Shown here piece by piece: positions 1 to 42,260 of a stretch of DNA of 42,260 nt (positions are counted from its first letter, which is position 1; the number at the start of each line of letters is the position of its first letter). The stretch is from an uncultured Planctomycetia bacterium. GTDB lineage: Bacteria > Omnitrophota > Gorgyraeia > 1-14-0-20-64-10. Under the pieces are notes generated by a model that did no database searches, was not told where the DNA came from, and worked only from the letters and a program-made list of their open reading frames with translations. The stretch spans positions 1 through 42,260 of the forward strand of contig CAYJTC010000002.1 of assembly GCA_964372955.1 (NCBI GenBank). Direction: 5' to 3'. The position numbers were made by a program, and so were the translations under genes.

Positions 1-2373
1 CCCTCCGATAGCCGACCCGATCACCTCCTGCGCGGCCGCCACGGAAAGCCCGTAGCGGGCCAGCGCCTCTCGCTTGAGCTCGAAATCCAGAAAGTAGCCG
101 CCGGTCACCCGCTCCGCGTAGACCGAGCGGGTGCCGGGAATCGGCTGGAGAATCCTTTCCAGTTGAACGCCGATCTCCTCGATCCTCTTCAAATCGGACC
201 CCAGGATTTTGACGCCGACCGGCGTCCGAACACCGGTGGTCAGCATGTCGATCCGGTTTTTGATCGGCATCGTCCAGGCGTTGGTCGTCCCGGGAATCTT
301 GAGCGCCTCATCCATCCGACGGATCAGCTCCTCCCGGGAGACCCCTTTGCGCCATTCCTTCTGGGGCTTGAGCAGAACCACCGTCTCCATCATCGAAAAG
401 GGGGCCGGATCGGTGGCGCTTTCCATTCGGCCAGCTTTGCCGAAGACCCGCTCCACCTCCGGGAAGCTTTTTAAGATCCGATCCTGCGTCTGGAGCAGGC
501 GCTGGGCCTCGGTGACGGCCAGGCCCGGCAGGGTGGTCGGCATGTAGAGGAAGTTTCCTTCCCAAAGAGGAGGCATGAACTCGGAGCCCAGACTCAAGTA
601 AACCGGGATGGTCGTGGCAACCAGCAGGGCCGCCGCCAGGATCGTCCCCTTCCGATGACGCAGAACGAACCGGCAGGCCGGCTCGTACACCTTGAACAGG
701 CGCCGGCTGATCGGGTGTTTCTCTTCCGGATAATAGGTGCCGACCGCCACCGTGGTCGCCAGCTTCGAGGCCCATCCCTCGACTTTGCTCGGGATGAACG
801 GCAGGCGCAGTTTGATCGGCTCCATCCGGGTGAACATCATCCGCATCGCCGGATCCAGGGTGATGGCCAGCAGCGCTGCGATCGCCATCGCCAAGTTCTT
901 GGCCCAGGCCAGCGGCTTGAAGAGGCGCCCCTCCTGATCCACCAGGGTGAAGATCGGCAGGAAGGCCACCGCGATCACCAGCAGGGAGAAGAAAACGGAA
1001 GGCCCCACCTCTTTCAAGGCCTTCAGCCGCACCGCGTGGTAGTCCCCCTGCCTTCCCCCCTCCACCCATTGCTCCAGCCGCTTGTAGGCGTTCTCCACCT
1101 CCACGATCGCCCCGTCGACCAGCACGCCGATCGAGATGGCGATCCCCGAAAGGCTCATGATGTTGGAGGTCATCTTCAATCCGTAAAGAGGGATAAAGGA
1201 AAGCAGGACCGCGATGGGGATCGTGACGATGGGGATGATGGCCGATGGAAAATGCCAGAGGAAGAGCAGGATCACCAGGCTCACGATGATCATCTCCTCG
1301 ATCAGCTGGTGCTTGAGGGTGTCAATCGCCTCTAAGATCAGCTCCGACCGGTCGTAGAGGGTGACCACCCGGACCCCTTCCGGCAAAGAGGGCTCTATCT
1401 CCTTCAACCGGGCCTTGACCCGGCCGATCACCTTCAGGGCATTCTCGCCGGAGCGCATGATCACCGTACCGGTCACCACATCCCCTTCCCCATCCAGGTC
1501 GGCGATCCCCCGGCGGATCTCCGGCCCCAGGGAAACGGTTCCGATGTTCTTGACCCAGATCGGGGTCCCCGCCTTATCCACCCCGACGGCGATCTCCTCC
1601 AGATCCTGGACGGAACGGGCGTATCCTCTGCCTCGGACCATGTATTCGGCTCCGGAGAATTCCAGCAGGCGGCCTCCCGCCTCCTGGTTCCCCTGACGAA
1701 TCGCCTCAATCACGTCGGTCAGCGGAAGGCTGTATCCCAGAAGCCGGGTCGGATCGATCGTGATCTGGTACTGTTTGACGAATCCGCCCAGGGAGGCCAC
1801 CTCCGCCACGCCGGGCACGCTCTGAAGGTGATAGCGGAGATACCAGTCCTGAAAGGAGCGCAGCTGCTGAAGATCCTGCTTTCCGGAGGTGTCGACGAGG
1901 GCATATTGATACACCCAACCGACTCCGGTGGCGTCCGGCCCCAGCTCGGTCCGGACCCCCTCCGGCAGGCGGGGGATGATCTTGCTCAAGTACTCCAGAA
2001 CGCGGGAGCGGGCCCAGTAAAGATCGGTCCCGTCCTTGAAGATCACGTAGACGTAGGAGAAGCCGAAGTCGGAGAAGCCCCGGATCGCCTTGACCTGGGG
2101 AGCTCCCAGCAAGGCGGTGACGATCGGATAGGTGACCTGGTCTTCGATGAGGTCGGGGCTGCGGTCCCAGCGGGAGTAGAGGATGACCTGCGTGTCGGAG
2201 AGATCCGGGATGGCGTCCAGCGGAATATTTCTTGCCGACCAGACCGCGCCGAACATCGCGGCCAGCACAAGGATCAGAATCAGAAAGCGATTGCGGGCGG
2301 AGAACTCGATGATCCTTTCAATGGGGCCAGCACTTACGGAGCCGTCAGGCGACGTCAAGTGCCCTGGCCTCAT
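1..2373 (-). CDS. cusA: Heavy-metal efflux RND permease, CusA/CzcA family (3' end runs off the window; 791 codons present)
   Basis: Absent from the ORF track because no stop lies in the window. The reverse complement from ATG 2373..2371 reads MRPGHLTSPDGSVSAGPIERIIEFSARNRFLILILVLAAMFGAVWSARNIPLDAIPDLSDTQVILYSRWDRSPDLIEDQVTYPIVTALLGAPQVKAIRGFSDFGFSYVYVIFKDGTDLYWARSRVLEYLSKIIPRLPEGVRTELGPDATGVGW. This matches the CusA N-terminus nearly motif for motif. The same frame at nt 120..1 reads YAERVTGGYFLDFELKREALARYGLSVAAAQEVIGSAIGG. I translated both ends, not every codon in between. No other minus-strand ORF in the track uses this frame. It lies downstream of the adaptor and OMF genes. Confidence 0.93.
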   Translation of the reverse strand, partial: MRPGHLTSPDGSVSAGPIERIIEFSARNRFLILILVLAAMFGAVWSARNIPLDAIPDLSDTQVILYSRWDRSPDLIEDQVTYPIVTALLGAPQVKAIRGFSDFGFSYVYVIFKDGTDLYWARSRVLEYLSKIIPRLPEGVRTELGPDATGVGWVYQYALVDTSGKQDLQQLRSFQDWYLRYHLQSVPGVAEVASLGGFVKQYQITIDPTRLLGYSLPLTDVIEAIRQGNQEAGGRLLEFSGAEYMVRGRGYARSVQDLEEIAVGVDKAGTPIWVKNIGTVSLGPEIRRGIADLDGEGDVVTGTVIMRSGENALKVIGRVKARLKEIEPSLPEGVRVVTLYDRSELILEAIDTLKHQLIEEMIIVSLVILLFLWHFPSAIIPIVTIPIAVLLSFIPLYGLKMTSNIMSLSGIAISIGVLVDGAIVEVENAYKRLEQWVEGGRQGDYHAVRLKALKEVGPSVFFSLLVIAVAFLPIFTLVDQEGRLFKPLAWAKNLAMAIAALLAITLDPAMRMMFTRMEPIKLRLPFIPSKVEGWASKLATTVAVGTYYPEEKHPISRRLFKVYEPACRFVLRHRKGTILAAALLVATTIPVYLSLGSEFMPPLWEGNFLYMPTTLPGLAVTEAQRLLQTQDRILKSFPEVERVFGKAGRMESATDPAPFSMMETVVLLKPQKEWRKGVSREELIRRMDEALKIPGTTNAWTMPIKNRIDMLTTGVRTPVGVKILGSDLKRIEEIGVQLERILQPIPGTRSVYAERVTGGYFLDFELKREALARYGLSVAAAQEVIGSAIGG

Positions 2374-2416
2374 TGATCCCGCCCCGCCCGACAGGGGGGG
2401 ATCGGGATTCCGATTA

Positions 2417-3835
2417 TCAGGGACCATGGTGGTGTCCAGGTTCCAGGGCTGCCTTCAGACGGCTCTCGGAATCCACCAGGAAATTGCCGTTGACCACCAC
2501 CGGCTCTGCCTCTGAAACCCCGCTCTTGATCTCCACGAAGCCCTCCGCCCGGACGCCGGCGGAGATTTCTCTGGGCTCCAAAACCCCCTGCCCCCGATCC
2601 ACAAACAGGATCTGCCGGGCGCCGGTTTCCAGAACCGCCTCCGAAGGGACCGCCAGCCGCTGGCCGAGATCGACCCGGATCTGAGCCGCGGCAAACATCC
2701 CGGGCCGCAGGATCCCCTCCAGGTTAGGAAGCTCAAGCCGGGCGGTGGCGGTTCGGGTCTCTTCGTTGAGCGTGGGAGATAGAAAGACCACCTTGCCCTG
2801 AAGCGGCTCGTCGGGCTGCTGCGGCAAAGTCACCTGCGCCTCCTGCCCTTCCCGGACAAACGGCAGGTCCGCTTCATACACCTGGACATCCACCCAAACA
2901 GTGGAAAGATCGGCGACATGGTAGAAGTCGGCCCCCCGCTCCATGTATTCGCCCGGGAAGACATGCTTCCTAAGCACAAAGCCGTCCAGGGGGGAGGTCA
3001 AAACCAGGGTCTTGGCCGCGGCCCCGCGCTCCTCCAGGGCTTGGATCTGCTCCTCGGAGATGTCCCACCCGAGGAGCCGCTGGCGGGCCGATTCCAGGTT
3101 CTCCTGCGCCCTCTGACGGATCGCCGGATCGGCGCCCGCGGGGACCTCCTCAACCCAGCGGCGGGTCGACAGATACTCCTGCTGGGTGGTGACGAAATCT
3201 GGACTGTAAAAGGAAAAGAGCGGCTCCCCTTTTCGCACCCGGTCCCCTTCGTATCGGGCATAGATCTGGTCGATCCAGCCCTCCACCTTCGGGTGGACGT
3301 GAACGATCCGGGTCTCATCCACCCTCACCCGCCCGACGGCCCGGATCTGCTTGACCATCTGCCGCCTCTGGGCCGGGGCAGTCCTGACCCCAATGAGCTG
3401 CTGCCGGTGGGGAGAAAGCAGAACAGCCGCGTAACCGGCTGGGGTCGCTTCCGCCTGCGCCATCCCAGCCATCCCTTCGCCGCCGGAAACGTGCGTGCCG
3501 CAGACCGGACAGGAGACCTCTTCGCCCGCGCTGGAGATGACCAGCATCGGACAGAGCCGTCCCTCCTGGAGCATGGGGCAGTTGTGCAGGACGCAGATCT
3601 CCTTGGGCGAAGAGGCGGCCGTCTCCTTTTTCACCAGCCGCATGTTGCAGATGGGGCAGTCTCCTGGCCGATCTGCGGTGTAGGTCGGATGCATCGGGCA
3701 GTAGTAGAGATCCGCCCCCTTCTGCAAAGAGTGGGCCCGATGCCGGAGCGCCTGCGTGGCGACGATCCCCGTCAACAGAACCAGGACAACTCCCGCCCCA
3801 ACGGCCAGTCTGCGGCCTCCCGGAATCTTCATCAT
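2417..3835 (-). CDS. cusB: RND efflux periplasmic adaptor (membrane fusion protein, CusB/CzcB family) with N-terminal Cys/Met metal-binding motifs
   Basis: 472-aa ORF. N-terminal anchor RRLAVGAGVVLVLLTGIVA. Metal motifs YYCPMHPTYTADRPGDCPICNMRL, CPMLQEGRLCPML and CPVCGTH. MFP core follows (IRAVGRVRVDETRIVHVHPKVEGWIDQIY, LTSPLDGFVLRKHVFPGEY, ARLELPNLEGILRPGMFA). ATGA start/stop overlap with the upstream OMF gene at 3832..3835. Confidence 0.9.
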   Translation of the reverse strand: MMKIPGGRRLAVGAGVVLVLLTGIVATQALRHRAHSLQKGADLYYCPMHPTYTADRPGDCPICNMRLVKKETAASSPKEICVLHNCPMLQEGRLCPMLVISSAGEEVSCPVCGTHVSGGEGMAGMAQAEATPAGYAAVLLSPHRQQLIGVRTAPAQRRQMVKQIRAVGRVRVDETRIVHVHPKVEGWIDQIYARYEGDRVRKGEPLFSFYSPDFVTTQQEYLSTRRWVEEVPAGADPAIRQRAQENLESARQRLLGWDISEEQIQALEERGAAAKTLVLTSPLDGFVLRKHVFPGEYMERGADFYHVADLSTVWVDVQVYEADLPFVREGQEAQVTLPQQPDEPLQGKVVFLSPTLNEETRTATARLELPNLEGILRPGMFAAAQIRVDLGQRLAVPSEAVLETGARQILFVDRGQGVLEPREISAGVRAEGFVEIKSGVSEAEPVVVNGNFLVDSESRLKAALEPGHHHGP

Positions 3836-5193
3836 GGCTTTCGCCCCTCCTCCGAAAGTTCGTGCTGCTCCCGCAGGGGGATTCCCACCGCCTGCTCGAG
3901 CATGACCAGATGCTGTTCCAAAAGGGCCAGGTGCTGGTAGTAGGTCCGATGCCGTTGGGAAAGCTCCCGCTGCGCCTCCAGCAGATCACCCAGTGGAGCC
4001 GTCCCGGCTCGATAGGAAGCCAGCAGGGAGGAGACCCGTTGGCGGTCCAGCGGAATGAGCCCCTCCTGGCAAAGCTTCGCCGTGGCAAAAATCGCCTGGG
4101 CTTCCTGCCAATGTTCATGGATCCGGCGGGCGATCTGGTTGCGGGCCCCCTGGTAGGCGGCCTCGGTCGATTCCTTGTCGTACAGGGCGGCGCGGACCCC
4201 ATACTTCTGTTTGGTCCAGAACCAGAACGGCAGGACCAGCGCCAAGGTCAGATCCCACGGCCCCATCGGCCCCATCGCCGGATCCCGCAGCTCCACCATC
4301 GTCTCTAAGTCCGGCAGCAGCTCCCGCTTGGCCAGACGGTGGGCGGCCTGCGCCCGCTCCGCCGAATATCTAAAAGCCAGCAGCTCCGGCTGGTTCTCCT
4401 CCGCCTGGGTCAGAAGCTCCTCAGGCCCGGAAGGCACCTCCAGCAGGCTTAAAGGGCCTGGCGGGCCCATCGGGGCTCCGGCCGGCCGGTTCAGGAGGTG
4501 ATTCAGATGCGCCCAGGCCGCTTTGCGGCGGTGCTCCAGGACGGTCAGCTCGTTTTCGGCCTTCAGGCGTTCCGTCTGAACCTGCAGAAGCTCCGGTTGG
4601 CTGAGCGTTCCGGCCGCGTACCGGGCCCGCGCGGTGGCATCGGCCTGCTCAAACAAAAGGATCTGCTCCCGCTGAATCTCCATCTCCCGGTCCAACAAGA
4701 ACAGGTCGTAGTAGCCGGACTTCAGCTCGCTCAAAATCTCCCATTCCCTTTGCTTGAACATCGCCCCGGCCATCTGCGCCTCCTTGACCGCCACCTGCCC
4801 TTTGAGGGAAAGCTTGCCGGGGAAAGGCAGGGACTGAATCAGGGAGTAAAGGATCGTCGCCTGGTTGAGCTTCACGGTGCCCCGCGGGATCTCCTCGAAC
4901 TCCACCCCGATCCTGGGAGCCGGCAGCCCTTTGGCCTGCGGGATCCTCTCCTGCGCGGCCTCCCAGCGCTTCCGAGCGGCCCGCAGGTCCGGGTTGACTC
5001 GCCGGGCCTCTTCCAGCAGAGGAGCCAAGGAAAGGACCCCTGCCCCGTCGGCCGCAAGGGTGGGTGAAGGGTGAAGGGTGAAGGGTGAAAAAGAAAATGC
5101 CATGATGAGAAACCAGGAGACTCTCGAAAATTTCCCGTTCTTGGCCTTCACCTTACACCTTCGACCCTTCACCGTTTTTCCACTAGGGCACAT
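3832..5193 (-). CDS. Outer-membrane efflux factor, TolC/CzcC/CusC family
   Basis: 453-aa ORF with the two-repeat OMF pattern (LSLAPLLEEARRVNPDLRAARKRWEAAQERI and LTQAEENQPELLAFRYSAERAQAAHRLAKRELLPDL). First gene of the C-B-A order. The start is uncertain. ATG 5193 overlaps the upstream gene by 25 nt. In-frame GTG 5151 (MKAKNGKFSRVSWFLIMAFSFSPFTLHPSPTLAA|DG) and ATG 5103 are alternatives. Confidence 0.85.
   Translation of the reverse strand: MCPSGKTVKGRRCKVKAKNGKFSRVSWFLIMAFSFSPFTLHPSPTLAADGAGVLSLAPLLEEARRVNPDLRAARKRWEAAQERIPQAKGLPAPRIGVEFEEIPRGTVKLNQATILYSLIQSLPFPGKLSLKGQVAVKEAQMAGAMFKQREWEILSELKSGYYDLFLLDREMEIQREQILLFEQADATARARYAAGTLSQPELLQVQTERLKAENELTVLEHRRKAAWAHLNHLLNRPAGAPMGPPGPLSLLEVPSGPEELLTQAEENQPELLAFRYSAERAQAAHRLAKRELLPDLETMVELRDPAMGPMGPWDLTLALVLPFWFWTKQKYGVRAALYDKESTEAAYQGARNQIARRIHEHWQEAQAIFATAKLCQEGLIPLDRQRVSSLLASYRAGTAPLGDLLEAQRELSQRHRTYYQHLALLEQHLVMLEQAVGIPLREQHELSEEGRKP
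5056..5173. repeat. Inverted arrays of heptanucleotide repeats bracketing the OMF gene 5' end
   Basis: + strand 5056..5090 is AAGGGTG followed by (GGGTGAA)x4. + strand 5145..5173 is CCTTCACCTTACACCTTCGACCCTTCACC, degenerate complements of the same 7-mer. The two arms flank a spacer of about 54 nt that contains the ATG at 5103. Confidence 0.9.
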
Positions 5194-5642
5194 CCCTTTG
5201 TCATGCCGCAGGCGGTCATCCGGCAGGCGGCCCGAAGCTCCCCAGTTATCATTCCGTTGAGCTTATCCCGCTGGGAAACGTCCAAGATCTTCCGGACCTC
5301 CAACAGGTGTTCCAGGGTGGCCCTCTCCAGAGCCGCCTGCTCCCGCCCAATCTCTCCCACCAGTGAATCCAGCGCCATCCGGTCCGGCTGATCCTGCTTG
5401 ACCAGCTGGATCAACTGGGCCCGTTTCTCGCAGAGAAGCTGGCAGCTCTGCTGTTTCTGGGCCAGGAAGCTTTTTTCCAGAGAAGCCACCTGCTCCTTTT
5501 GAGCCGGCGTCAGATTCAGTCCACGAGCCAAGGAGATTTGTGCCCTTTTAGAGGCGATCAGCTGACAGCATCCCACCGTGGCCAGATAGGCAACCCCCGC
5601 TACGACTCCCAGAAGCGCAGCCCCAATCAAAAACCGCTTCAT
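5169..5642 (-). CDS. Periplasmic metal/stress sensor-like protein, LTXXQ (CpxP/Spy/ZraP) family, with Cys-rich C-terminal tail
   Basis: Chosen start is ATG 5642 (MKRFLIGAALLGVVAGVAYLA, signal/anchor), with GGAGGAGGAGAGG directly upstream. The ORF track start at 5675 adds 11 residues. LTXXQ motif NLTPAQKEQV. All-helical, Q/E/L-rich sequence. C-terminus AACRMTACGMTKGCALVEKR. Lies between the anti-sigma candidate and the efflux genes. Confidence 0.7.
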   Translation of the reverse strand: MKRFLIGAALLGVVAGVAYLATVGCCQLIASKRAQISLARGLNLTPAQKEQVASLEKSFLAQKQQSCQLLCEKRAQLIQLVKQDQPDRMALDSLVGEIGREQAALERATLEHLLEVRKILDVSQRDKLNGMITGELRAACRMTACGMTKGCALVEKR

Positions 5643-5658
5643 CCTCTCCTCCTCCGTA

Positions 5659-5714
5659 CAAAAGGGGTCAGGCACTTTTTGACGCTTTTTGACGAGACTC
5701 TCAGTCCTGACCCC
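5659..5714. repeat. REP-like hairpin, GGGGTCAG family
   Basis: CAAAAGGGGTCAGGCACTTTTTGAC (5659..5683) is identical to 38948..38972. Imperfect stem GGGGTCAGGCAC (5664..5675) / GTCCTGACCCC (5704..5714). The right arm encodes the last codons (GGQD*) of the upstream gene. Confidence 0.8.
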
Positions 5715-6024
5715 CGCTGGTTAACCTCAAATAATTCCCCGCGATCGAGTCGAACGGGGCGTTGCCGAACAGATCCAGCCGCTCCAGCCGCCGAACCTGG
5801 TCAATCTCCTGCCGTTGAGGAAAACCAAAGCCCCAGGTCCAGATGCCGGTCATGATCCCAGCGACGGCCGCCAGCCCCAGCGCCGGGACCGGCAACGCCC
5901 AGACCGGCCGCCCCGGCTGGATCAGCCGGCGCCAAAGCCGCAGGGTGAAATCGGGAGAAACCTCCTGGAGAGGATAAGCCCCCTTCAACAGCCGGTTCAG
6001 CTTGTCATCCGATGAATCTCCCAT
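5701..6024 (-). CDS. Small single-pass membrane protein, candidate anti-sigma factor (CnrY-like in size and position)
   Basis: Chosen start is ATG 6024 (MGDSSDDKLNRLLKGAYPLQEVSPDFTLRLWRRL), with AAAGGGGGGAAT upstream. One TM segment (VWALPVPALGLAAVAGIMTGIWTWGF). Located between the ECF sigma and the periplasmic sensor. No zf-HC2 motif is visible, so the function is inferred from context only. The track ORF extends to 6255 through a repeat element. Confidence 0.45.
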   Translation of the reverse strand: MGDSSDDKLNRLLKGAYPLQEVSPDFTLRLWRRLIQPGRPVWALPVPALGLAAVAGIMTGIWTWGFGFPQRQEIDQVRRLERLDLFGNAPFDSIAGNYLRLTSGGQD

Positions 6025-6160
6025 GGCATTCCCCCCTTTCACTCTATGAAACGCACGAATACAGTCCATCCCCCAAGAATCTTTCGTGTTAAGGGCCCGC
6101 CCAGGGGCGGAGCGATGCGCGAAGGGAACCCCCGGATCGGGGGGTGAAGGAGTTAGAGTA

Positions 6161-6274
6161 CGACTCATGCAAACTGACCCGTTCACCCTGAGCCTGTCGA
6201 AGGGTGAACGGCGATGTTCGTGCTTCGACCCTTCGACTTTGCTCAGGATCAGCACGAACGGTTTTGCATGACTC
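6161..6274. repeat. About 115-bp nested palindromic element (three-way structure) between the ECF sigma and anti-sigma genes
   Basis: Outer stem GACTCATGCAAA (6162..6173) / TTTGCATGACTC (6263..6274), one mismatch. Inner hairpin 1: GTTCACCC (6181..6188) / GGGTGAAC (6202..6209). Inner hairpin 2: GTTCGTGCT (6216..6224) / AGCACGAAC (6251..6259). Translations (PFTLSLSKGE.., ..FDRLRVNG..) resemble the pseudo-peptides I associate with widespread intergenic repeats in environmental genomes. Confidence 0.75.
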
Positions 6275-6278
6275 GTGG

Positions 6279-6848
6279 TTAGAGTAAAGCGGAGAGGCGC
6301 TGCTTGAGGAGGGAGCGGGCGCGGGAGAGGCGGTGCTCGACCGCTTTAGGGGTCATTCCCAGGATCCGGGCAACTTCCTCCTGGGGAAGCTCTTCGAAGG
6401 TAGCAAGAATCAGGGGAACGCGCAGAGGCGCTGGAAGAGCCGCCACCGCCTGCCGGGCCAGGCGGGAGGTCTCCGCTTGGGCCAGCCGTTCCCGGGGATT
6501 GATATCTGAGGGGTCCGGCAGTTTTTCGGCCAGCGGAACCCCTTCCGGGTCCTCTTCCTGCAGGGAGATCGTCTCGAAGGCGGCCGGCTTGCGGCGCAGA
6601 AGATCCAGGCAGTGGTTGACGGTCACCCGGTAAAGCCAGGTGGACAGCTTCGTTTCAGGATTCAAAGTGGGAGGATGCCGGTACAGCTTGAAGAAGACCT
6701 CCTGGGCGGCGTCCTCGGCGTCGGCGGTCGTGCCCAGAAAACGGTAGGCCAGGTTGATGACCCGGGAGGCGTGCCGTTCCATGAGGGCCCGGAACGCCTC
6801 CGGATCGCGGGAAGCGACGCCGCCTAAAAGCTCCCGCTCGTCATCCAC
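6279..6848 (-). CDS. RNA polymerase ECF-type sigma-70 factor
   Basis: 189 aa. Region 2: RHASRVINLAYRFLGTTADAEDAAQEVFFKLYRH and STWLYRVTVNHCLDLLRRK. Region 4 HTH: LPQEEVARILGMTPKAVEHRLSRARSLLKQRL. GTG start at 6848, 3 nt after the upstream stop, with GAGTAGAGG upstream. Confidence 0.92.
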   Translation of the reverse strand: MDDERELLGGVASRDPEAFRALMERHASRVINLAYRFLGTTADAEDAAQEVFFKLYRHPPTLNPETKLSTWLYRVTVNHCLDLLRRKPAAFETISLQEEDPEGVPLAEKLPDPSDINPRERLAQAETSRLARQAVAALPAPLRVPLILATFEELPQEEVARILGMTPKAVEHRLSRARSLLKQRLSALL

Positions 6849-6851
6849 CCT

Positions 6852-7091
6852 CTACTCGATGACGTCGCCGACGATCGGCTCAACCTTGATCCCCTGGCGG
6901 GTCAAATAGCGGACTCCCTTCTCCAGGTTCTCCCGGGTCCCCTCCAACTCCAGCACCATCTCCCCGACCGACTCGGTCACCTTGGCCCGCCGGACGTTGG
7001 GGACCACCCGGCATTTGACCGCCATGGTGTAGATCACCGGCTTCTTGATCAGCCGCTGGGGAAAGATTAGGTGGACGATTTTTTTGGACAT
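6852..7091 (-). CDS. NIL-domain protein (stand-alone, about 79 aa)
   Basis: Chosen start is ATG 7091 (MSKKIVHLIFPQRLIKKPVIYTMAVKCRVVPNVRRAKVTESVGEMVLELEGTRENLEKGVRYLTRQGIKVEPIVGDVIE), which looks like a typical NIL fold sequence. It lies 4 nt after the MoaD-like stop. The 43-codon upstream extension in the ORF track is only the MoaD tail repeat read in another frame. Confidence 0.75.
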   Translation of the reverse strand: MSKKIVHLIFPQRLIKKPVIYTMAVKCRVVPNVRRAKVTESVGEMVLELEGTRENLEKGVRYLTRQGIKVEPIVGDVIE

Positions 7092-7095
7092 CGGA

Positions 7096-7458
7096 TCAGC
7101 CCCCACCTGCGATGGCCGGTGCGCAGAGGCGCCTGGCATCGCTTCCACCTGCGATGGCCGGTGCGCAGAGGCGCCTGGCATCGCTTCCTCCTGCGATGGC
7201 CGGGATGATCGACACCTCATCCCCGTCCTTCAGGGGAGTGGCCTCTGCCTTCAGGAACCGGATGTCTTCTTCATTCACGTAGATGTTGACGAACCGCCGC
7301 AGGCGCCCCTGCGGATCGCACAGACGATCCTTGAAGCCGGGGAACTGCTTTTCCAGGTCCTGGATCAGGTCCTGGACCGTCTGCCCGGAGGCGTCCACCT
7401 CCGGTTTATCTCCGGTCAACTTCTGCAGTGGAGTCGGTATTCTGACAACAATGGCCAT
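7096..7458 (-). CDS. MoaD/ThiS-family ubiquitin-like sulfur-carrier protein with a repeated C-terminal extension
   Basis: 120 aa. Beta-grasp pattern MAIVVRIPTPLQKLTGDKPEVDASGQTVQDLIQDL...FVNIYVNEEDIRFLKAEATPLKDGDEVSIIPAIAGG. Instead of stopping after GG it continues SDARRLCAPAIAGGSDARRLCAPAIAGGG*. Confidence 0.85.
   Translation of the reverse strand: MAIVVRIPTPLQKLTGDKPEVDASGQTVQDLIQDLEKQFPGFKDRLCDPQGRLRRFVNIYVNEEDIRFLKAEATPLKDGDEVSIIPAIAGGSDARRLCAPAIAGGSDARRLCAPAIAGGG
7104..7203. repeat. Perfect 42-bp tandem repeat (2 full copies plus a 16-nt third copy) inside the 3' end of the sulfur-carrier gene
   Basis: CACCTGCGATGGCCGGTGCGCAGAGGCGCCTGGCATCGCTTC occurs at 7104..7145 and identically at 7146..7187. 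7188..7203 repeats the first 16 nt with one mismatch. Confidence 0.95.
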
Positions 7459-7473
7459 AAAAAACTCCTTTCT

Positions 7474-7517
7474 GTCATCCCCGCGAAAGCGGGGATCCTC
7501 GCTTCCGCGAGGATGAC
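7474..7517. repeat. Compound hairpin element between the ThrC-like and MoaD-like genes
   Basis: GTCATCC (7474..7480) pairs with GGATGAC (7511..7517). These enclose two hairpins: CCCCGC-GAAA-GCGGGG (7479..7494) and ATCCTCGC-TTCC-GCGAGGAT (7495..7514). It translates as ..VIPAKAGI.. / ..SPRKRGS.., the pseudo-peptide signature of a common intergenic repeat. Confidence 0.8.
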
Positions 7518-8744
7518 CTATGATTTAACGTTCTCTTCAAACGACGCAAGCGTCGGCTTGATCTTGATCGGCTTGCCGATGGCCTCGACGACCGCCTCCT
7601 GGGTCTTCAACCCGTGGCCGGTGACGCAGACCACGATCGATTCGTCGCGGGGGATCTTCTTCTCCTCGATCAGCCGCCGGGTGGCGGCCAGCGTCACCCC
7701 GCCGGCGGTCTCGGTGAAAACCCCTTCGGTCTGGCCCAGCAGCTTGATCGCCTCGATGATCTCCTCGTCGCTGACCGCCGCGCCCCAGCCGCCGGTTTCC
7801 CGGATGGCGTCGGCCGCGTAGTAACCGTCGGCCGGATTGCCGATCGCCAAGGACTTGGCGATCGTTTTGGGCTTAACCGGCTTGATGATATCGGAGCCCT
7901 CCAAGATGGCGGTCACGATCGGAGCGCATCCGGCGGCCTGGGCGGCGTACAGTTTGGTCTGCGGCTTCTCAATCAGACCCAGCTTGCGGAACTCCTTGAA
8001 CCCCTTCCAGATCTTGACCAGCAGAGACCCGCTGGCGGCCGGCACCACGATATGCCGCGGCGTCTTCCAGCCCATCTGCTCGGCCACCTCGAAACCGTAG
8101 GTCTTAGATCCCTCCGCGTAATAAGGGCGAATGTTAATGTTGACGAAGCCCCACCGGTGCCGGGTGGCGATCTCCGCGCAGAGCCGGTTGACCTCGTCGT
8201 AATTGCCCTCTACCGCCACCAGGCGGGGCTTGTAGATGAGGGACCCTACTACCTTGCTTGACTCCAGATCAGCCGGGATGAAGACAAAGCGTTCGAACCC
8301 GGCCTGGGCCGAAAGAGCCGAAACAGCGTTGGCCAGATTTCCGGTAGAGGCGCAGGCAACGGTGTCGAAGCCCAGCTCCCGGGCCCGGGAGAGGGCCACG
8401 GAGACGACCCGATCTTTAAAGGAAAGAGTAGGGTGGCAGACGCTGTCATCCTTGATGTACAGCTCCTTCACACCCAAGACCTTGCCCAGCCGCTCGGCCC
8501 GGAAGAAAGGGGTCATCCCGGTGTGAAGGCCGACCGTCGGATCCCCGTCGATGGGCAGCAGCTCCCGGTAGCGCCAGATGCTGCGCGGCCGGGATTCGAT
8601 CCGCTCCCGGGTGAGCTTCCCCTGGATGGCGGCGTAGTCGTAGTCCACCTCCAGGGAGCCGAAACAGTACTCGCAGACGAACAGGGCCTTGGGCGGAAAC
8701 TCCCGCCCGCATTCGCGGCAGCGCAGTCCTTTGATCAACGACAT
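7518..8744 (-). CDS. Threonine-synthase-family PLP enzyme with N-terminal zinc ribbon
   Basis: 408 aa. CRECGREFPPKALFVCEYC ribbon. PLP-lysine motif HPTLSFKDRVVSVALSRA. Also ACASTGNLANAVSA and VVPAASGSLLVKIWKGF. The start overlaps the upstream stop (TAATG at 8742..8746). Confidence 0.9.
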   Translation of the reverse strand: MSLIKGLRCRECGREFPPKALFVCEYCFGSLEVDYDYAAIQGKLTRERIESRPRSIWRYRELLPIDGDPTVGLHTGMTPFFRAERLGKVLGVKELYIKDDSVCHPTLSFKDRVVSVALSRARELGFDTVACASTGNLANAVSALSAQAGFERFVFIPADLESSKVVGSLIYKPRLVAVEGNYDEVNRLCAEIATRHRWGFVNINIRPYYAEGSKTYGFEVAEQMGWKTPRHIVVPAASGSLLVKIWKGFKEFRKLGLIEKPQTKLYAAQAAGCAPIVTAILEGSDIIKPVKPKTIAKSLAIGNPADGYYAADAIRETGGWGAAVSDEEIIEAIKLLGQTEGVFTETAGGVTLAATRRLIEEKKIPRDESIVVCVTGHGLKTQEAVVEAIGKPIKIKPTLASFEENVKS

Positions 8745-9535
8745 TAAGACGGTGAATAGTGAATCGTGGATAGTGAATCGATCGGCTTCTCTTTTTTGAG
8801 AGCCTTGGGCAGGATCACCACTTCCACGCGGCGGTTTTGGCGGCGGCCCTCCGGGGTATCGTTGGAGGCCACCGGATGGAACTCCCCGACCCCAACCGCC
8901 CTCAGGCGGGCCGGCTCAACCGCTTGCTGATCGATAAAATGGTGAACCACCGCCAGCGCCCGGGCAGTGGAGAGCTCCCAGTTGGACCTCCATCCGGAAT
9001 ACCGGATCGGCTCGTTATCGGTGTGCCCCTCCACCGCCACCGGGGAGTCCGGAACCGTTTCTTTGAGAACCGCGGCCACCTTTTCCAGAGTTTGGGCCCC
9101 CTCCTCTTTAACCAGCGCCTTGCCGGAATCGAAGAAGATCTCATCCAGGAAGGTCAGCACCAGCCCCCGCTCCGTCATCTCCAGCTTGGCCCGGGCCTCC
9201 CCCAACTCCTTCTTCAAGCTTTCGGCCAACTCCTCCTGGGCGTCAAGCAGCTCCTGGTTCTCCCGGGATTTCTGCTCGACCACCTGCGCGACCTGTCGGG
9301 TTTGCTCCTCCTGGAGCCGGCCGATCTGCGTCAGCAGATCCCGGCGGGATTGCTCGGCCTGGCTCAGCCGGCCTTTGAGCCGCTCCACCTCGGTCTCCAG
9401 GCCCTGCATTCGGGCCGACTTCCAGCCCCAGGAACAGCCGGTGAGAAGCAGGGAAAAGAGGGGAAACAGGGAGAACAGGGGAAACAGGGAAAACAGGTTT
9501 CCCCTGATTCCCCTGCCTCCCCTATTCACCCTCAT
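8744..9535 (-). CDS. OmpA/MotB-family lipoprotein with coiled-coil linker
   Basis: 263 aa. Lipobox LLLTGC. Coiled coil (LETEVERLKGRLSQAEQSRRDLLTQIGRLQEEQ). OmpA-C domain (VEGHTDNEPIRYSGWRSNWELSTARALAVVHHF, RRQNRRVEVVIL). ATGA overlap with the upstream MBL gene at 9532..9535. Confidence 0.9.
   Translation of the reverse strand: MRVNRGGRGIRGNLFSLFPLFSLFPLFSLLLTGCSWGWKSARMQGLETEVERLKGRLSQAEQSRRDLLTQIGRLQEEQTRQVAQVVEQKSRENQELLDAQEELAESLKKELGEARAKLEMTERGLVLTFLDEIFFDSGKALVKEEGAQTLEKVAAVLKETVPDSPVAVEGHTDNEPIRYSGWRSNWELSTARALAVVHHFIDQQAVEPARLRAVGVGEFHPVASNDTPEGRRQNRRVEVVILPKALKKEKPIDSLSTIHYSPS
8751..8780. repeat. Heptanucleotide tract in the last codons of the OmpA-like gene
   Basis: GGTGAAT AGTGAAT CGTGGAT AGTGAAT CG. 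Period 7. Immediately upstream, in mRNA sense, of the ThrC-like start codon. Confidence 0.8.
9448..9535. repeat. Inverted arrays of 9-bp repeats encoding the OmpA-like signal peptide
   Basis: + strand 9448..9497: GCAGGGAAAAGAGGGGAAACAGGGAGAACAGGGGAAACAGGGAAAACAGG. + strand 9498..9535 is the complementary type: TTTCCCCTGATTCCCCTGCCTCCCCTATTCACCCTCAT. In mRNA sense the G-rich arm gives MRVNRGGRGIRGN and the C-rich arm gives LFSLFPLFSLFPLFSLLL. Confidence 0.9.
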
Positions 9536-10239
9536 TCCCCTCTTGCCCCTTCCTTGCGCAGGATCTCGACCATCTTTCCCTTGGCCAGGCTCTCGAACCG
9601 CTTGGCGTCGGCCACCGTTCCCACGACAGAGCCGTAATGCATCGGCACATACACCTTAGCCGCAATGGCCCCCGCGGCTTTCGCCGCTTCCTCGGCGGTC
9701 ATCACGTAGGTGCCGCTGACCGGCAGAAGGGCCACATCCACTTTGATCTGTTTCATCTCCGGGATGAAATCGGTGTCGCCGGCATGGTAAAAACGAGTTC
9801 CGTCAACCTCCAGGATGAAGCCGACCCAGCCGTTTTCCTTGAGATGGAACATCTTGTTGGCGTTGTAGGCCGGCACCGCCTCGATTTGAACCTTCTTCAA
9901 GGTCAAGACATCCCCCGGCTTGACCGGATGAATCTTCCCCGGAACTCGGGCCTGCTCCAGCTTCGCCACAGCTCCTGTGACGGTGACGATCACCGTGTCG
10001 GCCTTGGCCACCTTGATCACGTCCGGCGGGGAGAGGTGGTCGAAGTGAGGATGGGTGATCAAAATCAGGTCCGCGTCGTGCGGCTCCCCCTCGATCTGCC
10101 AAGGGTCGAAATAGATCGTCACCTCCGCTCCGACTAGCTTGAAGGCGGCGTGCCCCAGCCAGGTTAAACCCCGGGTATAAGAGGAAGCCGGCATCTCCAC
10201 AGCGCTAAAAGCGGTCGTGAGTCGTGAGTCATGGGTCAT
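9532..10239 (-). CDS. MBL-fold metallo-hydrolase (UPF0173-like)
   Basis: Core LTWLGHAAFKLVGAEVTIYFDPWQIEGEPHDADLILITHPHFDHLSPPDV, and later YHAGDTDFIPEM and LLPVSGTYVMTAEEAAKAA. The start is uncertain. ATG 10239 is conservative. ATG 10371 would add a hydrophobic signal-like stretch (RRGLFFLGFLLLL) but would translate a REP hairpin. The track start 10482 overlaps the giant ORF end. Confidence 0.85.
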   Translation of the reverse strand: MTHDSRLTTAFSAVEMPASSYTRGLTWLGHAAFKLVGAEVTIYFDPWQIEGEPHDADLILITHPHFDHLSPPDVIKVAKADTVIVTVTGAVAKLEQARVPGKIHPVKPGDVLTLKKVQIEAVPAYNANKMFHLKENGWVGFILEVDGTRFYHAGDTDFIPEMKQIKVDVALLPVSGTYVMTAEEAAKAAGAIAAKVYVPMHYGSVVGTVADAKRFESLAKGKMVEILRKEGARGE

Positions 10240-10243
10240 GAGT
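10214..10243. repeat. Heptanucleotide tract at the MBL gene 5' end
   Basis: GTCGTGA GTCGTGA GTCATGG GTCATGA GT. Period 7. No inverted partner seen. Confidence 0.8.
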
Positions 10244-10294
10244 AAAAGCAAAAATCCAAGGAAAAACAGGCCTCTTCGATGGAAAGGCAGATCT

Positions 10295-10351
10295 AAAGGG
10301 GTCAGACCCCTGTGAAACTCCGTTTTACCTGTAAGGGGTCTGACCCCTTTT
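10295..10351. repeat. REP-like hairpin, GGGGTCAG family
   Basis: AAAGGGGTCAGACCCCT (10295..10311) and AGGGGTCTGACCCCTTT (10334..10350) form a perfect 17-bp stem with a 22-nt loop, 52 nt downstream of the giant ORF-B stop. Confidence 0.85.
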
Positions 10352-10402
10352 GAGATGGGGTGCCGATCCATGGAGGCCAGTATAGCAAAAGAAGGGTGGG
10401 GT

Positions 10403-13400
10403 TTACAGGTAGAGTTCGGGCTGGCGCTCGAGCCGCTTCTGCCAGGTCCGGAAGGAGACGTCCTCGATCTCCAGGAAATCACCCAGCCCGCTCAGGCCCG
10501 AAGGGGTCCAGATGGTCAGGACATCCAGGCCGCGGCCGATGGCGTCCACTTGCATCTTGGTGATCACATCCGACGGGTCTTTATCGGCATAGGGAGGGCT
10601 TTTCAGATTGATGATTTTCGCCGCCAGGCCGGTGTCCTTTAGCCAGCCCTCAATCTGCCCGGCGTGGTGGACATGCTCGGCGAAGATCACCAGGTTGATC
10701 TGCTCGCCGGGGACCGGCTTCAGCTGAGCCAGGCCCTGAAGCACCTCCTCGGTGGCCACCTCCGGCCCCAGGAAGATCACCTTCCCCGCCGTCACGCCGG
10801 GCTTCAGCCGGATTTGAAGCTCCTCAAGCCCGGCCGTAGCAGGTTGGGCTTTAACCCGGGCCTGAGCGAGAGCTTTCGGATACCATTCCTCGTCAACCAG
10901 CTTGCGAAGGGCTTCCGCCACTTGTTTGGCGCGCGCTCCTTGGCCTTCGGTGGCAATGCGCAACATCCCCTCTGTCAAAGAACCTCTGAGCCAGACGAAC
11001 GCCTTCCCGCCGTCCAGCTCCAACTCCATAATCCATCCTCCCATACCGAAGGGAGTCCCATTCTCGCTGGGCAAGGTCAAACCGGCTCCCGCCGGATCGG
11101 CCGGACCATAAGCGGGAGAGAGACCGGTTTCCGAGTCGTAAACAATCCGGTAATCGGCCGTAGGATGCACCGATGTCCCGTCCGCCAGGATGAGTCCCTC
11201 TTTCTGGAGTCGATCCCGCAGGTTTTCCTTCCACAGGGTTTCCCAAGCCCGTTTGAAAGGGATCATGAGCGCCTCCGGAACCTCTCCCTGTGCTCCCTGA
11301 TCGCGGATCGGGGTGGAGAAACGCCAGCTTCCCTCGCTCCGGTCTCCCGGCAGGCTCCCGAGAATATCCAACAGAGTGGGCACGGCAGGCACTTCTACTG
11401 GAGGAACGCCGTTGGGTACCGCGGCGTTTCTGGCTTGGAGCCAACTTCGCGCCCATTCCGGATCGGTGGCCACCATCCCTAGAAATAGAGCGGTCATCGC
11501 CCCGTTGCGGCTGGTATCCCCCAAAAACTGAGCGCTCTCTCCCCGGAATACCGTGCCGCCGTTGGCTCCTTCGATTCCAAGAACCACCCGATAAGTAGGG
11601 CGGCCTCCGGCGTCCTTCTGTGCCTCCAGCTTCCTCATCTTCTCCAAGACGTTGACCTCTCCCACCTCCACTGGGAACACCTCAGCCCCAAAGGCCTTGG
11701 CGATTTCCAAAACCCGTTTGGAGGTGGCGCTGTGAGCGACGACGGCCAATTTTGAAGCATCCCCCGCCGGTCGAGCGCGGGCGGCTCTGGCTAAGCCCAA
11801 AGCCATGTTCATCGCGGCCACCTCTTGGGGATTGGGCTCAACGGCCTGACCGGTCTTGGGATCCAGAAGGAGCGTGTTCGCCCGGTCGGCGTCGTAATCG
11901 GTGATGATGGCGAAATGGGCTTGGGCTTCTTTCAGCACCCTCTCAGCATCGGCCAACGCGTTCCCCTTCTCTGGATCGTTCACCGGCTCCAGGATATGCT
12001 GGGGCTGTCCTACAACATGGTTGATCTCGATCAGATCAAACCCCATCCTTTCTAGGAATTCCGCGTAATACCCGGTTGCCGCCCCTCCATTAGGATCAAC
12101 CACAATCCGGACCCGTTTGGCTTTCTCTCGAAATCCCTGGAACTCCTCCTCCTGTTCCAAACCCCACATCTGCCGAGCCTCTTTGACAACCTGCCCCAGA
12201 ATCTTCTCCCGAGAGACCGTTTCAAGTCTGCCGACGGGCACGGCGTTCAAGCGCTGGACAAATTCCTGTGCCTGCTCAGGAGACGCCCCCGCCTGCGCGG
12301 CCCACCGGCGGAATTGGTCGACGACACTCTTCATCTGGCGCGAGGGAAGCAGGATCCCTCCTTCCACCAGACTTCCCGCGGGTTCGGTGGCGGCTGTTGG
12401 GTATTTTACGCCGTTCCATCTTAAAGGATTGTGGCTGGCAGTGATGATGCCCCCTCCATGCGCTTCCACCAAGCGCACTAGACTCTCAGAGAGGGGGGTG
12501 GGAAGGATTCCCCCCTCGACTTCAACGAACCGGACCTTGACGTTGAACTCCTGGGCTGCGACCGAAATCCCCCGCATGTGGGCCTCCTGGATGGCCCTGC
12601 CGGTTGGACGGGGATCCCGCCCAAAGATGAAGGTAAACTCCGAACGGCCGGAAAATTTCTCAATCTGGAGTTTGGCGAAAAGGTACCCGTATCGCGCGAA
12701 GATCAGCTTCTGCGCGGGGGAAAGCTTCACATCCGCCAGCGGAGCCAAAATGGGAGGGTCGACGTTCGGGCCCAAATCGGCCCGCACACCGGAGAAGGAC
12801 TGGATCAGTGTCCTGTCCGGATCAGTCACCTCGGCCCACTTGGACCAATCGATGGGGCCTAGCCATTCCTCCGGGCCGGCCACAACCTCGCTTTGCGGAT
12901 GGACGAAGACGGCGAACTCCCCTTCGAAACCCATCTTTGAACGAACGACGGTGACATTCCCTCCGAGGGACTGTTGGATCGCCTCCAGGAAGATATCCGG
13001 CTTTCCACTTTCCTCAGGAGGCAGTCCCCAGAGCTGGCCAATCGATCCGGCCAAGACAATCGGCCCCTGCGTGAAGGGCTGCCCGGCGTAGGCGTCCAGG
13101 TAAACCCGCAGGACCTGGCCCAGCTCGGTTCCAACCTGCTCCAGGAACTGGCGGGCCAGTCTGCCGTGGATCGTTGAATCGTTCAAAGCTCTCTGGGTTA
13201 TCCCCTGGAGAACGATCAGCTGCAGCTTCTCGTCCGCCAAGATCGGCCGGTGGGCGCCGGGAAGATCATCCTCAGTCAGATTTTGGGTCACCGGACCACC
13301 GAATAATCGGTCAATCTCTGCATCGGACAGACGGTACAAATCATTGTTTCTCAGGAATTCAATGGTGCGGGCCGCAAGCCACGGCCCTCCAAACTCCTTC

Positions 13401-16400
13401 TCGGCCGGCTCTTCCTCCGGCTGAGGATCCGGCAGTCTCCCTTCCTTGGGAAAATGATAGACCCACGGGCCGTCCGCCTGCCTCATGACACTCCATCCAA
13501 ATTCCCCCAACAGGCCGCCCACTTCTTGTCCGGGGAGTGAGTCGATCGGCTTTCCGCCTTGAAGAACACCGATGCTGGTACCAGTCCCTAAGGTCAGAAC
13601 CATCCCCTGTTGAAGCCCCTTGAGAGCCCCTTCTTCCCAAAGAAACTCTCCCCATACCCGGGCCTCATCCTCGGAGACGATTCGGATGGGCAGTTCCCTC
13701 CCGAAGAGGGAATAGAGCTCCTCTCCCAGAAGCTGTTTGAAGGGGGTGGGCTTCCGAAACCCGACGATCTTGGCGTTCTGGACGGTCAGGGGGCCAACCA
13801 CCCCGCCGAATGAGATCCCCACTTCTTTCAGATTCTCTGGCTGAGCGTCAAGGTCCTCCCGGAGCGTTTTCTGAATCAGTGCGGCGATCACCTGAGCCGC
13901 CCAACGCTCATCCGTATCTTGCCCAAAATCGGGATACATATTCTTCAGTTTTTCCCAAGTGAAGTATTCCGTGGCGATCTCAGAGGCCGCCCGGGCGCCG
14001 TCCTTCTCCCCTACCCCGACCCCCACCTTGAACGCCCCCATGCTTAGATAAACACCGACATCCGGCGCCTGAGCTTCCCTGGTCCCCGGGGCGCTCACCG
14101 TCTCGCGCCCAGCGCCAGACTCGGCCTCCTTATTCGTCGGCCGGCGCTCCTCCAGGCCGGCCGCCGCGCCTGCCAAGTCAGATAGAGCCTGGATGACCGA
14201 CCGATTCGAAGTTTGAGGCAGTCGGTTGACCAACTGGTCCAGCACCGCCTCCCAACCGCCTAAGAGGGCCGCCGCCCTGCGCTTGGCAATTTCGATCTTG
14301 AGGATCTCACAGACTCCCGCGGGCCCCAGAGTTGGGCAGCGGATGACTGAGCCGGGCAGCTCTTCCTGAGGCTCTCCCACCAGCACTGTGGTGATCCCCT
14401 CCTGGCTCATGGAAAGCCCTGCAGCATCCGCGTCATCGAGGAAAACGACTTTCCCCTTCCGATGTCGGAGGAAATCATCCTTCCCGAAAGCGTACAGGTC
14501 GATGGAGGTGTCGAGGAAGGGGCCCACCAAGGTTTCCCCAAAAGCCTTTACCAAACGGGACCGAACCTCTCTACCTGCCGATTCCAATGCGTTTTCCGCC
14601 AGACCGTTAGGGCGAAGCTGCACGATGCCATACAGCTTGGGGCCCTGACCTTCCTGCATCACATAGAGGTTCAGATCCCCCAGCCGGTAAAGATCCATGT
14701 CCGGATTGGCCGGTGGAATCACCGGATCCTCCAGCTCTCCCCCGATGTTCAAACCTGGGATAGGCCCCCACTCCGCCGACTGGATGGCCGCCACAATCCG
14801 GTCGATCGTGAACTCTCCGGATCCCATGCGCTGGGTCACCAACTCCGGAAACTCCTCTTTCAACCAGCGGGTCCCATTGCGGCCCATGTGCTGCAATGGG
14901 CCGGTCCCTTCTTGGGCCCGCTGGCGAAGATTCTGATCCGCTCGGTTGGAAAGAAAGCCCCCTTTCCCCCCCAAGGCCAGATATTCCCCGCACAGCCGCA
15001 GCACCTCCGGATCGGCCTGGGCCTTGCCGTCCGGAGCGCCGGCACGGTCCAGGTCGATCCAGATTTCATCGGCAGGAGGATCCCACGCCAGCCGTTCCAT
15101 TCCCTTGAGAGCCGGCGGCAGCAGAGCTTCCCACCTCTGCGCCAACTGCTCGGGCCGATAAGCAGGCTGAAGGACGCGGATCCCTTTGACCTCGCGCGGG
15201 ACCGCCTCCGTTAAAGGCAGACGAACCACCTGGATTCCGGGAAACGTCTTCTCCGCATCCTTCAGTTTCACCGGACCTCGGGGATGCAGGTGGAAAACCC
15301 TCTGATACGCTCCCGGATTTTGTCGGGCAAGCCAGTCGAAGGTCTTTCCTTCCATCACCTCAGGCGAGGGCCCTTTCGGATGACGCTGGCCAAGCATCAC
15401 GATGCTGACCACCTGACTCAAAGTCGCTGTCGGCACCTGACTTTGGATGATCCCCTCCATCGCCTTCCGATAGTCCACGATGTTGTAACGGATGGTAAAG
15501 AGCAGGTTGTCCGGGTTGACCATCCAGATAATCGTGGCTCCCCGTTTCTTGGCGTCGATGAGCGCCTGAATCACCCCGGGGATGGAGAGGATGCTGGCGA
15601 CACTCTCATGGAAATTTCCGGGCGCGATGACGACCAGCTCCGCCCGCCGGATCTGCCGCAGAAAGAGCGGATTGGCGGCAAAGGGCGGCTGCCCCTTGCC
15701 CGAGACAAACCGGTAGGCGCCGGGTCCTAAGAGAACCGAGGCCCGATCCTTCGGGCTCCGTAGCATCTGCTCCAGAAGCTGCTGCGCCTTCTGCGCAGAG
15801 ACCGGTTCCCCGTTGGGGCCGGCCACCAGATCCGAGAGGATCTCCAGACTCTTGGGATCCCCCACGGGAGGAACGACTAATCCTACCGTGCCCAGCCCCC
15901 GCCGCACCGTCGCGTGCGCTCGGCCAGTCCTCAGATCACCATGCACCGTCACGATCTGAGGAGACTCAAAGGTGGTCGGCAGAACCCAGGGCCCTCCGAC
16001 GGCTTCCCGGAGCAGATATTCGGCAACCAGATACTTTTCTGTGTCGATGGGCCCTCCCCTCGGATAGGCCCCGACCATGACCTTCGCCCCGACATCCAAC
16101 AAATTCTGCAAGGTCTGGCCGCTGACGGCGATATAATCCTTCTGAATCAGCTCTGCATCGACAACCTCAAAGACCTGCTGGAGGAACGCCAGGAACCGAA
16201 CCAGCGCGGCCCGCCCTTGAGAACCCAAAGGCCCCTGCTCCTCCTCCCAGCGGGCGATCATGCTGGGGATCCCTGTGACCAGCTCCTCCATCTTTCCCTG
16301 CCGATACTCCTTCTGGGCCGCCCGTGAAACCGCCAGTTCCCACAGGGACCCCGGAGGAATTTCGGAAGGCAGCTCCAGCTTCAGCAGCTCCCGGATCAGG

Positions 16401-18781
16401 CCCTCGCCCCGCAAGTTCATCGGGTCGGCCATGTCGACCGGATTGACTCCTCGCTGGGCCAGGACCTCGGCGCGGAAACGGCCCGCCCTTCCCCAGGTGT
16501 CCAAGACATTGGCCCAAAGCACGGCGTCCACGCCTACCCTCTTCAAAGATTCAGCCACAAGATCTGTCCCGTGGCCGCCCCCCAAAACGACAACTGGCGG
16601 AGCCCCATTCAGGAAATGAAGCACCCGCTCTGGAGTGGGCCAATGTTCCGGCATGGCCCAGCCCAAAACCTGCTCCTCGGACGCCGGCACGTCGGACTGC
16701 AGGGACCGGCGCGACAGGAGGCCAACGCCAGCTTTCACCCACTCCTCCGCTTCATTCTCCGATCCAATGGCCAGCGTCAACTCCTGAACCGTCGGCGCCT
16801 GCACCTGGATCTCCTCCAGCCCCGCCTGAGTCTGCTGAGCCTGGGCTGCCAGGGTGGCCTCTACCTGTTCCAAATCCGCCTGAGTGGTCAGGTCCGGCGC
16901 CTTCGCCGGGTCAATCAGCACCGTCTCCACCCGACCGTCCTGATCCAGCACCATCCTTACAATGTCGGTCAGGTAAAACTGGCTTTGGGCGTTGTTGTTC
17001 GTGGTCGCGGCCAATTCATCAAAGAGATGCTTGGCTTTCATGGCATAGATCGAGACGTTGCATTCATGGATAGCCAGCAGCTGCTCCATGGTGTAACCGC
17101 CCAACGTGGTCCCCGCCTTGATGTCTTCCTCTTCCAGGATGCCTAATACCTGTCCTTTCGCATCCCGAACGATCCTGCCTTTCCCTTTCGGATCAGCAAA
17201 AATCGCCGTGGCGATCACCAGGTCGGCTCCGCTATCCCGATAAGCTTTTTCCACCGATTCCAGAACCTGCCGGTCATACAACGGCTGATCCCCCATCGTG
17301 GCGATGACCAGCGCGTTGCTGTCTCTTAGACCTTTCACCGCCGCCCCATGGTAGATGGCGTAGCCGGTTCCACCGGTCGGGTTCTCCACCTCGACAAAGA
17401 TAATTTCCGGCATGTGGGCCCGATACGCATCCATCACTTTCCCCTTCTCATACCCAACCACCGAAATCACCGGCCAGCCCAAATCCCTGGCGAAAAGTTT
17501 GGTGCGAACTCCACTGGGGAGGGTTCCCCTCACAGGGTCTTTTAAGAGGGCAATCATCTTCAGCTGCTGCCCCGTCGAGTCAAACCGGGTCCCTCTACCG
17601 GCATCCGCGGTCACCAGCACCGTCTTTGCATCAGACAGATCTTGCCCCATTTCCGCTGGATAACTCACCGGTACCGATTTCAGATCGACCGCCTGCTCCA
17701 GAAGCTGGCCCTCCTCCAGCCCGGCCTGCGGAGTCGCGGCGATCTGGTCATAGAGTGCAAAAAGGGTCAGGATGGCATTTCCGGAGGGCTGGGTTAATGT
17801 GGGACCCAGCTCTTCCAGCCGGGTCCAGTCCGAAAGAGAAAGCGGGGACACCATCCGGTCTCCAAACTGAGACTCGGGGGCGGTCAGGCTGCGAAAGAGC
17901 CGGTGCCGCAATGTCTGGGTCGTGTGCCGGTAATGGAGATTTTGAAAGGGCCGCGGGAGGGTGTCGCCGGCATTCTCATCGTATTCGCCCTCGATGGCAT
18001 GAAGGACGATCTTCTGCCTCAGCAGGAGGGGGTCGATCCCTTGATCTCCGGCCAGCTCCTCCAATAGATCCAGGAAGAGCCGGTAAGTGTCTCCTGAAAA
18101 AACACTGTCCAAGAGAACCGTGACACCTCTTCTTCGCACCAGAGAAACCGGATCCAAGACCTTCTCCAGGTATTTCTTGTAAGCCGCCTTCTGTTCCGGG
18201 CTCGGCTCTTTGCGCACTCTGGAGATAACCACCGAAGAATACGCATATCCCCTGGCGAAAGCTCCCTTCTGCCCCACCCGATCCATCGCTTCCAGCGCTC
18301 GGACCAAAAGGGCAGCGCTGTCTCCCAAAGCGACCAACTGTAACTGAGGCTCATCCCGGTATTCCCGCTCCAGAATCTCCCGGGTCCGCTGGGCGGTGGC
18401 CAGCAGATCACGGATCCGATCTTCCACGGAGTAGTCCCTTTTGTTGTAAGCGAAATCGGGGTATTGGAGCGCCGGCATCGGCTGGAAAGTGGCTGCGACC
18501 TGGCCCCTCAAGGAACCTTTTGAAGCATCCGTCAATCGCCGGTAATTTTCATAGGTGGGCTCTTCTCGAAAGGTCTTCAAGTCCGCCGTCTCTTCCAGCC
18601 CGGCCCGCTGGGGGGCCCGGAGGTTGGATTCCAGCCCGGTTTTGGCGCCGCTCTGATGGGCCGCCTCACCCCGGAGGGAGTCGGCCTCAGCGAAAGCAAA
18701 AGGGCAAGGAATCCCGGAAAAGGCGAGCGCCTGGATCAGGGTCCAGGCGCTTAAGCCGCGAATGCGAATCGGAAATTTCAT
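10403..18781 (-). CDS. Giant multidomain protein B (about 2792 aa): signal peptide, unknown domain, sugar-phosphate nucleotidyltransferase-like, YvcK/CofD-family, unknown/HAD-like, ROK/PPGK-like kinase, phosphohexomutase, shared C-terminal domain
   Basis: Uninterrupted 8.4-kb ORF. ATG at 18781 (in-frame TTG at 18784), 27-30 nt after ORF-A. Residue numbers follow the ORF track.
- aa 1-33: signal peptide (MMKFPIRIRGLSAWTLIQALAFSGIPCPFAFA|EA).
- aa ~385-625: GT-A nucleotidyltransferase like the GlmU N-half (VLVTADAGRGTRF, GGTGYAIYHG, ATMGDQPL, FYLTDIV).
- aa ~728-1100: UPF0052/YvcK/CofD type (VVVLGGGHGTDLVAESLK, AELVVIAPGNFHESVASILSIPGVIQALIDAKKRGATIIWMVNP).
- aa ~1235-1460: weak HAD-like motifs (IWIDLDRAG, VVFLDDADAAG).
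- aa ~1575-1950: ASKHA/ROK-like (MVLTLGTGTSIGV, IVLAGSIGQ), with a degenerate N-terminal phosphate loop.
- aa ~2045-2625: alpha-D-phosphohexomutase with all four loops (GGIITASHNP, AIITDYDADR, GIEGANGG, RGSLTEGMLRIATE).
- aa 2656-2793: C-terminal domain. Confidence 0.93.
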   Translation of the reverse strand: MKFPIRIRGLSAWTLIQALAFSGIPCPFAFAEADSLRGEAAHQSGAKTGLESNLRAPQRAGLEETADLKTFREEPTYENYRRLTDASKGSLRGQVAATFQPMPALQYPDFAYNKRDYSVEDRIRDLLATAQRTREILEREYRDEPQLQLVALGDSAALLVRALEAMDRVGQKGAFARGYAYSSVVISRVRKEPSPEQKAAYKKYLEKVLDPVSLVRRRGVTVLLDSVFSGDTYRLFLDLLEELAGDQGIDPLLLRQKIVLHAIEGEYDENAGDTLPRPFQNLHYRHTTQTLRHRLFRSLTAPESQFGDRMVSPLSLSDWTRLEELGPTLTQPSGNAILTLFALYDQIAATPQAGLEEGQLLEQAVDLKSVPVSYPAEMGQDLSDAKTVLVTADAGRGTRFDSTGQQLKMIALLKDPVRGTLPSGVRTKLFARDLGWPVISVVGYEKGKVMDAYRAHMPEIIFVEVENPTGGTGYAIYHGAAVKGLRDSNALVIATMGDQPLYDRQVLESVEKAYRDSGADLVIATAIFADPKGKGRIVRDAKGQVLGILEEEDIKAGTTLGGYTMEQLLAIHECNVSIYAMKAKHLFDELAATTNNNAQSQFYLTDIVRMVLDQDGRVETVLIDPAKAPDLTTQADLEQVEATLAAQAQQTQAGLEEIQVQAPTVQELTLAIGSENEAEEWVKAGVGLLSRRSLQSDVPASEEQVLGWAMPEHWPTPERVLHFLNGAPPVVVLGGGHGTDLVAESLKRVGVDAVLWANVLDTWGRAGRFRAEVLAQRGVNPVDMADPMNLRGEGLIRELLKLELPSEIPPGSLWELAVSRAAQKEYRQGKMEELVTGIPSMIARWEEEQGPLGSQGRAALVRFLAFLQQVFEVVDAELIQKDYIAVSGQTLQNLLDVGAKVMVGAYPRGGPIDTEKYLVAEYLLREAVGGPWVLPTTFESPQIVTVHGDLRTGRAHATVRRGLGTVGLVVPPVGDPKSLEILSDLVAGPNGEPVSAQKAQQLLEQMLRSPKDRASVLLGPGAYRFVSGKGQPPFAANPLFLRQIRRAELVVIAPGNFHESVASILSIPGVIQALIDAKKRGATIIWMVNPDNLLFTIRYNIVDYRKAMEGIIQSQVPTATLSQVVSIVMLGQRHPKGPSPEVMEGKTFDWLARQNPGAYQRVFHLHPRGPVKLKDAEKTFPGIQVVRLPLTEAVPREVKGIRVLQPAYRPEQLAQRWEALLPPALKGMERLAWDPPADEIWIDLDRAGAPDGKAQADPEVLRLCGEYLALGGKGGFLSNRADQNLRQRAQEGTGPLQHMGRNGTRWLKEEFPELVTQRMGSGEFTIDRIVAAIQSAEWGPIPGLNIGGELEDPVIPPANPDMDLYRLGDLNLYVMQEGQGPKLYGIVQLRPNGLAENALESAGREVRSRLVKAFGETLVGPFLDTSIDLYAFGKDDFLRHRKGKVVFLDDADAAGLSMSQEGITTVLVGEPQEELPGSVIRCPTLGPAGVCEILKIEIAKRRAAALLGGWEAVLDQLVNRLPQTSNRSVIQALSDLAGAAAGLEERRPTNKEAESGAGRETVSAPGTREAQAPDVGVYLSMGAFKVGVGVGEKDGARAASEIATEYFTWEKLKNMYPDFGQDTDERWAAQVIAALIQKTLREDLDAQPENLKEVGISFGGVVGPLTVQNAKIVGFRKPTPFKQLLGEELYSLFGRELPIRIVSEDEARVWGEFLWEEGALKGLQQGMVLTLGTGTSIGVLQGGKPIDSLPGQEVGGLLGEFGWSVMRQADGPWVYHFPKEGRLPDPQPEEEPAEKEFGGPWLAARTIEFLRNNDLYRLSDAEIDRLFGGPVTQNLTEDDLPGAHRPILADEKLQLIVLQGITQRALNDSTIHGRLARQFLEQVGTELGQVLRVYLDAYAGQPFTQGPIVLAGSIGQLWGLPPEESGKPDIFLEAIQQSLGGNVTVVRSKMGFEGEFAVFVHPQSEVVAGPEEWLGPIDWSKWAEVTDPDRTLIQSFSGVRADLGPNVDPPILAPLADVKLSPAQKLIFARYGYLFAKLQIEKFSGRSEFTFIFGRDPRPTGRAIQEAHMRGISVAAQEFNVKVRFVEVEGGILPTPLSESLVRLVEAHGGGIITASHNPLRWNGVKYPTAATEPAGSLVEGGILLPSRQMKSVVDQFRRWAAQAGASPEQAQEFVQRLNAVPVGRLETVSREKILGQVVKEARQMWGLEQEEEFQGFREKAKRVRIVVDPNGGAATGYYAEFLERMGFDLIEINHVVGQPQHILEPVNDPEKGNALADAERVLKEAQAHFAIITDYDADRANTLLLDPKTGQAVEPNPQEVAAMNMALGLARAARARPAGDASKLAVVAHSATSKRVLEIAKAFGAEVFPVEVGEVNVLEKMRKLEAQKDAGGRPTYRVVLGIEGANGGTVFRGESAQFLGDTSRNGAMTALFLGMVATDPEWARSWLQARNAAVPNGVPPVEVPAVPTLLDILGSLPGDRSEGSWRFSTPIRDQGAQGEVPEALMIPFKRAWETLWKENLRDRLQKEGLILADGTSVHPTADYRIVYDSETGLSPAYGPADPAGAGLTLPSENGTPFGMGGWIMELELDGGKAFVWLRGSLTEGMLRIATEGQGARAKQVAEALRKLVDEEWYPKALAQARVKAQPATAGLEELQIRLKPGVTAGKVIFLGPEVATEEVLQGLAQLKPVPGEQINLVIFAEHVHHAGQIEGWLKDTGLAAKIINLKSPPYADKDPSDVITKMQVDAIGRGLDVLTIWTPSGLSGLGDFLEIEDVSFRTWQKRLERQPELYL

Positions 18782-18811
18782 CAAAAAAGAGTCGCTAAGG
18801 CAACGTGAATT

Positions 18812-21800
18812 TTACAGGTACTGAGATACCTGCTCTTTGAGTACCCCTTCGGCCGCCTGAATGAAGGACTCCGGAATGGGAACCCCCAGGAACTTTACCA
18901 CCTCCATTAGATCCGATAGGAACAGGGCGAGCTGATAACTGAATCCCTCCGCGCTGAGCCTTTTCTTGGTTTCCCGAGCCGCCAGCATGACATTCCCCCC
19001 GTAACTGACGGAAGCATCGATGAGAGTAATCTGCAGACCCAGCTGCTCGGCACGAGCCTTTACCTTTCTTAAGTGATCTCCATTCTCCACGATGGCCACG
19101 ATCGGAACTTGCTGTCCATCGACCGGCTCAATAGAGGGGACCATCTCCAGAAAAGCCAGCGCTTCGTGAGCCAAGATGAGCCCCTTGTGGGCATCCACCG
19201 CGGAAGGAACGCGGACCAAGGGAATTCCCGAAGTTCTGGAAACTCCGATCGTTCTGGTAACAGGGTTCAAGACGGTGGTCGCCGTCACTAGCGGTGTGGT
19301 CCCCAACGTCCGGACCGGCGGCACCGCCGTCGGCGCTGCCCCCTCCGTCCGTTCCTCCAACCCGGCGGCCGCCGCTTGGCGCGCCTGATCGAAATTCTGT
19401 TTGAACGGCAGGAACTCCGGCTCAAGAGTCAGGTCCGCCACCGACTTCTTAATAACCGGACTGGGCTTGTTGGTCAAATAATTGTCCACGGCAGTCTCCA
19501 GCGCCTGATCCGGATTGTTTTCCCCTTCAAAGAGAGGAGCGAAGAGGGCCTTGGCCGCGGACTTCGCGTCCTGCCGGGCATCCACCTCGATCAGCCGGGC
19601 CAAAACCTCCAGCTCCCGGCCCCAGAGGTTCGTATCCCCCATAAACTGTTGCTTCACCCTATCCAGCCATGCCTCATCATCATCCTTGATCTCCATCCCC
19701 CAATCGCCAGTTTCCGTGTGCCGGGCAAACGCGGTCTGCCGGAGTTCGCTCAGTTTCCAACCCTGCCCGCTCCATTCCGACTGATAGATCCCCAGCCGGG
19801 TCAGGAGTTCTTTCTCCCCATCGTTGACTTCGTAGAATCGGCGGAACTCGTCGCCGATGCTGGAATCGATCAGCTCCTGAATCAACTCCGGCTCAACCTC
19901 CTGGAAAACGCCATCAAGAACGGCGGGATTCTTCTCAATCGCCTGAATGTGGGCGTCAAACTGCGTCTGGGTCACCCCGTTGGGGACATCCGGCTGATCG
20001 CCTTCCTCCACGCCACGCGCGGCGATCGGGAAGAATCCGATCCGGATGTTCCTGCCCGAAGTCTGGAAGAAATGGCTCATGGTGTCGTCCGGCACGGTTA
20101 AACGGGTGGAGGCCAGGAGCTGACCGGTCTCCTCCGGAGTCACCCCGTTGGAGGCCAGTCTAGTCCGCAAGGCGTTTAAGATTCGCTCCGTCTGCTGAAT
20201 GATGGCAGCCCCTGCCCTGCGAACCGCCTTGTCGGAGGAGAGTCTGAAGCTAACGTAAGCTGCAGCTTCCCGCAACACGAGATTGTCCATCAGGCCGTTG
20301 GAGTCCGGGTTCTTCAAGGCCCCTTCCTTGATCTCTTTTTCGAGCTTGGCGAGCAACTCCGCGGCCTTCGGGTCCTGATCCTCGCGGGCCTGAAGCGCCC
20401 TCCGGACCCGATCGATCGCCACCCAACGCAACGCCGCCTCCACCCGGCCAGCCATCTGGGTGATGTAAGCGGCATGGATCGGGATTTTTTGAGTTCGGGC
20501 CTTCATGTTGGCCGTCACCTGGGCCATAAAACCGGCCACCGCCCCAGCCACCGACCCTTGGCCCGTGATGTTGGTGAAGAGCCCCTGGGTATGGACATCC
20601 TCGATGATGCTCTCGGTGTTGATCTGGGTCGGGTCCACCTGGTCGAGGTCGTCCCCCGCCTGCGTTAACGCTTCGTTCCAAGCTTCCAGAACCCGGCCAT
20701 AGACGCCGGCGAGCGTCCCGTCCACCTTAAAGACCGGATGGACCTTGGAATAGCCGTTCCCCAGGGGATTCTCCAGGAAGGCGTCCAACTGCTGCTTCGG
20801 GAAGATCTCCGTCACACCAAGCTCCTTCATCATCGCCTGGGTCTCGGCTGCGAACCGGTCTCCCAGGAGAAAGATGTCGGCTACGACTTCATGACGTTTG
20901 CTTAACCGGGAGTTCACCTGAAAGCTGACCTGCCCCCGCATTCCCTTCTCATGGATGAAAATGGGCAGCAACGCCCGCCGTGCCGGCTCCCCGGCCACCA
21001 TGGTGGCCTCCCGCAGGAGCGCCCACTTGCGCTGCTTCGGATCGTACCCCGGGTTGCTTCTGACGAAATTAAAGACCGCCTCCTTGACCTTCAGCTGGAG
21101 AGACCTGCGCTCCCGGACATTCCGCCGGGAGAGAGTCGGATTGAGCATGACGAAGGTGTAGTAATCGGTGAGCATGTCGATCCCGGCTCCATAGTCGTTC
21201 CCGAGTACCTGGCCAGTCAGCCGCACCGTCCTGCGAAGCCGTGCCTTCTGGATCTTCTCATTGAAGTAGGTCACAAACTCGCTCAAGGAGCCCGTGGGAG
21301 CTTTCTCCGCCCAGTAAGCCAGGAAGGACTGCCCTTTGTTGGTCTTGGCATCGAAATCCTTCTCCACATTGGCCAGCTGGATCTGAAGCAGGTCTTGCCG
21401 CCAGTCGGCCAGTACCTGTTGGGCCAACGGCTTGGCCAAAGCTTCCAGCCGGTTGAGCAGCGCATGCCACTCCTGCACTTCGGCCTGGATAACTTCCGGC
21501 GTCAACACATCCGCTCCAAACAGTTCTTTATTTCTCAGGGTCCGTTCCTGAATCCCTTCGGAAGCCATAAGAAAAGTGGCGTCGGCGAGAAACCGCAAGG
21601 CGCTTCTCTTCTCCGCTTCACCCAATTGGCCGAACTCTTTCTCAAGAGATTCCCGGATAAACCGATTCCGTTCCCGGGAGTTTTGGGGGTGGGTGAAGAA
21701 GGAAAGTTTCTGGGCTCCAAACTCTGCCCGGTCCCAGTCCTTCGCCTGCTGAAGGATCCGACCCCTGACCTGCTCTTCTGTCTCTGCTTGACCAATCTCC

Positions 21801-24800
21801 TCCAGCCCCGCGCGGGCCGGCTCGACGATGATTCTGGTCGGGGTGAATGTGGCTTTGACCCGACCACCGACATTGCCAGGCACACTCCCCGCGCCACCCA
21901 ACAAATCCCTCACCTTCCAGGGACGGTCGCGCACCTCCTCAGGGGAAACATACCAGGGCGAGGGGACACCCTGCGTAGTGACCTCAGCCCGCGGATTCCG
22001 TGCCGCGAATTCCAGGATCTTCTCGTAGACCTCTCCCTGCTCGCCCTCCGTCGTCTCCAACCCCGCCGCGGTCAACGGGAGGTCGGCTCCGGAGCTTGTC
22101 AGCGCCGCCGTCAGCTGAGAAACTCGCGTCTCGATAAATTGCGTTTTCGGCCCCAGGATCTCGACCACAAACTTGTTGCGAGCTGAGTCGTCCAGGAGCT
22201 CTTTCCCCTCTAGCCCCAGAGTGGCGACGACCTTCGCCACACGCTCATCGATTCTCGTCTTGATCAACTCCCTCGTCGCCCGGCTCTGATCCCGATAAGC
22301 GGCGAGGATCTCCGACACTCTTTTGCCTTCATGATTCTCAAAGAGGGTCTGCCGTTCGTGTTCCCATCGCCTGTTTTGGGCCGGGCCTTTCAGGAGGGCC
22401 TGAACCGATTCGGCGTTCAGGCTTCCGGCCTTTTCCAGACGGTCCAATTCCCGGAAAAGCCCCTGCGCGGAATACTGCCTGAGGAACTGCCGATAGGCCT
22501 CGATCCCTCTGATCCGGTTATCCTTGTGCAGGTAGTTGTTGCCCAGCCCCGTGACTCCCTGAGGGCTTGGCCTTTTACCGCCGTCCTTTTCTCCCATATA
22601 AAGGGTTCGTTCCGGATCCACGATATCTTCCAAGTGCGTAAGCGCCTCTTTGACATGGATCGCCGTTTCCGGAGCGTAAATCTCCCCCCGGTATGTGGAG
22701 CGCAACGATTTCTTTCTAGCCGACCATTTCCACTCGTTTCGCAGAAGCATATAGGGCAGATACGTCAGAACCCAACCGGGAGCCACCTCGTTGTAAAGCC
22801 TCTGCTTGGCGCCTAATTTGGTCATGCTGTCCGGATCCGGAACCCCCATGAGCATGAAGGGAAATGTGACCGTCTGCCCGCTGGAGACCAGGATTCCTGT
22901 CTGGAAGAGCGCGTGATCGGACCCGCTGAAATCCGCGGGGAGCTGGAAGACCACGCCGGATCCCCCAAACCCGCCTTTGGGAAGCTTCAGCTCCAGCTCC
23001 GCTCCCGACCCGTCATGATTCGCCGTGATGATCCCAGCCCCGACATTGAATCCGTAAGGAAGGTGGCCTCCCAACACCAGGGAGGTCTTGTGATGGCTGG
23101 TGACAAAATCTTCTCCCAGGTCACCCCCGAACTCCCCTTTCGCCACAAGGCCATCGGGCCCAAGATACATTCCGGTCACGTTGACTCCCTGTTCGGCCGT
23201 GGCGGCTTCGTCAAGGAACATCTGCGTCAACTGAGACGCAGTCGCCGCGTGAGCCTGGGGTTTCATGACCACAAAATTGAGCTGGGCGGCGTTATCAACC
23301 ACCACTTTCTGCTTGCGAACGTGCTGGCGGACGGCCTCTTCGCCGCCTTGGCGAAGCTGAGCCAGTTTGGCTCCAGTCAACTCGACCAGCAGCCGCGGCG
23401 TCTCTTGTTCACTCCTGGCCAAACGGAGCAGCTCTTCCATTTCCGCGGAGGTAAACCCTCCGATCAGCACTGCTTCCTTGACATGCTGGGCATGATCAAG
23501 GAAAGTGTTCTTGCCAACGTAAACGTTGATGACCTGCGAGGTGGTGTCGATGACGGACCCTTCCTCCACAATCCCCCATTTCGATCGGGCCAGCTTGACG
23601 TACTCGGCGTGCTCCGCCCGGTATTGATCCGCGAATCTCTTGTCGGTGAGGAGCCGGCTGGACAGGTGCAACGCTCCTTTCAGGATCAGCTCCGGATGAA
23701 CCGGCAGTTTCCGAACGCCGGCCTCATTTCGGATCTCATGATACTGGGAGAGCCCAAAAGTGGTCTCCGGGTCAGCGGCCATCCTAGCTTTCACCACGAT
23801 GTTATCGCCCTTCAGAACGTAGTTGGTGATCTCGGAAGAATCGATGGCCATGTTCTTTCCCAGACGCGAGTTGCGGATCTCGGAACTAAAGATCCCCCTG
23901 AGCTTCCGGGTGATCCCGTCGGGCAAGGTGATCTCTCTGGGCTCGATCCGCCCGATCTCAACCCGCTCGAAGAAGCGGTTCCCCAAGATCCGGGAAAGAA
24001 ACGCCTTCACCTGATCCGAGGACATGGCGGCGTCAATGAAAACGTCATCCCAGCTTCCGATTTTTCCGGAACTGTTCACGGCGAAATTTCCTTGTCTCTC
24101 CAGAAGAGCTTGTTCCTCTTCGCTGAGCCCTCTGAGCGACTCCGCCGCCTTCCACGCGCCGGCCTGATCAGGCGCCAGGTTGACAGCCCGCACCGACGCC
24201 AGGAACTCGGAGGTTTCCCGGTCTTGGCGAATGGCGGCGATCGGATCGAAGGCCTCCACCTCCTTCGCCCACGTCAAGAACTGCTCCTCCAGCCCGGCCT
24301 GGGAAGGCGGTGGGGACTGGACAGAGGTGGCGGGGGAAACAAAGAAGTAACTTGCGCTGGTGGTGGGTCTGTCTTCTTCCAGGCCGGCCAGGTTGGTGAC
24401 GATCTTGGTGACCCCCTGCTGCTGGTAGGTGAGCACCCGGATCAGCTGATCCGGGTCATGGGCGAAGCCGAAAACCATCGGCAGGTTGATGCGATAGATT
24501 TCCAGCGCTTCCTGCAACAGTTGGTAGACCTCTCCGATTCTCAATCTGGCCTCTTTGGGCGTCGCCTCGGGAGAGTATTTGGATTCCAACGCGCTAATGG
24601 CCCCCGTGATCTGCTGCTTCAAGATTCTGTCCTTTTCAGACAGGCCGTCATCATCCTTCTTGTTCAGAGCCGCGTAGGCGCGGATGATGACCACCTCGTC
24701 CAAAAACTGCGGGTCCTGTGGATCATCGAACTGTCCGAATACACCGCGGGTTCCTGCAGGGTCTTCCAGCTCTTTCCAGATCGCTCTGGCCACCTTGGCC

Positions 24801-27800
24801 GCCCACTCCGCCAGCGGCTGGAAACGTTTCTTGGCCAGGAAAGAGGTGAAACCATGGATGGCCGCGATGGCCTCGACCGGGTCCCCCGTTGGAAGCGCGA
24901 TCACGTGGTCGGGCACATCCCCGCCCATCTGGTACAAAGACTCCGCCTCTTTCTTCGAGATCAACACCATGACCGTGGTTTCCCAACGGGGAAACCGTTT
25001 CCTAAGCTCTTTGTAGAAGACCGCCCGATCCGGCCCTTCGGCCCCGGAATCGTAGACGACGACCAGCTCTCCTCTGCGCGCCCGCCGGACCTGGCCCATT
25101 TCCTGGCGGTCGACATCCCACGGTATCCCCGCCCTCTTCAACAGCTCCACCCGTCGGCCAACCAGCTGGTTCACCACCAGCCGGTTGAGCACCAGCAGCT
25201 CCAGAAGATCCCCGTTTGGAGTCGCGATCACTGCGTCCGAATGGGTCACCCCTATGGTCTTGTGCAATGTCAGCGGGATGTTCTCCAGGGACTGTTTTCG
25301 CCCGTGGCGAAACGCCTGGAAATGACCATCCGGAATCGAGAGGTCCTTGAGGTCCCCCTCAGTTCCGACATAGAGGAAGAACCCGGGTTCCCGGTCGGTC
25401 GGGAAGGGAGGGTTGACCGCCCGCGGAATCATCTCGGTGGTCCGTTTCTTCATGTCGGGATCGTAAGCGGCCTTTTCCGAGGGGCCCACATTGCCGTACC
25501 AGACCACCAGCTCGCCGCCGGGCTGCTGCGCCGCAAAACCGCCGTGCCCGAAGTTGCTGGGCTCCTCCGGATAGGAAACCATTCCCAGGTATTCCCGGAT
25601 CCACCGCGCAAAATCCCGGGCCAGCCATTCCCGCGCTCCATATCCTCCCGGCCATATATTGAATCCTTCCCATCCGCGGTCCTGACTGCGCTTCTCGGCG
25701 AACCCGGCAATCCGGTTGATCGCTTCTGAGTTGTATCCGGAATCGGAAGTTTCATCAATTGTTCTTTGAATTCCCGTGGATGCCGCCGCCTCCCGGGAGG
25801 TTTGCTCCTGCTTAATATGGGAACGGGCCTCCTCCTTCCATGTTTCTGTGAGATTGGTGCCTTCGTCGATGGAGCGGAGCGCCAGTTGAGCCACCAGCCG
25901 ATCCAAGGCGGAAAAGACAGCGAATCCCTGATCGTACGGCCTGCCCTGAAGCTCCAAGAGGTTGGAGAGTCTGGGCCGGATTTCCTGGACAAGCGGGGTG
26001 GTCTCTGAAGAATGAAGGCAGATCTGCTGATCCGGGGCGATATTCCATCGAGCGATCAGGTCGGCGGCCTTGCGCTGTTCCGTTTCATGGCCTTTGTCAT
26101 TGGGATCTCGCCCGTAAATCATCGCCTCGCCGGGACGGACGAAGACAACCAGGGTCCCCCGCGGAAGCGAGTATCGGCCGCCCCTCCTGGCCAACGCCTC
26201 CTCGTACGTCATCACTTCGATGGACGCTGGACAGAGGTGCTGATAGGAGTTCCTGACCAGCTGCATGGCGTACGTGTCCGTTCCGTTGCCCACCAAAAGG
26301 ATTTTCTGAATTGGTTCTCGAGTCAACCGGGCGTGATTCAGAGCGTCCGCAAAATGCCTGCGATTGGCGCGAACGGTCTCCGTCACCGTGGATGGATCCC
26401 ATAGTTCCTTTTGGCTCTGATACTGCTCGTTGGTCCTACCATTGCTCGCGGCAATGTCCCTCTCCAAGAATTCAGAAGAAGAGCGAAGCACGGTGGCCGT
26501 CACCCCCACCACCTCCGCGAACTTAAGACCCAGTTCGCTGACTGTCTTGCCCTTACCTCTTTCGATAAAGGTGACGTTCACGGGCCGGAAATCGACCCCA
26601 TAGCCGGCGTGGTGGGAGGTCCATGACCGCCTGGAGTTGTCCCTCCAGTAGCTTTCCACATCCGAGAATCTGTCCCTGTAACTCTTGAGTTTTGCTCCAC
26701 CCTTCTCCGAAACAGGTTTCTCCCAGGGCAGAACCTTTCCTTGGAAGGAACTGTCCAGGACAGCCGCCAGTGTCCCCGCTTGGAGACTGCCATCCTCCAT
26801 CCGGCTCCCATGGGCGCGGAGTTTTTCCAGTCGCTGGTGAGCCTCTAGATTAATCCTCGGCGCATCCAACGAGCTCTGCGCCGCGGCAAGAGCCTGCCGA
26901 CGCCATCGTTCAATCCCGAGAATTCGCAGCAGGAGGATGGCATGGTTGGCCGTCCCTGTGGCGGGAACGGAGCTCTCCGGAGTGGACCGGGTCCTCAAGG
27001 TGCCTCCGCTGACGCGCGCGAACCGATCCACAGCGCTCCCCGCCGTGTTGGTCACTCCGATCACTTTGGCTCCGCTGGGAAGGGCCGTCGCGATCAGATT
27101 GAGGGCAGAGCCAGTTTCTCCCGACTGCGAAACCACCAGAAGGATGGTCTTCTCCCCAAAGGTCAGGTTCGGAGTCAAGCGCAGTCTCAAGCTGTCCGAC
27201 TGGCGGATGGTGTCAAAAAGGGGCTCCTCAGCGTCAGCAATCTCCAAGATGAAGGTGGAGGTCCCGGATCCGGCACCCACGACCACGATCTGCGCCTCCG
27301 GGTCGCTCAGAAGCTTCAGCATTCCGGGGGTTAGACCGGTCCCGTCCTCCCCAACTTCCAAGTGCGGCTCCAGCAGATCATACTCGTCTCTCCGGACGTA
27401 CCGGTCAAAGGTCCTCAGGTAAGTGGCGTGCTGAACCAAAGTCTCCAGCTCGTAGGGGGAGAGCTTCCGGTAGGTCTCTTCCCCCTCCTTCAAAACCTCG
27501 ATCCAGGCGGCATCCAGCGTGCTTACCTCCTGAGCCAAGTTCACTGTTTCCGAACCGTTCTCCCAGGTCTTGTAGCGATTCACCTGGGTCCCATCCACCG
27601 TATAGATGGTCCAGGGCTCCACAAATTTCCCTTCCGCGGTTCCATAGACCACATTGATCCCTGGAAGAGACGTCGGATATCTTTCTTTGACCCTCCCCAT
27701 CTGAGGAGCCGCCCCGCGAAGCTCAGAAACAGCCACCACCCGGGCGATCTCACCCTGAGAATCCCGCTCCACCACGAGATTGACCTGAGTGGTCTGTGTC

Positions 27801-30274
27801 TGGGAATGGGCTCTGGCCACCACTCCGCCGTACGGGTCGTTGAGGCTAGAGACCTGGATCGTAATGTTTAAGCCTTTCCAGAAAACGTCTCGGAAATCCA
27901 GCGGAGACGCCTTGGAGAGGAATGCTCCGAAACCGGTCGGCTGAGGCTGTTTCGTCTCCGGATGAGGGTCGATGGGCTCTCCATTGTGGAGGTCAAAGGT
28001 CAGATACCCGTGCCACTTATTCTCTTCCGTTCCCCGCTGGTCGTAATAACTCGGATCCGAGATGGCCCTCTCAAGAACCTGCACAAACGCCTCGGAAACC
28101 ATCTCCTGGAACTTCTTGCCTCCCATCTGCTTCGAAGCCAGCAGCTCGTCTGCCGTGAAGAGAAACCCGTGCTTGGCTAGGAGCAACCGCATTTGTCTGA
28201 TTTCATTCCTATAATCGTAGATCTTTCGCTCTATTTTTGCTTTCTGATCAGCAGTAGCTTTTAAGAGGGCCTGCCTCAGGCTATGGACCCTCTCGTTGAC
28301 CTCCCCCAGCTGTTTCCCCAGCGCTTTGAAGACCTCCAGGACGTCGATTAAGCGGAACAGGCGCCGAAGCGCGACCTCCGACGGCTCTACGGAGAAATGG
28401 CCTCCATCGTTTTGGGTCAAAGACATCAGGACCAGAAGCATGAGAAGCACTTCCGAATCGGTGGTCCCCTGGATCTTCACCCCTTTGGAGTCCAAGTAGG
28501 CCCGCACCCAGTCATAAGTCTCCCAATCCCCGTTGTGCGAAAGGCTGAAGACCCCGTTCTCCCACCCTTCCTCCAAGAGCTGATCGATCTGACGGCCATC
28601 GTCTATCCCCAGCAAAGAAGCCAAGACGGGCAGAATATCCTCCAGATCGACTTCCCAATGATGGGCGTTGGCCAGCTGGAATCCGCCTTTTGTCGCGAAA
28701 CGGGTGTGAAAATAGACGCCGCGCGCGGAAATGCGGGCCAACGGGTGGTCCCGCCGTCCTTTTTGGGTCGTGACGATCCAGTCGGAACTGACGGGGGATT
28801 CCTGCTTCGCTTCAGCCTGCAGCTCTCCTCGCCCAATGGCTTGAAAGAAGCCGGAAACCACATCCTTCACCCGGCTGGCGTCCTCTCTTTTCATTCCCTG
28901 CTGATTCGCGGTGACTCCTCCGACGACCCGGGAAACAGCGAAGAAGCGGATCGACTTTAAATGGCCCTCTGGGCTCTCCACCAGCTTAACCCGTTTGGCG
29001 CGGGCCCATCGCCGCAGCTCCAGAGTTACCGAGAGGGGTAGGATTTCCCTAACCAGATCGGCCAGCGGCATCTCATACTTGATCAGAAGGGCCGCGGCGT
29101 CGAAACCGCGGGGCTCCAGCAGCTCAATGGCCCGGTAAGCGGCCTCATAAGGCGAAGAGTCCGGCCGGATCCCGAAAAAGGCTCCTTTCTCGAGCTCCGA
29201 AGACGCCAACGAAGAAGGCACGCTCACCACGCCGCAGCAGCCGATCACGCCAGCCAGATGGGATGCGGAGAGAACCCGGACCCCTCTGGGAAGAGCCCCA
29301 TCCGTCCGAACTCCCACCAGCCCCCGCCCTCCGATCCACCGGCTCATGAACTCCCTGCGGGAAACGGTGACCTCGGCGGTCCCGAGGACCCCCTCTTCTC
29401 CAAAGGCCGGCTCCGTAAAGGTGACCGCTTCCGGCGTTGCCTCTTTAACGACAACAAAATGACTCTCATCCAAGTGGGCGATGAAATGTCCGGCCTGTGT
29501 CAGAGATCCTAAATCCTCTTCTCTGGCAGCCACCCCTTCCCAGCGAATCCGGGAGCCTGCCGACGCTCCTTTTTGGACCGTTTCCAGACGAGTCTGAATG
29601 TCCAAAAGAGAATCCGCCAGCATCCGATGAGTCATTCCACCATGCTGACGCTCCACGTAAGAGAATCCTCCCGTGCGGACCAGCTGATGCAGGATGAGAA
29701 TCGCCGTCTGCCGCTCCCGGCTGTTGAATTCATCGCTTTGCTCCTCTTCCGGGCGCCGGAATTGGGGATCCGAAGTCAGATTGGCGATCGCATCCGCACC
29801 GCAGGTGACGCAAGCCACGGGAGATGCCCCGATGACTGCTTCTAGCTGCGCTTCAACTTCCTGTTTGGAAGGGAGCCGCCGGGCCAACTCTTTGGAGCGG
29901 TCCTTAAGGAATTTCATTCCCGCAAGAACCTGATCCTGGAGATTCGCCTGCCGTTCAGGCAGTGAGGCCAGGAACTGATCCAACTCTCCCAGGAGCGTCC
30001 GATCCTGAGCAGTGAGGGTCCGATTGGAAATGTCCTTTTTCCGTTTCGGCTCCACCAGAACGGAGGTGTGGCCAATAATCGCAGCAACCGGAGTCGTCGC
30101 GCCGCCGCCCAGCTGTTCCTCCAGGCCGGCTTGGGACTTGCCCTCGATGCCGGGCCGCAGGGTCCTTCGACCCAGCTCAGGACTGGCTCCGGCGGGAAAA
30201 GCTTGTGACAAGGTAAGGGAAAGGATGAGTAAATACGCGAAGAACCGCCGAAACAGAAAACCCTTCGTCGTCAT
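18812..30274 (-). CDS. Giant multidomain protein A (3820 aa): signal peptide, C39-like Cys peptidase, GlmS-like Ntn amidotransferase with SIS modules, GlmU-C-like beta-helix, transaldolase-like barrel, shared C-terminal domain
   Basis: Uninterrupted 11,463-nt ORF. ATG 30274 with GAGAGGGGA 7 nt upstream.
- aa 1-30: signal peptide (MTTKGFLFRRFFAYLLILSLTLSQAFPAGA|S).
- aa ~150-345: papain/C39-like peptidase (PVACVTCGADAIANL; AGHFIAHLDESHFVVVKE).
- aa 347-~620: class-II amidotransferase as in GlmS (CGVVS, AYRAIELLEPRGFDAAAL, YFHTRFATKGGFQLANAHH, SLSHNGDWETY, GTTDSEVLL).
- aa ~995-1125: SIS (IVVVGAGSGTS, LLVVSQSGETGSAL, VIGVTNTAGSAV).
- aa ~1320-1470: SIS-like (ILLVGNGTDTYA).
- aa ~2240-2450: hexapeptide beta-helix (VGKNTF LDHAQH VKEAVL IGGFTS; GAGIITANHDGSGAELELKLPKGGFGGSGVVFQLP, compare the GlmU NYDG region).
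- aa ~3020-3290: transaldolase/FSA-like (VMLNPTL, GQVSFQVNSRLS, VFKVDGT, FTNITGQGS, ITQMAGRV).
- aa 3642-3820: C-terminal domain. Confidence 0.93.
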   Translation of the reverse strand: MTTKGFLFRRFFAYLLILSLTLSQAFPAGASPELGRRTLRPGIEGKSQAGLEEQLGGGATTPVAAIIGHTSVLVEPKRKKDISNRTLTAQDRTLLGELDQFLASLPERQANLQDQVLAGMKFLKDRSKELARRLPSKQEVEAQLEAVIGASPVACVTCGADAIANLTSDPQFRRPEEEQSDEFNSRERQTAILILHQLVRTGGFSYVERQHGGMTHRMLADSLLDIQTRLETVQKGASAGSRIRWEGVAAREEDLGSLTQAGHFIAHLDESHFVVVKEATPEAVTFTEPAFGEEGVLGTAEVTVSRREFMSRWIGGRGLVGVRTDGALPRGVRVLSASHLAGVIGCCGVVSVPSSLASSELEKGAFFGIRPDSSPYEAAYRAIELLEPRGFDAAALLIKYEMPLADLVREILPLSVTLELRRWARAKRVKLVESPEGHLKSIRFFAVSRVVGGVTANQQGMKREDASRVKDVVSGFFQAIGRGELQAEAKQESPVSSDWIVTTQKGRRDHPLARISARGVYFHTRFATKGGFQLANAHHWEVDLEDILPVLASLLGIDDGRQIDQLLEEGWENGVFSLSHNGDWETYDWVRAYLDSKGVKIQGTTDSEVLLMLLVLMSLTQNDGGHFSVEPSEVALRRLFRLIDVLEVFKALGKQLGEVNERVHSLRQALLKATADQKAKIERKIYDYRNEIRQMRLLLAKHGFLFTADELLASKQMGGKKFQEMVSEAFVQVLERAISDPSYYDQRGTEENKWHGYLTFDLHNGEPIDPHPETKQPQPTGFGAFLSKASPLDFRDVFWKGLNITIQVSSLNDPYGGVVARAHSQTQTTQVNLVVERDSQGEIARVVAVSELRGAAPQMGRVKERYPTSLPGINVVYGTAEGKFVEPWTIYTVDGTQVNRYKTWENGSETVNLAQEVSTLDAAWIEVLKEGEETYRKLSPYELETLVQHATYLRTFDRYVRRDEYDLLEPHLEVGEDGTGLTPGMLKLLSDPEAQIVVVGAGSGTSTFILEIADAEEPLFDTIRQSDSLRLRLTPNLTFGEKTILLVVSQSGETGSALNLIATALPSGAKVIGVTNTAGSAVDRFARVSGGTLRTRSTPESSVPATGTANHAILLLRILGIERWRRQALAAAQSSLDAPRINLEAHQRLEKLRAHGSRMEDGSLQAGTLAAVLDSSFQGKVLPWEKPVSEKGGAKLKSYRDRFSDVESYWRDNSRRSWTSHHAGYGVDFRPVNVTFIERGKGKTVSELGLKFAEVVGVTATVLRSSSEFLERDIAASNGRTNEQYQSQKELWDPSTVTETVRANRRHFADALNHARLTREPIQKILLVGNGTDTYAMQLVRNSYQHLCPASIEVMTYEEALARRGGRYSLPRGTLVVFVRPGEAMIYGRDPNDKGHETEQRKAADLIARWNIAPDQQICLHSSETTPLVQEIRPRLSNLLELQGRPYDQGFAVFSALDRLVAQLALRSIDEGTNLTETWKEEARSHIKQEQTSREAAASTGIQRTIDETSDSGYNSEAINRIAGFAEKRSQDRGWEGFNIWPGGYGAREWLARDFARWIREYLGMVSYPEEPSNFGHGGFAAQQPGGELVVWYGNVGPSEKAAYDPDMKKRTTEMIPRAVNPPFPTDREPGFFLYVGTEGDLKDLSIPDGHFQAFRHGRKQSLENIPLTLHKTIGVTHSDAVIATPNGDLLELLVLNRLVVNQLVGRRVELLKRAGIPWDVDRQEMGQVRRARRGELVVVYDSGAEGPDRAVFYKELRKRFPRWETTVMVLISKKEAESLYQMGGDVPDHVIALPTGDPVEAIAAIHGFTSFLAKKRFQPLAEWAAKVARAIWKELEDPAGTRGVFGQFDDPQDPQFLDEVVIIRAYAALNKKDDDGLSEKDRILKQQITGAISALESKYSPEATPKEARLRIGEVYQLLQEALEIYRINLPMVFGFAHDPDQLIRVLTYQQQGVTKIVTNLAGLEEDRPTTSASYFFVSPATSVQSPPPSQAGLEEQFLTWAKEVEAFDPIAAIRQDRETSEFLASVRAVNLAPDQAGAWKAAESLRGLSEEEQALLERQGNFAVNSSGKIGSWDDVFIDAAMSSDQVKAFLSRILGNRFFERVEIGRIEPREITLPDGITRKLRGIFSSEIRNSRLGKNMAIDSSEITNYVLKGDNIVVKARMAADPETTFGLSQYHEIRNEAGVRKLPVHPELILKGALHLSSRLLTDKRFADQYRAEHAEYVKLARSKWGIVEEGSVIDTTSQVINVYVGKNTFLDHAQHVKEAVLIGGFTSAEMEELLRLARSEQETPRLLVELTGAKLAQLRQGGEEAVRQHVRKQKVVVDNAAQLNFVVMKPQAHAATASQLTQMFLDEAATAEQGVNVTGMYLGPDGLVAKGEFGGDLGEDFVTSHHKTSLVLGGHLPYGFNVGAGIITANHDGSGAELELKLPKGGFGGSGVVFQLPADFSGSDHALFQTGILVSSGQTVTFPFMLMGVPDPDSMTKLGAKQRLYNEVAPGWVLTYLPYMLLRNEWKWSARKKSLRSTYRGEIYAPETAIHVKEALTHLEDIVDPERTLYMGEKDGGKRPSPQGVTGLGNNYLHKDNRIRGIEAYRQFLRQYSAQGLFRELDRLEKAGSLNAESVQALLKGPAQNRRWEHERQTLFENHEGKRVSEILAAYRDQSRATRELIKTRIDERVAKVVATLGLEGKELLDDSARNKFVVEILGPKTQFIETRVSQLTAALTSSGADLPLTAAGLETTEGEQGEVYEKILEFAARNPRAEVTTQGVPSPWYVSPEEVRDRPWKVRDLLGGAGSVPGNVGGRVKATFTPTRIIVEPARAGLEEIGQAETEEQVRGRILQQAKDWDRAEFGAQKLSFFTHPQNSRERNRFIRESLEKEFGQLGEAEKRSALRFLADATFLMASEGIQERTLRNKELFGADVLTPEVIQAEVQEWHALLNRLEALAKPLAQQVLADWRQDLLQIQLANVEKDFDAKTNKGQSFLAYWAEKAPTGSLSEFVTYFNEKIQKARLRRTVRLTGQVLGNDYGAGIDMLTDYYTFVMLNPTLSRRNVRERRSLQLKVKEAVFNFVRSNPGYDPKQRKWALLREATMVAGEPARRALLPIFIHEKGMRGQVSFQVNSRLSKRHEVVADIFLLGDRFAAETQAMMKELGVTEIFPKQQLDAFLENPLGNGYSKVHPVFKVDGTLAGVYGRVLEAWNEALTQAGDDLDQVDPTQINTESIIEDVHTQGLFTNITGQGSVAGAVAGFMAQVTANMKARTQKIPIHAAYITQMAGRVEAALRWVAIDRVRRALQAREDQDPKAAELLAKLEKEIKEGALKNPDSNGLMDNLVLREAAAYVSFRLSSDKAVRRAGAAIIQQTERILNALRTRLASNGVTPEETGQLLASTRLTVPDDTMSHFFQTSGRNIRIGFFPIAARGVEEGDQPDVPNGVTQTQFDAHIQAIEKNPAVLDGVFQEVEPELIQELIDSSIGDEFRRFYEVNDGEKELLTRLGIYQSEWSGQGWKLSELRQTAFARHTETGDWGMEIKDDDEAWLDRVKQQFMGDTNLWGRELEVLARLIEVDARQDAKSAAKALFAPLFEGENNPDQALETAVDNYLTNKPSPVIKKSVADLTLEPEFLPFKQNFDQARQAAAAGLEERTEGAAPTAVPPVRTLGTTPLVTATTVLNPVTRTIGVSRTSGIPLVRVPSAVDAHKGLILAHEALAFLEMVPSIEPVDGQQVPIVAIVENGDHLRKVKARAEQLGLQITLIDASVSYGGNVMLAARETKKRLSAEGFSYQLALFLSDLMEVVKFLGVPIPESFIQAAEGVLKEQVSQYL
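30197..30260. repeat. Direct repeat copy 1 (the 5' coding end of giant ORF-A)
   Basis: AAAAGCTTGTGACAAGGTAAGGGAAAGGATGAGTAAATACGCGAAGAACCGCCGAAACAGAAAA aligns with 30689..30751 at roughly 85 percent identity by eye. Confidence 0.85.
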
Positions 30275-30295
30275 GACGTTGTCCCCTCTCGGAAA

Positions 30296-30505
30296 GTGTG
30301 GTATTCTTGGGTCGTGAGGATCAGTAATTCCAAGCGGCGGTATTTGGCTGACGTTTGCGCAAAGATAACCGAATTTGCTGTCTCTATCTTGCTGATCGGA
30401 CAGCTTGTGACAGGGCGCCTAAGTATCCGGATACTGGTAGGGGCTTTACTGATGACAGCGGCTTTTGTCCTCATCGGAACCTGGCTGACACCAGACGAAC
30501 ACTGA
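30296..30505 (+). CDS. Possible small two-TM membrane protein (69 aa or shorter)
   Basis: Track ORF with two hydrophobic stretches (FAVSILLIGQLVTG, ILVGALLMTAAFVLIGTWL). It lies in a lower-GC segment of about 0.5 kb, divergent from the giant operon. No convincing RBS, and the start is unclear. Confidence 0.3.
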   Translation: MWYSWVVRISNSKRRYLADVCAKITEFAVSILLIGQLVTGRLSIRILVGALLMTAAFVLIGTWLTPDEH

Positions 30506-30523
30506 AAGAAAGGAGGCGGAACG

Positions 30524-30631
30524 GTGAGTGATTTAACTGCGTTGATTCCATTGGGCGGTGTGCTCTTGATCGCGCTAGGGGCGGCCTTTATCGTCTGGCG
30601 GCAAGAACATCCCAAAGCGAAACACCCATAA
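30524..30631 (+). CDS. Possible 35-aa single-TM peptide
   Basis: GTG 30524 is preceded by AGGAGG (30511..30516, 7-nt spacing). It reads VSDLTALIPLGGVLLIALGAAFIVWRQEHPKAKHP*. Too short for the ORF track. Confidence 0.35.
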   Translation: MSDLTALIPLGGVLLIALGAAFIVWRQEHPKAKHP

Positions 30632-30652
30632 TCCCAGCGTGTTTTCACCACG

Positions 30653-30769
30653 TTAGCCACCCACCTGTTTTCCTACAACACCCGACTCAAAAGCTTCGGC
30701 GAAGGTAAAGGAAAGGATGAGTAAAAACGCGAAGAACTGCCGAAAATAAAAAGCTCGATCAGATCTCAT
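30653..30769 (-). CDS. 38-codon mini-ORF, diverged paralogue of the giant ORF-A signal peptide
   Basis: ATG 30769 with AGGAGG (30780..30785) 10 nt upstream. It reads MRSDRAFYFRQFFAFLLILSFTFAEAFESGVVGKQVGG*. Compare the ORF-A N-terminus MTTKGFLFRRFFAYLLILSLTLSQAFPAGASP. Confidence 0.4.
   Translation of the reverse strand: MRSDRAFYFRQFFAFLLILSFTFAEAFESGVVGKQVGG
30689..30751. repeat. Direct repeat copy 2 (inside the mini-ORF)
   Basis: AAAAGCTTCGGCGAAGGTAAAGGAAAGGATGAGTAAAAACGCGAAGAACTGCCGAAAATAAAAA, the partner of 30197..30260, about 490 bp away. Confidence 0.85.
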
Positions 30770-30792
30770 GGAATCTATACCTCCTGCACGCC

Positions 30793-31095
30793 TTACGCGG
30801 CGTGCGCTTTGAGATGCTCCTCCACCATCTCCTTGAGTTTTGCCACTTCGTGCTGCAGAACTTGAGCGTCGTGCTGGAAGCGCCGAAGCTCGTTGGAATT
30901 CGCAATAATGGCGGTCTGGAATCCGTCGCAGAGCTGTTCAAGCCGGCCCACTCGAAATTCAACTCGTTCCATTCGCTCCTTGAGTTCGGCAATTCCCTCC
31001 AAAGTCAGTTTCTGCTGAGAATGCACCTCCTCTAAGAGAACCTCGAAGCGTTCCTTTTTGCCAATCTTACTGGGTCGTTTCGGTAACTTGGGCAT
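30793..31095 (-). CDS. Hypothetical 100-aa coiled-coil protein
   Basis: ATG 31095, 3 nt after the upstream stop, with a GAGGAT SD-like sequence. Lys-rich N-terminus (MPKLPKRPSKIGKKE), then heptad-like helices (LEGIAELKERMERVEFRVGRLEQL, HDAQVLQHEVAKLKEMVEEHL). No family recognised. Confidence 0.6.
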   Translation of the reverse strand: MPKLPKRPSKIGKKERFEVLLEEVHSQQKLTLEGIAELKERMERVEFRVGRLEQLCDGFQTAIIANSNELRRFQHDAQVLQHEVAKLKEMVEEHLKAHAA

Positions 31096-31098
31096 CGG

Positions 31099-32847
31099 TT
31101 AATCCTCAGCCGCCTCCGCGACCGAGACCGGACGAAACTCCGTGCTGGGAGATTCCGCAGTGACGCGAGAGGTTGCCTCCGGAACGGCCGGGATCCCCAG
31201 CTTGCGGCGGTACGGCTCGGACATCGGCACGTAGGTCTCTTTGAGCACCCGGTGGTACTTCTCGGTGTCGGCGGCGGTCACCTTGCCCACCTTGGGAGCC
31301 ACCACCGCGTAGGACACCTTGCGCTCCTTGAAGAGCCGCTCGAAGGCCGGCGTGTGGAACCCGCCGGCGATCAGGACTGCGTAGGGGACCTTGAATTCCT
31401 GAATCTGCTTGAGGGCGTTGTCCACCATCGCGATGTCCCGCTCTCTGGCTACCTCGTAGAAGCTGGACATCGCCGGCATCGCGGCGTTCAAGGGGCCGGG
31501 TCTTAAGGCAAAAGTAAGCGCTGGATTCTGCTTGGCTCCCAAACCCTGCAGGGAGTCGGCCCAACGGTCCGGTTTGAACTCCTTTTTGTGGGTGCTGTAG
31601 TAGTTGTAGCTCTCCGGGGTGAGCTTCAGCTCCAGCAGGTCTCCCAAGACCCCGATGTCCTTGGCCAGCAGGGCCAGCGTTTTCTGATCCGTGTTCTTGA
31701 AGGTGCTGGCCTTGAGGCGCTCGCTCAAATTCTCCACCTCCGTGAAGAGGGAGGCGTGGTCGATCCCCTCAAACAGGTCCAGGTACTCCATGTACCGGGT
31801 CAGAGAGGGATATTCGGCCGCCTGCTCCGGCCGGACGTACGACTTCAGGTGCCCGTAGAAGGTGGCCGGCGTCACCAGCCCCTGTTTGAGCTCCAGGCTC
31901 TGCTTCAACAGCTTGTCCATTTCCGGCTTAGGCAAGTTCTTGGTGAGGGCCTCCAGGAACTGGGTCCGCTCGGTCTCCACCGTCTTGAAGTTGAGCTCCC
32001 CCTCCAGCCGGCTGGCGTTCAAAAACTTCAGCAGGTTCGGGTATTCGGAATCCTGGACCGAGACTTTCTGTTTCTTGGCTTCTTCCGCGAGAGCCTGGTA
32101 ATGCTTGGCCAGCGGGATGCGCCCGGCCTGCACCTCCAGCTCCCGCAGCTCCAGGGTCTTGACCGGCTCCGGGTAGAGCCGTTCCTTCAGGGAAGCCGCC
32201 GCATCCTGGAACCCTTTCATGGCGGAGAGCGCCTCCGGCTGAACCTTCTCCACGTTGAAGAAGGATTCCATGTTCTGGTCGTACAGCTCCGGCTTCTCGA
32301 TTCCATAGACGGTGAAGGGATAGTCGGTGGTCAGGTCCAGGTAATTTTCCCCGGAGATCTTTCCGCTTTTCAGGAAATCCTCGGCCACCTGCCGGCGCTT
32401 TTCCAGCGGGGCGTAGGACCTCATGTAGGAAAGGGAGTCGTTGCGGGATCCCCCCTCGACTAAGACCAAAGACAGGTCATGGGCCTGGATGAGGTGCTCC
32501 AGGATGCCGGCCAGGTTCTTCTGGGCCTCGTAGTTGGCGTGGGCATCCTGGATGTGGACGACGATCGGCTCCCGGGCCGAATAGGTTTCCTTGAGAGAGC
32601 CGTGCTGGACCGGGATGCGCAGGTTCTGCAGGGTCAGCGGGGATTTTTCAATGGGGGCTTTGGGACCGGACTGGGCGGAAAGGGGGGGGGCTTTCGTCGG
32701 ATCCTCAACCTTGCCGTGCTGCTCCCAGAAGGTCTTCTTCTTGGGAGCCGCCGCCTCCTCCTGGGCAAAAAGGGAAAGAGGATTCGCGCCGCCAACGCAC
32801 AGCCACAAAGCGGCTAAAAGGGTTAGAAGACGTCCACCAATTCTCAT
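31099..32847 (-). CDS. Secreted 582-aa protein of unknown function
   Basis: Clear signal peptide (MRIGGRLLTLLAALWLCVGGANPLSLFA|QEE). Conserved-looking blocks VVHIQDAHANYEAQKNLAGILEHLIQAHDLSLVLVEGG and YAVLIAGGFHTPAFERLFKERKVSYAVVAPKV. I cannot place it in a family. Confidence 0.8.
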   Translation of the reverse strand: MRIGGRLLTLLAALWLCVGGANPLSLFAQEEAAAPKKKTFWEQHGKVEDPTKAPPLSAQSGPKAPIEKSPLTLQNLRIPVQHGSLKETYSAREPIVVHIQDAHANYEAQKNLAGILEHLIQAHDLSLVLVEGGSRNDSLSYMRSYAPLEKRRQVAEDFLKSGKISGENYLDLTTDYPFTVYGIEKPELYDQNMESFFNVEKVQPEALSAMKGFQDAAASLKERLYPEPVKTLELRELEVQAGRIPLAKHYQALAEEAKKQKVSVQDSEYPNLLKFLNASRLEGELNFKTVETERTQFLEALTKNLPKPEMDKLLKQSLELKQGLVTPATFYGHLKSYVRPEQAAEYPSLTRYMEYLDLFEGIDHASLFTEVENLSERLKASTFKNTDQKTLALLAKDIGVLGDLLELKLTPESYNYYSTHKKEFKPDRWADSLQGLGAKQNPALTFALRPGPLNAAMPAMSSFYEVARERDIAMVDNALKQIQEFKVPYAVLIAGGFHTPAFERLFKERKVSYAVVAPKVGKVTAADTEKYHRVLKETYVPMSEPYRRKLGIPAVPEATSRVTAESPSTEFRPVSVAEAAED

Positions 32848-32856
32848 CTTGCTTTA

Positions 32857-32885
32857 ATTATACCTTCTAAAGCAGACAAAATCAA
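32857..32885 (-). promoter_or_regulatory. Near-consensus sigma70-type promoter abutting the 582-aa gene start
   Basis: In minus sense: TTGATT (32885..32880), a 17-nt spacer, TATAAT (32862..32857), then 9 nt (TAAAGCAAG) before ATG 32847. It sits in an AT-rich 62-bp gap. No SD. Confidence 0.55.
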
Positions 32886-32909
32886 GGTAATATCTAAATT
32901 TAATAAACA

Positions 32910-35330
32910 CTAACGATTAACGTTACCACTAACCAGCCGGGACGGGTCCACCTTCGAACCCCCCTTCCCCAGCCAGACCTCGACGGCGTGGACCTTGCCG
33001 TCCCGGTGAGGCCGGATCACCGGGGAGTCCACCTGCCGGCCGTCCACGGTGACCCTCTGTACCCCGTGGGTGGCCCCTTGAGGGTTATGGATCGTGATCT
33101 CGTAGGTGGAGCCCCGGAAGTTCCTGCGGATAAAGGCCTTCTTCCAGTGCTTCGGGAAGCACGGATCGATCCTTAAGCCCTCGAAATCCCGGCGGGCCCC
33201 CAGGATCCACTCCGTGGCCGCCACGAACATCCAGGGGGTGGTGCCGGTGTTCCAGGTAAATGCCCCTTCCCCGAACCGGTCGGAGGAGCCGGGCCCAATC
33301 ACGTACTCGGCCCAGACGTACGGTTCCACCTTGTACCGGTCATGGTCCTGTTTGGCCCGGGCCATCGGCATCAGCTTGGAGAAGGTGGCGAAGGCCTCCT
33401 GCGCTCGCTTCAAGGTGCAGTCGGCCACCACCTTGAAGGCGCAGGCGTGCGAGAAGATAGAGGCGTTCTCCTTGGTGCCGGGGCAGAAAGCGGTAACCCG
33501 CCCGATGCCCGGATTGAAATGGGTGTAGCTGGGCAGGAATAGGGCCGGCCCGTAGGGGGTGTCCAGGTACCGGTCGATCTTTTCCAGGATGCTGGGGAGC
33601 CGCTCCGGCGGCACAACCCCGCTTAAAATCGCCCAGGTCTGGGAATTCAGCGGCACCTTCCCTTCCTTGTTCTCCTGAGAACCGATCTTGTACCCCTCGT
33701 CGTTGAAGGCGGCCAGGTACCAATTGCCGTCCCAGCCCTGCTCATTCACCGCCCGGGTCATCTCCTCGGCCATGGAGCGCATCTCCTCGGCCGTTTTTGG
33801 ATCCCCCAGGAATTCGGCCAGCTCCTCCACCTGGCGGCAGGCCCGCACGAAGGCCATCCCCAACCAGATGCTCTCTCCCTTGCCCTTCACTCCGACATGG
33901 TCGTAGGCGTCGTTCCAGTCGGCATGCCCGATCAACGGCAGGCCGTGCTGGCCCCGGGCGCTGTGCAGATACCGGACCGCCCTCAGGACATGCTCGTAGA
34001 CGGAGGCCGCGGTGCCGTCGTGGAAGGGGATCTCTTTCTTCAAGAATTCGGTGTCGCCGGTTTCCTTGACGTAGGAGATGACACTGTAGGGCAGCCACAC
34101 ACAGACGTCCGCCTTCTTGATCACCCCCTGGACTCCCTGGTTCTCCCAGGTCCCCTCCACCTCGGAGAATCCGGAGACGGCGTGCCCGTTCTTGTACTGA
34201 TAGAAGAGAAGCCGCTCCAGCTTGGCCCGGGCGGTGGCGATGTCCACGCTCAGGAGCCCTTCGACATCCTGGGCGGTGTCCCGATAACCCTGGCCCCCTT
34301 CGGCCCCGTGATAATGAGAAGTGCCCCGCCAATGGGTGATGGCGAACAGCTGATACTTGCCCCACAGGTTGGTCATCCGGTCGAAGTTCGGGTCCGGCGT
34401 CTGGACCCAGACTTTCTCTTCCAGGGCCTTCTGCCAATGGTCCCGCACCGCCTCCAGCTCCCGCTTGGCTCCTTCAACCGACCGGAACCGCTTCACCAGG
34501 GTCGGGACCTCCTCCCGTTTGTCGGTGATCCCGGAGACCACCACGAATTCGGCCGTTTGGCCCGGCTTCAGGGTGAATGTCCCCTGCAGAGCCCCCACCA
34601 TGTCCTCCCCGCGGCTGGCATGGTTGCCCAGTTTTTTGGCCTTCAGCCCCTCCGGGTCCGCCAGCTCCCCGTAAGGGCCGATGAAGCTCTCCCGCCGGGT
34701 TTCGAAGCTTTCAACCGGAAAGCTGGCGGCCAGGAACCCGTAGCCGGGTTTGTGCCAGGACTTGAACGGATGCTTCCAGGCGACGACCGCTTTGAGCTCT
34801 TTGTCGAAGATCGCCTCGTTGTACAGGCACAGGATGTTCCGGTAATGGGTCTCCAGCGCCACGTCCCCGCAGACGAGCTCCACGAACGGGATCGCCTGGA
34901 TCGTCCGGCGCTTGCGGCCGGTGTTCTTCAGGGAAACCAGCCACAGCTCCACCGGTCCCTCCCGGGCCACGAAATAAGTGATCGATCCCTGGATCCCGTT
35001 GCGGGTGGCCTTCAGCGTGGTGTATCCCAGCCCGTGGCGGCATTCCCATTCCTGGAGTTTTTCCCGCTTGGGCTGCCAGTTGAGGGTCCAGACATCGCCC
35101 TTCGCCGTATCCTTCAGGAACAGGTACCGGCCGGGGCGGTCGGAGCTTAGGTGGTCGTACCGGTGGAGCCGGTAATATTTCGGGTCCCGGTAGTAGGAGA
35201 ATCCGGCTCCAGTCTGGGAGAGAAGGCAATGATAGACGTCGTTGAACAGGTAGTTAAACCAGGGCCGCGGGGTGTCGGGCCGGGTGATGATGAATTCGCC
35301 TCCGTCAGAACTAAAATGACCGTACTGCAT
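32910..35330 (-). CDS. GH94 glycoside phosphorylase (cellobiose / chitobiose phosphorylase family)
   Basis: Chosen start is ATG 35330 (MQYGHFSSDGGEFIITRPDTPRPWFNYLFND), a typical GH94 N-terminus. The 42-codon upstream extension in the track is R/G/P-rich. Catalytic-region motif LPLIGHADWNDAYD. About 806 aa, as in characterised members. Confidence 0.9.
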   Translation of the reverse strand: MQYGHFSSDGGEFIITRPDTPRPWFNYLFNDVYHCLLSQTGAGFSYYRDPKYYRLHRYDHLSSDRPGRYLFLKDTAKGDVWTLNWQPKREKLQEWECRHGLGYTTLKATRNGIQGSITYFVAREGPVELWLVSLKNTGRKRRTIQAIPFVELVCGDVALETHYRNILCLYNEAIFDKELKAVVAWKHPFKSWHKPGYGFLAASFPVESFETRRESFIGPYGELADPEGLKAKKLGNHASRGEDMVGALQGTFTLKPGQTAEFVVVSGITDKREEVPTLVKRFRSVEGAKRELEAVRDHWQKALEEKVWVQTPDPNFDRMTNLWGKYQLFAITHWRGTSHYHGAEGGQGYRDTAQDVEGLLSVDIATARAKLERLLFYQYKNGHAVSGFSEVEGTWENQGVQGVIKKADVCVWLPYSVISYVKETGDTEFLKKEIPFHDGTAASVYEHVLRAVRYLHSARGQHGLPLIGHADWNDAYDHVGVKGKGESIWLGMAFVRACRQVEELAEFLGDPKTAEEMRSMAEEMTRAVNEQGWDGNWYLAAFNDEGYKIGSQENKEGKVPLNSQTWAILSGVVPPERLPSILEKIDRYLDTPYGPALFLPSYTHFNPGIGRVTAFCPGTKENASIFSHACAFKVVADCTLKRAQEAFATFSKLMPMARAKQDHDRYKVEPYVWAEYVIGPGSSDRFGEGAFTWNTGTTPWMFVAATEWILGARRDFEGLRIDPCFPKHWKKAFIRRNFRGSTYEITIHNPQGATHGVQRVTVDGRQVDSPVIRPHRDGKVHAVEVWLGKGGSKVDPSRLVSGNVNR

Positions 35331-35338
35331 AAAATTTA

Positions 35339-36547
35339 TTAAACGGCGGCGAAGACGTCGCGGATGACCAGGGAAGCGGCCCCCAGGGCGACACAGTCCT
35401 CGCCCAGCCGGGCCGGGACGATCTTGACCGCGCTGGCCATTTCCTCGAAGGCGCACATCCGAACCCTCTTCTTGATCGACTCGATCAAGGCCGGGCCGGC
35501 CGCTTCGATGCCCCCGCCGATCACCACCGCGCCGGGGTTGAGCAGGTTGATCAGGAAGGCGATCCGGACCCCAAGCCGCTCGCCGGCCTTCTGGACCACT
35601 TCGGCGGCCAGCTTGTCTCCTTGCTTGAGCGCCTCGAAGACGGTCTCCAGCGTAACCTGGTCCAGTTTTCCCTTGACCAGTTCTGAAATTTTTGAAACAG
35701 CCCCCTTCTTGACCGCCTCGCGGGCATCATCCGGAATGCCCAAGTGGGCCGCCCAGGGCTTGAGGGCCGCGATGTTGCCGATCCAAAGGTCCGAGTCTTC
35801 CGCCACGTGGTTGCGGATCGAAACCTCGCCGGCGGTTCCGCTGTGGCCGTGGTAGATTTCCCCGTTGATGATCATGCCGCAGCCCACCCCGGAATACATG
35901 AACAGCATGATGTCCACATCGGTGCCGGCCCCCAGGGACCATTCCCCGTAGGCGGCGGTGGTCACATCGTGCTCCAGCTTGACCGGCATCTTGAACTGCT
36001 CCTGAAGCAGGGTGGTGACCGGAACGTAGATGGAGGCCACCCCTTCCGTGCAGCGGACCGTCCCCACCTCCCGGTCGATCACGCCGGAGGCCCCAATATG
36101 GATCCCCCGGATTTTCTTGGATTCCAGCCCTGAGGCCTTGATCACCTGCTCCACCTGCTCGGTGAGCACCTTGACCACGTTGTCGGCGGTGTCTCGCGGA
36201 CGGTCCGCCTTGGCCCGGCCAATCACGGTGCCTTCCAGGTCGGTTAAGACCGCGGTGATGTAAAAAATCCCCAGGTCGATCCCCACCACGTAGGCGGCCT
36301 TGGGATTTAAGACCACGATCGTCGGGCGCCGCCCGCCGGAGGAGATATCCAGCCCCTTCTCGATGACGATCCCTTGCTCGATGAAGTTGTTGACGTAATT
36401 GGAAACGGTGACGATGTTGAGCTTAGTGAGTTTGGAGACGTCGGTGCGGGAGATCGGGCCGTAACGCTTGATCGCTTCCAGGATGGAGACGTTCTTGCGT
36501 TCCCGATCGGTTAGGGAATACTCTTCGACTTCTGTTCCTCTGATCAC
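35339..36547 (-). CDS. ROK-family transcriptional regulator (NagC/Mlc/XylR-like), apparently lacking the Zn motif
   Basis: GTG 36547 with TAAGGGGG upstream. wHTH ILEAIKRYGPISRTDVSKLTKLNIVTVSNYVNNFIEQGIV. ASKHA fold (YVVGIDLGIFYITAVLTDLEG, GVGCGMIINGEIYHGHSGTAGEV). No Cys residues follow AGEV where ROK proteins normally carry CxCGxxGC. Confidence 0.88.
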   Translation of the reverse strand: MIRGTEVEEYSLTDRERKNVSILEAIKRYGPISRTDVSKLTKLNIVTVSNYVNNFIEQGIVIEKGLDISSGGRRPTIVVLNPKAAYVVGIDLGIFYITAVLTDLEGTVIGRAKADRPRDTADNVVKVLTEQVEQVIKASGLESKKIRGIHIGASGVIDREVGTVRCTEGVASIYVPVTTLLQEQFKMPVKLEHDVTTAAYGEWSLGAGTDVDIMLFMYSGVGCGMIINGEIYHGHSGTAGEVSIRNHVAEDSDLWIGNIAALKPWAAHLGIPDDAREAVKKGAVSKISELVKGKLDQVTLETVFEALKQGDKLAAEVVQKAGERLGVRIAFLINLLNPGAVVIGGGIEAAGPALIESIKKRVRMCAFEEMASAVKIVPARLGEDCVALGAASLVIRDVFAAV

Positions 36548-36619
36548 GGGGACCCCCTTAGAATTGAGGTAAATCGGTTAGGTTAAACGTTTTAAAAATA
36601 CTCGATTGAAGATCGGTTG

Positions 36620-37624
36620 TCAACCTTTTTCTCTTCGAATCAGCTCCTGGTAAGCAGCGCTCAGGATTTTCCAAACAGCGGCCGGATCTTCCGCCTTGAG
36701 GCTCATCGGGGCAGCTCCGAAGTAACTCCAGGCGGCGAAATTCCGGATCCCTTTGGAATAGGCGGCCTCGATCGCCTCAACGATCTTGCCCTCCTCCCCT
36801 TTTGGGATCTGAAAGTTCAGGATCCAGATCATCGGTTCTTTTTTGAACTGGTCGGAGAGGGTTTTTACCCGGTCGGCGAACCGGCCCACGTAGGCGGCCA
36901 CGTCCGGCTGGCGCGGCCTCCAGTACGGGTCGGTTCCGAACACGCTCAAGGCCGGCAGGGAGGCGATCTTGCTCCAGTCGTTCACCGTCGAGGAATTCTC
37001 CACCGTCAGCAGGCAGACGCTGGACTTCATTCCCCGGGCCGCCGTGGCCTCGGTGAGAAATCGGGTGCAGTCGACGAGCGAATCCTCCTTGAAGGCCCGC
37101 ACCTCATCGGTCATCTCCTCCGGCATGGGACGGCTGAACTTCTTGCGAAAACCTTCCTGGCAGACCTCGCACCGGCAGGCCCAGACCTTGGGCGGGGCAT
37201 CCGGCCTCTCGGGCAGGATCATGAAGTGGGGCTCGTCCCAGAACAGGCAGTCGGCCTTCAGTCGGGCGGCGGCCTCGATCCATTTCAGCAGGTAGTCGCG
37301 GAAACCGGGCTGGTTCGGGCAGGCGATCGGCAGGGAGCTCCCGGTGGAGCTGACCTGCCGAACCGGGAGCTCCTTAGCGATCAGGCTGGAGTAGGTTTCC
37401 CCGCCGAAGGCCTGGCCCACCGCCCAGGGGTCCAGCCAGACCTCCATCCCCTGGTCGTGGGTGGTCCGGACGATCTCCTCCATCGCCGGCAGGTAAAACT
37501 CCAGGTCCTCTTCGCTAAAGGTATGCACCACGTAGGTGCAGCCGGCCTTCCGGATCTCCTGAAGATCCTCGGCCACCCGCCAGGGAATCCGGTTCCCGTA
37601 ATAGCTTACCCCTAACCTCAACAA
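36620..37624 (-). CDS. Hypothetical alpha/beta (TIM-barrel-like, possibly glycoside-hydrolase-like) protein
   Basis: 334-aa ORF with alternating beta-alpha pattern (LGVSYYGN, CTYVVHTFSEEDL, MEVWLDPW, CLFWDEPH, SVCLLTVE, SVFGTDPYW, IWILNFQIP, RNFAAWSY). TTG start. No family recognised with confidence. Confidence 0.7.
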   Translation of the reverse strand: MLRLGVSYYGNRIPWRVAEDLQEIRKAGCTYVVHTFSEEDLEFYLPAMEEIVRTTHDQGMEVWLDPWAVGQAFGGETYSSLIAKELPVRQVSSTGSSLPIACPNQPGFRDYLLKWIEAAARLKADCLFWDEPHFMILPERPDAPPKVWACRCEVCQEGFRKKFSRPMPEEMTDEVRAFKEDSLVDCTRFLTEATAARGMKSSVCLLTVENSSTVNDWSKIASLPALSVFGTDPYWRPRQPDVAAYVGRFADRVKTLSDQFKKEPMIWILNFQIPKGEEGKIVEAIEAAYSKGIRNFAAWSYFGAAPMSLKAEDPAAVWKILSAAYQELIRREKG

Positions 37625-37648
37625 AGGGGGCTGGCCCCTTTGGTCCCT

Positions 37649-38941
37649 TTAGCCGACGGTGGAGCCACGGGTCAGCCCCTCAATGATGTAGCGCTGGAAA
37701 CAGAGGAAGACGATGATGACTGGAAGCGCAGTGATCGCCGAGCCGGCCATCAGATGGACCCAATCGACCCCATGCAGGGATTTGTAGAGGGCCAACCCCA
37801 CCGGCAGGGTCCGCATCTCAACGGTATTGGTCAGCAGGAAGGGGTACAGGAAGGTATTCCAACCCCCCATGAAGGTGTTGATGCCGGCTACCGCCAGCGC
37901 CGGCTGGGAGAGTGGGATGATCACACGGGTGAAGATCTGGAATTCCGAAGCCCCGTCGATCCGGGCCGCCTCCTCCACCGACAGCGGCAGCTTGGAGATG
38001 TACTGCCGCATCAGGAAGATGTTGAAGGGAGCCACCAGGTTGGGAACGATCAAGGCCCAGTAGGTGTTGAGCCACCCCAAGTGCTTCATCAGGATGAAGA
38101 CCGGCACCATCAGCACCTGCGGGGGGATGGCGATGGAGCCGACGATCAGGAAGAACATCGTCTTCTTGAAGGGAAACTCCCGGCGGGCGAAGGCGTAGCC
38201 GACCATCGTCGAAAAAAGGAGGTTGCCGAAGGTGATCACCAGGGCGATGCTCAAAGAGTTGACGGCGTACCGGCCGAAGGGGCCGCTGATCAAAACGTCC
38301 CAGTAGTTGTTGAGGGTCCAATCCCGGAAAATCAGCTTCAGGTCGTCCAGGTAAACTGTTCCTTCCCCGGAATCGAAGTTCAAAGCCAGATACTCGGCCT
38401 GCCGCTCCGGCAATTCCGGGCTCAACAAGGAGAGGTTGAAGCCCTCCACCGGAATCCGGACCGTCTCCCAGGAGGTGGTCAGCCCTCCCCGCAGGAACTG
38501 GCCAATCGGAAGGGAGGTCTGGTGCCCTTTTAGATCCACCAGGTCCACCGTGAAGCTTTCCCCTCCCTTCTCCCCTTTGACCTTCATTTCCAGCAAGGCG
38601 AACTTGCGCATATCCTGGGCAATCCGGGTCACCCATTTCGCGGAACCGTCCTGGCGGCGGTATTGAACGGAGACGATCCGGTTTTCCCGGGGAACCGGCT
38701 GCTCCGGAACAAAAGAAAACGCGAGGGTAGCGCCGCCGGTCACCTCCGTTTCGATGGGGCCGCCGACGGAATTCAAGGCCCCGACCTCGAAGTCGGCCAC
38801 CCCCACCTCCCGGGTCCGCTGGAACAGGGTGCCGGTCGGCTTGACGGAGGTGTAGAACATCAGGACCAGCGGCATCAGGGTCAGCGCCAGCATGAGGGTC
38901 AGCAGCACCACCGCCGAGTAAACAATAAATTTCTCACGCAT
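37649..38941 (-). CDS. Carbohydrate ABC transporter permease (MalG/CUT1 type) with a periplasmic insertion of about 180 aa
   Basis: Chosen start is ATG 38941 (MREKFIVYSAVVLLTLMLAL). The track start TTG 38950 adds 3 codons. Permease core with EAA loop (LPLSVEEAARIDGASEFQIFTRVIIPLSQPAL). Between TM1 and TM2 lies a beta-rich segment (ETEVTGGATLAFSF, SFTVDLVDLKGHQ, SWETVRIPVEGF, GEGTVYLDDLKLIF). Confidence 0.9.
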   Translation of the reverse strand: MREKFIVYSAVVLLTLMLALTLMPLVLMFYTSVKPTGTLFQRTREVGVADFEVGALNSVGGPIETEVTGGATLAFSFVPEQPVPRENRIVSVQYRRQDGSAKWVTRIAQDMRKFALLEMKVKGEKGGESFTVDLVDLKGHQTSLPIGQFLRGGLTTSWETVRIPVEGFNLSLLSPELPERQAEYLALNFDSGEGTVYLDDLKLIFRDWTLNNYWDVLISGPFGRYAVNSLSIALVITFGNLLFSTMVGYAFARREFPFKKTMFFLIVGSIAIPPQVLMVPVFILMKHLGWLNTYWALIVPNLVAPFNIFLMRQYISKLPLSVEEAARIDGASEFQIFTRVIIPLSQPALAVAGINTFMGGWNTFLYPFLLTNTVEMRTLPVGLALYKSLHGVDWVHLMAGSAITALPVIIVFLCFQRYIIEGLTRGSTVG

Positions 38942-38947
38942 CCCCGT

Positions 38948-39009
38948 CAAAAGGGGTCAGGCACTTTTTGACAGCCTCTAACCGGGTTGTCATAAAGTGC
39001 CTGACCCCT
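38948..39009. repeat. REP-like hairpin, GGGGTCAG family
   Basis: AGGGGTCAGGCACTTT (38952..38967) pairs with AAAGTGCCTGACCCCT (38994..39009). The right arm encodes the last residues (GSGTL*) of the upstream gene. The first 25 nt are identical to 5659..5683. Confidence 0.85.
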
Positions 39010-41269
39010 CCTCCATTTTGAAGAGGCGCATCTGGATCCAGGAGAAGCACATGGTGATCAGGAACAGGATGTAGCCGACCGCCGCGGCCCGGCCCATGTC
39101 GAACCGGTGGAAGCCGGTCTCATAGAGGTACCAGACCACCGTCGTGGTGGCCCCCAGGGGCCCGCCCTGGGTCATGGCGAAGATCTCCGGAAAAACCTGG
39201 AAGGTGTGGATCGTGTTGATCACCGTGGCCAGCAGGATGATCGGCTTGAGCTGCGGCAGGGTGATGTGGCGGAATTTCTGCCACTCGTTGGCCCCGTCGA
39301 TGGAGGCCGCCTCGTAAAGCTCAATGGGGATCGTCTGCAGGCCGGCCAGGAACAGGACCATGTAGTAGCCGAAGCTGGCCCAGACGTTCATCATCATGAT
39401 CGCCGGCAGGGCCCACTTCGTGTTGAGCAGCCAGCTGGGAGTGGGAACCGGCAGGTGCAGCCACTCCAGGGCCCGGTTGACCAGCCCATCGGGCGCGTAG
39501 AGATAGGTGAAGATCGTGGCGATCACGATCACCGAGGTGGCCACCGGCAGGAACAGCCCCGCCTGGTAAAGCTGCTTGAAGGGAACCTTGATGTTGATCA
39601 GGACCGCCGCGAACAGGGCCAGCGCCATGGTCGGGGGGATCGTTCCGGCGGCGAAGAAGCAGGTGTGCCACAAAGCGCTGAGGAAATCGGGCTCCTGGAG
39701 CACCTCCACGAAATTGCGCAACCCCACGAAGGCCATCTCGGAGCTGAGCAGGTTGTACCTGGAAAAGCTTAAGATCAGGGAATGCAGGAGCGGGATCAGA
39801 CTGAATCCCAGGAAGGTGATCAGCCACGGGGCCAGAAAGGTCAGGCTGATCCCGATGCTGGAGACCGACAGCCGGGGGCCGGCGGCCGGCCCCTTGCGCC
39901 GCTTGAAAACCGAGGCGGCGATGATCCCGCCGGCTAGCAGAAGCAGGAATCCGGCGAAAACGATCGTGTCGGTCAGGCGGCCCCGGACCTCGGAGGTCTG
40001 GAGAACCGAATTGATCGCAGCGGTCGTCTCCTTGAGCTGGGCATCCGGGTCGGCGCCGTTTAAGATCACCTCCTCCACCATCCGGGTGATCCGCTCCTGC
40101 ATCCGGACCCAGCCCGGGTGGGCCGGCGGAGCCACCGCGTACTGGACCTGCTCGAAGACCAGCCGCTGTTCCGGGTGGCTCCTGTAGTAGGGGTGCTGGA
40201 TCGCCGACTTGGCCGTGGGGACGATGTTCCGCTGGGCCTCGACGATCGCCATCGCCTGCTCCTCGCCAACCAGGAACAGGATCAGCTTGAGGGCCTCTTC
40301 CGGGTGCTTGGAGTTCTTCAGAAGCACCAGGATCTCCCCGCCGGCGAAGGAGGCCGGAGTCCCCCTTCCTGCGGCCGGCCTGGGCAGGAGGCCCACGCCG
40401 TAGTTCAAGGTGGGGTTCATCCGTGGAATCAGGGAAAAGTTCCAGGATCCCGAAATCTGGATCCCCAGCCGGCCCTCGGCGAAAAGCTGATTCACCTGCG
40501 CCTGGCGTTCCACCAGGGCGAACGGTTTGAGCGAGCGGTAAAAGGCGAGGGCTTCTTGAACGGGGGGCTGGTCCAGCAGGCAGCGCTGCCAGGAATCGTC
40601 CAGAATCTGACCGCCGTTGCTCCACACGAAAGGAAGAAACTCCTGCCAGGGAGCGTAGGGCTCCGCCACATGCAGGCCGATCCCGTAGATGTCGGGGCCT
40701 AAGGCGTCCACGGCCTGGGCCGCCTGCCTGAGCTCTTCCCAGGTGGTCGGAGGCCGATCCGGGTTCAGGCCCGCCTGCGCGAAAAGGGCCCGGTTGTAGA
40801 ACAGGATCCGGGTTCCGGCCAGCCAAGGTACGCCGTAGACTCGGTCCCGGAAAGTGGCCGGATCCCAGAGCAGATACTGGTCCCGGATCGGAGCCACCGA
40901 TTCGGTCAGATCCCGCAGAACCCCGGTGGAGGAGAATTGGGGGACCCAATCGGTCCCCAGCTCGCAGACGTCCGGCGCGTTGTCGGCGGCGATTGAGATA
41001 ATCACCTTGTCCAGCCCGTAATCCCAGGAAAGCTGCTGGAACCGGACCTTGATTCCCGGGTTCTGCCGCTCGAATTTGTCCAGCAGGGAGCGCATCAGCT
41101 CCTCGCCGACCGACAGCTCCCAGAAATCCAGCGTCACCGTCTCCGTCGCAAAAACGGGTGGAGGGTGCAGGGTGCAGGGTGCAGACGAATAAAGAAGGGC
41201 GAGAGCGAGCATCCATCCCTTTAAGGTTCCCCACCCTCGACCCTTCACCCTACACCGACTGGTATTCAT
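38990..41269 (-). CDS. Fusion protein: family-1 extracellular solute-binding protein plus MalF-type ABC permease
   Basis: 759 aa. The N-terminal ~430 aa is SBP-like (TLDFWELSVGEELMRSLLDKFERQNPGIKVRFQQLSWDYGLDKVIISIAADNAPDV, VPWLAGTRILFYNRALF). A TM segment follows (IVFAGFLLLLAGGIIAASVF), then a 6-TM permease with EAA loop (LYEAASIDGANEWQKFRHITLPQLKP). The start ATG 41269 is supported by an abutting promoter. ATG 41215 (MLALALLYSS) is the alternative. Confidence 0.9.
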   Translation of the reverse strand: MNTSRCRVKGRGWGTLKGWMLALALLYSSAPCTLHPPPVFATETVTLDFWELSVGEELMRSLLDKFERQNPGIKVRFQQLSWDYGLDKVIISIAADNAPDVCELGTDWVPQFSSTGVLRDLTESVAPIRDQYLLWDPATFRDRVYGVPWLAGTRILFYNRALFAQAGLNPDRPPTTWEELRQAAQAVDALGPDIYGIGLHVAEPYAPWQEFLPFVWSNGGQILDDSWQRCLLDQPPVQEALAFYRSLKPFALVERQAQVNQLFAEGRLGIQISGSWNFSLIPRMNPTLNYGVGLLPRPAAGRGTPASFAGGEILVLLKNSKHPEEALKLILFLVGEEQAMAIVEAQRNIVPTAKSAIQHPYYRSHPEQRLVFEQVQYAVAPPAHPGWVRMQERITRMVEEVILNGADPDAQLKETTAAINSVLQTSEVRGRLTDTIVFAGFLLLLAGGIIAASVFKRRKGPAAGPRLSVSSIGISLTFLAPWLITFLGFSLIPLLHSLILSFSRYNLLSSEMAFVGLRNFVEVLQEPDFLSALWHTCFFAAGTIPPTMALALFAAVLINIKVPFKQLYQAGLFLPVATSVIVIATIFTYLYAPDGLVNRALEWLHLPVPTPSWLLNTKWALPAIMMMNVWASFGYYMVLFLAGLQTIPIELYEAASIDGANEWQKFRHITLPQLKPIILLATVINTIHTFQVFPEIFAMTQGGPLGATTTVVWYLYETGFHRFDMGRAAAVGYILFLITMCFSWIQMRLFKMEEGSGTL
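41156..41256. repeat. Inverted arrays of heptanucleotide repeats across the SBP-permease gene 5' end
   Basis: + strand 41156..41184: GGGTGGA GGGTGCA GGGTGCA GGGTGCA G. + strand 41229..41256: CCCCACCCTCGACCCTTCACCCTACACC, complements of GGGTGNA units. A 44-nt spacer contains ATG 41215. Shares the core GGTGAAGGGTCGA with the 5145..5173 arm. Confidence 0.9.
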
Positions 41270-41278
41270 AGACGCATT

Positions 41279-41307
41279 AGTCTACCGCGGGCCAAAAGGA
41301 TTGACAA
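41279..41307 (-). promoter_or_regulatory. Sigma70-type promoter abutting the SBP-permease start
   Basis: In minus sense: TTGTCA (41307..41302), a 17-nt spacer, TAGACT (41284..41279), then 9 nt before ATG 41269. Confidence 0.5.
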
Positions 41308-41330
41308 GGCGTCGCCGGCCCTCGGATAAT
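41301..41330 (+). promoter_or_regulatory. Near-consensus sigma70-type promoter for the HAD gene, with its -35 overlapping the divergent promoter
   Basis: TTGACA (41301..41306), an 18-nt spacer, GATAAT (41325..41330), then 6 nt before in-frame GTG 41337. The TTG that the ORF track uses as the start is the -35 box itself. Confidence 0.55.
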
Positions 41331-41336
41331 ACCTGC

Positions 41337-42260
<924 letters not shown>

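What the first reader, a model, noticed from the sequence alone, without database searches (positions are those of the whole stretch)
41156..41256. Second inverted heptamer cassette, homologous to the OMF one, forms the 5' end of the SBP-permease mRNA immediately after a promoter
Seen in sequence, in minus (mRNA) sense: AUGAAUACCAGUCGGUGUAGGGUGAAGGGUCGAGGGUGGGGAACC...(44 nt)...CUGCACCCUGCACCCUGCACCCUCCACCC. The G-rich arm shares GGUGAAGGGUCGA with the arm at 5173..5145 and encodes RCRVKGRGWG. The loop encodes the hydrophobic core (MLALALLYSS). The C-rich arm encodes APCTLHPPP. This is again a complete signal peptide from one palindromic cassette.

The -10 box lies 9 nt upstream of ATG 41269. 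The cassette would therefore be at the very 5' end of the transcript, where GGGUGAAGGGUCGAGGGUGGGG fits a canonical RNA G-quadruplex pattern that competes with hairpin formation.

Inference: a mobile or recombinogenic signal-peptide cassette family with regulatory potential. TCGACCCTTC also recurs at 6226..6235 inside the nested palindromic element.
Basis: partly seen in the sequence, partly recalled or inferred. Interest (0 to 1): 0.62.

Follow-up and report, generated by a model that had tools for sequence, protein, structure and literature searches.

The report
Heptamer hairpin encoding a signal peptide
In this uncultured Omnitrophota bacterium, a hairpin-forming pair of 7-base repeat arrays lies just after the promoter of a sugar-transporter gene and is most likely translated as the protein's export signal; this use of such repeats appears to be unpublished, but it is one more local case of a repeat class that is common in this lineage.

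Summary
On the minus strand, a degenerate G-rich heptamer arm (41256-41219) and a near-perfect (TGCACCC)n arm (41194-41157) flank a 24-nt centre. All of it lies inside the first 42 codons of a fused SBP-permease gene.

The promoter claim holds. TTGTCA-N17-TAGACT-N9-ATG is conserved in 13 orthologous loci, which implies a leaderless mRNA starting at ATG 41269.

The cassette is private to this population:
- Orthologues at 76-83% identity have unrelated signal peptides.
- One orthologue carries a different heptamer palindrome in the same slot.
- The slot is enriched for repeat arrays (6 observed, 0.3 expected).

Evidence against a selected regulatory role:
- Strong 5' structure is not conserved across orthologues.
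- The G-quadruplex motif is canonical but loses to the hairpin (-54.7 kcal/mol).
- No copy-number variation appears in contigs from four samples.
- The OMF cassette shares only the arms, not the centre.

The unit (GAAGGGT, the same repeat as GGGTGAA) and the purine-arm-first order match the arrays that flank PF05635 four-helix-bundle genes in 68 of 80 loci across many phyla.

Best reading: a widespread heptamer-hairpin element has been absorbed into a signal peptide.

The parts
41302..41307 (-). -35 hexamer TTGTCA. On the + strand it overlaps TTGACA (41301-41306), the -35 of the divergent HAD-phosphatase promoter.
   Evidence: One search finds 2 promoter-like sites against 0.1 expected. CTTGT-AA is invariant in 12 aligned orthologous loci and is also present in L266.
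41279..41284 (-). -10 hexamer TAGACT, 17 nt after the -35 and 9 nt before the ATG.
   Evidence: T, A and the final T are invariant in alignment A2. The gap from -10 to the start codon is 7-12 nt (mode 9) in the orthologues that keep the TTGTCAA -35.
41267..41269 (-). ATG start codon of the SBP-permease gene, with no Shine-Dalgarno sequence. It is the inferred 5' end of a leaderless mRNA.
   Evidence: Its position relative to the promoter is conserved in orthologues. The automatic gene call (P0001, 740 aa) starts at M20, which leaves no basic n-region.
41144..41269 (-). Signal-peptide coding segment of 42 codons: MNTSRCRVKGRGWGTLKGWMLALALLYSSAPCTLHPPPVFA, with the predicted cut before TETVTLDFWEL.
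   Evidence: The translation is. The mature N-terminus (A/S/T)E.VTL.FWEL aligns with about 90 orthologues that carry ordinary signal peptides. Cleavage is inferred and was not tested.
41219..41256 (-). 5' G-rich arm GGTGTAGGGTGAAGGGTCGAGGGTGGGGAACCTTAAAG, with degenerate heptamers of the GGGTGAA family. It is translated as the basic n-region (RCRVKGRGWGTLK).
   Evidence: A perfect (GGGTGAA)n has a stop in all three frames. Here the two units whose TGA would be in frame read TGT and TGG.
41229..41250 (-). Canonical G-quadruplex motif GGGTGAAGGGTCGAGGGTGGGG on the mRNA strand. A second motif lies on the + strand at 41156-41179.
   Evidence: Eleven of the 16 G4 motifs in the window lie in repeat cassettes. 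The G4 is predicted only in the nascent 62 nt (-18.3 against -9.6 kcal/mol). The full-length fold keeps the hairpin (-54.7).
41195..41218 (-). Centre of the palindrome, GGATGGATGCTCGCTCTCGCCCTT. It encodes most of the hydrophobic core (GWMLALAL). In the minimum-energy fold it partly pairs with the inner G arm.
   Evidence: It has no similarity to the centre of the OMF cassette (p = 0.98).
41157..41194 (-). 3' C-rich arm CTTTATTCGTCTGCACCCTGCACCCTGCACCCTCCACC, with (TGCACCC)x3 plus TCCACCC. It is translated as the end of the h-region and the c-region (LYSSAPCTLHPPP).
   Evidence: (95% matches). (TGCACCC)n and (TTCACCC)n are open in all three frames.
38990..41269 (-). Gene for the fused solute-binding protein and MalF-type permease (759 aa).
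   Evidence: Pfam gives SBP_bac_1 at 1.7e-47 and BPD_transp_1 at 2e-16. One search listed 120 homologues, and 97 relatives from that list were inspected, mostly labelled Omnitrophota.
41301..41330 (+). Divergent promoter TTGACA-N18-GATAAT for the HAD-family phosphatase gene, whose likely GTG start lies 6 nt after the -10.
   Evidence: The ATTATC box is conserved in alignment A2. The sequence was read.
5056..5176 (-). Related cassette at the start of the OMF gene. The G arm is AACGGTGAAGGGTCGAAGGTGTAAGGTGAAGG, the centre is 55 nt, and the C arm is (TTCACCC)x4. The shared GTG AAG GGT CGA is read as VKGR in the same frame as in the SBP gene.
6225..6234 (+). Third copy of TCGACCCTTC, inside the nested palindrome between the sigma and anti-sigma genes.

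Best explanation
The element is a lineage-specific inverted pair of heptamer arrays of the GGGTGAA (= GAAGGGT) family. Its G-rich arm comes first. This is the kind of short-repeat hairpin that is common in Omnitrophota and also occurs between genes in other phyla.

Here it lies inside the coding sequence of a leaderless SBP-permease gene and is translated (inferred, not shown):
- The G arm gives the basic n-region.
- The centre gives the hydrophobic core.
- The C arm gives the Pro/Thr/His-rich c-region, ending in VFA before the mature protein.

A signal peptide needs only charge, then hydrophobicity, then a small-residue cleavage site. A purine-rich arm followed by its complement meets that need, so this slot tolerates and keeps such elements. 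Selection has removed the in-frame TGA codons that the consensus G-arm unit would create. The C arm needs no such editing and stays nearly perfect.

The RNA hairpin, which starts about 13 nt from the 5' end, and the G4 motif follow from the sequence. At most they tune translation or stability. They are not why the element is there.
For: Anatomy and reading frame:
- The arms, centre and translation were confirmed.
- The start codon sits at a conserved distance from a conserved promoter in 13 loci.
- A start at M20 would leave no basic n-region, whereas nearly all orthologues begin MKR or similar.

Lineage specificity:
- Orthologues at 76-83% identity (L001, L002, L003, L017, L266) have the same promoter and mature N-terminus but unrelated signal peptides. 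L021 has a different heptamer palindrome (CAGAAGA/TCTGTTC) in the same slot.
- Relatives in four other metagenomes cover both flanks but give zero depth over 41152-41340.

Arrays favour this slot:
- Six of 29 orthologous signal-peptide segments hold a TRF array, against 0.30 expected (P = 8e-7).
- Of 49 period-7 or period-9 arrays in 509 kb of Omnitrophota DNA, 23 lie in the first 60 codons of a long ORF, against 18.7% of random windows (P = 8e-6).
- Period 7 dominates: 33 arrays, against 8 of period 6 and 5 of period 8.

Translation constraint:
- (GGGTGAA)n has stops in all three frames and (TGCACCC)n has none.
- The G arm is degenerate exactly at the two units where TGA would be in frame, and the C arm matches at 95%.

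The structure is not a conserved need of this gene:
- The median z-score of 29 orthologous 5' segments is -0.01, against -0.15 for internal controls (p = 0.87).

In the same window, a nonamer palindrome encodes an OmpA-like lipoprotein signal peptide ending in the lipobox LTGC.
Against: - No RNA or protein data exist. No RNA run holds the locus. The transcription start, the start codon and the cleavage are therefore all inferred.
- An in-frame GTG at codon 8 or the ATG at codon 20 could be used instead of M1.
- The fold is significantly stable (z = -3.2) and begins close to the start codon of a leaderless mRNA. That placement should affect initiation, so a selected regulatory role cannot be excluded.
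- The open frame through the G arm is partly circular evidence, because the ORF was defined by having no stops.
Confidence: 0.6

Rival explanations
1. The hairpin, or a switch between hairpin and G-quadruplex, is a selected cis-regulatory RNA element at the 5' end of the leaderless mRNA. It would throttle initiation or early elongation, or act with the GUUUUUG that follows the C arm as a translation-sensitive attenuator. Its coding role would be secondary.
For: - The fold is stable (-60.3 kcal/mol, z = -3.2).
- The stem starts about 13 nt after the A of the AUG of an mRNA that has no leader.
- The G4 motif is canonical and wins in the nascent 62 nt.
- The arms have four units, the number preferred by G4-forming heptamer repeats in Xanthomonas and Nostoc (PMC4692102).
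- A run of five U follows the 3' arm.
Against: - The 5' structure is not conserved in 29 orthologues.
- Close orthologues do without the cassette.
- With G4 allowed, the full-length fold is still the hairpin.
- Cassettes in relatives use units without G-runs.
- The OMF and nonamer cassettes have no U tract after them.
- The terminator scan found none here.
Confidence: 0.15
2. The 100-nt unit is a mobile or gene-converting cassette, like a MITE, or a gene-less relic of the PF05635 four-helix-bundle cassette. It was inserted as a unit at the gene start and brought a ready-made signal peptide.
For: - The cassette is present here and absent in orthologues.
- The 13-mer GGTGAAGGGTCGA is shared with the OMF cassette and is read in the same frame.
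- Other contigs in the same metagenome match the arms and then diverge (loose ends).
- The same unit family and the same purine-arm-first order flank PF05635 genes in 68 of 80 loci from many phyla. Array density is 4.28 per kb near those genes against 0.17 per kb further away.
- Those genes sit in unrelated contexts, such as gap/MFS and type III R-M.
Against: - The centres of the two window cassettes are unrelated (p = 0.98).
- No target-site duplication is visible at the ends.
- The C arms use different units (TGCACCC against TTCACCC).
- No PF05635 gene occurs in the window or in about 500 kb of Omnitrophota loci.
- No transposase or recombinase is linked to it.
Confidence: 0.13
3. Translation starts at ATG 41212 (M20), as the automatic gene call has it. 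The G arm would then be an untranslated 5' leader.
For: - The gene caller chose M20 (P0001, 740 aa).
- AAAGGGA lies 3 nt upstream of that ATG and is a weak Shine-Dalgarno-like motif.
Against: - MLALALLYSS has no basic n-region, unlike about 90 orthologues.
- The ATG at a conserved distance from the -10 box is M1.
- The frame from M1 to M20 is open, although the consensus unit carries stops in all frames.
Confidence: 0.08
4. The heptamer array is a slipped-strand phase-variation switch. Gain or loss of one 7-nt unit shifts the frame and turns the transporter off and on.
For: - The unit length is not a multiple of three.
- Three perfect units plus one variant unit lie in the signal-peptide region, as with the CTCTT repeats of Neisseria opa genes (established knowledge).
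Against: - Contigs from four samples in two studies are identical over 41096-41500, with no indels.
- There are only 3-4 units.
- The gene is a housekeeping-type sugar transporter.
- Assembled contigs hide rare variants, so this test is weak.
Confidence: 0.04

Closest known systems
G-rich heptamer simple-sequence repeats (GGGNATC, GGGGAYT) of Xanthomonas and Nostoc, including 70-75 convergent inverted pairs per Xanthomonas genome (Rehm et al. 2015, PMC4692102)
   Same: - The unit is a G3N4 heptamer.
- Four units are preferred.
- The pairs are convergent, with the G arm first on both strands.
- The authors themselves raised stem-loop against G4 competition.
   Different: - Those repeats are mainly intergenic and under-represented in coding regions. 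Here the pair is translated as a signal peptide.
- The unit sequence differs (GGGTGNA).
- The G arm here is degenerate.
Coding repeats (CTCTT)n in the signal-peptide region of Neisseria opa genes (own knowledge; also named as closest known in earlier notes)
   Same: A tandem repeat whose unit is not a multiple of three lies inside the leader-peptide coding region of an exported protein.
   Different: - The opa repeats are a single direct array with documented copy-number switching.
- Here the element is an inverted pair forming a hairpin, and no length variation was seen in four samples.
Palindromic small mobile elements read in frame: enterobacterial RU-2, which forms part of the predicted signal peptide of YPO1552 (Delihas 2007, PMC2759123), and Rickettsia palindromic elements (cited there)
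   Same: - A hairpin-forming repeat is absorbed into an ORF and supplies a signal-peptide-like segment.
- Orthologues have unrelated signal peptides.
   Different: - RU and RPE elements are fixed-sequence elements of 100-170 bp with many near-identical copies.
- Here the arms are tandem heptamers, and the two copies in the window share only the arms.
TAACTGA heptamer direct repeats of Beggiatoaceae, cyanobacteria and Bacteroidetes (MacGregor 2015, PMC4679880)
   Same: - The heptamer arrays lie next to start codons.
- The forward orientation has stops in all three frames and the reverse orientation is translatable. GGGTGAA and TTCACCC behave the same way.
   Different: - TAACTGA arrays are direct repeats, not inverted ones, and are almost all intergenic.
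- No use in a signal peptide was described for them.
PF05635 (23S rRNA intervening-sequence protein, four-helix bundle, Avd-like) gene cassettes
   Same: - The arms are heptamer arrays whose commonest unit is GAAGGGT, the same repeat as GGGTGAA.
- The purine arm is upstream and the pyrimidine arm downstream.
   Different: - The window element has a 24-nt centre and no gene.
- No PF05635 gene was found in the Omnitrophota DNA in hand.
- The 10 loci tested are not inside rRNA genes.

Membership tests
Sec-type (signal peptidase I) signal peptide | Basic n-region at the N-terminus | tested here: met
   R5, R7, K9, R11 and K17 are encoded by the G arm.
Sec-type (signal peptidase I) signal peptide | Hydrophobic h-region of about 7-15 residues, followed by a c-region with small residues at positions -3 and -1 | tested here: met
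   WMLALALLY is followed by SSAPCTLHPPPVFA, with V at -3 and A at -1. The cut aligns with the AxA-type sites of orthologues just before (A/S/T)E.VTL.FWEL. No signal-peptide predictor was available.
Sec-type (signal peptidase I) signal peptide | Export and cleavage shown experimentally | not testable with these tools
   Needs a PhoA or beta-lactamase fusion, or N-terminal sequencing.
Leaderless mRNA | Start codon within about 12 nt of the -10 box, with no Shine-Dalgarno sequence | tested here: met
   TAGACT-AATGCGTCT-ATG. The gap is 7-12 nt in the orthologues that keep the TTGTCAA -35.
Leaderless mRNA | Mapped 5' end at or next to the AUG | not testable with these tools
   No RNA run holds the locus.
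G-rich heptamer SSR inverted pairs (Rehm et al. 2015) | G3N4 heptamer units, about four per array, in convergent pairs with the G arm first | tested here: met
   All 8 GGGTGNA pairs found in other phyla have the G arm first.
G-rich heptamer SSR inverted pairs (Rehm et al. 2015) | Intergenic location | tested here: not met
   The whole element lies inside codons 5-38 of the gene.
Functional RNA G-quadruplex switch | Four G3+ tracts with loops of 1-7 nt | tested here: met
   GGGTGAAGGGTCGAGGGTGGGG.
Functional RNA G-quadruplex switch | The G4 competes energetically with the alternative fold, and the motif is conserved | tested here: not met
   With G4 allowed, the full-length fold is the hairpin at -54.7 kcal/mol. 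The G4 is predicted only in the first 62 nt. The motif is absent from orthologues.
Phase-variable coding repeat (opa type) | Copy-number differences among strains or reads | tested here: inconclusive
   Contigs are identical in four samples, but assembled contigs drop rare variants.
MITE- or RPE-like mobile palindromic element | Several near-identical full-length copies in the genome, with target-site duplications | tested here: not met
   Within the window only the arms are shared and the centres are unrelated. No duplication is seen at the ends. The rest of the genome could not be searched.
PF05635 four-helix-bundle cassette | Purine-rich heptamer array upstream and its complement downstream, with a GAAGNNN unit family | tested here: met
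   GAAGGGT is the commonest unit (29 of 101 arrays). Of the upstream arrays, 45 of 47 are purine-rich. Of the downstream arrays, 45 of 54 are pyrimidine-rich.
PF05635 four-helix-bundle cassette | A PF05635 gene between the arms | tested here: not met
   The centre is 24 nt. tblastn found no homologue in the window or the Omnitrophota loci.

The most novel reading that the evidence does not exclude
Heptamer-array hairpins of the GAAGNNN family may be the ends, or gene-less derivatives, of a horizontally spreading cassette built around the PF05635 (Avd-like four-helix-bundle) gene. That cassette would seed hairpins at gene boundaries across bacterial phyla.

In Omnitrophota these hairpins would then be repeatedly taken over, in place, as complete export signals, because the purine arm encodes charge and the pyrimidine arm encodes hydrophobicity. 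In leaderless genes such as this one they would also set the 5' structure of the mRNA. A selfish repeat system would thus be a standing source of new and fast-changing signal peptides.
Probability: 0.2. Interest if true: 0.8.

Novelty: new variant of a known kind. Interest (0 to 1): 0.55.

Why it matters
Signal peptides are usually thought to drift by point mutation. Here, and repeatedly in this lineage, a whole export signal is written by a hairpin-forming pair of short tandem repeats. This shows a route by which selfish or slippage-generated DNA becomes coding sequence almost at once.

The route works because a purine-rich arm followed by its complement has the charge-then-hydrophobicity layout of a signal peptide.

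This case adds three things:
- The element can sit directly behind a conserved leaderless promoter, not only at junctions between cistrons.
- The arm that would carry stop codons is edited exactly where those stops would fall in frame.
- The unit family is the one that flanks PF05635 genes in many phyla. This ties two poorly understood features of bacterial genomes together and makes the origin of the repeats testable.

I found no paper describing any of this in the library searched.

Tried and rejected
- **RNA evidence for the transcription start.** No RNA run holds the locus.
- **Phase variation.** Contigs from runs X1-X4 are identical over the cassette. This is a weak test.
- **A conserved 5' hairpin as a requirement of this gene.** Rejected. 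The z-scores of 29 orthologues do not differ from controls.
- **G4 as the dominant fold.** Rejected by folding with quadruplexes allowed.
- **The two window cassettes as copies of one element.** Rejected for the centres.
- **An older C arm shared with the closest orthologues.** L266 has two TTCACCC-like units at the same place. However, lag-7 periodicity in L266, L001 and L009 is no higher than at other lags, so this is inconclusive.
- **PF05635 loci as classical 23S rRNA intervening sequences.** Long cross-phylum DNA alignments of the flanks suggested this. Rfam found no rRNA in 10 loci. The flanks are protein genes, such as type III R-M and gap/MFS.
- **A PF05635 gene in the window or the Omnitrophota loci.** None found.
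- **Inverted array pairs with long spacers in the Omnitrophota loci.** None was informative.
Full report
**What is there**

The window comes from an uncultured Omnitrophota bacterium. The homologues of the gene at 38990..41269(-) are almost all labelled Candidatus Omnitrophica or Omnitrophota. The gene encodes a 759-aa fusion of a family-1 solute-binding protein and a MalF-type permease (SBP_bac_1 at 1.7e-47, BPD_transp_1 at 2e-16).

The repeat structure is as follows:
- TRF finds (GGGTGCA)x4.1 at 41156-41184 with 95% matches.
- The repeat finder finds 38-nt arms at 41157-41194 and 41219-41256, 74% complementary, with a 24-nt centre.
- The 146-nt RNA folds at -60.3 kcal/mol, z = -3.2, and no shuffle out of 200 folds as well.

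The exact 13-mer GGTGAAGGGTCGA occurs only at 41237-41249 and 5161-5173. Both copies are in the 5' arm of a cassette.

**Promoter and start codon**

A consensus scan finds two back-to-back promoters, where 0.1 would be expected by chance:
- TTGTCA-N17-TAGACT on the minus strand (41307..41279).
- TTGACA-N18-GATAAT on the plus strand (41301..41330).

The two share their -35 region.

I fetched 65 loci encoding relatives of the protein and aligned the upstream regions of 12 of them. CTTGT-AA and the T, A and final T of the -10 box are invariant. The ATTATC of the divergent promoter is also kept. The closest orthologue, L266 (83% identity), has the same layout.

In these loci the start codon lies 7-12 nt after the -10 box, most often 9 nt. 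The mRNA is therefore most likely leaderless, and ATG 41269 is the start that matches the orthologues. The automatic gene call began at M20 (P0001, 740 aa). That start would give MLALALLYSS with no basic n-region, whereas nearly all of the 97 inspected orthologues begin MKR or similar.

The transcription start itself is inferred. No RNA run holds the locus.

**How the cassette is read**

From M1 the product is MNTSRCRVKGRGWGTLKGWMLALALLYSSAPCTLHPPPVFA, followed by TETVTLDFWEL. The mature end aligns with the (A/S/T)E.VTL.FWEL that follows the cleavage sites of the orthologues.
- The G arm supplies five basic residues.
- The centre supplies the hydrophobic core.
- The C arm supplies the proline-rich c-region.

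A perfect (GGGTGAA)n has a stop in every frame, whereas (TGCACCC)n and (TTCACCC)n have none. In the G arm, the two units whose TGA would fall in frame read TGT and TGG. The unit whose TGA is out of frame keeps it. The OMF cassette shows the same pattern, and its shared GTG AAG GGT CGA is read as VKGR in the same frame.

This explains why the G arm is degenerate while the C arm is nearly perfect. It is modest evidence that the G arm is translated. It is partly circular, because the ORF was defined by having no stops.

**Comparison with relatives**

Orthologues at 76-83% identity (L001, L002, L003, L017, L266) have unrelated signal-peptide sequences behind the same promoter. L021 (78% identity) carries a quite different heptamer palindrome, (CAGAAGA)n(TCTGTTC)n, in the same slot. 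L005, L024 and L025 carry pyrimidine-rich heptamer arrays there, and L020 a nonamer array.

Six of 29 signal-peptide segments hold a TRF array, against 0.30 expected from the density in the same loci (P = 8e-7). The slot length I used was 3573 nt. My recount gives 3612 nt, which makes no material difference.

Across 509 kb of Omnitrophota DNA:
- Period 7 is the dominant short period, with 33 arrays against 8 of period 6 and 5 of period 8.
- Of 49 period-7 or period-9 arrays, 23 lie in the first 60 codons of an ORF that runs on for at least 150 codons, against 18.7% of random windows (odds ratio 3.8, P = 8e-6).

The loci were chosen around this gene, so six of those 23 arrays come from one slot.

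Metagenomes holding relatives cover both flanks at 82-95% identity but give no depth at all over 41152-41340. In four samples that hold this population, the contig over 41096-41500 is identical. The cassette is therefore fixed in this population and absent from its relatives.

**Is the hairpin or the G4 the point?**

I folded the segment from the start codon to the FWEL motif in 29 orthologues. The median z-score was -0.01, against -0.15 for 142 internal control segments (one-sided Mann-Whitney p = 0.87). Only L021, the window, L002 and L009 are clearly structured. A strong 5' structure is therefore not a conserved need of this gene.

The G-tract motif is canonical. With quadruplexes allowed, the minimum-energy fold of the 132-nt 5' segment is still the hairpin (-54.7 kcal/mol). 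A G4 appears only when the first 62 nt are folded alone (-18.3 against -9.6 kcal/mol). A co-transcriptional G4 is therefore possible, but nothing supports a switch. Cassettes in relatives use units without G-runs.

**Relation to the OMF cassette and to mobility**

The two heptamer cassettes in the window resemble each other in both arms (0 of 500 shuffles reach the score). Their centres do not (p = 0.98). No target-site duplication is visible at the ends. They share a unit family and are not copies of one 100-nt element.

Arrays of (GGGTGNA) with four or more units are widespread in cyanobacteria, Planctomycetota, Gemmatimonadota, Burkholderiales and others. Eight of these arrays have a TNCACCC partner within 1.2 kb, and in all eight the G arm comes first. 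Several are plainly intergenic, with stops in all frames. This is the arrangement described for GGGAATC repeats in Xanthomonas (PMC4692102).

**Link to PF05635 genes**

One of the eight pairs, in Thiohalocapsa sp. ML1 (fetched as both L161 and L186), encloses a 118-aa gene that matches PF05635, the 23S rRNA intervening-sequence protein, at 6.3e-20.

In 80 loci encoding close homologues (59-100% identity, many phyla):
- 68 have a period-7 array within 150 nt of the gene.
- Array density is 4.28 per kb near the gene, against 0.17 per kb more than 500 nt away.
- 45 of 47 upstream arrays are purine-rich, and 45 of 54 downstream arrays are pyrimidine-rich.
- The commonest unit is GAAGGGT, the same repeat as GGGTGAA.

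These loci are not rRNA genes. Rfam found nothing in 10 of them. The neighbouring genes differ from locus to locus: gap and an MFS gene in L186, and type III restriction and modification genes in L234. In L186 the downstream array is read as the N-terminus of the next gene.

No PF05635 homologue occurs in the window or in the Omnitrophota loci. The window's arms therefore belong to the unit family and arm order of a widespread, probably mobile gene cassette. Whether this particular hairpin descends from one is not shown.

**Verdict**

The signal-peptide reading, the start codon and the promoter are supported by comparison with orthologues. Homology to the OMF cassette is limited to the arms. 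The G4 idea and a conserved regulatory role are not supported. Mobility is a lead, not a finding.

In the library searched I found no paper that describes repeat hairpins translated as signal peptides in Omnitrophota, or heptamer arrays flanking PF05635 genes. Earlier notes of this scan report the same class in about 30 genomes. This is therefore one more member of an apparently unpublished class. It adds the leaderless-promoter context, the stop-phase editing of the G arm and an independent check of the PF05635 link.

Noticed in passing
window 41279-41340, both strands: The SBP-permease gene and the divergent HAD-phosphatase gene use back-to-back promoters that share one -35 region (TTGACA/TGTCAA). 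Both start codons lie 6-9 nt after their -10 boxes, so both mRNAs look leaderless. The layout ATTATC...CTTGTCAA...TAGACT is conserved in a dozen Omnitrophota genomes.
   Followed up: partly
L186 (= L161) 990-1900, and L187-L265: Genes for PF05635 four-helix-bundle proteins from many phyla are flanked by heptamer arrays. The purine-rich GAAGNNN array lies upstream and its complement downstream. This holds in 68 of 80 loci, a 25-fold enrichment over the outer flanks. The loci tested are not in rRNA genes. In L186 the downstream array encodes the N-terminus (MAFLSNFKLQTSNF) of the next gene, and the upstream array encodes the last residues of GAPDH.
   Followed up: partly
window 41136-41160 (-): The 3' arm of the hairpin is followed two bases later by GUUUUUG (the codons for V-F). 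The shape resembles an intrinsic terminator about 115 nt into the transcript. The scan tool did not call it, and the other cassettes in the window lack a U tract.
   Followed up: no
window 10214-10245 (-) and 10290-10345 (-): The gene at 9532..10482(-) has a (TCATGAC/TCACGAC)x4 array in its signal peptide (LLLLMTHDSRLTTAFSA). It also has two copies of a GGGGTCAGACCCC palindrome in its n-region. The same peptide motif (LMTQDARLTTAFAA, FLMTAESRLTHPAYA) appears in the signal peptides of SBP-permease orthologues in other genomes (P0017, P0022, L010). One heptamer family thus recurs in the export signals of unrelated proteins in different genomes.
   Followed up: no
L021 10014-10110: A loop-less heptamer palindrome, (CAGAAGA)x5 then (TCTGTTC)x6, encodes the whole signal peptide (MKTEHRRQKSEDRGQKVCSLFSVLCLLFSVF) of the 78%-identical orthologue. 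Its fold z-score is -6.3.
   Followed up: partly
window 9443-9550 (-): A nonamer palindrome encodes the signal peptide of an OmpA-like lipoprotein: MRVNRGGRGIRGN then LFSLFPLFSLFPLFSLLLTGC with a lipobox. Its purine arm also encodes the C-terminus of the upstream gene, with an ATGA stop/start overlap.
   Followed up: partly
run X2, loose end at window 41184: A contig in the same metagenome matches the (GGGTGCA) array and then continues with further GGTGCAA/GGTGCAG units for at least 30 nt. Two other contigs match the G-arm complement and then diverge at 41256/41257. Longer arrays of the same family therefore exist elsewhere in that community.
   Followed up: no
L234 1-2750; also L207, L241, L256, L262: A PF05635 gene sits between the res-like and mod genes of a type III restriction-modification system. 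That system is itself conserved at 65-75% DNA identity across Chloroflexota, Acidobacteriota, Deinococcota and Planctomycetota.
   Followed up: no
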